Shown here: positions 1 through 64,000 of the stretch, piece by piece
How positions within the stretch are numbered: the first letter of the stretch is position 1
Layout of the letters: every line of letters starts with the position of its first letter
Position numbers and translations under genes: made by a program
Assembly: GCF_006345805.1 (NCBI RefSeq)
Contig: NC_043007.1
Span: 71,548,001 to 71,612,000, forward strand
From: Octopus sinensis
Taxonomy: Eukaryota
Reading direction: 5' to 3'
DNA length: 64,000 nt
Notes under the pieces: generated by a model
Told to the model about the DNA's origin: nothing
Seen by the model: the letters and a program-made list of their open reading frames with translations, nothing else
The model's database searches: none

Positions 1-753
1 TAGAGAAAATAATGGCATCACCCACATTACAGAATTCTGTGTTCCTCGACATTTTGCTATCACGTGAAATTCTGTGAAATCTATTTTACTATTAACCTTT
101 CGAATACCAATCTGCCCCAAAGCACCCCAGATTTTTTAATCCAAAATTCATGTCTTAAAGTGATCTAAATGAAAATCTTTCATTAAGATTTCATGTTAAT
201 TTATGTTCCAAATACCAGCTTAATATAGACCAAGTTATTTTAATAAATATTTCATAATTTTCCGAATTAATTGAAGCAAAGTATATTTCAAAAGGAATAT
301 GGTAACAAAAGGGTCAATATCCATGAGATGGGTTTTAACTGAATTTTCATAGAAAAAAAAGTAAGAACAAGGAATATGACCACTTTTATGCATGTATATA
401 TTAATTGTTAACCACACACACACTCTATACAGTATGTATATAAATAGTGCAGGAAATAATAAAACTACCATAATATAGTACAGTGTGTGCAGATTACAAA
501 TAATGTTAATAACTGTGTAATTGGGGAAGGTGTAATGAGAGTTCATTGAAGGGAGAGGGGCACTATCTTCAGCAGCAGGAGTAAATAACTTATATATTGT
601 CATTACTCATTTAGAATGTAGCATCTCTTTGTACACTGCAGTGTAGGAACTGAACTCATTATAAACACCTCTTGTAATTTTTATGTTGTACATTTCTCTT
701 CAATTCTTTTTATACATAGAGACTGTATTATGTGGATATTTTTTTTTTTTTAA

Positions 754-1064
754 TTAACCGTTTAGCATTTAAACCAGCCATACTTGGCGCTATTCTACCT
801 GTTTTGTGTTCAAACTGGCTATATCCAGCCTCTCAAACCTACCTTACAATGTTATTCTAAAAATAAACAATCACATCCAACCCGTCCAACCATCCAACCC
901 GTCCAACCATCCAACCCGTGCTAGCACGGAAAACGGACATTAAACGATGATGATGATGACATCATTGAAATCTCAAAGCCACGAAATAAAGTAGAATTAA
1001 TTCGAAAAAATATGAATAAATAAGCATTATATTTGACAGAGTGATCTGAATACTAAAGTGTTAA
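754..1064. mobile_element. TTAA-flanked MITE (piggyBac-like); copies about 49555-49784, 58362-58579, 63931-64000
   Basis: TTAA-CCxTTTAGCATT ... AATxCTAAAGxG-TTAA termini; this copy holds a nested RTE-tail fragment at about 874-960. Confidence 0.7.
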
Positions 1065-1959
1065 TATATTCTCACATCAAAATAGGTGTATTCCTTGTTT
1101 TAGCCCTTATTTTCATATTCCATTAAAAACACATCTCAATTTATAACTGTGAAATCAATGATAAACAGATATTGCACCACAGAATTTTTCATCACAGCAA
1201 GATTTTTTGAAATATGGAATTTGTAATGTAGTAAATGCATATGTTTTCTCTGTTTCACAATTGCAGACATCTGATAATAATAAAAAAAAATTTTTAATGG
1301 TTGCGGAATAGCTTTTCAATATTAATTGATTTATTTAAACTCTTTGCTAAAAATTCTTCAATATTTTCTCAAAATGTTGTTTCAAAATTATTTTCTGATA
1401 ATATGCCTTTGTCGGTTGGTTGGAGTAATGAAGTTGTGTCCTTGGGAATATAGCTCATTTTCACATTGGGGATATTATTTATATTCAGTGGGAGGCTTGG
1501 TGCATGCAATTATAATGGAGAAAGAAAGAATTAAAAATGTATCTATACCACCATGTAACCCTGTGTCATGTTAGTGAACTTGAATGATGAACTGAGTGAC
1601 AGAGTAAAAGAAAAATCAGATGTTGTGTACAGCAGGACTGCACTTGTATGGGCAGGTGCTGTGTATGGAGGACAGCTGCATAAAGATAGGGTTGAGTGCT
1701 GAAAGACTTGGAACAGTGTAGTAACAAATGATCTCAAGATGTCATATCTGATGAAGTTGATGACAGAGGACCATGTTGATTTGTGATATATGTGAAGCGC
1801 CTTGTCTTAAAAGTCTCACTGCTCTATGTGGTCTTTGTTCAAGGTAACATGTAGAAAAGAGGGCAATTACAAAGGATGGTCTAGGGTGAAAGAGAAGGAT
1901 CATGGAACTTAACTGGTCTTTGTGGGATTGTGTAAAACAGGAGGAAATACCAGCAGAGG

Positions 1960-2530
1960 AGAGAGAATAAATTGCTGTAGAATACTAGAAATTAGACTGC
2001 TCGGTAAAGTGGCATGGCAAAACTGACAAAAAGGAATAACAGGAAAGATAGTTGCAAGAAGCAGAAAACATAGGTTGTAGGAATGATACTATAATACTGT
2101 ACCTCATTGTCAGGGAGTTTGCAGGCTCCAAAAATAACAGAAACTTAATCTGTCAAGGATCAGAGTCCTCCTGTTTACAGAAAAAGAGCTTAGTATCAGG
2201 TCCATTTACACATTACTGAGCAAATTTTTCCCATTGAGAAACATCATAGAATGGGACATAGAGTTCTAGCAAGTTTTGTCAGATTATTTGATGGAGCTTA
2301 AAAGGCCTTTAAGAACATCCACACGGAATCACTAAGGAAGATCATCAAAGACTATGATATTCCCAACAGTATTTCAACATCTTCAGGAATCTGTACAAAG
2401 ATTCTTGCTGTTATAATGAGACAAATATTGGCCTTCTGAAAACTTTAGCATCATTATTGGTAAACATTTGTACTGCATCTTCTTGCATTTTTCTTCCTGC
2501 TAGAAGTTAATTTAGTGATAATGAAAGTAA
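1960..2530 (+). mobile_element. Highly decayed LINE RT fragment
   Basis: QIFPLRNIIE, KAF.NIHTESL.KI.KDY.IP and FRNLYKDS recognisable across frameshifts. Confidence 0.5.
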
Positions 2531-2589
2531 CTGAAGGAAACTGCAGGAATTTGGTAGAGGGATATGATATATATATATATATATGTGTG

Positions 2590-2627
<38 letters not shown>

Positions 2628-2635
<8 letters not shown>

Positions 2636-3535
2636 TAAATAAATGGAGTTAAACGCAGGTGTTATTCAAATTCTTTTACTTCTGGCATATGTTTCGAAGA
2701 CAACATTGGTATTATTCCAAAAGGAATAAAATGGTGTAAAACAATGTAATCTTCTCATCAGGGAAAGAAAGAAAGAAACCAAACTCATCAATAAGGCATT
2801 TTAACAGGTGATGGATGTGTATAATTATGAATGGAACGCTATTAAGTTGTTTTTTTTAAAAACGTTAAAAGATATAACGTCAAAGGTAGCCCTATAGAAA
2901 GAGAAGGGATAAAGGAAAGAAATAAGCAGAAAAACTAATAAGGAGAAATATAGAGTAATATGTGAATTAAAGGCTTGGAAATAGATATATTTGGTAGAAG
3001 TGAAATGTAAGAAGAAAATCAATATTCAAATTATATATAATGGTAGATATCACTTATATGAACTAAAGGTATACTTTTAGTTCATATAAGTGATATCTAC
3101 CATTCTATATAATTTGAACATTGATTTTCTTCTTACATTTCACTTCCACTAGATATATCTATTTCCAAGCCTTTAAGCTTTTATTTTAATTCACATATCG
3201 CTCTATATTTCTCCTTTATTAGTTTTCTACATATTTCTTTCCTTTACCCCTCCTCTTTCTATAGGCTACCTTTGACATTATATCTTCTAACAGTTTTTTT
3301 TAAAAAAACTTAATAGCGTTCCATTCATAATTATACACATCCATCACATTCTGTTAAAATGTCTTATTGATGAGTTTGGTTTCTTTCTTTCTTTCCCTGA
3401 TGAGAAGATTATATTGTTTTACACCATTTTATTCCTTTTGGAATAATACCAGTGTTGTCTTCGAAACATGTCAGAAGTAACAGAATTTGAATAACACTTG
3501 CATTTAACTCCATTTATTTATTTATATATATTATA
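2628..3535. mobile_element. Fold-back Penelope-like pLTR insertion (about 900-bp palindrome)
   Basis: Arms mirror around gtatac at about 3070; HHR near the outer ends; flanked by (TA)n. Confidence 0.7.
3391..3477 (+). ncRNA. Type I hammerhead ribozyme motif with extended stem II
   Basis: CTGATGA-GAAGA..TCTTC-GAAA-CATG-TC; palindromic ACATGT stem III; stem I imperfect; degenerate mirror copy at 2679-2767 (-). Confidence 0.7.
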
Positions 3536-5643
3536 TAAAATATTTCACATCAACCCAGAGTTTCTACCTTCACAAACAGGGTGTTACGTCCTTATTACTT
3601 GTGTGATTTTTTGCTGCCCTGGTAACTGTTTATTTATTTTTTCCATGTTAATTGTAAACAAGGGGAAAATACACACATCCATATATATATATATATATAT
3701 ATATCATCATCGTTCAATGTCCGCTTTCCATGCTGGCATGGGTTGGACGATTTGCCTGAGGACTTGCAAACCAGATGGCTGCACCAGGCTCCAATCTGAT
3801 CTGGCAGAGTTTCTACAGTTGGATGCCCTTCCTAATGCCAACCACTCCAAGAGTATAGTGGGTGCTTTTACATGCCAACACATACACACATCATTACAAT
3901 GTTCATGGGGTTGCAGTTATTAAGGAGAGAATTGAATACTGGGTGAGTTTTGCATTTGAAGAGAAATATTAAAAAAAAAAGATTAAATTTGTGAAGAAAA
4001 AGTTCCTGTGCCTGCTTGACTCCAAACATTAAATGTATTATACCAAACAGGTCCAGCCAAGCTGGACATGATTTGATGTAGAAGCCAGACAAAGTAGATG
4101 GAAATACTGTTGCAACCTTAAATTCCAGTGGGTAATGATTCAGCATAGATTTGGAAAGTACAATGCTGTTAATGTTAACATCATCACCATCACCATCTTC
4201 ACTGTTTTTATGTCTGCTTTCCATACTGGCATGAGTTAGATGAATTGCCATGGCTCAAGTACTTATTGGGAGCCCTTCCCTCATAAACCGGTGCCCTTCC
4301 TATGACCAACGATTTACAAGGTGTATTGAGTACTTTTTATCATGGCACAAGCTTTGGAGAGTCGTCATGTTCTTGTCAACATGAGACTAGAGGCTCATCT
4401 CAAATCTGCTTCCATTTCTAATCATTCCCTAACCCCTTTATGGAGGGTACTAGTTGTAACTGTCCAACCCATGCCAGCATGGAAGGTGGACGTTAAACAA
4501 TGATGATATATATATATATATATGTGTGTGTGTGTATGTGAGTGATAAAGAAGTGCTGATCATTCAAAGTGGATGGAACTTGTAGAATAGGGAGACCCAG
4601 AAAGACATGGAACAAAGTACTGAAGGACAACCTCATGACACTGAACCTTTCTGAGGAGATGACAAAGGTCCAAGATATCTGGCACTGCACTGTACTCAAG
4701 AAGACCTGTCCTCCACAGCAGAACTGTTAATGTTTTTCTCGCTGATGAAGAGGATTGGCCTGCAAGACCTTGTGCCAGTACCACGTAAAAAGCACTCGTG
4801 CTGCCACCATGTAAAAACTCTAATGCCGGTACCACGTTAAAAGCACCCAGTACGCACTGTAAAGTGGTTGGCTTAGGAAGGGCATCTAGCTGTAGAATCC
4901 AAGCCAAATCAGACTGGAACCTGGTGCAACTCACTGGGTCATCAGCTCTGGTGAAACCGTCCAACCCATGCCAGCATGAAATATGGACGTTAAAAGAGAA
5001 TAATGATACACATGCACACACATAGATGCTAACCTCCAATGCTACCCCGAATTTAGCATTTCACCCTGCATACATGGGTTGTTGGGTCTTCTCCTGCAAG
5101 TCCTCAATATCAGTCAGCACTGTCCTTTGTCATCTTTTTCATGAAATGTAAGAACTTGAGAGCAGGTTTCACTAGCTTGCCCCAAGTCTTCCTCATTTTT
5201 TGTCTTCCACAGGTTCCATTCACTCTGACACTTTCTTATACAGCTGTCATCCACAATATACTTCACATACAATACCAGTGCTGTATTCTCTGTTGCTCAC
5301 TACTTCTGATTCCTCTTAAACCCAGCTTTTCTTTCAGCTCATTTCTATTCTAATGTTCATGCACGCTGACATTACAGCAGAGCATTCTCACTTCATTTCT
5401 TTCATAAATATTCTGCATTCAAGCCATCTCACTGCCATACCTGTACATTAAAACTTATACATATTGAAAAAACTTTGCATAAAAATATATTTATTACTAA
5501 CAAATAGTGTACCATATACGTTCACATATAAGATACTTTTGCATAAACTGCTTCCAAGTTTAACAATTATGGGAAAGGAATCATGCTTGAGCTACACATA
5601 AGACACATAACCACTCATAATCACTACAAATAGAAAATATAAA

Positions 5644-5922
5644 GACTTGTGGGCCATTGCAACAGATCTGGACTTGTGGGTCATTGCAACAGATCTGGAC
5701 TTGTGGGCCATTGCAGCAGATCTGGGCTTGTTGGTCATTGCAACAGATCTGGACTTGCGGGCCATTGCAGCAGATCTGGACTCGTGGGTCATTGCAACAG
5801 ATCTGGACCCATGGGTCATTGCAGCAGATCTGGACTCGTGGGTCATTGCAACAGATCTGGACTCGTGGGTCATTGCAACAGATCTGGACTTGTGGGTCAT
5901 TGCAACAGATCTGGACTTGTGG
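5644..5922. repeat. 27-bp minisatellite, about 10.3 copies
   Basis: Unit GACTTGTGGGTCATTGCAACAGATCTG. Confidence 0.95.
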
Positions 5923-6866
5923 TTTATTTGAGGGGTATTGTAAAATTCATGATTTTATTGCTATTTGACGTGTTAATGTTTTCAAAAGATCATTTCTTGG
6001 AATTGATAGAATATATGAGGGTTCATTAATCATCGGAAATTGTTCTAATTTTTCTGCTACACGGCCAAAAGCTGGCCACCTTCTGTCATGCACTATTCTA
6101 CAAATACATTCTAATTATTTTTTACACTGAAAGAATAAATCAACACAATTCTATATTTGTGAAAAATTATATCATATTGTTTTGTTTTTTTGTTTGCAAC
6201 AGGATATTTTTATTTAACCGAAATAATTATAGAGCTAATGTAGAAATAGATGAACAATATAGTGACAAAAACACAGAGACTAAAGTTGAAATAAATAAGA
6301 TACTATGAGTAAATATTGTATCAATATTTACTTTTATGATCACTAAGTTAACACTGGTACACACAGGCTCTGAACATTCACATTTACTCTCACTCAATGT
6401 GACAACAATGTTTCACATCTGCCAGTTGCATAAAATCTTGTAACACCATCTGTTGAGCTTTAAAGAAGCTAATATTTTATTGGTTAGAGAAACACTGACT
6501 TGATATAGTAACAGAAAATAACTTAGTGTTCAGTATACTTTTTGGTGACTGGTTGATATCCTTCATAAAATCGCACATGAAGGGTCTCTTGCCAAATAAT
6601 AGAATTTTAACAGAAATAAGTGGCATACATAATAATTCTGTCTCCATCTCTGGAAACTCATCATTGAAAAGAGGAAGTCACAGTCCTAAGACAACATTCT
6701 GCATCCTATACCATGACATATTCAGATACCTGTTCCATTGGGATCGTTTCTGTTGAATCACTAAGTTAAAGGGACGTAAACACACCAACACTCATGGTCA
6801 ACGGTGGTGGGGTACATATAAAGACACGAAGACACACACATATATATAAGTATATATACGTTTATA

Positions 6867-7260
6867 ATACAAATAAGAAAATGGAGGAACAAATTCATTT
6901 CAATCATCAACTTACAGATATTACCAATTCATATTATTTATTAACTACATAAATAGGAACATCCTTTGTTTTGTTTTGTTGGATTTAGATGTTCCTATTT
7001 ATGTAGTTAATAAATAATATGAATTGGTAATATCTGTAAATCGATGATTGAAATGAATTTGTTCCTCCATTTTCTTGTTTGTATTATGAATTTGAGGTAA
7101 AATATTTTACCTTCACCTATCTGATACAATAAATGAATTAATTGCATTGCAATTATAAGCATTTATGTATTTGGCATTTGGGTGCTTCACCAGCAGTATA
7201 TTGGATAACTGATATCCCATAGTGGATTACACTCATAACCCCTATCTCACTTTGTACTTT
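6867..7260 (+). mobile_element. Inverted-repeat insertion with 20-bp target-site duplication
   Basis: About 100-bp inverted arms plus unique tail; taagtatatatacgtttata at 6847-6866 and 7261-7280. Confidence 0.65.
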
Positions 7261-8199
7261 TAAGTATATATACGTTTATATATTTGTTTTGCAATATTCC
7301 TGATGTGAAATCATGTGTTGTAACAGATATTGTTATATTTCAGGATGGCCATTTTTTTTTTCTTCACAAATAAATACACACACTATATATTCGTTCTTCA
7401 CTTGTCTATCGTTGTTCTTATTGTATGTCCATTGTCCAAAAATCTTTTGTCACACATCCCATAACCGCTTCAGCTACTCATCTCACGTTTAGAATGGACT
7501 AAACAGAGCAGGAAATATAGGGGATGGATAGTCGTTGAAGAAGTCACAGGATGTGTGGCAAAAGATTTCCAGACAATGGACATAAAATCAGAACAATAAT
7601 AAACAAGTCTCATATATATATTGTGCGTGTGTTTAGTTGGCAAGGAAAAAGAAATATAAGATATATGTGCATGTGTGTGCATATACTTGATGGGCTTCTT
7701 TCAGTTTCTATCTACCAAATCCACTCACAAGGCTTTGGTCAGCCTGAGAGTATAATGGAAAAAAACTCAAGGTGCCATGCAGTAAGACTGAACCTAGAAC
7801 CATGTGGTTGAGAAACAAATTCCTTACCACAAACCCACACCTGCACCTTCACAGCCACACCTGTCAATTTTTTTTTTTAACATTTTTTTCAATTTTTACA
7901 TGTCATATGTAAACTTTTTGGGGTGTTACTTGTTTACTTTGTTAAACGGTACTAACATCTTTCTTTCTCTCATTTTTCTCAGGATAAGATAATGAGAGTT
8001 CCAGGAAAAACTCAATACAATACAGATAGGGAAAACAGTTCCCTGTATCTGGATATTACTAGATGGATCCAGCCAGTTTCTACTGGTTTTGCTGATGATA
8101 TTATTTGCAGAATTTCTAAGAGTGGTAAGCTTAATTTGAACAAGATAGTTACCAGTGCAATAAAATTGCACATTGAAGGGCCTCTTGCCAGATAATAGA

Positions 8200-8970
8200 A
8201 TTTTAACAGAAACAAGTGGTATACATAAGAATTCTGTTTCCATCTCTGGAAACTCAACATCTGCTGCCAGTTCTGTCGATTCTGGAGTTTCAAGATGTAA
8301 CATTGATTAAAACTGTTCCGTTAAATCAACCAAATAAATGTAACTTATCATCAAGCACTGATAATTCTGCTCAGTCAAGCAAGCCAAGTCAATCCACCAC
8401 ATCTATAGTACAAGCTGTCATCAAGAGGGAATTCAAACAAGTTGTTAAATGTAAGATACTGTGTGCCTTTCATGTTGTCTACAGGCACCACAGTTGGGAC
8501 AGTTCAGGCGGTATGTCAGAATTGCTTCAAGCAATGTTCCCTGGTAGCAGTATTGCCAAAGAATTTTCTCTCGTCAATGAAGCTAAGCTGCATTATAAAT
8601 CACAGCTTAACATCTTTTGTTTTTAGAGCAGATACCATGAGTGAATTAGCACCAAAAGGCACTAGACTGCTACCCAAGTTTGTGACCTGTTTTGATGAGT
8701 TGTTTAAAAAATTCAGTTTTTCAGCACAACTGGATATTCATATTATTTATTCTGATGAAGTTACCAACAGAATCAAGTGAAATTATCTTTGATCCCAATT
8801 CATGCGGCATTTGAGTGAAAGAGTTGAGTGATTTTTAAGGAAACATTCATAAGACTGGATATTGGAAACAATTTGATGCAGTTATCTGTAGATTGTCTGC
8901 ATGTCAACTGGGCATTCCATGAAGAATTTGAATAATATTGTTTATTGGAGAATCCAAATGCACCATCACT
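8200..8970 (+). mobile_element. hAT-like transposase remnant
   Basis: LLQAMFPGSSIAKEFSL, FVTCFDE, QLDIHI and LMQLSVD..VNW resemble MFPDS.IA, FDES, QMD and QLS.DGPNVN motifs. Confidence 0.6.
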
Positions 8971-11900
8971 AACGATTGTGATTCATTCATTCCACCTCCT
9001 TTCATTTGTTCTCCACAAAACAAAAAAAAAATCACCAGTCTCTCTCAAACACTTTTTCTATATTTCATTATGCTTTTAAAATGTGCTTATTATGCATGAG
9101 ATTTTTCTTGGATTTCATAACTCTTAATGCTGTGTATTGTACTTAGGTTCTTATAGGAACAAATGCAGTATTTTTTATATCATAAAAACATTGTTTCTGA
9201 TAATTTTTTTCATCTTTACTGTTATGACCAATGTGCAGACTTTCCTGTATAAACTTGCCTTATAATACTAAAATTTAAAGTCTGTTAGTGTGTTCCTGGA
9301 TTTTTGAGAAAACTGTACATTATAGCAATAGAATGCTTCTTACTAATTTACTCTTTACCTCAAATATTGATATCTGATGAAAGGCAAAGTTAACCTGTGT
9401 GGAATTTTCGCTTAGAATATAAAGAGCCAGAAAAAATACCACAAACAATTTTTGACATGCTAGTGATTTTGCTAGCTCATTGCCTTCTTTTTGCATAAAA
9501 TAATTTTGTACATTTCTAGGCTCTAGACCCTCAAAGTAAAAGTATTTTGTTACTCATTATATCAGTATGACAAAGAAAATTACTTCTGTTGCTAAACAAC
9601 TGTCAATAAGAAAATGATATACATGCAAAAGACACAGAGATATATATATATACATATACAAAAACAGACATACAACAAAGACACTCATGAAAACAAACAC
9701 ACATACACATATAATATATAATTTTGTCAGTGAATACCTTGATGAATAAGGTTAGCAGTTGTGAACAGATAATCAATCTTATGTCTGTTATGAATAGATG
9801 TTAAAGTTTAAATACATGGACAATGGATGCAACATTATTTCTTTTTGTTACATACTCTTGGTGAGGAGGGGGTGGGGTTTTTTTTTTACTTGTTTAGGAA
9901 ATGATATACAATAATTGGTAAAATATGATTTAAATTCATAAACCAAAGTATAATTTTATAAGTTGGTAATGTCTTATGTACTTGATGTGAATGGTGCCAG
10001 GTAAACTTGTAAATAAGTTTTGAATAAATTATCTCAAGTTTCAAAAATGGCATATTTCCTTTTTTATGAGACTATGACTCTTCAATTGCATTGGCATATG
10101 ATGCCACACCATTGGGATCCACATGAATCGGTGAACTGAGAATTCAGGTTGGAATAGCTATTACATAAACTATTAGCTTCATGTAATTGACAACATTTAT
10201 CCATTATAGATGCAAGCATGGCACTGTGTGGTAAGTAGCTTGCTTCTCATCCACATGGTTCCAGGTTCTGTCCTACTGTTTGGTACTTAGTGCAAGTATC
10301 TTCTACTATAGTCTTGTAAGTGGATTTGGTAGAGGGAAACTGAAAGAAGCCTGATGTATAAATGTATCTGTGTCTTTATTCCCTGTAACTGCTTGACAAA
10401 TGGTGTTGGTGTGTTTACATCCCTGTTACTCAGTGGTTCCACAAAAGAGATCAATAGACTATCAGGCTTCAAAAAAATATGCACTGGGGTCAATTCATTT
10501 GACTAAAAATTATTTTGTGGTGCCCCAGCATAGCCACAGTTTAATTACCAAAATAAATAAAAGGTAAAAGATAAAGATTGGTGTTTATTGACAATTATTA
10601 ATGGGTTTTCACTCTGATTCATGGATTTCCATTCAATTTCTCTCAATTACAACCAATCCACCCGGTTTTTATGTGTATAGGAGGTATGCAGACCAAATGG
10701 AGTGCAGAATATCGATAGATTGAAACATAAATCATTGCTTTTCCAATCTAGATTCACTTCTTTAGTTCCCTCTCTATCTATATACTACATTTATTACCTA
10801 TCTCTTTACTACCCACAAGGGGCTAAACACAGAAGGGACAAACAAGGACAGAAAAACGGATTAAGTCGATTATATCGACCCCAGTGCATAACTGGTACTT
10901 ATTTAATCGACCCCGAAAGGATGAAAGGCAAAGTCGACCTCAGAACATAGCAGCAGACGAAATATCGGTAAGCATTTCGTCCGGCGTGCTAAAGTTTCTG
11001 CCAGCTCGCCACCCTCTACATTTATTACCATTCTGTGTCTCTCTTTATTCCTGTAAATTGGTTGAATGGTTGCAATCATATTGTAACAACTTTTGAACCA
11101 ACATAATTTAAAATGTTGGTAATTTCATAAAAAAACAATAACATTTCAAAGAGGCCTCTCAAAGACACACTGACTGCAAGAAGACTCGGCTACCTGTTCT
11201 TCAAAAACTAATGTAAGTGGCCTCTCCTTTTTTACTTTTCTCCCAACCAACCTAGTTACATTCAGAGTAAAGTATATAAATCTATATAGCTTGGAAACAA
11301 GGTTACTATGACATTGATGTGACAGCTATCAGTGAAACCAAGATTTTTCAAGATATATTGACAAGTAGCTATTTTTAGAGTGTAAATATCTTTTAGTAGT
11401 CAACCTGGGTCAGGGAGTATTAGTCTAGAAAGGTCTACATCTAAACTTACAATCTTAGATAGTAAATTATTAGTGCAGGATGTGATGGTACCTTCAGATT
11501 AGTAAACTGCTATATCTCTAAATCTGTTTATCAAGTCACTGGGTCTCTTAATTCTAAAGAACCATGTTTACCATTCCTTGATAAAACTGGTTCTGTATCT
11601 GCATCATTTACAATGATGATGATGCTTCTAATTTCATTTTTACCATCAAGTCTATTGTAAACTATTTGCTCAAATATGAACAGGAAAAGATTCAATTAAC
11701 CTGCCAACATATGTCAATTTTATCATTTCTGATTTGTTCAAAAGAGAACAGCTGAGCACAGACATGAAATAAGAGCAAAACCAGAATCTACCTTAAGAGT
11801 TTGTTTGGTGCTGAAATTTAAATAAACTGAACCAAAAACTGAACAAATAGAAAATTCACTCATTTCAAGAAGAACCAACTACAGAAAATGATACAAATAT

Positions 11901-13539
11901 TTATTTAGTGAAAAATAGTGATATTTTATTCCATGGCTCATTTATGTGACACTGTTAGATAACCTTTGAACAGTAGTCAAGGATAAAAAGCATTAATTTC
12001 CAATCGGTGGGACAGATATCCAATAATTACAGGTGAAAAAAGGTGATGCAGAAACAAGTGTACTGAAAGAAGTTTAGTAATGTGTTGTGACCATTGAGCA
12101 GTTATCAATACTATTTAAAAGCATTGGATTTTACTTCAGAGTTCATCAGAGGAGAAATTATAGACTTATTAACACAACATAATAGTTTATATATTTTCCT
12201 GGAAAGTAAGCTATATTTCCTTTATAAATAATGTTACAGAGTGTGAAGTATACTTTTTGAAAGAGGATTACAACACTAAGTGATAGGGAAAAGCAGCAAA
12301 CAGCTATTTGGAAGGTTGAGCAGAGTGATGAAAATATTAATTACACTGCTACCATTAACTGACTGATTTGCATATTTAATAAATAATTAACTCCCAAAAT
12401 ATTAATTAGGCTGCTATCCTTATCTAATGATTTATAGACTCCTAAATTTATTGATTAGACTGCTATCCTTATCAATTGATTTGCATATTTAACAATTAAT
12501 TCTGAAACGTATTTCTACATTCTTTTCTTAAACACAAAAAATATTTGTGATTTTCTTTGGTTAAAAAGAATTAATTATCATAAATTTAGTCTATAGATTA
12601 TCAATTTGGATAAACTTCTTAATAACCATTAATAATAAAAATATATCAAAATAATTTTAAAGTGCCCTACAAAATTGTATTTGAGAAAATTTTTTTTTCA
12701 CAAATGATCTTTTTTGTTCATTTTCAAAATATTTTGATTTTTAATTTTAAAAGCTAGATTAACTGAAACAAAATTCAGTAAATGTTCTCTTAGCTTCAAT
12801 AATGTCAGTCTTTGAATGGAGCTGATTTGAAAGAAATTCAAAAAAAGATTTGGTAAATTCCTAAATATTTCAAAAAATTATATTCTTAACAACAGTTTGA
12901 GTCAACTGAAGGTAAAGCTGGAGTGATTGTAAAATAATTGTAAACATGGACATTGGAACAAAAAGAGGTTTAAATAATCATAATAATAAACTACATATCT
13001 GGAATAATATTGCACTAAAACGTCTTTATGTATTCCTGAAGACTTATTTAATAAACTCCACTTGGTGCATGGCATATAAGGATCAGAAATGTACAGTCAT
13101 CCTACATTGGTGACTTATGAAATAAATGGAGAATCAAAGTGGGTAGGTGGGGGTGATATACAGCATTTATCAAGATGTCTTTTATCCTGTCAGTTACCAA
13201 TACACTTGGCTAATTATCAAGTTGTCACATAAAAATGACAAGTCATCTTTCTTAAGTAGAGAAGTATCTTAAGAATTTTACTCATGGTACAAAACAGTGA
13301 TTAAAATTCTTCAGATTGCTGAGAGCAGAATACGGAAAAAAAAAAAGATCATATGATAGCTGTATCATACATACACCAAAATAAGAATTAAAGCAAATCA
13401 GTCAACAGAACCATTGTAACCAGATGACACTAACAAGGATAGTTGGAAGATAGTGAGAGGGAGACATCTAGACATAATTTACGGGAGTTTATCAGGAGCT
13501 TCTGTTGTACAAGTTAATGCCACTGCTGTCTCATGTAAT

Positions 13540-13582
13540 TCAAGCAATTTCAGGTTCTCCGGTTAAGAGTGAAAGTATCATA
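13540..13582 (-). CDS. CNIH4: CNIH4 last coding exon (N-MILSLLTGEPEIA*)
   Basis: tttcag acceptor, phase-2 continuation gives MILSLL resembling the CNIH4 C-terminus, TGA stop. Confidence 0.85.
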
Positions 13583-13936
13583 CTGAAATGAAAATTAAAT
13601 GTTATATTACTTTATGAGTAATAACATCATCACCATCATCATTGTTGAATGTCTACTTTTTTCGGCTCGCATGTGTCAGACAGAATTTGTTAAAGTGAAC
13701 TTACATGGTAGGAGGCCCTTTTTATAATTTTTTTAGATGTTATGAATATTTCTCCAGTTCACATGCTTTATTGATATATAATAAATATTGTCATGGTTAA
13801 GAAGTTTGTTTTTCAACCATATGGATTTGGATTCAGTCTTAATACATGGCACCTTGGGCAAATGTCTTCTAATATAACCCCAGGCCACCCTAAGTCTTTC
13901 AAAAGGATTTGGCAGACAGAAACTGTCATATATATG

Positions 13937-14264
13937 CTGAGCTGCTAAGACCCTCTTCGGTCATGACTGACCATGGGATTGCACCTAGAAAGTTACCCTC
14001 CCAGGCACAAGTCCAGGCAAGGTTGTTTATGGAAGACATACCGGCCTCCCCTCTCCACACCACCAGTGTTATCAAAGGGAAAGGCAACGGCCGATACAGC
14101 TTGGCACCTGTGACTTCGGAACTCATTTCTACAGCTGAGTGAACTGGAGCAATGTAAAATAAAGCGTCTTGCTGAAGAAGACAACACGCAGCCTGGTCTG
14201 GAATTTGAACTCACAACCTCACGATTGTAAGCTCGACGCTCTAACCACTGAGCCATGCGCCTTC
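13937..14264 (-). mobile_element. tRNA-derived SINE family C with TSD (partial copy about 43556-43665)
   Basis: TGGCTCAGTGGTTAGAGC..GAGTTCAAATTCC head; actgtcatata direct repeat on both flanks. Confidence 0.8.
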
Positions 14265-15106
14265 ACTGTCATATACATGTATGCATATATGTGTGTGTGC
14301 ATGGATGAGAAAGTTTGTATTTTATTTGCCTATATATATATATATATATATATATATGAATGTTCACTGATTATAAACTATAGTCATTTGTTTACAGTCC
14401 ACCACAAAAGCACATCATTGCTTCTTAACATGTGCAATCTTTGTAAACAAAAGGCTTGTTCATATGGTGTTGTTTTTTCCAGTTCTACATATAACCATCT
14501 CTGGGGTTTGCTATAGCAGATTATTACTTCATTTGATAGTAGAGGTTGATGACAAGAAAGGCATCCAGCTGTAAAAAAACTGACTCATGCAAACTTGGAA
14601 AAGTAGTCATTACAATGATGATGAAATCAAAATCATATGTAACTCATCAATCTTTAATGGTTTTAAACATCAAATTCATTTGTTAATGGTGATAATAATA
14701 ATAGATATCATAGTTGAAAGTCTTGGAAAGGAAACACATTTGAGAAAGAAAAAGTCAGAAACGAACAAGCAATTAACTGAAAGAACATTTTCCTGATTAG
14801 AACAACCACCTGCAATATGGACACAAAACTGACTGTCACAAATTCAAGCAAGGAGCAATTTGTAGTAAAACACAAAGAACATGCTCTTTGATTCAGCACA
14901 GAAAAGATAATTTAACCATCAACTAAATAATGTCTGAAAGAGTAGACTTAAGTTATTATCACAGCAGGCCTTTCAGAATACAGTGACTGGTTATGAGTTA
15001 CTGGTGAACACACAGATGTATGTAAACTTGGCATGGAAAGTATTAATGGAAATGGTTTGTGGAACAGAGAGAATTAGAAGTATTAGGTTTGAGAATTATA
15101 ACACTA

Positions 15107-15700
15107 ATACAGTTCTATATTTAAGAGATGAGAAATTATTTACATTTTACAGATATTTGTCCTCATCTTGTTTGTTGTTAACACAATGTTTTGGCTGATA
15201 TACCCTCCAGCCTTCATCAGGTGTCTTGGGGAAATTTTGAACCTAGGTTCTCATTCCTAAGTATTTTTCAATGTTATTATAATTATAGAATAGAACTCGG
15301 AATCTTGGGGTTAGTAGTCTGCACTCTTAACCACTATGCCATATGCCAGTGGGCAATTATGGAGTGAATTTTAGAGCTTATAAATCTAATATTTTCCTAT
15401 CCTTCCTTTATATCAACTCCCTTATGCTATTCATATCTGCACTCGATCTGCTTAGGAGTTTGTTGTGTCCTAGCATGTGCTGCTTCTTTTAGTTTTCGTA
15501 CTTTCCAGTGGTGTTCTTCATAATTAGAGTGGATAGTATGTTTTGGGGGTAGTTGTTGCTTAATAGCTTGTTATTGAGCTTGATCATTTCTTCGTGGTGT
15601 ACTGATCACAATCACAACTTATATTCTTTGCTTGATATTTCAGGCACTAAGCAATCCATCTTTTTAGTGTATGAATATCTCACTCATGTTAGACAGAAGT
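15107..15700 (-). mobile_element. Penelope-like element 3' remnant with tRNA-like segment and HHR
   Basis: HHEEMIKLNNKLLSNNYPQNIL (RT thumb/linker-like) and EEHHWKVRKLKEAAH (GIY-YIG C-terminus-like), then tRNA-like boxes and HHR. Confidence 0.65.
15181..15224 (-). ncRNA. Hammerhead ribozyme motif, degenerate (GAAA to AAAA)
   Basis: ACAC-CTGATGA-aGGCTG..CAGCC-AAAA-CATT-GTGT; related copies near 18533-18574 (-) and 18863-18906 (+). Confidence 0.65.
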
Positions 15701-16100
15701 AGATTTGTATCTTGGGCATACAAACTCCAGTTTGGAATTGTTTTTGAACTGGTAACACTATAGCTATTGTGCTGTCACAATTTATGGGTTGACATCACTT
15801 TCTGGGGAGTAAAAAAAACCCACTCAAGACAGAAATTTAATGTTAAAAAAAAACATTAGCAAATTATTTGTAAATATTTTGTTAGCCCAGCATTGTTTTT
15901 GTTACGTTTTTTCAAAATGGTTTCTATAAAATTTTAACTGATATCACTTCAATATTTTATCTTTACAATGATTTGCTAATGGTTTTGTTGGCTTCAAAAC
16001 AATTATTCCAGTATCTATTTCTAAGACAGCAAAAACTATGAGTTGTCTCCTAGATATAACCTCAAAGATTTTTTTGCAATTTTATATTTCCACAAATAAA

Positions 16101-16805
16101 CATCATCATCATTATCATTTAATATCCACTTTCCATGCTGGCATGGACTGGACAGTCTGACTGACGGCAGGCAAGCCAGAAGGCTGCACCAGGCCCCAAT
16201 CTGATCTGGCAAAGTTTCTACAGCTGGATGCCCTTCCTAACGCCGGCCACTTCAAGAGTGTAGTGGGTGCTCTTAGGTGCCACCGGCACGAGGGCCAGTA
16301 AGGCAGTGCTGACATCGGCCATACACAAATGGTGCTTTTTACATGGCACTTGCACAGGAGCCAGTCAGCGGCCCTAGCAACAATCATGCTCGAATGGTGC
16401 TTTTAATGTTCCACTGGCACAGGTGTCAACCAGGCGGTACTGTCATTGGCCACAACAGCAATTTCACTTGCCTCAACAGGTCTTCGCAAGCGTAGTTAAT
16501 TATCCAATGATTGAAGGATACTCTTAAATAGGCTGGTTATACAGCAATGGCATAGGCCATGGGTAAGGTCCCACTTGGCTTGCCAAGTCTTCTCAAGATC
16601 TCTGTCACTTATTGTCTCAGTGAGGCCAAATGTTTGAAGGTCATGCTTCACCACCTCATCCCAGATTTTCCTGGGTCTACCTCTTCCACAGATTCCCTCA
16701 ACTGCTAGGGTGTGACACTTTTTCACACAGCTATCCTCATCCATTCACAACACATAACCATACCAGCGCAGTTGTCTCTCTTGCACACCACATCTGATGC
16801 TTCTT
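16101..16805 (-). mobile_element. RTE-like LINE 3' end with repeated GCACGTAAAAAGCACC-type UTR and (GAT)n tail
   Basis: MDEDSCVKKC..LAVEG.CGRGRPRKIWDEVVKHDL; 3' module shared with many copies in the window. Confidence 0.8.
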
Positions 16806-17368
16806 GATTGGCCTGAGGCTATAGTAGAAGACATTTGCTCAAGATGTCATGCAGTGGGACTGAACCTGGAACCATGAGGTTGGGAAGCAAGCTTCTTAGC
16901 ACACAGCCACGCTTGTGCCTATGTATAAATGATTTTCAGACATCGTGAAATTGCTTTTTTGTTCTTTTAGTCAGACTCCACAAGTAAAAGGTATGAGTAA
17001 TGTACAAGTGTATATCCAATTTTTCAAGGTGTTGAAGAGATGTCTCTTCCTTGAATAGCAAGCACCGTATATGTACATTAATTGTGCATTTTCCTTGTTC
17101 AAATAGCAGTAAAATGCACCTATCAATGACACTAAATATTAGAGCGAAGTAAAATGAGTCATGGGGAGACATCTTTGTCACACACTCATGACAGGACATA
17201 AAGAATTAAGCAGTCACAACTTTCCCAAAATATTTTTTTAAATAAGCAAAAGTAAAATGAAAATGTTCTTTTAGTAAATCAGGTTTGCATTAATGCTTTC
17301 ATAGAGAATATTTTAAGACAAAATAACAGAGGGTCAGGACCCATGATTAAGAAGAAAATGATACTCAC

Positions 17369-17509
17369 TTATACAGGAAGACGAAAAAGAAAACTAAATG
17401 AAACACTAATTTTATAAGACATTCTCTCATGCAGTTCTTAAGTTGCTGTCTGTTGTGAATTTCGGCTGGATCATACATTCCAATATTTCCAGAAGGTATG
17501 CTAACAAAT
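17369..17509 (-). CDS. CNIH4: CNIH4 exon 4 ([46 protein letters not shown])
   Basis: PSGN.G..DP.EIHNR.QLK motif of CNIH4; cag/gtgagt boundaries; 141 nt. Confidence 0.95.
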
Positions 17510-17837
17510 CTGAAATTGAGAAAATATTTTTTGAAATCAAACACTGAAGGATGAGGAGTTCAGTTCCAATATTAGAGATTAAACCTTTTGTTACTCTAGT
17601 TATGGTGAGATACACTGCCTTATTTCAATTCGTTTGAAAAGCAATTAAAGAATTTATTGGAATAACTTTGTCATTAATAAGCTGGTGCTTGTAATATATA
17701 TTAACATGAAATTTTAAATGGGAAATTTTAATTCAGATCACTTTAAGACGGGGAATTTGTATCATAGAACCAAGCAAGGCTTTAAGTGGGTTGATATCAA
17801 AAGAATTGATAGCATTTGTGAGAGAAATAACTCCTTT

Positions 17838-18065
17838 TTAGCCCTTTCATTACCAGCCCGGCTGAAACCGGCTCTGACTCTGTAGTACAAATGTCTTGTT
17901 TTCATAAGTTTTGAATTAAAATCTTCCACAAACCTTGATCACAACTTATGTTCCTAACACTAGCTGAATGATAACCAAGTTATTTTACTAAATTCTTTGT
18001 TATATATAAAATAATAGAAAGAAACACAAAGCATCTCAAAATAAATACGGTAACGAAAGGGTTAA
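17838..18065. mobile_element. Second TTAA-flanked MITE family (also 92-317 and about 17580-17810)
   Basis: CCCTTTCxTTACC ... GGTAACGAAAGGG-TTAA termini with shared internal sequence. Confidence 0.65.
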
Positions 18066-18495
18066 GGAGAAGTTCATAGAAACAGATTAAAATTAATGTA
18101 GCTTATAAGAAATGATATTAAGATAATTAATAAGATAGGGGTGTCAGAACAGAGGTAATCATTTTTTTTATTGATAGAGATAAAAGACATTTAAAATAAT
18201 AATGTACTTTTAACATGTTTAATCTTACTTGCACTCAGTTAAGAATATAAATATTGGTTTCAAAGGTCAGCAAGTTCAGGTGAAGGGTTAAGTTGATTAC
18301 ATCAACCCTTAGTATTCAAGTGGTACTAATTTTATTGACCCCATAAGGATGAAAGGCAAAAATCAACCTCTGCAGAATTCAAACCCAGAATGTAAAGATG
18401 GATGAAATGCCACTAAGCATTTTACCCAGCGTGCTAGTGATTCTGCCAGCTTGCCACCTTAGTTAAGAATATAAATATTATAGTATAATCAAGAT

Positions 18496-18978
18496 TATTT
18501 ACAATTGACGGATAGGTGTCCTCACATTGTTTGTTGTTTCAGCTGATGTACTCTCCAGCCTTCATCAGGTGTTCTGGTGGAATTTCAAATCCAACCTTTC
18601 ATTCAACTAATGGGGTACACCATTCTCATTCCTAAGGTATGTTGCTGATGTTATTTTTCTGTTGATATTACTTTCTTTTTCAAGTCCCTGCTTGGGATTG
18701 AACTTAGAATCCGAGGGTTAGTAGCCTACGCTCTTATCCACTATGCTATATGCCCAAAGGCATATAATATCAATAGAAAAATAACATCAGCAACATACCT
18801 TAGGAATGAGAACGGTGTACCCCATTAGTCAAATAAAGGGTTGGGTTTGAAATTCCACCAGAACACCTGATGGAGGCTGGAGAATACATCAGCCGAAACA
18901 TTGTGATAACAAATAAGGCAAGGACACATTCATCCATTGTAAATAATATACATAATTACTTGTCTCAAAAATATAGAA
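18496..18978. mobile_element. ORF-less inverted derivative of the tRNA-HHR element
   Basis: Inverted arms around a tRNA-like head (18685-18755, -); TSD tagt(a/g)taatcaagat at 18481-18495 and 18979-18993. Confidence 0.75.
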
Positions 18979-19114
18979 TAGTGTAATCAAGATAACTTGA
19001 AAGTTTTTGTATAATCAAAGCAAACTTTGGGAGCATACAAATTAATTCAATAATCATCCAGTTCACCTCAATCAACTGATATACTTTCAAGAAATTTAAT
19101 TAATACTTTACAAG

Positions 19115-19570
19115 TAACCCGGCAGTTGCCAGTGCCGCTGGACTGACTCCTGTGCAGGTGGCAAGTAAAGAAACAGTTTCGACCCTGTGCTTGAGGAGAC
19201 CGATTAAGTCAAGTACATCAACATCAAAAATCAATGGAAATTGTAGTTGTGATCCCTGTGCCGGTGGCACGTAAAAAGCACCATCCAGACGTGGCTGATG
19301 CCAGTGCCAGCCTTGACTGGCTTCCGTACCAGTGGCACGTAAAAAGCACCAACCGATTATGGCCATTGCCAGCCTCACCTGGCACCTGTGCTGGTGGTAC
19401 GAAAAAAGCACCCACTACACTCACAGAGTGGTTGGCATTAGGAAAGGCATCCAGCTGTAGAAACACTGCCAGATTAGACTGGAGCCTGGTGCAGCCGTCT
19501 GGCTTCCCAGATCCCGGTCAAACCATCCAACCCATGCTAGCATGGAAAATGGACGTTAACGATGATGATA
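19115..19570 (+). mobile_element. RTE-associated 3' UTR element (copies also about 3703-3876, 4540-5007, 29478-29660, 34380-34790, 42655-43017, 45143-45458, 47185-47350, 59053-59316, 61140-61375)
   Basis: Conserved TGGCGTTAGGAAGGGCATCCAGCTGTAGAAAC-like core and CCCATGCTAGCATGGAAA..GGACGTTAA(GAT)n end. Confidence 0.8.
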
Positions 19571-19938
19571 AGAATTTTGTATGCTTTTATACTGTTTGAT
19601 TGAAGGCCAGAGCCCACAACACCCCTCACTACCTTCATATCCATCCAAACTGCCTCCACTTAGAGATAATCTTGAAGAAATGTGGATGCATGTATAAATA
19701 TATATAAGCCATCCTTTATAAATAGTTTATTTACCTCTGAAAATATACAGATGAAAGACATAAATATTGGCCAGATTCAGTTTAAATGGGACAAGGAAGT
19801 TTCGTGGTAAATATAATAAACTAATATAAATACAAAATATACAAAGGAACTTATGAAAAATACATGACAATAGGTTAAACTGTAGGAGCATTCATGTTTA
19901 AGTTGTACAAATGGGAAAAAGTGAAAAAGATATCTCAC

Positions 19939-20051
19939 GTGTAAATCACCCAAGCAGTCATTGCAGAATAGAGACAAAATAAAATCCAGTGGCCAGAGAT
20001 TATTAAACTGAATGATACCAAGCCATGGGCAACTATTTCTGGTAACACCCA
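19939..20051 (-). CDS. CNIH4: CNIH4 exon 3 (WVLPEIVAHGLVSFSLIISGHWILFCLYSAMTAWVIY)
   Basis: WV.PE..H and HW motifs; tag/gtgaga boundaries; 113 nt, phase fits exon 4. Confidence 0.93.
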
Positions 20052-20078
20052 CTAAAGAAGAAAAACAAAGAAAGTTTA

Positions 20079-20510
20079 TGTATTTGTTTTACAAGATTCT
20101 TGATGTGAAATCGTGAGTTGAAACAGATATTGTTATATTTTGGGATGGTCATTTTTCTTTTTCTTTTTTTGTTAAATAAACACACAAATACTATATAGTT
20201 GTTCTCCATTTCAGCTTTATTATTGTTTATATTTTAGTGTCCCTTGTCTGAAATCTTTCATGTCCTGTGACCTCTTCAGTGATTCTTCATCCCATGTGTC
20301 TCCTTCTGTTCTGTTTGAAATCTTTCATTAAATAGAACAGAAGGAAACACGTGGGATGGAGAGTCACTGAAGAGCTCACAGGACATGTGATGATAGATTT
20401 TAGACAAAGGACACTAAAAATAAGAACAATAATAAAGCTGAAGAACAACAAACATATAGTGTATGTTTATTTGGCAAAAAACAAAAAACAAAAAGACCAT
20501 CCTGAAAAAT
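20079..20510. mobile_element. Fold-back element of a three-copy family (also about 7285-7610 and 28350-28620)
   Basis: About 190-bp diverged inverted arms; TSD aacaaag(a/g)aagttta; HHR-like motif. Confidence 0.65.
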
Positions 20511-21429
20511 AACAAAGGAAGTTTAGTTTACAATATATTTAATAAATTCATATTTTGATAATACTGACATCTTGTCACATAATATGTACATAAAATTACA
20601 GCTCTGTAGCAGTAATCAAATCATAAAATTCTTATGCAATAAAATCAATTATAGGGAAATCAATAATACACCAAATATTGCATTGATACATTCAACAGAG
20701 TCGTGGTAAGATAAACATCAAAAGAAGTGAGAGATCAACAGGTATTAAATGTTGTTCTTGGTCAATCTGGTTTCTGGAAAGAAATAAATAGCTCTTCACA
20801 GGATGAGCTTTTTAGTTAAGCTAGAAAATGTATCAAACGCATGCATACAGCATATACCTGCCTTCAGTAAATTTGGATTTACAAACAGGATAAAATCCTG
20901 GCTGTTATTAGATCTCCACTTCACAAAAGATCTCGACCATGACAGATTAAATTCATTAAAATATTAAAACAAGATACTTCAAGAACAGCTCCTCACGAGA
21001 TGCATAGTTAACTCTGTTGAGTCTAATCTTAACATATTTCACTGGAAATCAACTAAAATAAAATTCTTCAAATTTATTTGGATAATTTGTTTTTCTCTGC
21101 GTAAAATAACAGCAGCAAACTGAAGCTGTTTAAGAGAAAAATTGTAGGAGACACTTTCACATGAATTCTACAATAACAATGTGGTGCTACTCTTAAATTC
21201 TACCTAATGGTGCCACAAGTATGACGATACTTACAAATGAAATATTGTTACGCTTGAGAAATTAAGCATAAAAAGTTTTGATTAAGAAAGTAATTTTCAA
21301 TTTTTTCGCGAAATTCTTAAGCAAACGGGTACTTGAGGCAGGGGAGATAACTTTCGACTAAACTCATTTTGTAGCCTAACAAAAGAACAAATCGAAATAG
21401 TTTCACTTCGTAAAATCTATATGACTTAC

Positions 21430-21498
21430 CTTGTTTAATTTTCCACAACACGATCTTGCATTTAAATAATCACATTCTAAATCTGAGAGTGTGATAAC
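21430..21498 (-). CDS. CNIH4: CNIH4 exon 2 ([23 protein letters not shown])
   Basis: Cornichon signature [20 protein letters not shown]; cag acceptor and gtaagt donor; 69 nt. Confidence 0.96.
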
Positions 21499-24176
21499 CT
21501 GACAATGAAGGAGAAATAACAGCCAAAATATTCTACATACATAGGTATCAACAGCAAAATAATGGACAAATATATAAACTGAAGACGGTTCAGCGGTTGA
21601 TCTTTGAGACAGATTTTGAAGTCTTTTGTGGCATATAGTTGTGAAATTATGAATGTGTAGTATCTTTAACAAAACAAAAAATATTGCTTTCAAAACTTCA
21701 CTCCTTGTGGTGGATACCTTATTTAAATAGATTCATTAAAATATTTCGTTTTTACAAAATTTTGAGTCATACAAAAATAGTTACAACGAGATAACTTCTA
21801 AGTACCATCCGATTTGCTACGTCATGTTTTGAAAGGAGTTAAATAAGCGTGCAATAGAGTTTTATCAATTTTCAGAAGTTGTAAAAACACTTTATGCAGA
21901 TATTGAAGCAGATGTATGGATCGGTACATTGTTGACAGTGAAGAAATCTTGCTCGAAATTCTACTGTTTACATCAGCCGACTCATTTGTGACTATTGCAG
22001 ACGTTAAAATCAGCATTGGTAATTCTATTGTTGAATGTTATGGTTTCTTTTATTTAATTATTACTTTTTTAAAGTAAGCTTAAGTAATTAAATGATATGG
22101 CAGTATGGTTGAGCCACCAAAGATGTGCGAACAGCTAAGAATTAGCGACAGGAAGAGCATCCGGCTATATAACGAGGCTCCAGCAATATATCTATCTAAC
22201 CCAAGCAGGCTTGGAAAACAGATGAAAATGAACAAGTGAAGAACACATCGTACATCATCAAGGAGGGTTCGTGTCGGAAATGATGGATGCTACAAGTTGT
22301 TTTAAAGTGTTTACAATTTTGTTTCTTAGAACTGCAACCAAGATACCCTTCCTCCATTAGTTCTATACATTGGAACATCTGAAGAAATCAATAGCTGTGC
22401 ATAAAAATGACTTGATAGATTCACAAGTTGAGCCAATGCAAGAAAGACTCCGTGTGTATGTGTATGCGTAGTATCCACCCCCCCCCCCAAAAAAAAAAAA
22501 TCTGTCATTGAATGTGGGAGAAGGGTCTTGAGTCTTGACACATATTAATGATAGAATAAGGGAGTTAGAGACAACTCTATGGATACCCTGTGATGAAGGA
22601 AGCAGAATAGTTCGTTTTCAAACAATAGATTAGTTACTTTATACACTTTGACTCCAAACTGTCAAGTCCTTAAACTGAAAAATATTGTCTCAGTAGATAA
22701 TGGAGTCATCACATCTTAAAAATTTGATCCGCATTTGTTTGACTTCTGGTTAGTCACTGTATCCTCACACTCTAGTACATGCATTGCCACTGGAACCAAA
22801 ATAATGTGGTTTTGATTAGATTTGCTAGTGCCTCCCTCACCACTCAAATTAACCACTTTGTAGTAATATCTGACAGTTCTTCAATTTGTAGATATGGTGC
22901 AGTCTACATACTTTTAGTAAAACTACATAACAAATCACAGAACTTATGAACTCCAAAATAATCTAGAGATAATACTAGAGGGAGAAAGCCTTTACACAAT
23001 AGCTCACCCTACAAGAAACTGTAACCAAATCTTCTTCAAATACCACCCTACTATCTTAAAGATGGTTCGATATACAGGATATAGGTTTGACAACTAAATG
23101 ACAATTTCAACTTGGTTTGCTTTCGTCTAGTTTCGGTGCAGTTAGAACTATGTTACTCGTTTTAGTTGGTGTTTATAAGCACGTTAGGCTTGGATAGCAT
23201 ATGGAGGGGGAACTATTATATAGAATATTGCATAATTTTACACATTTGAAAGCATATACAATTGATTTTTCAGTGAGTTCACTAAGATCTAGCATTAGAG
23301 AGCGTGAAGGTATACAGCATCTACTTTAGTCACCGAAAGCAAAAAATTCAATGGAATCAACTAGTATGCCTAAAGTAACTTTTAAACATTTTGTAGAATA
23401 AAAACAATGATTTAATTTGCAGTGCGCTTACACAGGCAATAAATTCACATATTATCAATATAGAATAAGTTTCCATTAATCATTAAAAATGGTTAAAAAT
23501 TTATATTTCCTAGAACTTAAGGAGGGGTGGCTTAATATCAGTTGTGATAAGAAAGGACACAAGTCTATCGCAAGTGATTTTACCCTGACAGCGGTTTCTC
23601 CCGCCAAGTAGAATTACTTTTCCATGAACACAAACCAAATACCGGATTTTTTTTCTTACGAAACTGAATCCCCAATACGACTCTTCATTCGGTCCTTGGA
23701 ATTAACGATTAAATAAATAGGAAGCGCATAATGTTATAATCAATTCAAGACGAAAGATTTTGTTTAATCGAGATCATTAAAATAGTTGTAGGAAACCTGT
23801 GTAAAATCTCAATTCATACAATGTTTATATGAAAAACAACTTGACATTTCTACGACGAATACGTCAATTAACTTATATACAATGTAAAATAATACACACG
23901 AATAAAACAGTATGAAAAGTTAATAAATTTAACATCAATATAACAATCACAAAATATTATATATATATATACATATATATATAAAATATTAGTAGGGAGT
24001 TACGAAATAATCGATCTATTTGAAGATTCCTTCGAATGTTTTTACAAGTGCGACCAGAAATATATCAGCAGCTTTAGCGAATTTTAAAAATAACGTAGAA
24101 TAAACTTTAAAACAACGAAATTTCAGATATAGGGAACTATGTGAAGTAAAGCGTAAGTGTGTATTTAAAAGGATAC
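21499..24176 (-). other. Probable U12 (minor spliceosome) GT-AG intron 1 of CNIH4
   Basis: Donor reads GTATCCTTTT; TCCTTCAT branch-like motif at 21505-21512 just before the cag acceptor. Confidence 0.8.
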
Positions 24177-24251
24177 AAAATAAACTGTTAACGAGAGTAA
24201 AAGAGCGTCATCGAGGAGAGCAAAGATAAAAACAAGCGAGTCCGACACCAT
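24177..24251 (-). CDS. CNIH4: Cornichon homolog 4, coding exon 1 (MVSDSLVFIFALLDDALLLSLTVYF)
   Basis: gccaaaATGG start context; hydrophobic TM1 matches CNIH4 N-terminus; ends at GTATCCTT donor, phase 0. Confidence 0.9.
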
Positions 24252-24400
24252 TTTGGCAATTTGGTCCGAAATCACGCAGACGAGCGAGATTTCAAATGAA
24301 GGCTTGAACGAGATTTTGATATTTATGATGGAAGAAATAAAACTAATTTCAGTGATTTGAAAGACTTTTTTTACGTCAGTTTATTTATATTGATTTTAAA
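24252..24400 (-). promoter_or_regulatory. Putative CNIH4 promoter/5'UTR region
   Basis: Locally CpG-enriched relative to the window, directly upstream of the ATG; CRE/ATF-like TGACGTAA at 24371-24378. Confidence 0.4.
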
Positions 24401-25197
24401 TTTTAACATAAAGCCAGCAAGTTCGGAGGAGTAGATAAGTCGATTATATCAACTCCAGTGCGCAACTGGTACTTAGTTTATAGACCCGCGAAAGGGTGAA
24501 TGACAAAGTGGACCTCGGGGGAATCTAAACTCAGATCGTAAAGACGGACGAAATCCCGCTTAGCATTTTACACAGATTTCCTACAACTCGCCGACCTTCC
24601 GTTTATCAATATGTATTGGAAATGAAATAGTGTTGGTTGTGGTTCTGCCAAACTGTGAGAAAATTCATTTAGATAAAGTAATTCCTTGGTAGTAAAAAAA
24701 TTGGGTATCACTGCTGCCCTGTTGACTATTTCTTTATTTTTAAATATTCAAAGATATATAACGGGGTATTTGGACAAACATTATGCATTCCGAAGCTGCA
24801 ATGTGAAGCTAGTTTTATCCCTGGTTCAATATTATAGCCATGATTTGCGTTCCTATTGTAAATTTTTAGTGAAATATGCTCCTCTGGTTATTTGTCCTAC
24901 TTTAGTGTGTCTTAACTAACAGGCCACCAGGAAGAAAGTTAAACTACTTAAGGTGGTATTAAGTGCTGCAATAAATATACAATAATTTTGAAGTTTTTAA
25001 TTTTGTATCTGTTACCATTTTATTCTATCTTTTTCCTTATTTTATACTTTATATAGTGTTAAACTTAAAGAAAAGCTATACTGCCACAAAATGGACGGTG
25101 GATGTAAAATGGATTGTATATTATTTAGGTAACGACCTTCAAATAAAAGAAGTTGTAGGATTTGTAGAATCATTGTGTGTGTGTATGTATGTATGTA

Positions 25198-26141
25198 TTC
25201 GCTGGAGTCAGCGAGACATATGCAGAAAGACAAAGATAAAGGTGTACAAGGTATGTGTGCTCCCTTCTCTTCTCTATGCCTGCCAGACGTGGGTCACATA
25301 TCGATACCACCTTAAACAACTGGAACGTTTCCATCAGATGTGCATCAGACAGATCTATGGCATTAAGTGGAAGGGCCGCATCAGTGATCTTGAAATATTG
25401 GAAGGCTCTCGGTGTGAAAGTATAGAAGCTCTTGTGTTAAAGCAAAGGCTCAGATGGAGTGGTCATCTGGTCAGAATGAAGGATTCAAGGATGCCAAAAC
25501 AACTCTTTTATGGAGAGTTAGCTAAAGGAGATCGACCTCCACATAAACCAAAAAAGAGGTATAAGGACTTGCTGAAGGCTTCCTTAGGAGATGCTTGCAT
25601 CTATTCTGACACATGGGAAGGCATAGCTATTGATCATAGCAGGTGGAGAAGGATTGTGCATGAGGGGATTGCCACTTTTGAGAAATCTTGAGTTGCACAT
25701 GAGAAAGTAAGGAGGGATGTCAGGAAGGGCATTGCTGTTACACTTCCAGAAGGGAAGGGTCTTCCTTTGATGCTGACATGCAATGTCTGTGCAAGACCCT
25801 GCCTCAGTAAAGCTGGACTCAAGAGTCATCTTTGTAGTCATAAAACGAGACAGATGAGTGATAATCTGGCCACTGGTGGTGGTGTAACACACCATACTAA
25901 TCATATCTGTTGGGCATATGGAAGAGAGTGTAATTCGGCAGGAGGACTTAAACGACATGCAAAGGTAAATGAAGCCCAGTTACAACTACAGCCAGCTATT
26001 ACCAGTAAAGGTTTTAGTTGCCAATTTTGTACAAGTCATTGTAAATCTTTAGCTGGGCTAAAAAGTCACATTCGATCACAGCACCAGTAACAGTTAAGCT
26101 TCGTGCAATGGCCATACTTGATAATGAGGGAGCAGCCATAA
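25198..26141 (+). mobile_element. RTE-clade LINE 3' fragment with C-terminal C2H2-like fingers
   Basis: TKIKVYK.CVLPSLLYACQTW, QRLRWSGHLVRM.DSRMPKQLFYGEL; one in-frame TGA, then three finger-like repeats; (GTAT)n on both sides. Confidence 0.9.
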
Positions 26142-27184
26142 TGTATGTATGCATGTATGCATGCATGCATACATGCCTGTATGTATGTATGTATGCATGC
26201 ATGTATGTGTCTAAGTCTTTGGCAGATCACACTGACTCTTCCTAAGGAGACAATCCAGGGTTGACTAAATAGTTTGCCTTCAATATGGCAAATCATGGGC
26301 CACAAAGGATGACCACAAGCAAAGTTTGATTCCTCAGTACAAGCCAGCCCTTGCACCGTATAACGTACATGTAATTCAATAATTGATCCCTGCCTACACA
26401 AAAACATGACCTAAATGCTGCTGGCTAAGAGAACAGTTGTTAATATATTGAAGGGAGTTTCCCTTATTTACAACATTGTGCTGTACCTCTCTAGAGCACC
26501 TTTTTACGACTAGTTTCACTTTTCTCACAGCAGTTAAGTGTTTTAATCCTGGACACAATGACAGCCATCAAAGTTCAATCCTAACCCTTGCAACCCTGCT
26601 TTGACCCCATACAATCTCTGCCAGTTGTTCTTGGTTTACTTTACAACTATTCTAAATATGTAATTCTCAGCCAGAAATAAATCACTGTCTTGTTGGTCAG
26701 GTTTGTTCTCAGCCATAAAGGAGTTTCTTCACATTTTATTTAAAACAGAATTATCACGGTACCAACAAGAACATCAAATGCAGTTGTACACCACTGGTCA
26801 CAATACACTTGATTGCTCTACTCTCTTCCATCTTAACCCTAATCATTTCAATTGTCTTCCCATTGTCATGCAGGCCTTTTGAGTAGCCCTTTTTCTGACC
26901 CCTTGGATACCTCTCAACAACTGCATGGATCCACCTGATGTTTGTGATCGTTGCAACATGTCCAGCAGAATTTGTTCTTTTGACGTTCTGCATTTACATC
27001 ATTCACATCATTCACATCATTGCATTTTTGAATTATCTCATTTTGAATTTGCTCTTGCAACAGTTTTCTTAGAGAATTAATTAATTAATTTAAATAAATA
27101 AAATAGAACTAAATGATGAATTAGTGCAGTAGTAAATTTATGTGAATAACATTCTCATTCTTAATAGTCTTGTTATGATTTTAA

Positions 27185-27785
27185 TGGGTTGTCCGGAAGG
27201 TTCATGCTGATTTTTAAGGAAAGGAAAAGGTCAATAAATACTTGCCATTACATTTTTAATCAACCAAATATGAACCATTTTGTTGCACAATGCATATCCA
27301 TCTTTCCTTTAACTTGAAACTACTCTCTTCCCGGAATTCAGGTGGTTTCATGGCAAAGAATTCATCAAGGTATCTTTTTACGTCATCCAAGGAATTGAAA
27401 TTTTTACCATTAAGACTATTCTGCAGAGACCTGAATAAGTGGAAATCCGAAGGAGCAAATCTGGTAGATATGGATGGTGGGGTAACACATCCCAGCCGAG
27501 CTACAGCAATGTTTGTCTGGTTCCCAAAGAAACGTGCGGTCTTGCATTATCATGTTGGAAAACAACACCCTCCCTGTTGGCCAATTCTACGTTTCTCTTG
27601 AATTGCTGCTTTTAATTCGTCCAGTTGGTGCAGTATTTCTCAGAATTAATTGTCTGGTTACTTGGGAGAAGCTCATAGTACAGAATTCCTTTCCAATCCC
27701 ACCAAACACAAAGCAAGACTTTTTTAGGGTGAAGACTCGCCTTTGGGGTGGCTAAGGGTGGCTCATGTCACTTACTCCAGGATCG
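27185..27785 (-). mobile_element. Mariner transposase 3' half (pseudogene) with one TIR
   Basis: LHPKKVLLCVWWDWKG, QHDNARPH, HHPY.PDL.PSDFHLFRSLQN motifs with stops and frameshifts. Confidence 0.9.
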
Positions 27786-28320
27786 ATTTCTGGCTTTGCA
27801 TTTAGGAATGCTTTGCCTCGTCAGTAGAATACACACAGAAAGAAACATAAATACATATATATATAAATACAACATACGAATACTTACATATACGAGTGTA
27901 TGCCTACATATATATGCGCGTATGCATCATGGCCAGTTCAAAATGCCTGCCGTTTAATTCCAAGTGAGATATGGTCAAAATATCGCCGCAGTAAATACAG
28001 TGATGAAATACTGGCCATGATACATATGTGCATATATATGTAGGTATACGTTCGTATATGTAAGTATTCGTATGTTGTATTATATATATATATTATATAT
28101 ATATATATATGTATTTATGTTTGTATTCTACTGACGAGGCAAAGCATTCCTAAATGCAAAGTCAGAAATTCGGGATCTAGAATTATCCAGTAATTTTTAC
28201 TAGTTTCATCTTGTCTCTTTGTTTTCTCTCTGTGTTGATATACGGACAATTAAGGTGGTTTTAGAGTCAGATCATGGCTATTTTCAGCATGGTGGTATCT
28301 CGTAGATACCCTAATTTATA
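27786..28320 (+). mobile_element. Inverted pLTR-like element abutting a truncated mariner
   Basis: Arms about 27786-27937 and 28010-28169, HHR, unique tail, ends in (TA)n. Confidence 0.7.
28125..28183 (+). ncRNA. Type I hammerhead ribozyme motif
   Basis: ATTCTA-CTGACGA-GGC..GTC-a-GAAA-TTCGGGA-TC-TAGAAT; perfect 6-bp stem I. Confidence 0.75.
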
Positions 28321-28515
28321 ATTATATATATATATATACACATCTATAAATTTGTGTTGTAAGTTTAATGATGTGAAACCATTTATTGAAATAAATATTG
28401 TTGTATTTCCAGATGGTCATTTTCCATCTTTTTTTTTTTTTGCCAAATAAACACATGCACAATATATTCATTCTTCACTCATTTATTATTGTTCTTATTC
28501 TAAATCATGTCCACT

Positions 28516-28558
28516 GTCTGGAAATCTTTCGTAACACATCTGTGACCTCTTCAGCAAC
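28516..28558 (-). ncRNA. Hammerhead-like motif, degenerate
   Basis: gttg-CTGAAGA-g-GTCACA..TGTTAC-GAAA-gatTTC-cagac; same family at 20246-20283 (-) and about 7531-7575 (+); weak stems I and III. Confidence 0.5.
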
Positions 28559-28684
28559 ACGTTCCATCCTCATATGTGCTCTTGCTCCGCTTATTCCATT
28601 CTATTCTTCTATGATGTGTATTCTTATATGTGCATGAATTTGTGCCTATGTCATTCAGCTCTGTGTGTGGGTAGCATATATATA

Positions 28685-29258
28685 TATATACGAAAGAAGG
28701 TTTGAAAATGCAATTTAAAAGATGTTTATTTACTAAACCGGTTTCACTCTTTGGAAAAAGATTGTCAAAAGTAACATAGAATATTATGAATTCTGACCCT
28801 GAGATGTATAATATATTTATTTTAATCTTTTCTGCCCATTTTTTCAAATATTCTCATCATACTGTTGTACTTTCTTATGTCCATAACATGTCCTTGTTAC
28901 CAAAGACTGTATATATACATGTAATGTGGCAATTTGCAACAACCAATAATTAACGCAACCAAACTTCCAATAATATATTTGTTTTATTCTTTTCTGCCCA
29001 TTTTTTCAAATATTCTCATCACACTGTTGTACTTCTTTATGTCCTTAACGTGTCCCTGTTACCAAAGACTGTATATATACATGTAATGTGACAATTATGT
29101 AAAAAACCTTTTTGAATTCATAATATTCTATGTTACTTTTGACAATCTTTTTCCAAAGAGTGAAACCGGTTAAGTAAATAAACATCTTTTAAATTGCATT
29201 TTCAAACCTTCTTTCGTATATAATTCCACTCGTGCGATACCCCACAACTCAACTTTGT
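28685..29258 (+). mobile_element. Inverted pLTR-like element with internal direct duplication
   Basis: About 108-bp inverted arms; about 126-bp direct repeat (28808-28935 and 28970-29096); short tail; (TA)n on both sides. Confidence 0.7.
29133..29177 (+). ncRNA. Hammerhead ribozyme motif, U3-A8 core variant
   Basis: TTACTT-TTGACAA-TCTTT..AAAGA-gt-GAAA-CCGG-TT-AAGTAA; core retained in the inverted arm. Confidence 0.65.
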
Positions 29259-29266
29259 TATATATA

Positions 29267-29299
<33 letters not shown>

Positions 29300-30319
29300 G
29301 GTGTGTGTATGTGTATATATACATGTGTGTGCATATGTATGTGTATATATATATGTGTGTGTGTATGTGTGTCTGTGAGTGTATATATGTTTATATATAT
29401 GTATATATATGCATGTTTGTGTATACATATTTATATATATATTCAGATAGATAGATAGATAGATATGAATACTATCAATCATTTAGCATCCATTTCCCAT
29501 ACTGGCATGCGTTAGACGGTTTGACAGGAGATGGCAAGTTGGGGAGCTGCACCCGGCTCCACTTGTTTGTTTTGGCATGATTTCTATGGTTAGATCCCTT
29601 TCCTAATGCCAACCTCTTTACAGGGTGTACTGGGTGTTTTTTATGTGTCACCAGCACACAAACTTTATATAAATATTCCTTTTTTTGGAATGATGGATTT
29701 TGAAGCTGATCATGTAAACATGTGTGTGAGTATGGTTTAATTACTTTAGCATTTCATTCAAGTGTAAACTATTAGAGTTTGAACATTACCGGAATTACTA
29801 GAATTAGATTTAGACAAGAATTTGTAAGACTGGGTTATTATTAGTGAATCTGTTTTAGGATTATCATTATTAGTAAGTAATGATTCATTGAATGCATGGA
29901 AGAAAGTTTTTAGAGTTAAGTTGGATGCAGGGGTTAAATAAAGTGACAAGACACTTGCGGTAAGGATAACATTTTTAATACAAGTAACCAGCAAAAGTTT
30001 TTTGATATAAACCAAGTCACAGAGTAGGTAGTCTTTGGAGATCTTCCTAAAATCAAGGATGCGATAAACATTGGTGAATTTAATGAGAAAAAATGGAATA
30101 AAGATGAGAGAAAAATTAAAAGAGAAAGACGTAAACAATCGATAATAAAATCTGTTGAGCTTTCAGTTAAAAGATTTTAAGATATAGTGGAAATATTGGG
30201 AATTGTTACTTAAGAGGAGAGCCTATTATTTAGGGGAGAGAATCACTTTTAAGTTTTATTATTTTTTTTTTATTAATGTCAGGAAATCATTATCAAAGAG
30301 TGAAAAGAATATATTCCAT

Positions 30320-30426
30320 TTATAAAGGCAGCAAGTTCTGAAGGTCAGCAACAACATAAGCCACTACAGCCCATACTGCAGCACACAAGTTCATTTGATG
30401 AGGATCTTGTACAGTAATTGTATCCG
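30320..30426 (-). CDS. CPQ: CPQ last coding exon (ADTITVQDPHQMNLCAAVWAVVAYVVADLQNLLPL*)
   Basis: DT.TV.DP.QMN..AAVWAVV.YVVAD motif, TAA stop; AATAAA signals downstream near 30255-30274. Confidence 0.96.
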
Positions 30427-31605
30427 CTGTATTATGAAAAGAAATCAAAAAGATATTAAAAATGAGGATCTTGTTAGAAGTAAAAACTACGAACAACAAT
30501 TATTGTTACTGTTTAGTAACAAGTTAATCTTTAGCTGAGAAGAACTAAGGTTAAAAGTATTCTGGCTATCTCTGTTAGTTTTTTTCTATGATTAGCCTGT
30601 TCAAGATGGTAAGATGCTGTTTGAGGGAGACTTAGAAACTATTTCCAGCAGGTTGAGAAGCTGCACCAGAGGCTCTCATACTGGTTCCTTATAAACAACT
30701 TCAACCTTTGTTTTTATGGTGTACATGTGTACGTCAATGAGTATATGTATGTGAATGAGTGTGTATGTGTATGAGTACATAAGTGTATGAGTATATATGA
30801 ATGTGTGCATACAGGCATATGTTTGTTAGTTTGTTTTAGTCATTGAGACTGAGGCCAAGCTGGAGCACTGCCTCTTGCGGAGATAAAAGAAGGTGAAACA
30901 GAAAGGGTTGAAACAGAAGATGAAACAGAGAAAGAGGGAAAGAGATGGAAAATTTGAGAGCTTGTGAATGTATGTTAATACTTGTTTATCGTGTATGTGT
31001 TAGTGCCATTACCATAGCAACAATTCCAACACTTTTTGATCAGACCTCGTATAAAGCATATACAACATTATTCCAGATATCTCAATGTTCTTTTATTCTT
31101 CAGATGCTTTAAAGTTTTAACCTCAAGTGGATTTCTAATTATAATTAGGAATTTACTCTTTTACTTGTTTCAGTCATTTGACTGCGGCCATGCTGGAGCA
31201 CCATCTTTAGTCGAGCAAATCAACCCCAGGACTTATTCTTTGTAAGCCTAGTACTTATTCTAGCGGTCTGTTTTGCTGAATCGCTAAGTTACAGGGACGT
31301 AAACACACCAGCATCAGTTGTCAAGCGATGTTGGGGGGACAAACACAGACACATAAACATATGCAAACACATACATATATATATACATATATACAATGGG
31401 CTTCTTTCAGTTTCTCAAGATGTTTCTTAAAAAAAGAAAACATAGGTACAAGCATGATTGTGCAGTAAGAAGTTTGTTTCTCAACCCCATAGTTCTGGGT
31501 TCAGTCGCATGGTGTGGTATCTTGGAGGAGTGTCTTCTACTATAGCCTCAGGTTGACCTAAGTCTCGTGACTGTATTTGTTAGATGGAAATTGAAAGAAG
31601 CCTAT

Positions 31606-31640
<35 letters not shown>

Positions 31641-31796
31641 GTGTGTGTCCTTGTACCTGTTGTCAATTTGTTTGACTAAAAGTTTTCTAAAGTGGTGCCC
31701 CAGCATGGCCACAGTCTAATGACTGAAATTAGTAAAAGGTAAAAGATAACATTTTCCTTCAAATATTGATTTGTTTCTCTTCAAATAGATTCTTAC

Positions 31797-31976
31797 CATT
31801 TGTATGATGAAAATAGAAGTATTTTCCATTTTTGTTCATCAAAGTAGCTCCAGGAACCTTTTCATTCACCCAGAAGCTAATATCTCCAGAGACTTTGCTG
31901 CTGACTAGCCGGCTGGCATTAATTGGCTTCAGTAAAAGGAGTACTTCTTTCATTATCATTCCAGCTTCTTTGCTTC
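31797..31976 (-). CDS. CPQ: CPQ exon (GSKEAGMIMKEVLLLLKPINAS...DISFWVNEKVPGATLMNKNGKYFYFHHTN)
   Basis: DI.FW...VPGA and KYF.FHH motifs; cag/gtaaga; 180 nt. Confidence 0.95.
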
Positions 31977-32312
31977 CTGTCAAGAAATGAAGAACAAGTA
32001 TATTCTGATAACACAGGGGTGAATTTTTTCATTTAAAGAAATATCTTCAATATTTGTTTCAAATTTTGGCACAAGACCAACAATTTCAGGGGAAAGGGGG
32101 TAAAGTTGATAACATTGACCCTAGTGTTCAACTTGTACTTATTTTATTGATCCTGAAAGGATGAACCATAAAGTCAACCTTTGCAGAATTTGAATTCAGA
32201 ACATACAGACAGATGAAACGCCACTTAAGCATTTTGCCTGACTTGCTAATGATTCTGCCAGTTTACCACCTAAATGCTTTCAGTATTTATTAGTCATAGA
32301 AAGGTGGCTCAT

Positions 32313-32617
32313 GGAGGCATAATGGCCCAGTGGTTAGGGCAGCAGACTCGCAGTCGGAGGATCGTGGTTTCGATTCCCAGATCATGTGTTTATTGAGCAA
32401 AAACACCTAAATGCTCCATGAGGCTCCAGCAGGAGGTGGTAGTGACCCCTGTTGTATTCTTTAGCCCCCAACTTTCTCTCACTCTCTCTTCCTGTTTCTT
32501 GAGTAACGCTGCGATAGACTGACGTCCCGTCCAGCTGGGGGGAACACATATGTCACAGAAACCAGGAAACCAGGCCCATGAACCTGGCTAGGCTTGAAAA
32601 GGGTGCATAAGAATAAG
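32313..32617 (+). mobile_element. tRNA-derived SINE family D
   Basis: TGGCCCAGTGGTTAGGGC..GGTTTCGATTCCC head; agaaaggtggct direct repeat on the flanks. Confidence 0.7.
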
Positions 32618-33225
32618 AAAGGTGGCTAGGTGGCAAAATTATTAGCAAGTCAGACAAATACTTAGTGGTATTTTGTCCGTCTTTACCTTCTTAGTTCAAA
32701 TTCCACTGACGTCTTTGCTTTCCATTCTTTTGTAGCTGATAAAATAAGTACCAGTTGGATACTGGGGTCGATGTGATTGACTTACTCCTTCACTGAAACT
32801 GCTGGCCTTGCACCAAAATTTGAAACCAATCATTAGCCATAGAGTTAGAATTAGGTTAGGCTTTCGGTTGGAGCTAAGGGAGTGGAAGGGGACAGTTACA
32901 AATGGATCCAAAGTTGGTTTACTAATTCAATATTAATGTAAGACAGACCTTAAAATGAGAGGGGGCATATCAATGATAATGTTTCAGATAATGACAAAAG
33001 GAATTAGTCAAACAAACAACTAATTGATTGTTAAACCAATGTATTAAACAAATGATGGATTAGGTTAGATATTTAACCAATCAACTAACAATAAAGAAGT
33101 GATATTGAACTAGTATGCATGTTTATTATTATTGGCAAAATTAATATAAGGACTTTTGAATCAAAGTTTCTAATATTTAGTTCCAAATTAACCAAGACAG
33201 AATTTAAGTTAAATAATATCCATAC

Positions 33226-33301
33226 CTGTAAAATATAACCCTTCTGGTGTAAACGTGCCTTCATCTGATTCCATCACTAAACTATAATTTCTGACGCTAT
33301 T
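33226..33301 (-). CDS. CPQ: CPQ exon (NSVRNYSLVMESDEGTFTPEGLYFT)
   Basis: NYSLVMESD.GTF.P.GL.FT motif; tag/gtatgg; 76 nt. Confidence 0.95.
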
Positions 33302-33891
33302 CTAGATACATATACAATAATAATTAAATAAACATATACGAATGCACACACATGCATCAAACAAAACATGATTTTAAAACAATACTTTGAAAACGAGAAA
33401 TTAAAATCTATTAAAAATCAGTAACATTTTGAATAAGAAAGAATATTATAAGACATTTGAAAACTACATTTGTTATTGCTTTTATGAGTGTGTGTATGTG
33501 TGTGAGAGAGTGTGTATGAGTGTGAATGTGATGATAATGGAACACTATATCATTTACCAGCTGGACAAATGTTCTATAACTCACATAATACTTTATCCTC
33601 CTATTCCACCTCCTACTCATCATCTAACTGGATATTGTTATGATATTCTTGACACAGTGCTCCATTTTTCATAAGAAGTGTCATGCAAGGCATTCAGCAT
33701 TGTGAGGCGCTGCCATCAATCCAATGTAAATGTCAGCAGTTATTATTAAATCTATAATATTGCATCTGGCTACCTTACATTTAGCTCATGGAAAACTAAA
33801 TACTTTGCAAATCTCTTGCAACTACAGTATAGCTTTATTATTCTGATACTAAATACTGGTCACCGGTATATTTAGTACTCTCAGATATCTA

Positions 33892-34150
33892 GTCATCATC
33901 ATCATCACTGTCATCATCGTCATCATCATTATCGTCGTCATCATTGTCATCGTCGTCATTGTCGTCATCGTCGTTGTTGTCATCGTCGTCGTCATCAACA
34001 CTGGAGTGGCGACATCATCATCGTCGTCGTCGTCATCATCATCATCGTCATCATCATCATCATCAACACTGGAGTGGCAGCATCATCATCATCATCGTCA
34101 TCATCATCATCATCATTATCGCCAGCATCCTCATTATCATCATCATCATT
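33892..34150. repeat. (CAT/CGT)n microsatellite with a duplicated interruption
   Basis: Direct inspection; CAACACTGGAGTGGC occurs twice. Confidence 0.9.
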
Positions 34151-35701
34151 TAATGTCTATCTTCACGTTGGTGTGGGTTGGACAATAAATTCTAAAGGGT
34201 TTGATGTGTGGGAGGAACAGAGTCAAATGCCTTATAACATAGCTGCACACAGTCAGCATGTTTTGGCGGTGCTGCTTCGCACCTTCTGGATAGCTTTGTG
34301 GATAAGAAATTGTTCAGCACAGCCCAAAACTTCTTTCTTTCCTCTTGCCTGCTCTTCAGCCACTACACTGTATACTTCTGCATGATCTCTAAATGAAGTG
34401 CTGATCTCTAACTGTGGATGGAACTTGTGGAAGGGGTAGACCCAGGAAGACATGGAATAAAGTGGTGAGAAAGGAACTTCGGATAGTGGGTCTCACTGGG
34501 GAATGACAAGGGACCAGGAGATGTGGTGTTTTGATATACTTGAGAAAATACATCAAGCTAAGTATAATCATGGTCATCCATTTATACAGACATGTCCTTT
34601 GCAGGTGCTGGTGTCACGTAAAATGCACTCATGCCAGTGCTGTGTAAATGCACCCATGCTGGTGGCATATAGAAAGCAGCCAGCGTACTCTATAAAGTGG
34701 GTGGCATCAGGAAGGACATCTAGCTGTAGAAACCATACCAAAACAGACAATTTGTGTCTGGACAGTTCCCCAGCTCCTGTGACTGGTTGACCCATGGTGG
34801 TGGTGGTGGTGGTGATGTGTGTGTGTGTGTGTGTGTGTGTGTCACTATTCTTCTTGAAAGAGTATAGCAAATATGTACTCTACAAAAAGTATTGAGTAAT
34901 CATTCCAGTTAATGTAAAACTCTTTTTAACACAACATGCTATGAACAAACATTAATACATACATACACATGTATATATGTGCATATAAAAACAGATTTAT
35001 TAATGAGAGATTGTCAATTCAGGCAAAATACTTAATACACTTTCTATTAGCACAGCAGGTTAACAATATTGTTTAGATTAATAAAGAACTCTGCATATTC
35101 TAGTGGCAGGGTCCAAGGTAATAGTTCATCACCATTCTATATTGTAAATCCATGGTTGTGTTCCCAGTTATAGGGGTTTTATGTATAGGGATATACAAGA
35201 CAAGAAATAAATATTAGGCATTATATATATATTTTTTGTTGCAAATTTGACTTGTGGCTGTGTGGTAAGAAGCGTGCTTCCCAACCACATGGTTCCAGGT
35301 TCAAGTGGTATCTTGGGCAAGTGTCATCTACTATAGCCTTGGGCCAACTAAAACCTTGTGAGTGGATTTGGTAGAGAGAAACTGAAAGAAGCTCATCATA
35401 TAGATATGTATGTATATATTTGTGTTGTGTCTTTTCTTCCCACATCATTACTTGACAACCGATGTTGGTGAGTTTACATCTCCGTAACTTAGCAGTTCAG
35501 CAAAGAGACCAATAGAATAAGTCTTGGGGACAGTTTGTTCAACTAAAACCCCTTAAGGCAGTGCTCCTGCATGGCTGCAGTCAAATGACTGAAACAAGTA
35601 AAAGAATAAATGAATATATACATATACAGCTGTGTGTATGTATGTGTGTATACACACACACACATACAAATTCATATATATAAATTAAATTCTATGTCTT
35701 T

Positions 35702-35790
35702 GTGCAGCTGAAGATTGCTCTACATTTTAAATTGATGTAATGATTGCATTGTTCAATTAAATAGAGTTGCATGAAATGATTGTACTGCAT
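35702..35790 (+). ncRNA. Type I hammerhead ribozyme motif
   Basis: GTGCAG-CTGAAGA-long stem II (CTCTA/TAGAG)-GAAA-TGATTG-TA-CTGCAT. Confidence 0.7.
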
Positions 35791-35930
35791 TACCTCTGGA
35801 TATCCTTGTTGCTTATTTTGATTATGTATAAATAATATATATATAATATATACATTGATTATATATCCATTACCTCTGGATATCCTTGTTGCTTATTTTG
35901 ATTATATATATATATATATTATATATATAT

Positions 35931-35963
<33 letters not shown>

Positions 35964-36290
35964 ATATATATATATATACATGAAAATATTATTGACCACA
36001 TATCCACGTATACTTAATGTATATGCTTTGTGTATTCCACTGACAGGGTGCGATCTCATGTGGTGGAGAATATTCCCTCAAAGTACCAGGTGTTAAAATA
36101 CCTGCAAGTCATGGACAGTCGAGATAAGTCAACTCAAATCCTATTCAAGAATGACGGACATCAATGTTTTGTTATTTTTGTGGCTTATCAACACCATGTA
36201 CTCGAGCCAAACCCAAGACGCATACACAAACACATATATGTAAGCATTTCAAAAAACAATTACTTAGAAGAAAATTGTTTCACAACTTAC

Positions 36291-36335
36291 CTTGTGTCTC
36301 TCGAAATACTGGCTTGAGCCAACATAACCTTCCTC
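36291..36335 (-). CDS. CPQ: CPQ 45-nt exon (EEGYVGSSQYFERHK)
   Basis: Completes the catalytic WTAEE.G motif; tag/gtaagt; in frame. Confidence 0.9.
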
Positions 36336-36806
36336 CTAAATGAAACATAGAAATTTAAATAATTTTGAATCTTTCACATACAAGAAAAAGGAAAATAAAC
36401 CAGAATACTTCAGTAAATGTCAACCCTAAAAAACTTCAATGAATCTTTGAAAATTTTTTCAAAAATCACATTTTTTTTTCTGACACTTGGAACAATATAT
36501 TTGGTTCCGTTTTTCTTGTCCATTCCACCCCCTGCACATCCTACACCCTGCCACTAATCAGCAGCTTTTCTTATTGCCTTTCTTTTACTTCTCTAGTGTG
36601 TACACATGTATGTATTTAAATATACTTTGTTCCTTTGTGTTTATGTGTAATGTGTATGTGTGTGTGCATGCATGTGCACACGTGTGTACCAGGACAGGCA
36701 TGGTGCTCAACACAGCCCTTCAACTCATTGGATCCTGTCAAACCATCCAACATATTCCAGCAGGGAAAACGGACATTAAGTAATGATGATAATGATATAT
36801 ATCTGA

Positions 36807-36844
<38 letters not shown>

Positions 36845-36855
36845 TATATAGAAGG

Positions 36856-36906
36856 AGCTTCTACAGGACTAGAACTGTTTCATTCAAGAGAAATCTTCAG
36901 GAAGCT
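36856..36906 (-). ncRNA. Type I hammerhead ribozyme motif (left-arm copy, sense to CPQ pre-mRNA)
   Basis: Exact reverse complement of 40510-40560. Confidence 0.75.
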
Positions 36907-37168
36907 AGTTAACAAGAATTGTATTGGCATTTATACATTTAGGCAGGTTTAAAGGGGTGGTGGTGGGGGACTTTTTGGGGGTAGGCATAGCGCAAAATAT
37001 CATACTTGGGGGAGTGGTCAAGGAGTCAGTGGTAAATTAGATAAAAGAATAAATAAAAGAATAAAAAAATATATAAAAGAATCGAGTTTTAGGTAAATAA
37101 GGAGATTCTCACTTATACCTATACACATATGTATACATATATACACACACACACATACATACACACAT

Positions 37169-37201
<33 letters not shown>

Positions 37202-38190
37202 CACATACACATACATACATATATCTACACATATATATACATATATACTCTTTTACTCTTTTACTTGTTTCAGCCATCCGGCTGAGGCCATATATCTATA
37301 TATACACACATATATATATATTACATATATATATACACACACACACACATATGCATACACATATACACACACACATGTATATATACACACACACGACCAC
37401 ACATACATATACACACATAAAATATATACATACACACACATACACATACACACATACACACACATTCCACATACACACATGCACACACACACACAAGTCC
37501 CTATATACACATATATACACATACACACATATACATATATATACATATATATATATATACATATGTGTACCTATACATACCTACACATACACACATTTAC
37601 ATACAAATACAGACCCATTCCCTAATTTTAATTTTATTATCTTCATTTATTACTTTTGTTATCTTTGACCGCTGGTCACAAGCATCTTGGCTATGACAGC
37701 AAGTCCACTTACCTTTCTACTTGAAAACAAGCACTCATTCACGCACGCACACTCATTAGCACGCACACTCACTCATTCGTACACTCATACGCATACACGC
37801 ACGCACGCGTTATATTCATACATACATACATCTACATACATTCACGTATATACACATACGTACGCGTACCTACAGATTCATGTCTACACTCTTAGAAGGC
37901 TAGTCTATACATATACACCAATAAATATATATACACACATACATATACACCTACATACAAATACATACATATTATATATATATATATATATATTATATAC
38001 ATATATATATAATATATATAATATATATAATACATATACATACATATATACATGCATACATACATACATACATACATCCATACATACATACAATATATAC
38101 ATACACACACCCACACGTATACATATACATACATATATATACGCGCATGCATACACATACAAATACATACACATACACATATACATATAC

Positions 38191-38233
<43 letters not shown>

Positions 38234-38362
38234 CACATACATACATATACATACATACATATACAAATATACACACAATATATATGTGTGTAAGTGTGTG
38301 TATATATGTATATGTAAGTGTGTGTGTGTGTGTATGAGTATGTATGTATGTTTGCACACATG

Positions 38363-38397
<35 letters not shown>

Positions 38398-38495
38398 ATG
38401 TGTGTGTGTGTGTATATATGTATGTGTGTGTGTGTATGTGTGTATATGTATATGTATGTGTATGTATGTATGTGTATATGTATGTATATGTATAG

Positions 38496-38563
<68 letters not shown>

Positions 38564-38788
38564 ATATATATATATATATATATGTGTGTATGTGTGTGTA
38601 TGTATATGTATGTATATATATGTATATATATATATAAGTATATATGTGTGTATGTATATGTATGTATGTATATATATGTGTGTGTATGTGTATGTGTATA
38701 TGTACATATACGTGTACGCTCGTGTGTTTATGTATATGTAGGTACGTAGAGTTATGTATGTGTGTATGTATATGTACATATGTGTAAG

Positions 38789-38834
<46 letters not shown>

Positions 38835-39201
38835 TAAGTTTATATGTATGTATCCGTCTGTATAATGGGTAACTGCACGTACATATACTTAATATTTATT
38901 ATTTATTTTTTGAGTATGCATGTATGAATAACTGCGCGTATATATACTTTATTATTTATTTTTTGGGTATGCATGTAAGTATGAATATAAGGAGGCACGT
39001 GTGTGTGTATGTGTAAGCATAGAGATATATGTATACTTTTACGCATGTGTGTACTTATGTGTATATATGGATGCACGTGTGTGTGTGTGTGTATGGGTAC
39101 GCATGTACATGTGTATGTGCGTGTATGTGTATATGCGTATGTATGTGTGTGTGTATATTTGTATATGTATGTATGTATATGTATGTATGTGTATATGTAA
39201 T

Positions 39202-39247
<46 letters not shown>

Positions 39248-39407
39248 GTATGTATGTATATGTATATGTGTATGTGTATGTATTTGTATGTGTATGCATG
39301 CGCGTATATATATGTATGTATATGTATACGTGTGGGTGTGTGTATGTATATATATGTATGTAGTATGGATGTATGTATGTATGTATGTATGCGTGTATAT
39401 ATGTATG

Positions 39408-39456
<49 letters not shown>

Positions 39457-40509
39457 ATATATATATATATATTATATGTATATATATATATATATGTATG
39501 TATTTGTATGTAGGTGTATATGTATGTGTGTATATATATTTATTGGTGTATATGTATAGACTAGCCTTCTAAGAGTGTAGACATGAATCTGTAGGTACGC
39601 GTACATATGTGTATATACGTGAATGTATGTAGATGTATGTATGTATGAATATAACGCGTGCGTGCGTGTATGCGTATGAGTGTACGAATGAGTGAGTGTG
39701 CGTGCTAATGAGTGTGCGTGCGTGAATGAGTGCTTGTTTTCAAGTAGAAAGATAAGTGAACTTGCTGTCATAGCCAAGATGCTTGTGACCAGCGGTCAAA
39801 GATACACAAAGTAATAAAGATAAATAAAATTAATAAAATTGGGAATGGGTCTGTATTTGTATGTAAATGTGTGTGTTGTGTAGGTATGTATAGGTACACA
39901 TATGTATATATATATATATGTATATATGTATATGTGTGTATGTGTATATATGTGTATATAGGGACTTGTGTGTGTGTGTGCATGTGTGTATGTGGATATG
40001 TGTGTGTATGCGTGTATGTGTATGTGTGTGTATGTATATATTTTTATGTGTGTATTGTATGTGTTGTCGTGTGTGTATATATACATGTGTGTGTGTATAT
40101 GTGTATGCATATGTGTGTGTGTGTGTTGTATATATATGTATATATATATGTGTGTATATATAGATATATATATATATGTATATATATGTGTAGATATATG
40201 TATGTGTATATATATATATATATATATGTGTGTGTTGTATGTATGTGTGTATGTATATGTGTGTGTGTGTGTGTATATATGTATACATATGTGTATAGGT
40301 ATAAGTGAGAATCTCCTTATTTACCTAAAACTCGATTCTTTTATATATTTTTTTATTCTTTTATTATTCTTTTATCTAATTTACCACTGACTCCTTGACC
40401 ACTCCCCCAAGTATGATATTTTGCGCTATGCCTACCCCCAAAAAGTCCCCCACCACCACCCCTTTAAACCTGCCTAAATGTATAAATGCCAATACAATTC
40501 TTGTTAACT

Positions 40510-40560
40510 AGCTTCCTGAAGATTTCTCTTGAATGAAACAGTTCTAGTCCTGTAGAAGCT
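40510..40560 (+). ncRNA. Type I hammerhead ribozyme motif
   Basis: AGCTTC-CTGAAGA-tTTC..GAAt-GAAA-CAG-ttctagtc-CTG-TA-GAAGCT; 6-bp stem I, ACAG/CTGT stem III, GUA triplet, followed by AATAAA. Confidence 0.78.
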
Positions 40561-40669
40561 CCTTCTATATAATAAATTAATTTTACTCTGCTATGTATTG
40601 AGTACCTTATTTACTGTGGTTAACCCCAAATCAACCCGGGACATACATATATATATATATATATATAGA

Positions 40670-41016
40670 TAAGAAAGTTGGTTTGTGAAAGCACGTGAGT
40701 GAATATATAAAAAATAGTAAAGAGTGAAAAAACGACAGAAGGCTTAAATGTTAAAAAATATATATATTTGCGTCAATATGTCTGAAGAATATTAGAAAAT
40801 TTTTTAAACAAATTTTTTTTCCTTTATAATGACATAATTTTTAAAGAAAGACCGGTTTCGCATTTAGCTTTTCAAATTTCTTGTGACTTTAAAAATTATG
40901 TCATTATAAAGGAAAAACAATTTTTTTTAAAAATTTTCTAATATTCTTCAGACATATTGATGCAAATATATATATTTTTTAACATTTAAGCCTACTGTCG
41001 TTTTTTCACTCTTTAC

Positions 41017-41030
<14 letters not shown>
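40670..41030 (-). mobile_element. Fold-back element with HHR in its loop
   Basis: About 140-bp arms (40703-40846 and 40887-41030); tail on the left; within (TA)n. Confidence 0.7.
40844..40882 (-). ncRNA. Minimal hammerhead motif, U3-A8 core variant
   Basis: AAGAAA-t-TTGAAAA-GC taaat GC-GAAA-CCGG-TC-TTTCTT. Confidence 0.55.
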
Positions 41031-41057
<27 letters not shown>

Positions 41058-41284
41058 TTAATAAGGGTGAGAGAATTAGATACTAATTTAATAGTATATC
41101 TATTATTAATTAATATAATTATGCTACATTTATTCTAAATGCAGTCTTTGTTTTCCGTGAAAGTTTGGCGCGCTGTTAGTTGGGGCATTTGAATTATAAC
41201 GTCGGATGTAATCAATTGAACCACACGCGTATTTATCGTTATGGTAAAATCTGGCGTGTGATTGAGTGGATTTCATCCAGATAG

Positions 41285-41364
41285 TTTTGGCTGACGAGCT
41301 ACAAGTGGATTTTTTTGTAAGTAAAATACATTTAATTCATTAATAGCGAAACATTGTCCCAAAA
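41285..41364 (+). ncRNA. Canonical type I hammerhead ribozyme
   Basis: TTTTGG-CTGACGA-GCTA..TAGC-GAAA-CATTG-TC-CCAAAA; all core bases present, GUC triplet. Confidence 0.85.
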
Positions 41365-41814
41365 TAATCTGTATTTTTGTTATTTTTTATTTGCCCTGTC
41401 CGTGTGAGCTAACAATCGTATTGACTTTCATGGGAAACATGTATTTTTGTGGTTGAAACCTTTTGGATTAACTGGTGCTAGAGTGAGCCATATAGTGACC
41501 ACTCTCTTATATTTATTATATATATATATATATATACATATCTTCAGTGAGATTTGTTGAGAGAAGAAAACTTTGAAGTGGCCTTCTGCACCACGTAAAT
41601 GGATTTTTTTGATTTTTGCCTTCAACCACATCTCACAGCTCCACTCTTGGGAGATTAGATCTGAGATCTTTTTCGCCTCCTCCAGTAAATAAACTGAGTA
41701 TTGAGTGAAAACCCTGTCATGAATGGGAGCTATGCAGTGTTTCATCTTGATTGCTTTGCTATTGAAGAGAACCACTACATTCCCCATCTGTCTAGCTACA
41801 TATATCTATACACA

Positions 41815-42033
41815 CAAGGAGGTGCTGAAAAGTTTGTGGTTTTAAATGTATCACACAAGGCCTGATTGGAAGCCCAACCTTGCAAGTTCTTTTACAGGGC
41901 TTAGAAAAACTGAAAGGCCACTGCAATAAGTGTATGAATCTGAGAAGGGAATATGTTGAATAAAATCATAATTAATTGATCCTCCTGCATTTTCTTTTAC
42001 CCAAAGCAAGGAACTTTACAGCATCCTCTCATA
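41815..42033. mobile_element. Mariner-type MITE
   Basis: Imperfect TIRs GAGGTGCTGAAAAGTT / AACTTTACAGCATCCTC. Confidence 0.55.
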
Positions 42034-42040
42034 TGTCTGC

Positions 42041-42274
42041 AGGTGGCGAGCTGGCAGAAACGTTAGCACGCCTGGCGAAATGTGTAGCCGTATTTCATCT
42101 GCCGTTACGTTCTGAGTTCAAATTCCACAGAGGTCGACTTTGCCTTTTATCCTTTCGGGGGGTCAATAAATTAAGTACCAGTTATGCACTGGGGTCAATG
42201 TAATCGACTTAATCCCTTTGTCTGTCCTTGTTTGTCCCCTCTGTGTTTAGTACCTTATGGGTAGTAAAGAAATA
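42041..42274 (+). mobile_element. tRNA-derived SINE family B (copies about 9330-9485, 10800-11012, 18253-18459, 24410-24597, 32053-32271, 32620-32830, 47425-47630, 53347-53550)
   Basis: GGCGAGCTGGCAGAA..GAGTTCAAATTCC..GTCGACTTTGCCTTT..AAGTACCAG. Confidence 0.8.
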
Positions 42275-42551
42275 TATATTTCTTCAAGGACTCTTTCCAC
42301 CTGCATTTGTGAAGCTGATTCTAAGCGTCAGGTTTTAGCAAACATACACCAATAGATGACTGTTTTTCCTGGCAGATTTTGCCAAATTTCAGCTGATACA
42401 ACTTCTGCTCTCTTCTATTCAATTTCACAAGTTGTTTAACTTTTATGAGTTTTGTGATTTTGTCAGCTAATGGAAAGTTACACAACTGCCTTGATTTCAT
42501 TACCATCAAAGCAAAAGATCAATTGCTCATGAGGTTGCCCTCACTACTGTT

Positions 42552-42643
42552 TCTCGCATAGCTCAGTCTGTAGAACATCAGACTTTTATATACTGACATT
42601 GGAAGTTATCTGAGGGTCGCGGGTTTGAGTCCCTCTGCGGGCG
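42552..42643 (+). tRNA. Intron-containing tRNA-Lys(UUU), probably a pseudogene
   Basis: TAGCTCAGTC..TAGA.CATCAGACTTTTA, 19-nt insert (42589-42607), then ATCTGAGGGTCGCGGGTTTGAGTCCCTCTGCGGGCG; mismatches in acceptor stem, D arm and T loop. Confidence 0.8.
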
Positions 42644-43467
42644 TATATTTGTTTGTGCTGGTGGCACGTAAGAGAACCATCCGAACGTGGCCGTTGCCAG
42701 CGCCGCCCCGGCTGGCCTCCATGCCGGTGGCATGGAAAAAGCAGCATCCGATTGTGGCCGTTGCCAGCCTCATCTGGCCCCCGTGCCGGTGGCACATAAA
42801 AAGCACCATCTGATCGTGGCCATTTGCCAGCCTCGTCTGGCACCTGTGCAGGTGGCACATAAAAAGCACCCACTACACTCTCGGAGTGGTTGGCGTTAGG
42901 AAGGGCATCCAGCTGTAGAAACACTGCCAGATCAGACTGGGCCTGGTGCAGCCATCTGGGTTGAACTGTCCAACTCATGCTAGCATGGAAAGCGGACATT
43001 AAACGATGATGATGATGTTATTGTTGTTGTTGCTGCTGCTGCTGCTACCTTTGTTCTCCAGTAAATGAGTTAGACCTTGAAACATAATCTTTTACCCTTC
43101 CACTTCACAGGTACTTCTGTGACACTTGTCAGTCTTATTAATGTTGCTGTTTTCCCTGCTGCTGTTGACAGTGGCAAATATCACACTTACATCATTTCTA
43201 TTTTTTATTTTGCTTATCACAGCTGCCGTTACTACTGCTGCTGCTGCTGCTGGTATTTGCTAGTGTCTGCTCAATGCATAGTGGAAAGAAACTGTCACCA
43301 GCCCTCACCTGTTTCCTAATTAGGTAATATTTTATTACCTGACAAGTTCCCATGAAAGACACTACTTGCATGATAGTGGCTCTCATTTACAACTATCACA
43401 TAAAAGTAAAGAAACAGTAATACATACTTACACTGATATATACATACATACATACATACATACATAC

Positions 43468-43500
<33 letters not shown>

Positions 43501-43699
43501 CATTAACATATATATATATATATATATATATGTAGATTGAGAGAGAGAGAGAGAATGAAGTTACATAGCTCAGTGGTTAGAGTGTCGAGCTTATGATCAT
43601 GAGGTTGTGCGTTCAATTCCCAGACCGGGCTGTGTCTTGTGTTCTTGAGCAAGACATTTTATTTCTGATCCACTCTCGAATGGTGCTTATTGCCTGCCA

Positions 43700-44680
43700 C
43701 CAGTATGGGAGCCAACTAGGCAGCAATGGAATCTTCCACAACTACAATTTCCATTTGATTGTGATTTGATTTGATTTCTATTTTGATTTTTCTTGACTCA
43801 ATAGGTCTCCTCAAGCATGGAATGTCACCCAATGATTCAAAGGTACTTTTTAAGTGGGTTGGTTATGTGACACTGGTGTAGGCTATGGCTGTGATCTCAC
43901 TTTACTTGCCAGGTCTTCTCAATCACAGCATATCTCCAGAGGTTTCAGTCTTTTATCATTGCCTCTGTGAGGCCCAATATTTGAAGGTCATGCTTCACCA
44001 CCTCATCCCATGTCTTCCTGTGTCTCCCTCTTTCGCAGGTTTCTTCCACTGTTAGGGAGTGACACTTCTTCACACAGCTCTCCTCGTCCATATGCAGCAC
44101 ATGACTAATTCAGTGCAGTTGTCTTTCTTGCACACCACATCTGATACGTCTTATGCCCAACATTTCTCTCAAGGTGCTTACACTCTGTCATGTGTGCACA
44201 CTGACGTTACACATCCAGTGGATCATACTAGCTTCATTTCTTTCATGTAGTCACGGCCCATGTTTCACTGCTGTGTAGCATGGCAGTTCACACACATGCA
44301 TCATACAATCTACCTTTCACTCTAAGCGAGAGGCCCTTTGTCACCAGTAGAGGCAGGAGCTTTCTGAACTTTGCCCAGGCTATTCTTATTCTAGTGACAA
44401 CACTCTCCAAGCATCCACCACGACTACAGACTTGGTAGCCTAGGTAGCAGAAGCTATCAACTACTTCTAGTTTCCCCTCCTGGCATGTGATGGAATCAGT
44501 TTTCTGATCACCTGTGGTGCTTGTTGCCTCTGTGCATCTGCCGCACACAAAAGCTATCTTCTTGGTGACCTTCCTTTTGTGTCCATAGTTTACACTGGGT
44601 ACATCTTATGGAGTTTCTACCTACATCTTTGCTACAGATTGAGCAGGGCCATCTACCTGAAGGGGTTTGTGATGTGTTCA
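43700..44680 (-). mobile_element. RTE-like LINE 3' fragment
   Basis: LEVVDSFCYLG...RIRIAWAKFRKLLPLL..KGRLYDACV and GRPRKTW-like region; Cys-rich segment upstream. Confidence 0.85.
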
Positions 44681-45460
44681 CTTCCCTCAGTATGTATATA
44701 AATATATATATATGCATATATATATATAATGTATAGTTATATATACATAGGTGGGGTGTGACTGTGTGCTAAGAAGCTTGCTTGCCAACCATATAGTTCC
44801 AGGTTCAATCCTTGGGCAAGTGTCTTCTACTATACCCTTGTGCCAACCAAAGCAATATCAATGGATTTGGTTGACAGAAACTGAATGAAGTATGTCCTAT
44901 ATATATGTATTATGTGTATGTATTTGTGTCTGTGTTTGTTACTCCCCACTGTCGCTTAGAAACCAATGTTGGTGTGTTTACATTCCTGTAACTTAGCAGT
45001 TTGGCAAAAGATATCGATAGAATAAGTACCAGGCTTACAAAGAATAAGTCCAGGGGTTGATTTCTTCAACTAAAAGATGGTGTTCCAGCATGGCCACACT
45101 CAAATGGTAAAAGAGTAATATATATATATATACATATATATATCATCATCAGCAGCATCATCGTTTAATGTCCGTTTTCCATGCTAGCATGGGTTGGATG
45201 GTTCGACTGGGGTCTGGGAAGCCAGGTGGCTGCACCAGGCTCCAGTCTGATCTGGCAGTGTTTCTATAGCTGGATGCCCTTCCTAACGCCAACCACTCCA
45301 TGAGTGTAGTGGGTGCTTTTTAGGTGCCACTGGCACAGAGGCCAGAGGAGGCTGGCAAACAGCCATGATCGGTTGGTGCTTTTTACGTGTCACCGACACA
45401 GACGGCAGTCAGGCAGCGCTGGCATCTGCCACGTTTGGACGGTGCTTTTAATGTGTCAAC

Positions 45461-45952
45461 TTGAAAGTGCATATTCTCAGAAAATATTCTGAATCTGCTT
45501 CATTTTCACTTCTCAGAATGTATGAGGAGAAATATGTTTGCAGGTTATTAACATCACACCCTGGAGGAATGAATAAGATGACAGGAGAATATCATCAAAT
45601 TTATACAAAACTGTTTGATTAAATATTCTTCTTTCTCTCTTTTTCTTTCCTTTTTTTTCTGTCGTCTTCGTTTTTCTGTTTTTTTCTGTCTTTTTCTTTT
45701 CACCTGATATAAAATTGTAACTTAAAAACTGATGATGTCATTCCATCAACATGTGGACACTGGTTGCTCTCGTTCATACCTTACGTTTAAATTTCTGTAA
45801 TTTTGAATTTTTATCACTTCTTATTTTGGACTTGACAAAGACAGACATACTGTTGAAATATCGTTCAACTAATAAAATATCTTACAATTGAATCGTGCTC
45901 TTCGTCTTGACTGTTTACCTTTGTGAAGAGTTACATCAATCCTTTTGAAAAT
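45461..45952 (+). mobile_element. Penelope/Neptune-like element 3' end (GIY-YIG C-terminus plus pLTR)
   Basis: Open frame 45461-45622 LKVHILRKY..LLRMYEEKYVCRLLTSHPGGMNKMTG..LFD*, resembling the E....L.T..P.GLN end of PLE endonucleases; HHR downstream. Confidence 0.65.
45826..45868 (+). ncRNA. Minimal hammerhead motif, U3-A8 core variant
   Basis: TTGGAC-TTGACAA-a-GACAG..CTGTT-GAAA-TA-TC-GTTCAA, followed by AATAAA. Confidence 0.65.
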
Positions 45953-45980
45953 ATAATAATGATAATAGTGATAATAATAA

Positions 45981-46500
45981 TGCCATACCAGACAATGGCT
46001 CTTATGGCTTCTGATCTTTATTGATTAGAAGTGCTATCATCTACATGTTTTGCCTTTGTATAAAAGATGCACCACAGAAAATATTCTGCTCAACACCTCA
46101 GATTTGCTTGTTATTTGTTTGACTGTAACCAGTTGAGCATGTTCCTTGGTGGCTGATGATATGTACATCTCTGATCATGAGCAGAAGTAGTAGGGGAGCA
46201 TCATAGCCAGGAATTTTGTGGGGTTTGAATAATTCACCTCTGAAAACATGGGTGCTCTGCTCTTCATCCTTAAACAAACCTTATTCAGGAACCTTTTGAG
46301 TGGGATGGGCCACTCGACCTGAAGAAAATTTTAACTGAGCCCCACCTGCAAGGTCATGTGTAGTTTATCTTGATATATGGTTGTGGTGCATGTGCCTGGT
46401 GTACCCTATCAGATAGGTATATTGGGCTTCTTATACTTGTATCCCAGTGAGACTTTGATGGCATGCATCGCTCTCTCACACAATGATAATAATGATGATG

Positions 46501-46539
<39 letters not shown>

Positions 46540-47124
46540 TAATCATAATAATAATGCCCTGATGCAGTGAATGCTCTGATGCAGTACCAGACAGTCGCTC
46601 TCATGGCTTCTGATCCTAACTGATTGGAAGTGTTATCATGTACATTGTTTTGTCTTGGTATAAAAGATGGGCTACAGCAAATATTCTGCTCAATACCACA
46701 GATTTGCTTGTCAGTTGTTTGACCTTAACCAGTTGATCATGTCTTTTAGTGGCTGACGATATGTGCATCTCTGACCATGAGCAGAAGTAGTGGGGCAGCA
46801 TCATAGCCATGTGTTGAAAAGAGTTCTTGGAGGTTTGGATAATTCACCTTTGGAAACAGGTGGTTCGTTCAATATCCTTAAACAATCCTTATTCAGGGAC
46901 CTTTTGAGCATGATGGGCTATATGACCAGAAGAAAATTCTAACTGGGCCCCACCTGCAAGGTCATGTGCTGTTTATCTTGATATGAGATCACCATGTCAT
47001 GCACATATGGTTGTAATGCGTGTGCCTGGTGTACTCTTATCAGACAAGTAGTCATGATGCATATACTGGGCTTCGTATATTTTACCTCAGAGTCACTTTG
47101 ATAGCATGCACTGCTCTCTCACTC
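45981..47124. repeat. Two tandem diverged copies of a 500-570 bp element embedded in (AAT)n
   Basis: 45981-46483 and 46556-47124 align end to end; each bounded by (AAT)n. Confidence 0.8.
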
Positions 47125-47171
<47 letters not shown>

Positions 47172-47368
47172 TAATAATAATAATAATCATCGTTTAACGT
47201 CTGCTTTCCATGCTAGCATAGGTTGGATGATTTTGACTGAGGGCTGGCAAACTAGATGGCTGCACCAGTCTCCAATCTTAATCTGGCAGAGTTTCTACAG
47301 CTGGATGCCCTTCCTAACGCCAACCACTCCAAGTGTGTAGTGGGTGCTTTTTATTATTATAATAATAA

Positions 47369-47422
<54 letters not shown>

Positions 47423-47942
47423 TTTAAGCAGAAGGCCAACAATTTTGAAGAAAGGCGATAAGTTGATGCCACTGACCCCAGTACTTGACATGTGCTTTAT
47501 TTTGATAATCTTCAAAGGATAAAAGACGAAGTTGAGCTCAACAAGATTGGAACTAAGAGAATGCTAAGAGTCAGAATAAACACCATAAAGCATTTTTCGT
47601 GATTCCCTAACAATTTTGCCAGTCAACCAATCCTTTCAGTATGCAAAGCAGATGGCAATCCAAGAATGACCCTCCTACTTCTGGAACCTGTGTATTGTAA
47701 TATTAGCCTGAGTGGATAGGCATATGATGCACCAACTCAGCCTGATTCTTGGTTTCAAACATCAGGGATATGCTCCTGTATGCTTTGCCCCAGTTGATGA
47801 AGCACATATTCTGCCACATATCAGCTAGGGCTCCCTCTGACTTGACTGTGGAGGGTATATGGAAGCCCCTCTCTCCTACCTCCTTCTTTGTTGCCCTTTC
47901 CTGGATAAATTCCTTGGATGTATGGAAAAAGAAATACCTTAC

Positions 47943-48014
47943 CTCAGCAGTCCATAAAACAGCTCGAACAGTCCTTTTAGGCCGCAGACCCAATTCATGG
48001 AGAATTGTTATAGC
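47943..48014 (-). CDS. CPQ: CPQ exon (AITILHELGLRPKRTVRAVLWTAE)
   Basis: LGLRPKRT.R.VLWTAE; tag/gtaagg; 72 nt. Confidence 0.95.
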
Positions 48015-49013
48015 CTAGAAAGTCATTTACAATAAATAATTATTTCATTTACACAAAAAAAACTACTGAAATAAAATATTTTAAACAAAAACGAATTCCC
48101 TCTTCTTAAAATTACTGGTAAATTCTTAGACTTAACAATGAATTGTATCCTTTTGAGCAAGGTGTTTCATTTCATGATCCACCAATATAAATATCTATAA
48201 AGAATATGAACTGGATACCAGTGCAGCCCTTTCTCTCCTTCCAGGTGTCACCTTCTGAATATTTCACAGGGTCAACTGTAAGAAAATTGGGAGGGCGTCT
48301 ATGTCTACCAATGACTATAGAGGTCCCTGAATCAATTAGAGAAAGCATGGTGCAACTTACCAAGCCACAAGTGATGGTTGGTTGTAGTTTAAATATGAAT
48401 TGTATCCATCTCACATTAACTCTCTCAGATCTGTGCCCTTTTGTCTAACTTAACCCTCCACCTGGTCTCCTGAGTCAAACAAAATAAATAGTTGCGTACA
48501 CAGCTCAAGAATAATGATAGATGGCAAACAAACGGATAAAATGGTTAAAAATTCAGGAGAATAACAACTATAAGTCTGTCTCTCAACTAACATATTTGTT
48601 TGCCTGAATTGCTACTTTCCTCATCTCTTTAACCAGTTTGATGTCCACATCACTCTTATTGTCTGCATAAGGATAAGTTATTCATCTTAAGAGTAAATAT
48701 CATCAATGATTTCCTTAACTGTAAAGAGTCTTGGCCTTTTTTGTTCTGGGTTCATTATGCACTCATTTCATTGCAAAAGAATCGTTCTTTTGTTATTTTA
48801 TAAGAAACAAAAATAAACAACAGCTAAGTAGGCTACTATTAACACACTTCATTACAAAGCTGCAATGTGATTGGTTGTCTATTTATAGTATTTTATCTTC
48901 TTTTTCTTGTTCATTACAGCTTTAACGGGAATCCTGTAGATCTTGGTTAGATTTAAATAGCCAATTTGGAATCTAAATAGTAACAGTACTGGATAGTTAT
49001 TTTAACTTGCCAA

Positions 49014-49440
49014 CATAATAATGTGGTAGTCCTGACTAGGACTATGTTACTACTTTTTAATCTCAGGAAAATATCTTTTCCAGCTGGTTTATTGACACAT
49101 GACCTGTGTCCTAGACATACTGCAAGCGAGGGGGTTCACTGCTCCCTTCTATCCAGCACTGAGGAAGTGAAATAACCCAGAAACCATTAGTCTGCTGGTA
49201 CTGCCAATGGCTAGAAGGGAGCAGTGAGCCCCCTTGCTTACAGTATATCTAAGACATATTTCATGTGTTGATAAATCAGGTGGAAAAGATGTTTTCCTAG
49301 GGTTAAAAAGTAGTAACATAATCCTAGTCAGGACTGCCATGTTATGTATCTAGGCTATTCCTGGTATACTGGGAACACAGCATGATAGAATTAAGCTGAA
49401 ACTAAAAGATCCCCAGTAAGGCTAAAACAAATATACAGCA
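49014..49440 (+). mobile_element. Fold-back element with HHR in its loop
   Basis: About 140-bp inverted arms (49014-49152 and 49210-49347) plus tail; right end approximate. Confidence 0.65.
49153..49198 (+). ncRNA. Type I hammerhead motif with degenerate stem II
   Basis: CCAGCA-CTGAGGA..GAAA-Ccatta-GTC-TGCTGG; perfect 6-bp stem I. Confidence 0.65.
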
Positions 49441-49911
49441 GGACATTAAACTTTCAAAATAATCTTGAAGGTAATTTGATTCGCCAATTGTTTTATGTAT
49501 GGTATATAATATCACATGACATTAAACTGCTATGCCTCTGTCCATAAAGATAAACTGACCCATTAGCGTTCAGATTACTCTGTCAAATATAATGCTTATC
49601 TATTCACAATATTCTGAATTAATCATGCATTATATCATAGCTAAAAGATTTCAATGCTGTGATTGATTATTTTTAGAATAACATTGTAGGGTAGGTGTGA
49701 AAAGCTGGATCTGACTAGTTTTTTAACATAATACATGTAGAATATTTGAGCTGGATGTGATTGGTTTAAATGCTAAAGGGTTATAGCAAAAATATTTCAA
49801 TGACAACTAAAGCAAATAAATAAATAAGATGATGTTAAACATTTATCAGAACTTATATTTTAGTAAAAATGCCAAAGTAAAAATGAATTATTAAAATTTT
49901 AAGATAAATAC

Positions 49912-49998
49912 CTGCCAGGAAATAAAGGCACCTCCCCCATCATCCATGGCTCCTTGACCAACATCCCAGCTGTCAATATGGCCACTCACTAAAACAGT
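49912..49998 (-). CDS. CPQ: CPQ exon ([29 protein letters not shown])
   Basis: M28 zinc-ligand motifs GH.DSWD and GAMDD; cag/gtattt; 87 nt. Confidence 0.97.
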
Positions 49999-50653
49999 CT
50001 GTTTAAAAATACATAAAATAGTTTAGAGTTGATGATGCTGGGAACTCAAATTATAATGAACTAATTCAATTATCAATGAACTTAATGAATGAACTAATCA
50101 AAGAATTAACCATTTAATATCTCTTCCCACTGTTTTTTTTTCTTCTTTCTCCTTTACCTACTCTTAAGTTCTTGTTGTTTGTTGATGTTTAACCCATAGT
50201 CGGCTCTGCTTGAGAAAACATTAGATCAAACGCATTCTAAATATGACCATCTTGTTCTTTATTTCAGCCATAGTGTATAGGACCACACTAACCAGTGTGT
50301 GCTTCCTATTTGGAAACAGTGGGTGTGATTCAATGAAGATTTAGTTATTATGTCTAGCAAGCAGAACAACTGTCTTCCCAGTTAGCCTTCCTTTGATATT
50401 GCTGCATCTCTTATGCGTCCATAGCTTACACTGGGTACATCTTATGGAATTTATACCTATGCCTTTTCTACAGATCAATCAGGGCCATCTACCTGATGGG
50501 ATTTGTGGTTTGTCTGCCTTCCTACTTATTAAGACTTTGGTTTTTGCTAGGTTGTCTCTAAGGCTCTTCAATTCTAGTCTTTGCTTCTACTATTTCACAA
50601 ATTTTTTCTATTTATTATTTATAGACACAAACAACTCACTCTAAATATGTACC

Positions 50654-50892
50654 CTGTTCAATGTACTTATTTAGATTGCTTGTACATGTTCAAAGTTTTT
50701 ATTTTAATTGAGCATACCTGCTCAGGGTACTTACTTAGATCGAACTTTTCTATTCAGAGGACTTATTTAGATTCAATGTACCTATGCAGGGTTTTTATTT
50801 AAATTAAATATACCCACTCAAGGTACTTATTTATATTAAATGTACCTGTTCAGTGTACTTATTTAGATTGATCTTACCTGTTCAGGGTACTT
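50654..50892 (-). repeat. 32-bp tandem array made of a CPQ exon end plus splice donor, 8 units
   Basis: Unit AAGTACCCTGAACAG|GTAAGATCAATCTAAAT repeated with exact 32-nt period. Confidence 0.85.
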
Positions 50893-50981
50893 GTGACCTA
50901 CAACTTCAGCAACAATATTTCTGGAATCAGTAGAGTTAAGTGTTTGAGCAGACATCTTCAAGACTACAACAATTTTACTTC
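50878..50981 (-). CDS. CPQ: CPQ exon (GSKIVVVLKMSAQTLNSTDSRNIVAEVVGHKYPEQ)
   Basis: N.VAE..G.KYPEQ motif; cag/gtaaga; 104 nt. Confidence 0.94.
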
Positions 50982-51025
50982 CTGAAATAAGAAAAAATAC
51001 CCAGTGCAACAAAAATAAGATAATG

Positions 51026-51035
51026 AGTAATAATA

Positions 51036-51077
<42 letters not shown>

Positions 51078-51135
51078 GTGATGGTGGTGGTGGCGGTGGC
51101 GGTGGCGGTGGCGGCGGCGGCGGTGGTGGTGGTAT
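51026..51135. repeat. Compound (TAA)(GAT)(GGT)(GGC) microsatellite
   Basis: Direct inspection. Confidence 0.9.
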
Positions 51136-51139
51136 TAAT

Positions 51140-51565
51140 ACGTCAGCATTATAAAATCAAAGCTGATGACAAGTGATATAAGCATCACCGAAGGAAAAAA
51201 ATGCAACAGTTCTTTAGGATTTTCCTGTGCATGCAGATAGAACCATCTAAGCTAATAAACCGGATATTGTTGTAAAAGACTAAAACAACAAGGTCAGTAT
51301 ATAGACTAATATGAGTATCCCTTGTGATTATGATATTGTGGCAAAAGAATTTGACAAGCTTAGAAAATCCAAAGATTTGTCCATTGAAATTGAAAAAATG
51401 TAGTGTCTCAAGGTGATTAGAAAACCAGTGATTGTAGGAGTATGGGGAATTATCAAAAAAAGAACTGAAAATTATTTGAGAATGATCCTTGGTTTACCAT
51501 CCCAACTAGAAGTGCAAAAAATTGTTTTCACTGGTACATTACATGCACTGAGAAGAATAATGTTG
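51140..51565 (+). mobile_element. R4/Dong-like non-LTR fragment (restriction-like endonuclease domain)
   Basis: L*DFPVHADRTI*ANKPDIVVKD...KEFDKLRK.KDLSIEIEKM...PVIVGVWG...EVQKIV.TGT.H.LRR. Confidence 0.75.
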
Positions 51566-52229
51566 CTGGTGTGTATATTTTAATAGCCTATCAACATACA
51601 CAGTGAGGTTCTTTGCCCAAGATGTCAGGAAGATACTAGCAAGAAATGGAAAGAAAGATTACCAAATTAGATATTAGTTTGGAAAAAAATTGATGCAGAA
51701 TCCCAAAAAAGAAAAGAATATTGATGGTTAAACACCAAAAATTATCCAGATATTTTATAAGCAACCTCAATTACAATTGGGTTAAATTTAAAGAAAAATA
51801 TCTTGAAGAAAAAAGTACCTGTTTTTTGAGTGAGCCCCCGTGTTCCCACTTGGTGAGCTGGTATAGAGCCGATGTGTGCTTCTCTTCCTTAAGTTCCCTC
51901 CAATGCTCATTTACCTGTTCTCCTATGTTCCATGCTGTCTCCCTTATGTATGTCGGTGTCTTGTTTCTGCACTGTCCCTCTGTACATCTTATACTATAGA
52001 CTATATTCCTAGCTTTACAATGGTGGTGGTAGTAGTAGTAGTGTGGTTAATGATGGTAGCAGTAATGGTAGTAGTGGTAACAGTAGTGGTAGTGAGAAAG
52101 ATAACCCTAGAAGGACCAGCAACATGAATACCCACCCCCTTGACACTCAGTTCTTCAACACATGTGACAAATCTTACAACATGAGCTGTATATACCCAAC
52201 AACACAACCCTTTAACAAAAGGGTCTGCA

Positions 52230-52900
52230 TCCCAAGACATATTAGTGACCACATGGAAGCAGAATTCACTATAGCTAGGACAAAACTTAGACTTTAGAAC
52301 TATACACTAAGAGACAGAATAGGACAGAGGCCCAACAACTCAAGTATATACCCACGAGTGGCCTACATAAGCACATGCAGTGCACAAGGAATGGAGAGGT
52401 GGTATGCCTCCCCACAGATAAGTCTGGCAGAATGTCAACAGACAGCCTGGCGAATTACATCCAGGCAATGCAATCTCACATCACCAATATGAAAGTAACT
52501 TTACAGGCGCATGAGGAGAAAGAAAAGGTCCTCAACGCACACATAATGATGTGGACAATTGTTCTTGGATCTCATGGCCAATAACTTCCAGGCCTGGAAC
52601 AACGATATCCTGATGCTGTATGGACTTCGCAAGGACCACAAAATAACCACCAATCCAGTGGCGGGACCACCAACAAGACCAGTCTACGGAGTGAATATTG
52701 CTAGCAACTACAGGATCTCCTACTTCCTCTCAATGATCATACACCCCATAATCCAGATGTCACTAGATGTTTGTGATAGCATGGAAGATCTCCTCAGCAG
52801 GATCAACAACTGAACACAACACCTGCGACCTGACAGGATGTATAGTGGGTAGCATGGATGTGGTATCCCTATACAAATCCATCGACGTGGATTTTGTAGT
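52230..52900 (+). mobile_element. Penelope-like reverse transcriptase fragment (frameshifted)
   Basis: Motifs PTDKSG, LYGLRKDHK...PPTRPV and GSMDVVSLYKSID in the PLE RT order. Confidence 0.75.
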
Positions 52901-53112
52901 GGTGGAGGAGGAGGGGGAGGATAAAAAGCAGAAAAGAAAAGAAGTTTGGTGATGGACAAATTCACATATCCAAATGAACATGCAAAGTACAAATGTTAGA
53001 TGGAAGGAAATCTGGTGTCATCTAAAATAGAAATGACAAAAAAAGACTTGAAGGAGTTATAACACAAAATTTTAAAACAGATTAAAAATTATTTTGAAAT
53101 AGAGATACAAAC

Positions 53113-53197
53113 CTCGTTTAGACATACGCTCCATCATCTCAGCATCTTCAACAGTTATACATGCTGTAGGAATTTTACGGACACCTTCACTATAATA
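53113..53197 (-). CDS. CPQ: CPQ exon (YYSEGVRKIPTACITVEDAEMMERMSKR)
   Basis: KIPTACITVEDAEMM motif; tag/gtttgt; 85 nt. Confidence 0.95.
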
Positions 53198-53983
53198 CTA
53201 AATATTGCAAAATTATCAAGAATAGCAGAAAAGTTTTATTATAGCCATAAATTAATTTTACTTGTATTATCAGTTTTATTGTCATATTTGGGATGTAATT
53301 TTAGGAATATTCAAAGTATTTATATTAGGGATTGAATGATAATCCTTTCTGTTATAGGCACAAGGCCTGAAATTCCAGGGATAGGTGCCAGTCAATTACA
53401 TTGACCCCAGTGCTATCTGGTACTTGTTTCATTGACCCTGAAAGGACGAAAGGCAAAACTGACCTTGACAGAATTTGAACTCAGAACATAAAGATGGACA
53501 AAAAGCCACTAAGCATTTTTCCCAGTGTACTAACAATTCTGCAATCTCATCAAAATTATTATGGACAATTTTAATTTAAATATACACACTTTAAAATGGT
53601 CAGTCTTGTATTAAGCTGGTAATATCAAAGGATTAAAGAGAAATAATAGCACAAATCTATTGTATAGTAAGTAGCACAGGCAATATCACTAAGTAAATAA
53701 CGTAGATTTTAAAGAGAACTTATGATGAATATGATATTTATTCATTCATTTAACAACCATTTTCCATGCTAGTATAGGCTGAATGAAGACTTATTATTAA
53801 AACATTATTTCACAACCACATGCTCTTCCTGTCCCTAATCACTACCTGTTTTCCATGCAAGACATTTTTATTCCAGCTGTTTTGAAATTTCAGAACTAAG
53901 GGTCAATTTGTTGCTATGGAATTGTTAACATAATCTCTCCAATTTTGCCCAATTAATTTCAAGTATTGACATTACAGAATGTA

Positions 53984-55224
53984 CCAGGTTGATGCAAAAT
54001 GTTTTCCAGATTTTCACTGATGATTTTTGATAGCTTGTATCGCCATGTTACATGATTAATTTGATACAACTTGTTGCCCAGTCATTGATGAAATGTTTAT
54101 TCTTTATTTTCATACATAGCATATGAACATTAAGTGTTTATTCTTTATTCTACAGCTTTGATAATGAGCAATGAAAAAATTACAATTAGAGCTATTTTAT
54201 GCTACTTGTGGAAAAGTAGGAATGAGTGCAAGGGCAGTGGCAAAAGAAATTAACAGTGTGGAAGGCCTAGGAACTGTCAATGAACATATGACATAAAACT
54301 GGTTCAGGCATTTCAGGGAAGGTGACACCAGACTTGGAGACAAATTAAGGTCAGAGAGGCCTTGCTTGAAATGGTTGAACATCAGCCAAGCATAAGCACT
54401 CATGAATTGTTGGTAGAACTTGATTATTCACAAAACTCCATAAACTCAGCCTTGTGAACAGATGATGTCGAAATGCTCTTCATGAACTGGCCAATGACCA
54501 GGCTCAACAATGTGAGAATTTGCAAACAACTGCTGGCAAATTCTTGTGACACCCGTTTTTTGTGTTGAATTGTAACTGGGAATGAAGAATGGATTATTTT
54601 GATAATCTTAAAGAAATTAGTGGCTTCATTCCAGCATGGCTTCAGAACCTGTTGTCAAACAAGAGAGGTTTGAGTAGAAGGTCATGTTGTGTGTTTGATG
54701 GAATTTCGAGGAGATGTTGCACTCTGAGCTTGTCCCAAATGGTTACGCAGTGAATGCTAACGTTTAGGCTCAACAACTGCAGCAAGTACATGATGCTTTG
54801 AAAGGCTGCTACACACCATTGGACAATCAAAGATGCACACTCCTACAGCATGACAATGCCTCAGCACACACTGCCAACGTGACCAAGCACAAACTTGAGG
54901 AACTTGAGGGGCTGGAAGTGTTGCTTCATGCTACCTACAGACATTGCAACATCAGATTACCACCTTTTCCAAGCCATGGCTCATTTCTACACAGACTGGG
55001 GCTCAAGAATGTGGATGAGGTTGAAAACGGATGCAGTGAGTTTTTTGCTGCCAAACAAGGCAAATGACATAAGAGTGGAAACGAGCTTCTAGCACAATGA
55101 TGGTAACAGACAATAGAATAAGAAGGGATATATTATGATGAATAGACATTTTACGTATGTAATTCATTTGAACTGTTAATTAAGGCTTAAAATACTAAAA
55201 AAAAAACCTTTTAACTCAACCTGG
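53984..55224 (+). mobile_element. Near full-length decayed mariner element
   Basis: TA-CCAGGTTGA...TCAACCTGG-TA termini; WFRHFREGD, IVTGNEEW, HDNASAH, SDYHLF motifs. Confidence 0.88.
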
Positions 55225-55283
55225 TAAACATTCATAGATGCACAATGTAATGATAGATATTTATTTTTCTATATATGTATATA

Positions 55284-55334
<51 letters not shown>

Positions 55335-55568
55335 TATATACTATGTTTCTGATAAGCTTTTTTATCATTTCCTGTAAAGCAAACTTCACAACAGCACACC
55401 AATGCCTGCTCATATTCAAGGAAATAATGAAATTTCTATCTTCAACCCCCATGTTATAGAGTACAAATCATTTTAAATGCTTAACCTTATTAAATCATTT
55501 CTTATCAGCTGCTATTTAAGCATTTATGAGAGCATTTTATAACTACATTTAATCATTGTATTTCTTAC

Positions 55569-55733
55569 CTGATGTCCTGTGTGAGGACTATAGATTGAAA
55601 AAGGTGTAACACTTCTGATAAGACAGGCTAAAGCTCCAACTTTGGCTGCTTCACTTGCCCCTTGGGTCCGATATTGAACTGTTTCTCCATAACTTATCCA
55701 TTTTTGGTTGAAAACAACAATTTTACCTTCAGC
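55569..55733 (-). CDS. CPQ: CPQ exon (AEGKIVVFNQ...TVQYRTQGASEAAKVGALACLIRSVTPFSIYSPHTGHQ)
   Basis: Near-identical to the CPQ PA domain; cag/gtaaga; 165 nt. Confidence 0.97.
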
Positions 55734-57672
55734 CTGCAAAATATAAAGCAATTTGAAAAGGAAGTTTTTTCAAGATCCTGAAACTGAAGTAGTTGTATGA
55801 CAGATAAAAAAAAATTGAATAAATAAATTACAGAAATGAAAAATGCCATATAACACTAAACAAATTGTTTGTTTTTCCTTAAGTCAACAAACATTTCAAT
55901 GATATTTCTGCACAGTTTTTTTTTTTTCCATACATTTCAAAATCGCTATTGCTGCAATGTGACAACAGGATGCTGGTAAAATTAATCTATTTTTCAGTAT
56001 AAAAATCACATCTTAAGGGACATTAATTTAGAATGTAACTTCAGCCGTACAATCTTTGGTGGGCCAATTCCCAAGTGCAGTTATTTCAGACATATTTATA
56101 TTCTGTTATTGTCACAATAAACTTGTGTTAACTTATGATTTAATGCACAAGCACAATTCTTATTGATAAAGCATGAAAATATTTCTTTATTTAACAACAA
56201 TGTTGTGTGACCTGTCATATTAGATTGTAATAGCATATATTTATTAGGGTGTCTTTTCTGTTGTTGTTACTGTTGTTGCTGGTGTTCTTTTACTCTTTCA
56301 CTTGCTTCTGTCACTTGACTGCAGCTATGCTGGAGTTCATTGAACAATATTTTAGATAAAGCAATTCTATGGCCAAAATGTATCCGTTGTGACCATTCCA
56401 TCTTATTTTCATACAATATATGCAGGACTATACTATCTGGCATATCTTTCCCTTTTTAAGATAGTAAGATCTAATCTAAAGGAATTTGGCTGCTATTTCT
56501 GCAGGCTGAGCAGCCATATAGAAGCTTTTGTGAGTTTGTTGTTTTTAGCTGTACTCATCTCACCTTCAATATAGGATTCAGTAGATGAAACACTTGATGT
56601 TCAGCAATCACATTTGTTGTGTTTGATTCTCCTATCAGACTAATCTTCACATTTCCTCCTACCTACTATGTTTTATCATATGATACTCTGTTTCCACCAA
56701 GATTTTGCAGTGACTGCGACTGAATCAAGCAAAGTGATTTTCTCACTTCTTCAATAAGTTAAGGCAGTGAGCTTGGCAGAATCATTAGCACATTGGGAAA
56801 AATGCTTAGAAACATTTCAGCTATTCAGTCATTTGGCTGTGGCCATGCTGGAGCACTGCCTTTAGTCAAGCAAATCGACCCCAGGACTTATTCTTTGTAA
56901 GACTAGTACTTATTCTATCAGTCTCTTTTGCCGAACCGTAAGTTACGGGGATGTAAACACACCAGCATCAGTTGTCAAGTGATGTTGGAGGACAAACACA
57001 GACACACATACACACACACACATATACATATATACAACAGGCTTCTTTCAGTTTCCGTCTACCAAATCCACTCACAAGGCTTTGGTTGGCCCAATTATGA
57101 ACTGAATGTTACAAATATCTTAGTGCAAGTTATTCTGCAACTAAGTCAGTCAGAAGAGTAATTGCTCATAACCAAGTGTTACAATTATTGTTTAGCCCAG
57201 GGTCAACCCAGGAAATATTGTCAAAAGCATGCTAGACATGACCATCCTACCTTTTTAGGAATATGCAACACTACATTAACTAGAGAGCAAGGTGTGATTT
57301 GAGGGAGGTTTCTACCTGCTGTTTTTAGCAGGTAGAATGACCAAACAGAATACTCCTCAGTTGATTATCCCCAGATTAGCAGATAGACAAATAAATGCAC
57401 TCCAACCATGACTACCCTGTTTAATATTCATATACAGTCTATCTTGGGATATATTTTCTAATGTATTCTTCCTTTTTTTACAGTAGTACAATGTGATTTG
57501 AATGAAATTAGGCTATTATTTCTAGTAGACTGAGCAACCGTGTAGAGAACCTGAGAGAAGCAATTTCATTTCTCACAATGTCTCAATGTTTATGATTGGT
57601 TGGCTTGGAATTGTACCTTTCATTTGATTGGGTAGATTTACATTTGAATTTTAAGGAAGCTGAAGCATTTAC

Positions 57673-57840
57673 CATTTGTGCTTTCTTTCTTAATTCTTCA
57701 AAACTGTTGACAACAAGTACTTCTGCCTTGATGCCATTCTTAGGAGTAGCTATACTGCTACCCAACCCCAAAATGGCCATTTCGTGATATTGTGGTTCCA
57801 GCATAGTAGCAGATTCCTTGCCACGCACCCAACGTGGTAC
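57673..57840 (-). CDS. CPQ: CPQ exon ([16 protein letters not shown]...[34 protein letters not shown])
   Basis: Strong CPQ similarity at start of the PA domain; cag/gtaaat; 168 nt. Confidence 0.95.
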
Positions 57841-60839
57841 CTGGAATTTAAAAAAAGAAATAGAACAAATAAATAACGACAATAAATACAAAATAAAGGT
57901 TATAATTATAGAATTACACACACACACACACACATATATATATATCCAAATTTAGGGAATGGAGTATATAAAATCCAGGCTACATATGTTTCATAGCTAG
58001 CAGGACTCTGAGACTCATTGAGACATCAAAAAGGACAGCAGGATCAGATATTTTTACTCAAGCCAACCCATGTTCACAGAGCAGGGCATGTGTGCAATTA
58101 GTTCTATGACTGATCCTTCAGTGCTGATGCAATTACATGTGAACTTTGCTGTCTTAATTAATCAGGATCTGAATATTGAGAAGTAAAATATCAAAACTAT
58201 GAGATTGGATGTACATAACTTGTGACTTATTGGAAATAGCACTGAACCCTTATTTTGTTGTGGTACTGTTGTTCCATTTTTGTAGGATGGCACCCTTCCT
58301 AATTTTAATATCACTGAATATATTTCATTGATTAGTCCTAACTTAATGCTAGTGGTGTTTATTAACCCTTTAGCATCAGATTACTCTATAAAATGCAATG
58401 CTTATTTATTCACATTGCTTTAAATTAATTGTAAATCATCTTGTAAATGTGAGATACTGATGATGTTATTGTTTATTTTAAGGACGATATTTTAGAGTAG
58501 GTGTGAGAGGCCAGATCTGGTTTGGTTTGAATATAAAAGAGGAAGACTGATATGGCTGGTTTAAATACTAAAGGGTGAATCTATAACTTGGTCTGTTTCT
58601 GCAGTTGGCCTTGTGACCTTTTAATGTTATAAATGCTTCACATTTTTCAGCTAAACATGCAACTCTTTATCTATATCAGGGGTTATCAACAATTTTTTTT
58701 TTTTTACCTATGGATCTCTTTGATTACTGTTTTACTCTGACAGATCCCCATAGCCATTCAATGTATGAAAACTAACTTTATAGATACTTCTTTCAAAATT
58801 CCTATTTTATTTTGCATTCATTCACTTGTATAGGTTTGCAACAGAACTCTCTGAGGGAACATTTTTCAATGGATGGAGACATATTGAACTATGCAAAATG
58901 TGAGAGAAAGAAACCAAGTTATTTCTTGCAATAAATACATCTAAAGAAAAATTTCTCATGGACCCCTAAAATACTACTGTAGATCTCCAATTTACTATTT
59001 TGCTTGTTTCAACCCTCTGGAATTTTATATGGACCCCAGTTGAGAACCACTGATCATCATCATCATCATCATCATTTAACGTCCGTTCTCCATGCTAGCA
59101 TGGGTTGGACGGTTCGACCGGGGATCTGGGAAGTCAGAAGGCTGCACCAGGCTCCAGTCTTATCTGGCAGTGTTTCTACAGCTGGATGCCTTTCCTAATG
59201 CCAATCACTCCGTGAGTGTAGTAGGTGCTTTTTACGTGCCACCTGCACAGGTGCCAGGCGAGGCTGGCAACGGCCACGGTCGGATTGGTGCATTTTACGT
59301 GCCACCGGCACGGAGCTATATTAATATTTTTTATGGTAGCCTTAGTTTCTTCATTTATCAGGTTACATGTCTTATGGTTAGTTTACTGGTACAAGCTAAT
59401 GATGTTGTTGAGAAGCAGTTGGTTATATATATATCATTGCTAAATTCATGTAAGTTATTAGTCTTATCAAAGAATCTCAAGGAGGTTAACCTGAAAGGGT
59501 ACCAAATCCTTAACTCTAAGGGGAATAGTTCCAAAGGCTGATGTCATACTCTTTTCAGTGGCAGTAAGGGGAACCTCACTGTCAAATAGAAGTAACTTTT
59601 TCCTATGTCTTCATTTTTTTTATCATTTGTTTTGTCTATATTCTTTTCATTCTTTAACACAATCTTGTGCCATTTTTACATCGTTTTTCAAATCTTTCAA
59701 ACAACAAAGGAATCCATCAATAATGGTCAAACCAGAAGGAGACTCAGAGTTGGACTGTTCCACAGTCACAGAAAGGTAATGATACACTAGGTCCCCATTT
59801 CACTTTAGGTTAGACCTTATCCTTTGAGTAGTCAATTAAAGCATTTCCACTCTCTCCACATATACCCCAGGCTCTTTGGTTAAATGTTTTCAAAGTAACT
59901 CCTGTCAGAAAACTTCCATGAATTGTGCTAACACTGTTTTTTCAATCTTTCAGAAAATATAATTGGTGCAAGAGAAAATAATAAATACAAATAATATTTT
60001 AATTTTCACTCTAGCATAAAACTGTACTTTTAAATGAGTTAAGTATAACTGAATAAACAGATTACCCTGTATTACTAGTACTTGTTTCATCCTCTTTGCA
60101 GAAATAAAAAGCAATGTTGCTCCCAATGTGGATAGAATCCAGAAAACATAGAAATACAAACTAAATACTATGACATCTACTATAATAATAATCATGTGTT
60201 TTTCTCTGTCACAACATATGAATGAGAAAGGAAGGGGTGATAGATGAATAATGAAGAAAGGGATGATAGCAAACTGGTAGTGGGAGTGTTTCAACTCAGT
60301 GTGAGTATGTGTGTGTATGTAAAAGAGAGGTATGTGAATGTTTGTGTGTGTGTATGTATAATGGAAGTGGGATGGTGAAGAGTCAACACTGAAAAGAAAA
60401 ATCAAACAGTGTTTCAACTCTTTGTGAGTATATCTGTGTGCATGTACAAGGGAAATATGTGAATGTTTGTATGCGAACCAGCATTCTTTCAGTAACAAAC
60501 GATGATCGATGTCACATCTCAAAAGACAAACCACTAGATAACATTGACAGGTGTATTAATTTGATTTACCATCCATATTTATATATAAAATACTACAATT
60601 AACCATCATTTTTTACGGCACAGGGCCAGCTAGTATTTAATATGACACTCCAATATTTCTGTCACTCATCGCCTTCTCACACTCATTTTTACTAGTCAGG
60701 ACTTGAATTGAAAATTGCAGGAAATTTACCAAACTTCTTGGAAACATTGCTATATCATATACTGATGAATGGTGAAAATTGCTTCCTTGGATATAAAAAA
60801 GTAATTTTTTTCTTAATGAATCCTTTTCAATTACCTTAC

Positions 60840-60901
60840 CTTTACGTGTTCTCCATGGACATTTTCTAATCCTTCAGACATCATACTATGAAGAATGTAA
60901 T
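60840..60901 (-). CDS. CPQ: CPQ exon (DYILHSMMSEGLENVHGEHVK)
   Basis: GLE.VH.E.V motif; cag/gtaagg; 62 nt, phase 1-0. Confidence 0.9.
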
Positions 60902-61735
60902 CTGTAAAGAAATTAAATATGAAACTAATTAAATTCCACCAAATATCAATTTCATTGCATACATAAAAATGAAATCATTGATTTGGTTTTCGGTTTTTAA
61001 GACTGCTGTATTTCTTGATGCAACTCTGCTCAATAAAAATGTGTGTGTATGTACACACAAGTTTATATACACACACACACACATGTATGCGTATGTGTGT
61101 ATATGTATATATGTGTGTGTATATATCAGCAGCAGCAGCAGTTAGCATCTGCTTTCCATGATGGTATGGGTTAGATGGTTTGAGTGGAACTGGTAAACTT
61201 GAGAGCTGCACCAGGTTCCAGTCTTATTTGGTATGGTTTCTATAGCTGGATGCCCTTCCTAATGCAAACCACTCCAAGGGTGTAATGGGTGCTTTTATGT
61301 GTCAACAGCATGAGTGCCAGATACGTGACACCAGCATCAGCCATGATTACAATTTCACTTGGCTTGATGAGTCTTATACACACACACACACACACACACA
61401 CATTTATTTTCCAAAACAGCCGTCTGATGAGGTACATGACTTCATGAAGAAAATCTTTCACAGATAGACTGACAAGAACAGAAGAGATGAAATTGTCAGA
61501 AATTTTAACATTTCTGACTTCTACACTGGTACTGGGATGAGAACTGATTGAAACTGTATTGTATATGAGTTAATAGTGAATCCATTCTATGTTGGGATTT
61601 GACTTTCTAGAAATAACTGCCAATTCTCCTTCAAATTACACTTTACCTTCGGAAATAAAAACAAAAAAAGGACACTTTGGACAATTGCGTCCTTGATACA
61701 GTAACCAATGAAATGGTTATGATTGGAATGTTTTA

Positions 61736-62137
61736 GGCACAAGAGTGGCTGTATGGTAAGTAGCTTGCTTACCAACCACATGGTTCCGGGTTCAGTCCCA
61801 CTGCGTGGCACTTTGGGCAAGTGTCTTCTACTATAGCCTCGGGCCGACCAAAGCCTTGTGAGTAGATTTGGTAGACGGAAACTGAAAGAAGCCCGTTGTA
61901 TATATATATGTATGTATGTGTGTGTATATGTTTGTGTATCTGTGTTTGTCCCCCCAACATTGCTTGACAACCGATGCTGGTGTGTTTATATCCCCGTAAC
62001 TTAGCGGTTCGACAAAAGAGACCGATAGAATAAGTACTAGGCTTACAAAGAATAAGTCCTTGTGTCGATTTGTTCGACTAAAGGCGGTGCTCCAGCATGG
62101 CCACAGTCAAATGACTGAAACAAGTAAAAGAGTAAAA
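61736..62137 (+). mobile_element. tRNA-derived SINE family A (copies about 7686-7850, 10210-10575, 16806-16922, 31154-31414, 31444-31747, 35246-35612, 44750-45116, 56826-57092)
   Basis: A box TGGCTGTxTGG, B box GGTTCAGTCCC, internal (TA/TG)n, 3' ACTGAAACAAGTAAAAGAGTAAAAG. Confidence 0.85.
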
Positions 62138-62175
62138 GGGATTATGGATTTTCTCATTTCAGGTTGTCTTAATCA

Positions 62176-62207
<32 letters not shown>

Positions 62208-62336
62208 AGCTGAAGCAATCACAACAACAACAACTGTGGTCTTGGCTTGCCATAAGCTTTATCACTTGTTTTGTGGTACAAGTTATAATTTTACCTAATT
62301 ATTTGGCTTAGTCGGGCAACAAATAAAGGTACTTAC

Positions 62337-62468
62337 CAATTGAATTCTCAAGATTTTGAGACCCTGCTACTCTATTTCCAAACATATCAGTGAATTTAGC
62401 CAGTCGGTTGTAAGACTGATTTTGGGCAGCACCATAGACGGCATATTGAATAATTTTGTCAGCAACAT
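62337..62468 (-). CDS. CPQ: Carboxypeptidase Q exon (DVADKIIQYAVYGAAQNQSYNRLAKFTDMFGNRVAGSQNLENSI)
   Basis: Matches CPQ N-terminal region; tag/gtaagt boundaries; 132 nt, phase 1-1; upstream exon not found. Confidence 0.92.
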
Positions 62469-64000
62469 CTATAAGAACAGGAACAATAAAAATAAGTCAC
62501 ATAGGACCTAGCATAAAAAAACCCAAAAAACTATTCCTTATTTCTGGTTATAATAATTCTCCGCTTTTATACTTGTCTAAATGTTTAGAAATAATTTGAG
62601 AACTAGCATTATTTATTTGACAACTTATACCCTTGTGACAGTTACAATTATAATCAATACTATTTCAAGTAATATATTCAAAGGTACAATTATTATTAAA
62701 TCTATAATTTTTGGCCTACTTGGAATTAATATCATACTTGTTTAACATTATATTATAATAATTAATATTCTTTTAAATTTAGAATCATTGTTGGTAACTA
62801 TAATAGATGATAAATCAGGTGCAGCAGAATAAGAAAGTTTAACAGTGGCCATATTGAATATTTGGAAGTACTTATGTTGTGGTGGAAAATTGGCTTTAAG
62901 AATTTTAAAGAATAAGTGCAATTTTCATTTTGACAGTCTGTATGCATGCGTGTGTGTGTATGTGTGTGTGTGTGTGTGCGTGTATGTGTTTATGCATGCA
63001 TGCAAACAAACAAATTGAATCCAAACAAAATATATTATGGTTAAAATACCAAATATATATATTCTACTACAAAACTTAGATTAACTGCCATAGAGAAGAA
63101 ATATTTCTATACATTATATTCTTATAATATTCTTACATACAATAGACATACCTTTATATTTGCTAATTTCTTCATATATGTCAATAGGTGCTGTGACACA
63201 ACATTTCAAGGAAATAACAACGACTGTGTGAAAATAGAAAAGAATATTTTAATGAAACAATCATAAAATGAAATTATTGAGTGAAAAAATTATATTCAAC
63301 TATTGATCATAGAATAACGGCCTTGTATTTAGTTTGTACATTTAGACAGAATAAACCAAGCTGAAGAATATATCTTGTCTTAAGTCACAACACAACAGCT
63401 CTGTATGTACATTTTCAACTTATGATTACATGGCCACCATTTTAGTATCTTAATCTCATTGATACTGAGCTGATAACTGGGCAATTATTATACAGTCAAC
63501 ATAGTAACACTCCCAATAAAAATTATCTTTACAGAACAATCCGAAGTCTGAATATGTTTCTCACAGAGTTTAATCATTTTTTTCTTACATGTTTAGAAAG
63601 GACATTGACAAACTTTACAGAGTGTATATAAGTGACACATCAACATATAGAGGAAATGTTATAAACATTTTAAATAAGTTTTTCTCTACTGAATGAGCAT
63701 CAACGATATTGATGTAGAAATAACTCCAACACACCATAAATATCCAGTATTTATTACAGGTCATAAAATTTGTCAGTATAAGAAGATATATCTTAAACCT
63801 AACTGCAAAATGAACAGTATCAGCATATCTCATATGAAATTTTCTATTGATGCCTTACCATAAGCATGATTTTTACAATATTTAATATACCTACAACTTC
63901 ATAGTATCAAAGAGTATTTCCAATCTTATATTAACACTTTAGCATTCAGACTACTCTGCAAAATGCAATACTTATTTATTCACATTGTTTGGATTTAATC

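Follow-up and report, generated by a model that had tools for sequence, protein, structure and literature searches.

A degraded Penelope-like element of Octopus sinensis whose terminal repeat carries a tRNA-derived head, a likely Pol III promoter

The window analyzed here, a stretch of 64,000 nucleotides of Octopus sinensis DNA, contains on its minus strand a degraded copy of a Penelope-like element (PLE), the parts of which are collected in Table 1. Inspection of the sequence and its alignment to a family consensus recovered the whole order proposed in an earlier, sequence-only reading, namely, the end of the RT thumb with the start of the linker, the C terminus of a GIY-YIG endonuclease, a tRNA-like module, a hammerhead motif, and a tail. 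The peptides named in that reading are indeed PLE remnants: they align to an 835-aa RT/GIY-YIG frame, for which the Pfam model RVT_1 finds a match on a real copy (E value, 1e-9). The copy is truncated at 15676, and its thumb/linker remnant, which contains one stop codon and one frameshift, corresponds to a segment that sits about 372 to 376 bp farther upstream in longer copies of the family. The internal deletion, at whose junction a few bases of microhomology are seen, eliminated the bulk of the linker and the GIY-YIG core; the sequence 3' of it shows 88% identity to the family consensus with small frameshifts. Because the B box and the GAAA of the hammerhead core each bear one substitution and 14 nt are missing behind the B box, this copy is probably dead. 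No TSD was recognized by eye around the copy, Rfam scored neither a tRNA nor a hammerhead motif in it or in four better copies, and ARAGORN reported zero tRNAs in the whole 64-kb window.

Table 1. Parts of the PLE copy and of the neighboring subfamily B insertion in the window
Feature	Position	Strand	Basis and remarks
Whole PLE copy	15676-15109	minus	Alignment to family consensus; 5'-truncated and internally deleted
Remnant of RT thumb end and linker start (aa 613-664 of 835)	15514..15676	minus	blastn (87% nt) and tblastn against consensus
Junction of 376-bp internal deletion	15514..15517	minus	Consensus alignment
Endonuclease C-terminal remnant (aa 790-835)	15516-15381, stop codon 15380-15378	minus	Consensus alignment
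Putative transcription start zone (-7..0 ahead of head)	15348..15355	minus	5' limit of solo copies
tRNA-derived head	15286..15348	minus	A box 15341-15331, B box 15298-15288; short variable region
TAA-repeat spacer	15272..15285	minus	Subfamily A only; spacer of subfamily B nonrepetitive
ATG opening the 835-aa frame in full-length tandem copies	15252..15254	minus	Consensus ORF
Type I minimal hammerhead motif	15181..15224	minus	Sequence and consensus; pattern as described in PMC4209133
pLTR end (15135) and PLE "tail" (to 15109)	15109..15135	minus	Tail is a continuation of the N-terminal coding sequence
Solo pLTR of sister subfamily B, beginning at the tRNA head, with hammerhead	18494..18755	minus	89% to B consensus, 68% to A
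Second arm of that subfamily B insertion, inverted and head-to-head with the first; comprises spacer, hammerhead, and tail	18764..18979	plus	

The consensus unit of the family spans about 2,646 nt and comprises the head, the spacer, an ATG at +109, the hammerhead within the first codons, the 835-aa frame, its stop codon, and 30 nt leading to the next head. In this consensus, which was pieced together from copies elsewhere, RT and GIY-YIG share a single uninterrupted frame; the longest stop-free stretches in real copies reach up to 385 aa. The copy samples used throughout comprise the top 30 (or 20) of 40 scored matches per search, which is not a random draw and is biased toward well-preserved copies. 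The ATG is placed inside the terminal repeat (pLTR), 109 nt past the head start, and the frame reads across the hammerhead and the tail, which specify the N-terminal 51 aa of the PLE protein; the tail runs on into the ORF in L137 and in 24 other N-terminal loci. A homology search returned 233 homologues, and nearly all of the 120 listed carry RVT_1 together with PF26215. The C-terminal domain displays a CxC between the GIY and YIG motif halves and downstream His residues, which is the PLE endonuclease pattern; EN+ PLEs are described as having a C-terminal GIY-YIG domain with a CCHH finger and two Cys between GIY and YIG (PMC8557442). A structure model of the homologous region of one copy (L122) is closest to the catalytic domain of I-TevI and to T4 EndoII (probability 0.97, with a weak E value of 0.26), and the Pfam GIY-YIG model finds no match on the family fragments but does match two homologues (P0020 and P0117). 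Further traits of EN+ PLEs are present, i.e., pLTRs arising from partial tandems, inverted 5'-truncated arms, and an optional tail (30 to 40 bp in PLEs). Since the RT-EN linker of the consensus is without the extra Zn-finger-like motif of Neptune and Nematis (clade definitions as given in PMC8557442), the element is probably a Penelope/Poseidon-type PLE, a placement made by these definitions. In keeping with this, a CxxC-type motif is absent from that linker and is found in the linker of a second PLE family of the same genome. This second, young family (L323-L331 and L335; e.g., L325:1589-3956, plus strand) is about 29% identical to the main family and has open frames of up to 789 aa, a Cys-rich, Neptune-like linker, and a normal content of T runs. 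In L325, a simple hammerhead-core pattern gave no match within 900 nt behind the ORF.

The diverged second copy that the sequence-only reading had placed near 18496, with the same linkage of head and hammerhead, is present as well (18755-18494, minus strand) and belongs to a sister subfamily, here called B. Subfamily B keeps the head and the ATG, with an in-frame insertion of 27 nt behind the latter, and its frame differs from that of subfamily A by 54 synonymous versus 33 nonsynonymous codon differences over 501 codons. The accompanying argument against chance nesting is strengthened by the 2.72-Gb genome at large, where first-look totals, from which 40 candidates were scored in each search, amount to 3632 candidates for head plus hammerhead and 2539 for the ORF end.

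The position of the head is fixed at 30 nt past the stop codon and 109 nt ahead of the ATG of the next unit. When the head alone (67 nt) is used as the query, 27 of the 29 nonself copies run on into the hammerhead, in the same or the inverted arm, and the other two break off in the TAA spacer, where they enter two unrelated repeats. This continuation and the constancy of the junction with the ORF indicate that the head is integral to the pLTR rather than a nested SINE. Of the 29 head-bearing copies, 27 lack ORF sequence. Such copies are what one would see if an independent tRNA-SINE of the Sm-alpha kind, consisting of head and hammerhead, merely lay beside PLE fragments in the window, and tRNA-derived SINEs with hammerheads have been described in Schistosoma. 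However, the junction between ORF end and head is identical in the 96 copies collected (a pool in which the choice of queries favors ORF-linked copies), recurs in 7 of 29 subfamily B loci, and is spanned by contigs in four organisms (A, B, D, and E); moreover, the hammerhead and tail of the supposed SINE belong to the coding sequence of the PLE protein. The fixed junction and the in-frame ATG largely refute an independent SINE, which we consider extremely improbable.

That the head derives from a tRNA is indicated by its score of 61 against host tRNAs, above all 300 shuffles (maximum, 51). Of the seven isotypes sampled, two share the top score for subfamily A, Arg(TCT) and Gln with 61 each, and Arg leads for subfamily B. 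The Ser-like identity suggested earlier finds no backing, as the variable region is short, without a long variable arm; a pattern search for a host tRNA-Ser gave no match. The row that nominally ranked highest, labeled Thr, was excluded because it is the element itself in a fold-back copy. Sequence covering the ORF end plus 170 nt or more behind it was available for 36 of 80 foreign loci of PLE relatives, and none of these 36 shows A and B boxes behind the ORF; relaxed ARAGORN searches of foreign PLE loci returned only noise. Because all 36 relatives are without these boxes, the head is, by this comparison of sequences, a lineage-specific gain. Other tRNA-like sequences also occur in the vicinity. 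An Rfam tRNA match at 42552-42643 (plus strand; 32.4 bits) resembles the host tRNA-Lys(TTT) apart from an insertion in its anticodon loop; it is probably a pseudogene, and another repeat follows it. Three more tRNA-headed, SINE-looking repeats whose bodies, by eye, are unlike the PLE lie on the minus strand at about 14270-13960, 16920-16810, and 18460-18280. Genes for tRNA-Gln form clusters elsewhere (L401-L404 and G000:C5:18021231-18027496), including a tandem array with a spacing of about 197 to 199 bp.

The ends of the copies speak to the function of the head. Of the head-selected copies, 27 of 29 begin at -7 to +3 relative to the head, with a mode at -7, and none begins at -8 to -54. The same 5' wall is seen with a hammerhead-only query, which does not select for the head: among the 28 loci that remain after removal of the query's own locus and one duplicate, 7 end before +16, and 19 of the other 21 stop within +16 to -12 (binomial P of about 4e-14, with a chance per copy of 0.15 taken from the downstream truncation rate). 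Copies that do pass the head decay gradually along the ORF. A hard wall 13 to 14 nt ahead of the A box is the trace expected of a Pol III start at type 2 promoters, and we consider it probable on this ground that Pol III starts at the head. Trimming by RNase P as the cause of these 5' ends was rejected, since the ends reach -7 rather than 0. A TATA-like stretch (15384-15378, minus strand) lies over the stop codon, about 25 to 30 nt before the putative start, in both subfamilies; it could be an upstream TFIIIB element.

A 5-bp near-palindrome at -7 to +4 (15355-15344, minus strand) overlaps the putative start zone and can inflate the -7 class among folded-back copies. Its presence would allow a different origin of the wall, in which a tRNA or simple SINE was once inserted in the pLTR as a mere passenger, and the copies end where RT stalls or folds back at the near-palindrome or at a coincident Pol II start. 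The near-palindrome does cover exactly the interval in question, several copies fold back there, and the TAA spacer of subfamily A resembles the tail of a retroposon. However, seven copies without fold-back (L062, L063, L070, L073, L077, L078, and L081) still start at -2 to -7, and a stall would be expected at the 3' foot of the hairpin rather than at its 5' edge. Further, the A and B boxes are perfect in the consensus and have stayed intact in both subfamilies though arms and spacer differ, and no TSD was recognized by eye around the head. A passenger head is accordingly given a low probability, and a Pol III start at the head remains our preferred explanation of the wall. As a separate observation, several insertions fold back exactly on the near-palindrome at the putative 5' end of the RNA, which suggests snap-back priming of the second strand.

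At the other end, 75 of 99 arm ends fall at two 3' sites, +232-237 and +262-263. In inverted pairs the 3' end is found on each arm, as would be expected if both nicked strands prime; PAc, the PLE of Anolis carolinensis, is reported to extend both strands (PMC11167929). Direct tandems are represented by one short case without a head (L097/L098) among 59 loci, and the rest are solo or inverted. At 30 N-terminal loci, the upstream pLTR begins at the head in 3 (L149, L150, and L168), as it also does in L321; it is truncated internally in 17, of which four or five look like duplicates of one insertion; and none was detected in direct orientation in 6. In the remaining 4 (L152, L157, L165, and L166), the upstream repeat extends beyond the head into the previous ORF end, and some template RNAs must therefore have begun farther upstream.

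The sequence-only reading had envisaged a SINE-like RNA moved by a PLE rather than a LINE, and the short copies raise the question of whether such a lineage exists in its own right. The proposal that short, head-started units are copied by the PLE machinery agrees with the two fixed 3' ends and the head-to-head arms. There is no sign, in contrast, of a SINE lineage apart from the autonomous element: a single consensus describes the 82 solo and the 96 ORF-linked copies (non-CpG divergences, 4.3% and 5.5%, respectively), and no diagnostic non-CpG variant separates them after correction (three nominal P values of 0.025 to 0.044 among about 200 positions), a comparison that is blind to recopied solo copies if no master lineage became dominant. 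Because no variants distinguish them, the short SINE-like copies appear to be solo pLTRs of the autonomous element, with no separate SINE lineage detectable. Most simply, they are read as cDNAs whose priming took place at the first pLTR-ORF junction and which ran off at the 5' end of the RNA. As they carry the predicted promoter, solo copies could themselves be recopied.

The hammerhead consensus consists of a helix I of 4 bp, the core, a helix II of 5 bp, and a palindromic 6-nt helix III/loop; the core, helix II, and the palindromic helix III are present in both subfamily consensuses. No covariation was seen in it, and it gave no Rfam match. Minimal type I hammerheads with a palindromic helix III in metazoan PLEs are reported to cleave poorly as monomers (PMC4209133), and in PAc, hammerhead cleavage needs protein and insertion does not need cleavage (PMC11167929). 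By analogy with PAc, the hammerhead here is probably dispensable for insertion. Processing of a short RNA by the ribozyme, as postulated earlier, is not supported by the copies: 11 of 83 arm ends lie near the predicted cut (177-184), a weak excess defined post hoc (P of 0.012 versus uniform) that is accompanied by a similar pile at 141-145. The breakpoints of truncated arms pile up at +139 to +145 and +178 to +183, i.e., on both strands of helix I, which might reflect structure-dependent pausing or ribozyme cleavage. Elsewhere in the window, a weak match to the Rfam model Hammerhead_HH9 (36135-36209, minus strand; 22.5 bits; E value, 0.47) is AT rich, has no core motif, and is probably due to chance.

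For a copy in which the ORF is followed by a pLTR, the template has to be an RNA that begins upstream and extends over the ORF, the following head, and the tail. The sense strand of the consensus has zero TTTT in 2,910 nt, along with 15 TTT runs and 33 runs of four or more A; for this one consensus, the P value of zero TTTT is 0.025 under codon shuffling, 0.007 under base shuffling, and 0.003 with third-position weighting. TTTT is taken here as the Pol III terminator and may not be the octopus terminator length. GGGG is likewise absent, at a low expectation (P of 0.28). As controls, all 10 copies of the second young PLE family have frames with 3 to 9 T4 runs each (expected, 1.8 to 8.5), and 20 foreign PLE frames of at least 400 aa have 143 T4 runs versus 123 expected, with one foreign frame (L226) also free of T4 runs where 1.7 are expected. 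In subfamily B the P value is 0.12; B is 93.5% identical to A and not independent of it, and the query mostly returned A copies. The absence of TTTT is what Pol III reading through the entire element would call for, without proving it, and full-length Pol III transcription through the ORF might occur, at odds we place just below even.

An uncapped Pol III RNA with an upstream frame of two codons is a poor mRNA. This difficulty would vanish if the labor were split, such that Pol III makes only short head-started RNAs (from solo pLTRs or from the fronts of full elements) that the PLE protein would copy in trans in the manner of a SINE, and Pol II makes the ORF RNA via host read-through or a separate pLTR promoter. 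Such a division accounts equally well for the 5' wall, and it agrees with the four N-terminal loci that reach upstream of the head; furthermore, the internal promoter of Drosophila virilis Penelope and of Chlamys-3 is described as overlapping a 5'-UTR intron, with H3K4me3 in Chlamys-3 (PMC8557442). It leaves the absence of TTTT across the whole ORF unexplained, however, and with solo-specific variants lacking, nothing points to a short lineage that replicates on its own; we therefore rate a split of labor as unlikely, though deserving of attention. In RNA-seq reads of a related organism (E), the whole element is covered, deepest in the pLTR, equally on both strands and mostly into unrelated flanks, with no pile of read starts at the head; this pattern fits read-through from host transcripts. 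Contig depth shows a 3- to 4-fold step near the head in four runs, a measure that cannot rank the parts of the element.

Taking these findings together, we propose as the likely explanation that the window contains a truncated and deleted copy of an autonomous Penelope/Poseidon-type PLE, in whose pLTR the head with its A and B boxes acts as a Pol III promoter and sets the 5' end of the RNA. To judge from the sequence layout, the head occupies the expected promoter site of the whole protein-coding element, 109 nt ahead of its ATG, a point absent from the sequence-only reading. Pol III would start about 6 nt before the head; the element protein, if it acts as described for PAc (PMC11167929), would nick both strands, prime reverse transcription internally at two sites, and copy toward the 5' end of the RNA. 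Priming at the first pLTR-ORF junction would yield SINE-like solo pLTRs of 240 to 270 bp, often as head-to-head pairs, and priming at the downstream pLTR would yield ORF-containing copies such as the one in the window. Less certainly, one Pol III transcript might span the ORF from end to end, as the lack of TTTT would permit. In its boldest form, the proposal is that an autonomous retrotransposon switched to a tRNA-type Pol III promoter for its full-length RNA, purged its 2.5-kb ORF of terminators, and produces, through internal priming, thousands of SINE-like units that copy its 5' tip, so that one element is both "LINE" and "SINE"; we advance this tentatively, as somewhat less than an even chance.

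The accepted view assigns Pol II (or cotranscription by Pol I) to autonomous retrotransposons and Pol III to SINEs. A PLE with a tRNA promoter ahead of its ORF would, if true, break this split and raise the question of how an uncapped Pol III RNA gets translated. Hammerheads and promoters in PLE pLTRs are already known (PMC8557442 and PMC4209133). A PLE with a tRNA-derived head or a Pol III promoter was not found in the literature searched, and two cephalopod repeat papers, in the parts available, do not describe this family; Repbase, Dfam, subscription journals, and the supplements of PMC13282606 and PMC8557442 were outside the scope of the search and may list it. The sharp ends of the copies provide genomic support for internal and two-strand priming, so far reported in vitro for PAc (PMC11167929). 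It is likely that the solo pLTRs would be annotated as SINEs or tRNA pseudogenes.

Several known systems offer parallels. The tRNA-derived SINEs (SINE2) have an A/B-box head at their exact 5' end, a length of 240 to 270 bp, and thousands of copies. In contrast to these, the body here is the coding start of the element, and since it encodes the N terminus of the PLE protein, the noncoding, nonautonomous character of tRNA-SINEs is not shared; the 3' ends lie at internal priming sites of the PLE kind, and a distinct lineage was not detected. Among PLEs of the Penelope/Poseidon clade, a likeness is seen above all to PAc, which is described as having a single ORF with RT plus a GIY-YIG domain at the C terminus, an ORF start inside the pLTR and within the hammerhead, whose cut site lies among the first codons, a pair of neighboring 3' ends separated by about 30 nt (the "tail" between two internal priming sites), and tandem and inverted arrangements; the available text on PAc mentions no tRNA-derived head, and a promoter in the pLTR is only assumed there (PMC11167929). 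A small-RNA-derived Pol III promoter inside a terminal repeat is reported for the TRIMp3 elements Cassandra, Helenus, and Ajax, which are nonautonomous LTR elements of 0.3 to 1.3 kb and whose autonomous partners, like those of Pol III-driven TRIMs in general, are argued to depend on Pol II (PMC10886601); the present element, in contrast, is a protein-coding PLE of 2.6 kb. Sm-alpha (related to tRNA-Gln) and Sj-alpha of Schistosoma are short repeats, present in high copy number, that combine a tRNA-derived Pol III promoter with a type I hammerhead; they are described as noncoding, SINE-like, and without a link to an ORF (PMC2770079, PMC6765202, and PMC8490949), whereas here the two together form the terminal repeat of an autonomous element, whose N terminus they encode. 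Animal non-LTR retrozymes are likewise short, pLTR-derived hammerhead elements moved by PLEs, but they are defined by tandem arrays, and a tRNA is never named in the text available (bioRxiv 10.64898/2026.07.22.740005); the copies described here are mostly solo or head-to-head and are tRNA headed. The family might thereby illustrate, in concrete form, how repeats that join a tRNA and a hammerhead, such as Sm-alpha, and the retrozymes could arise from an autonomous PLE.
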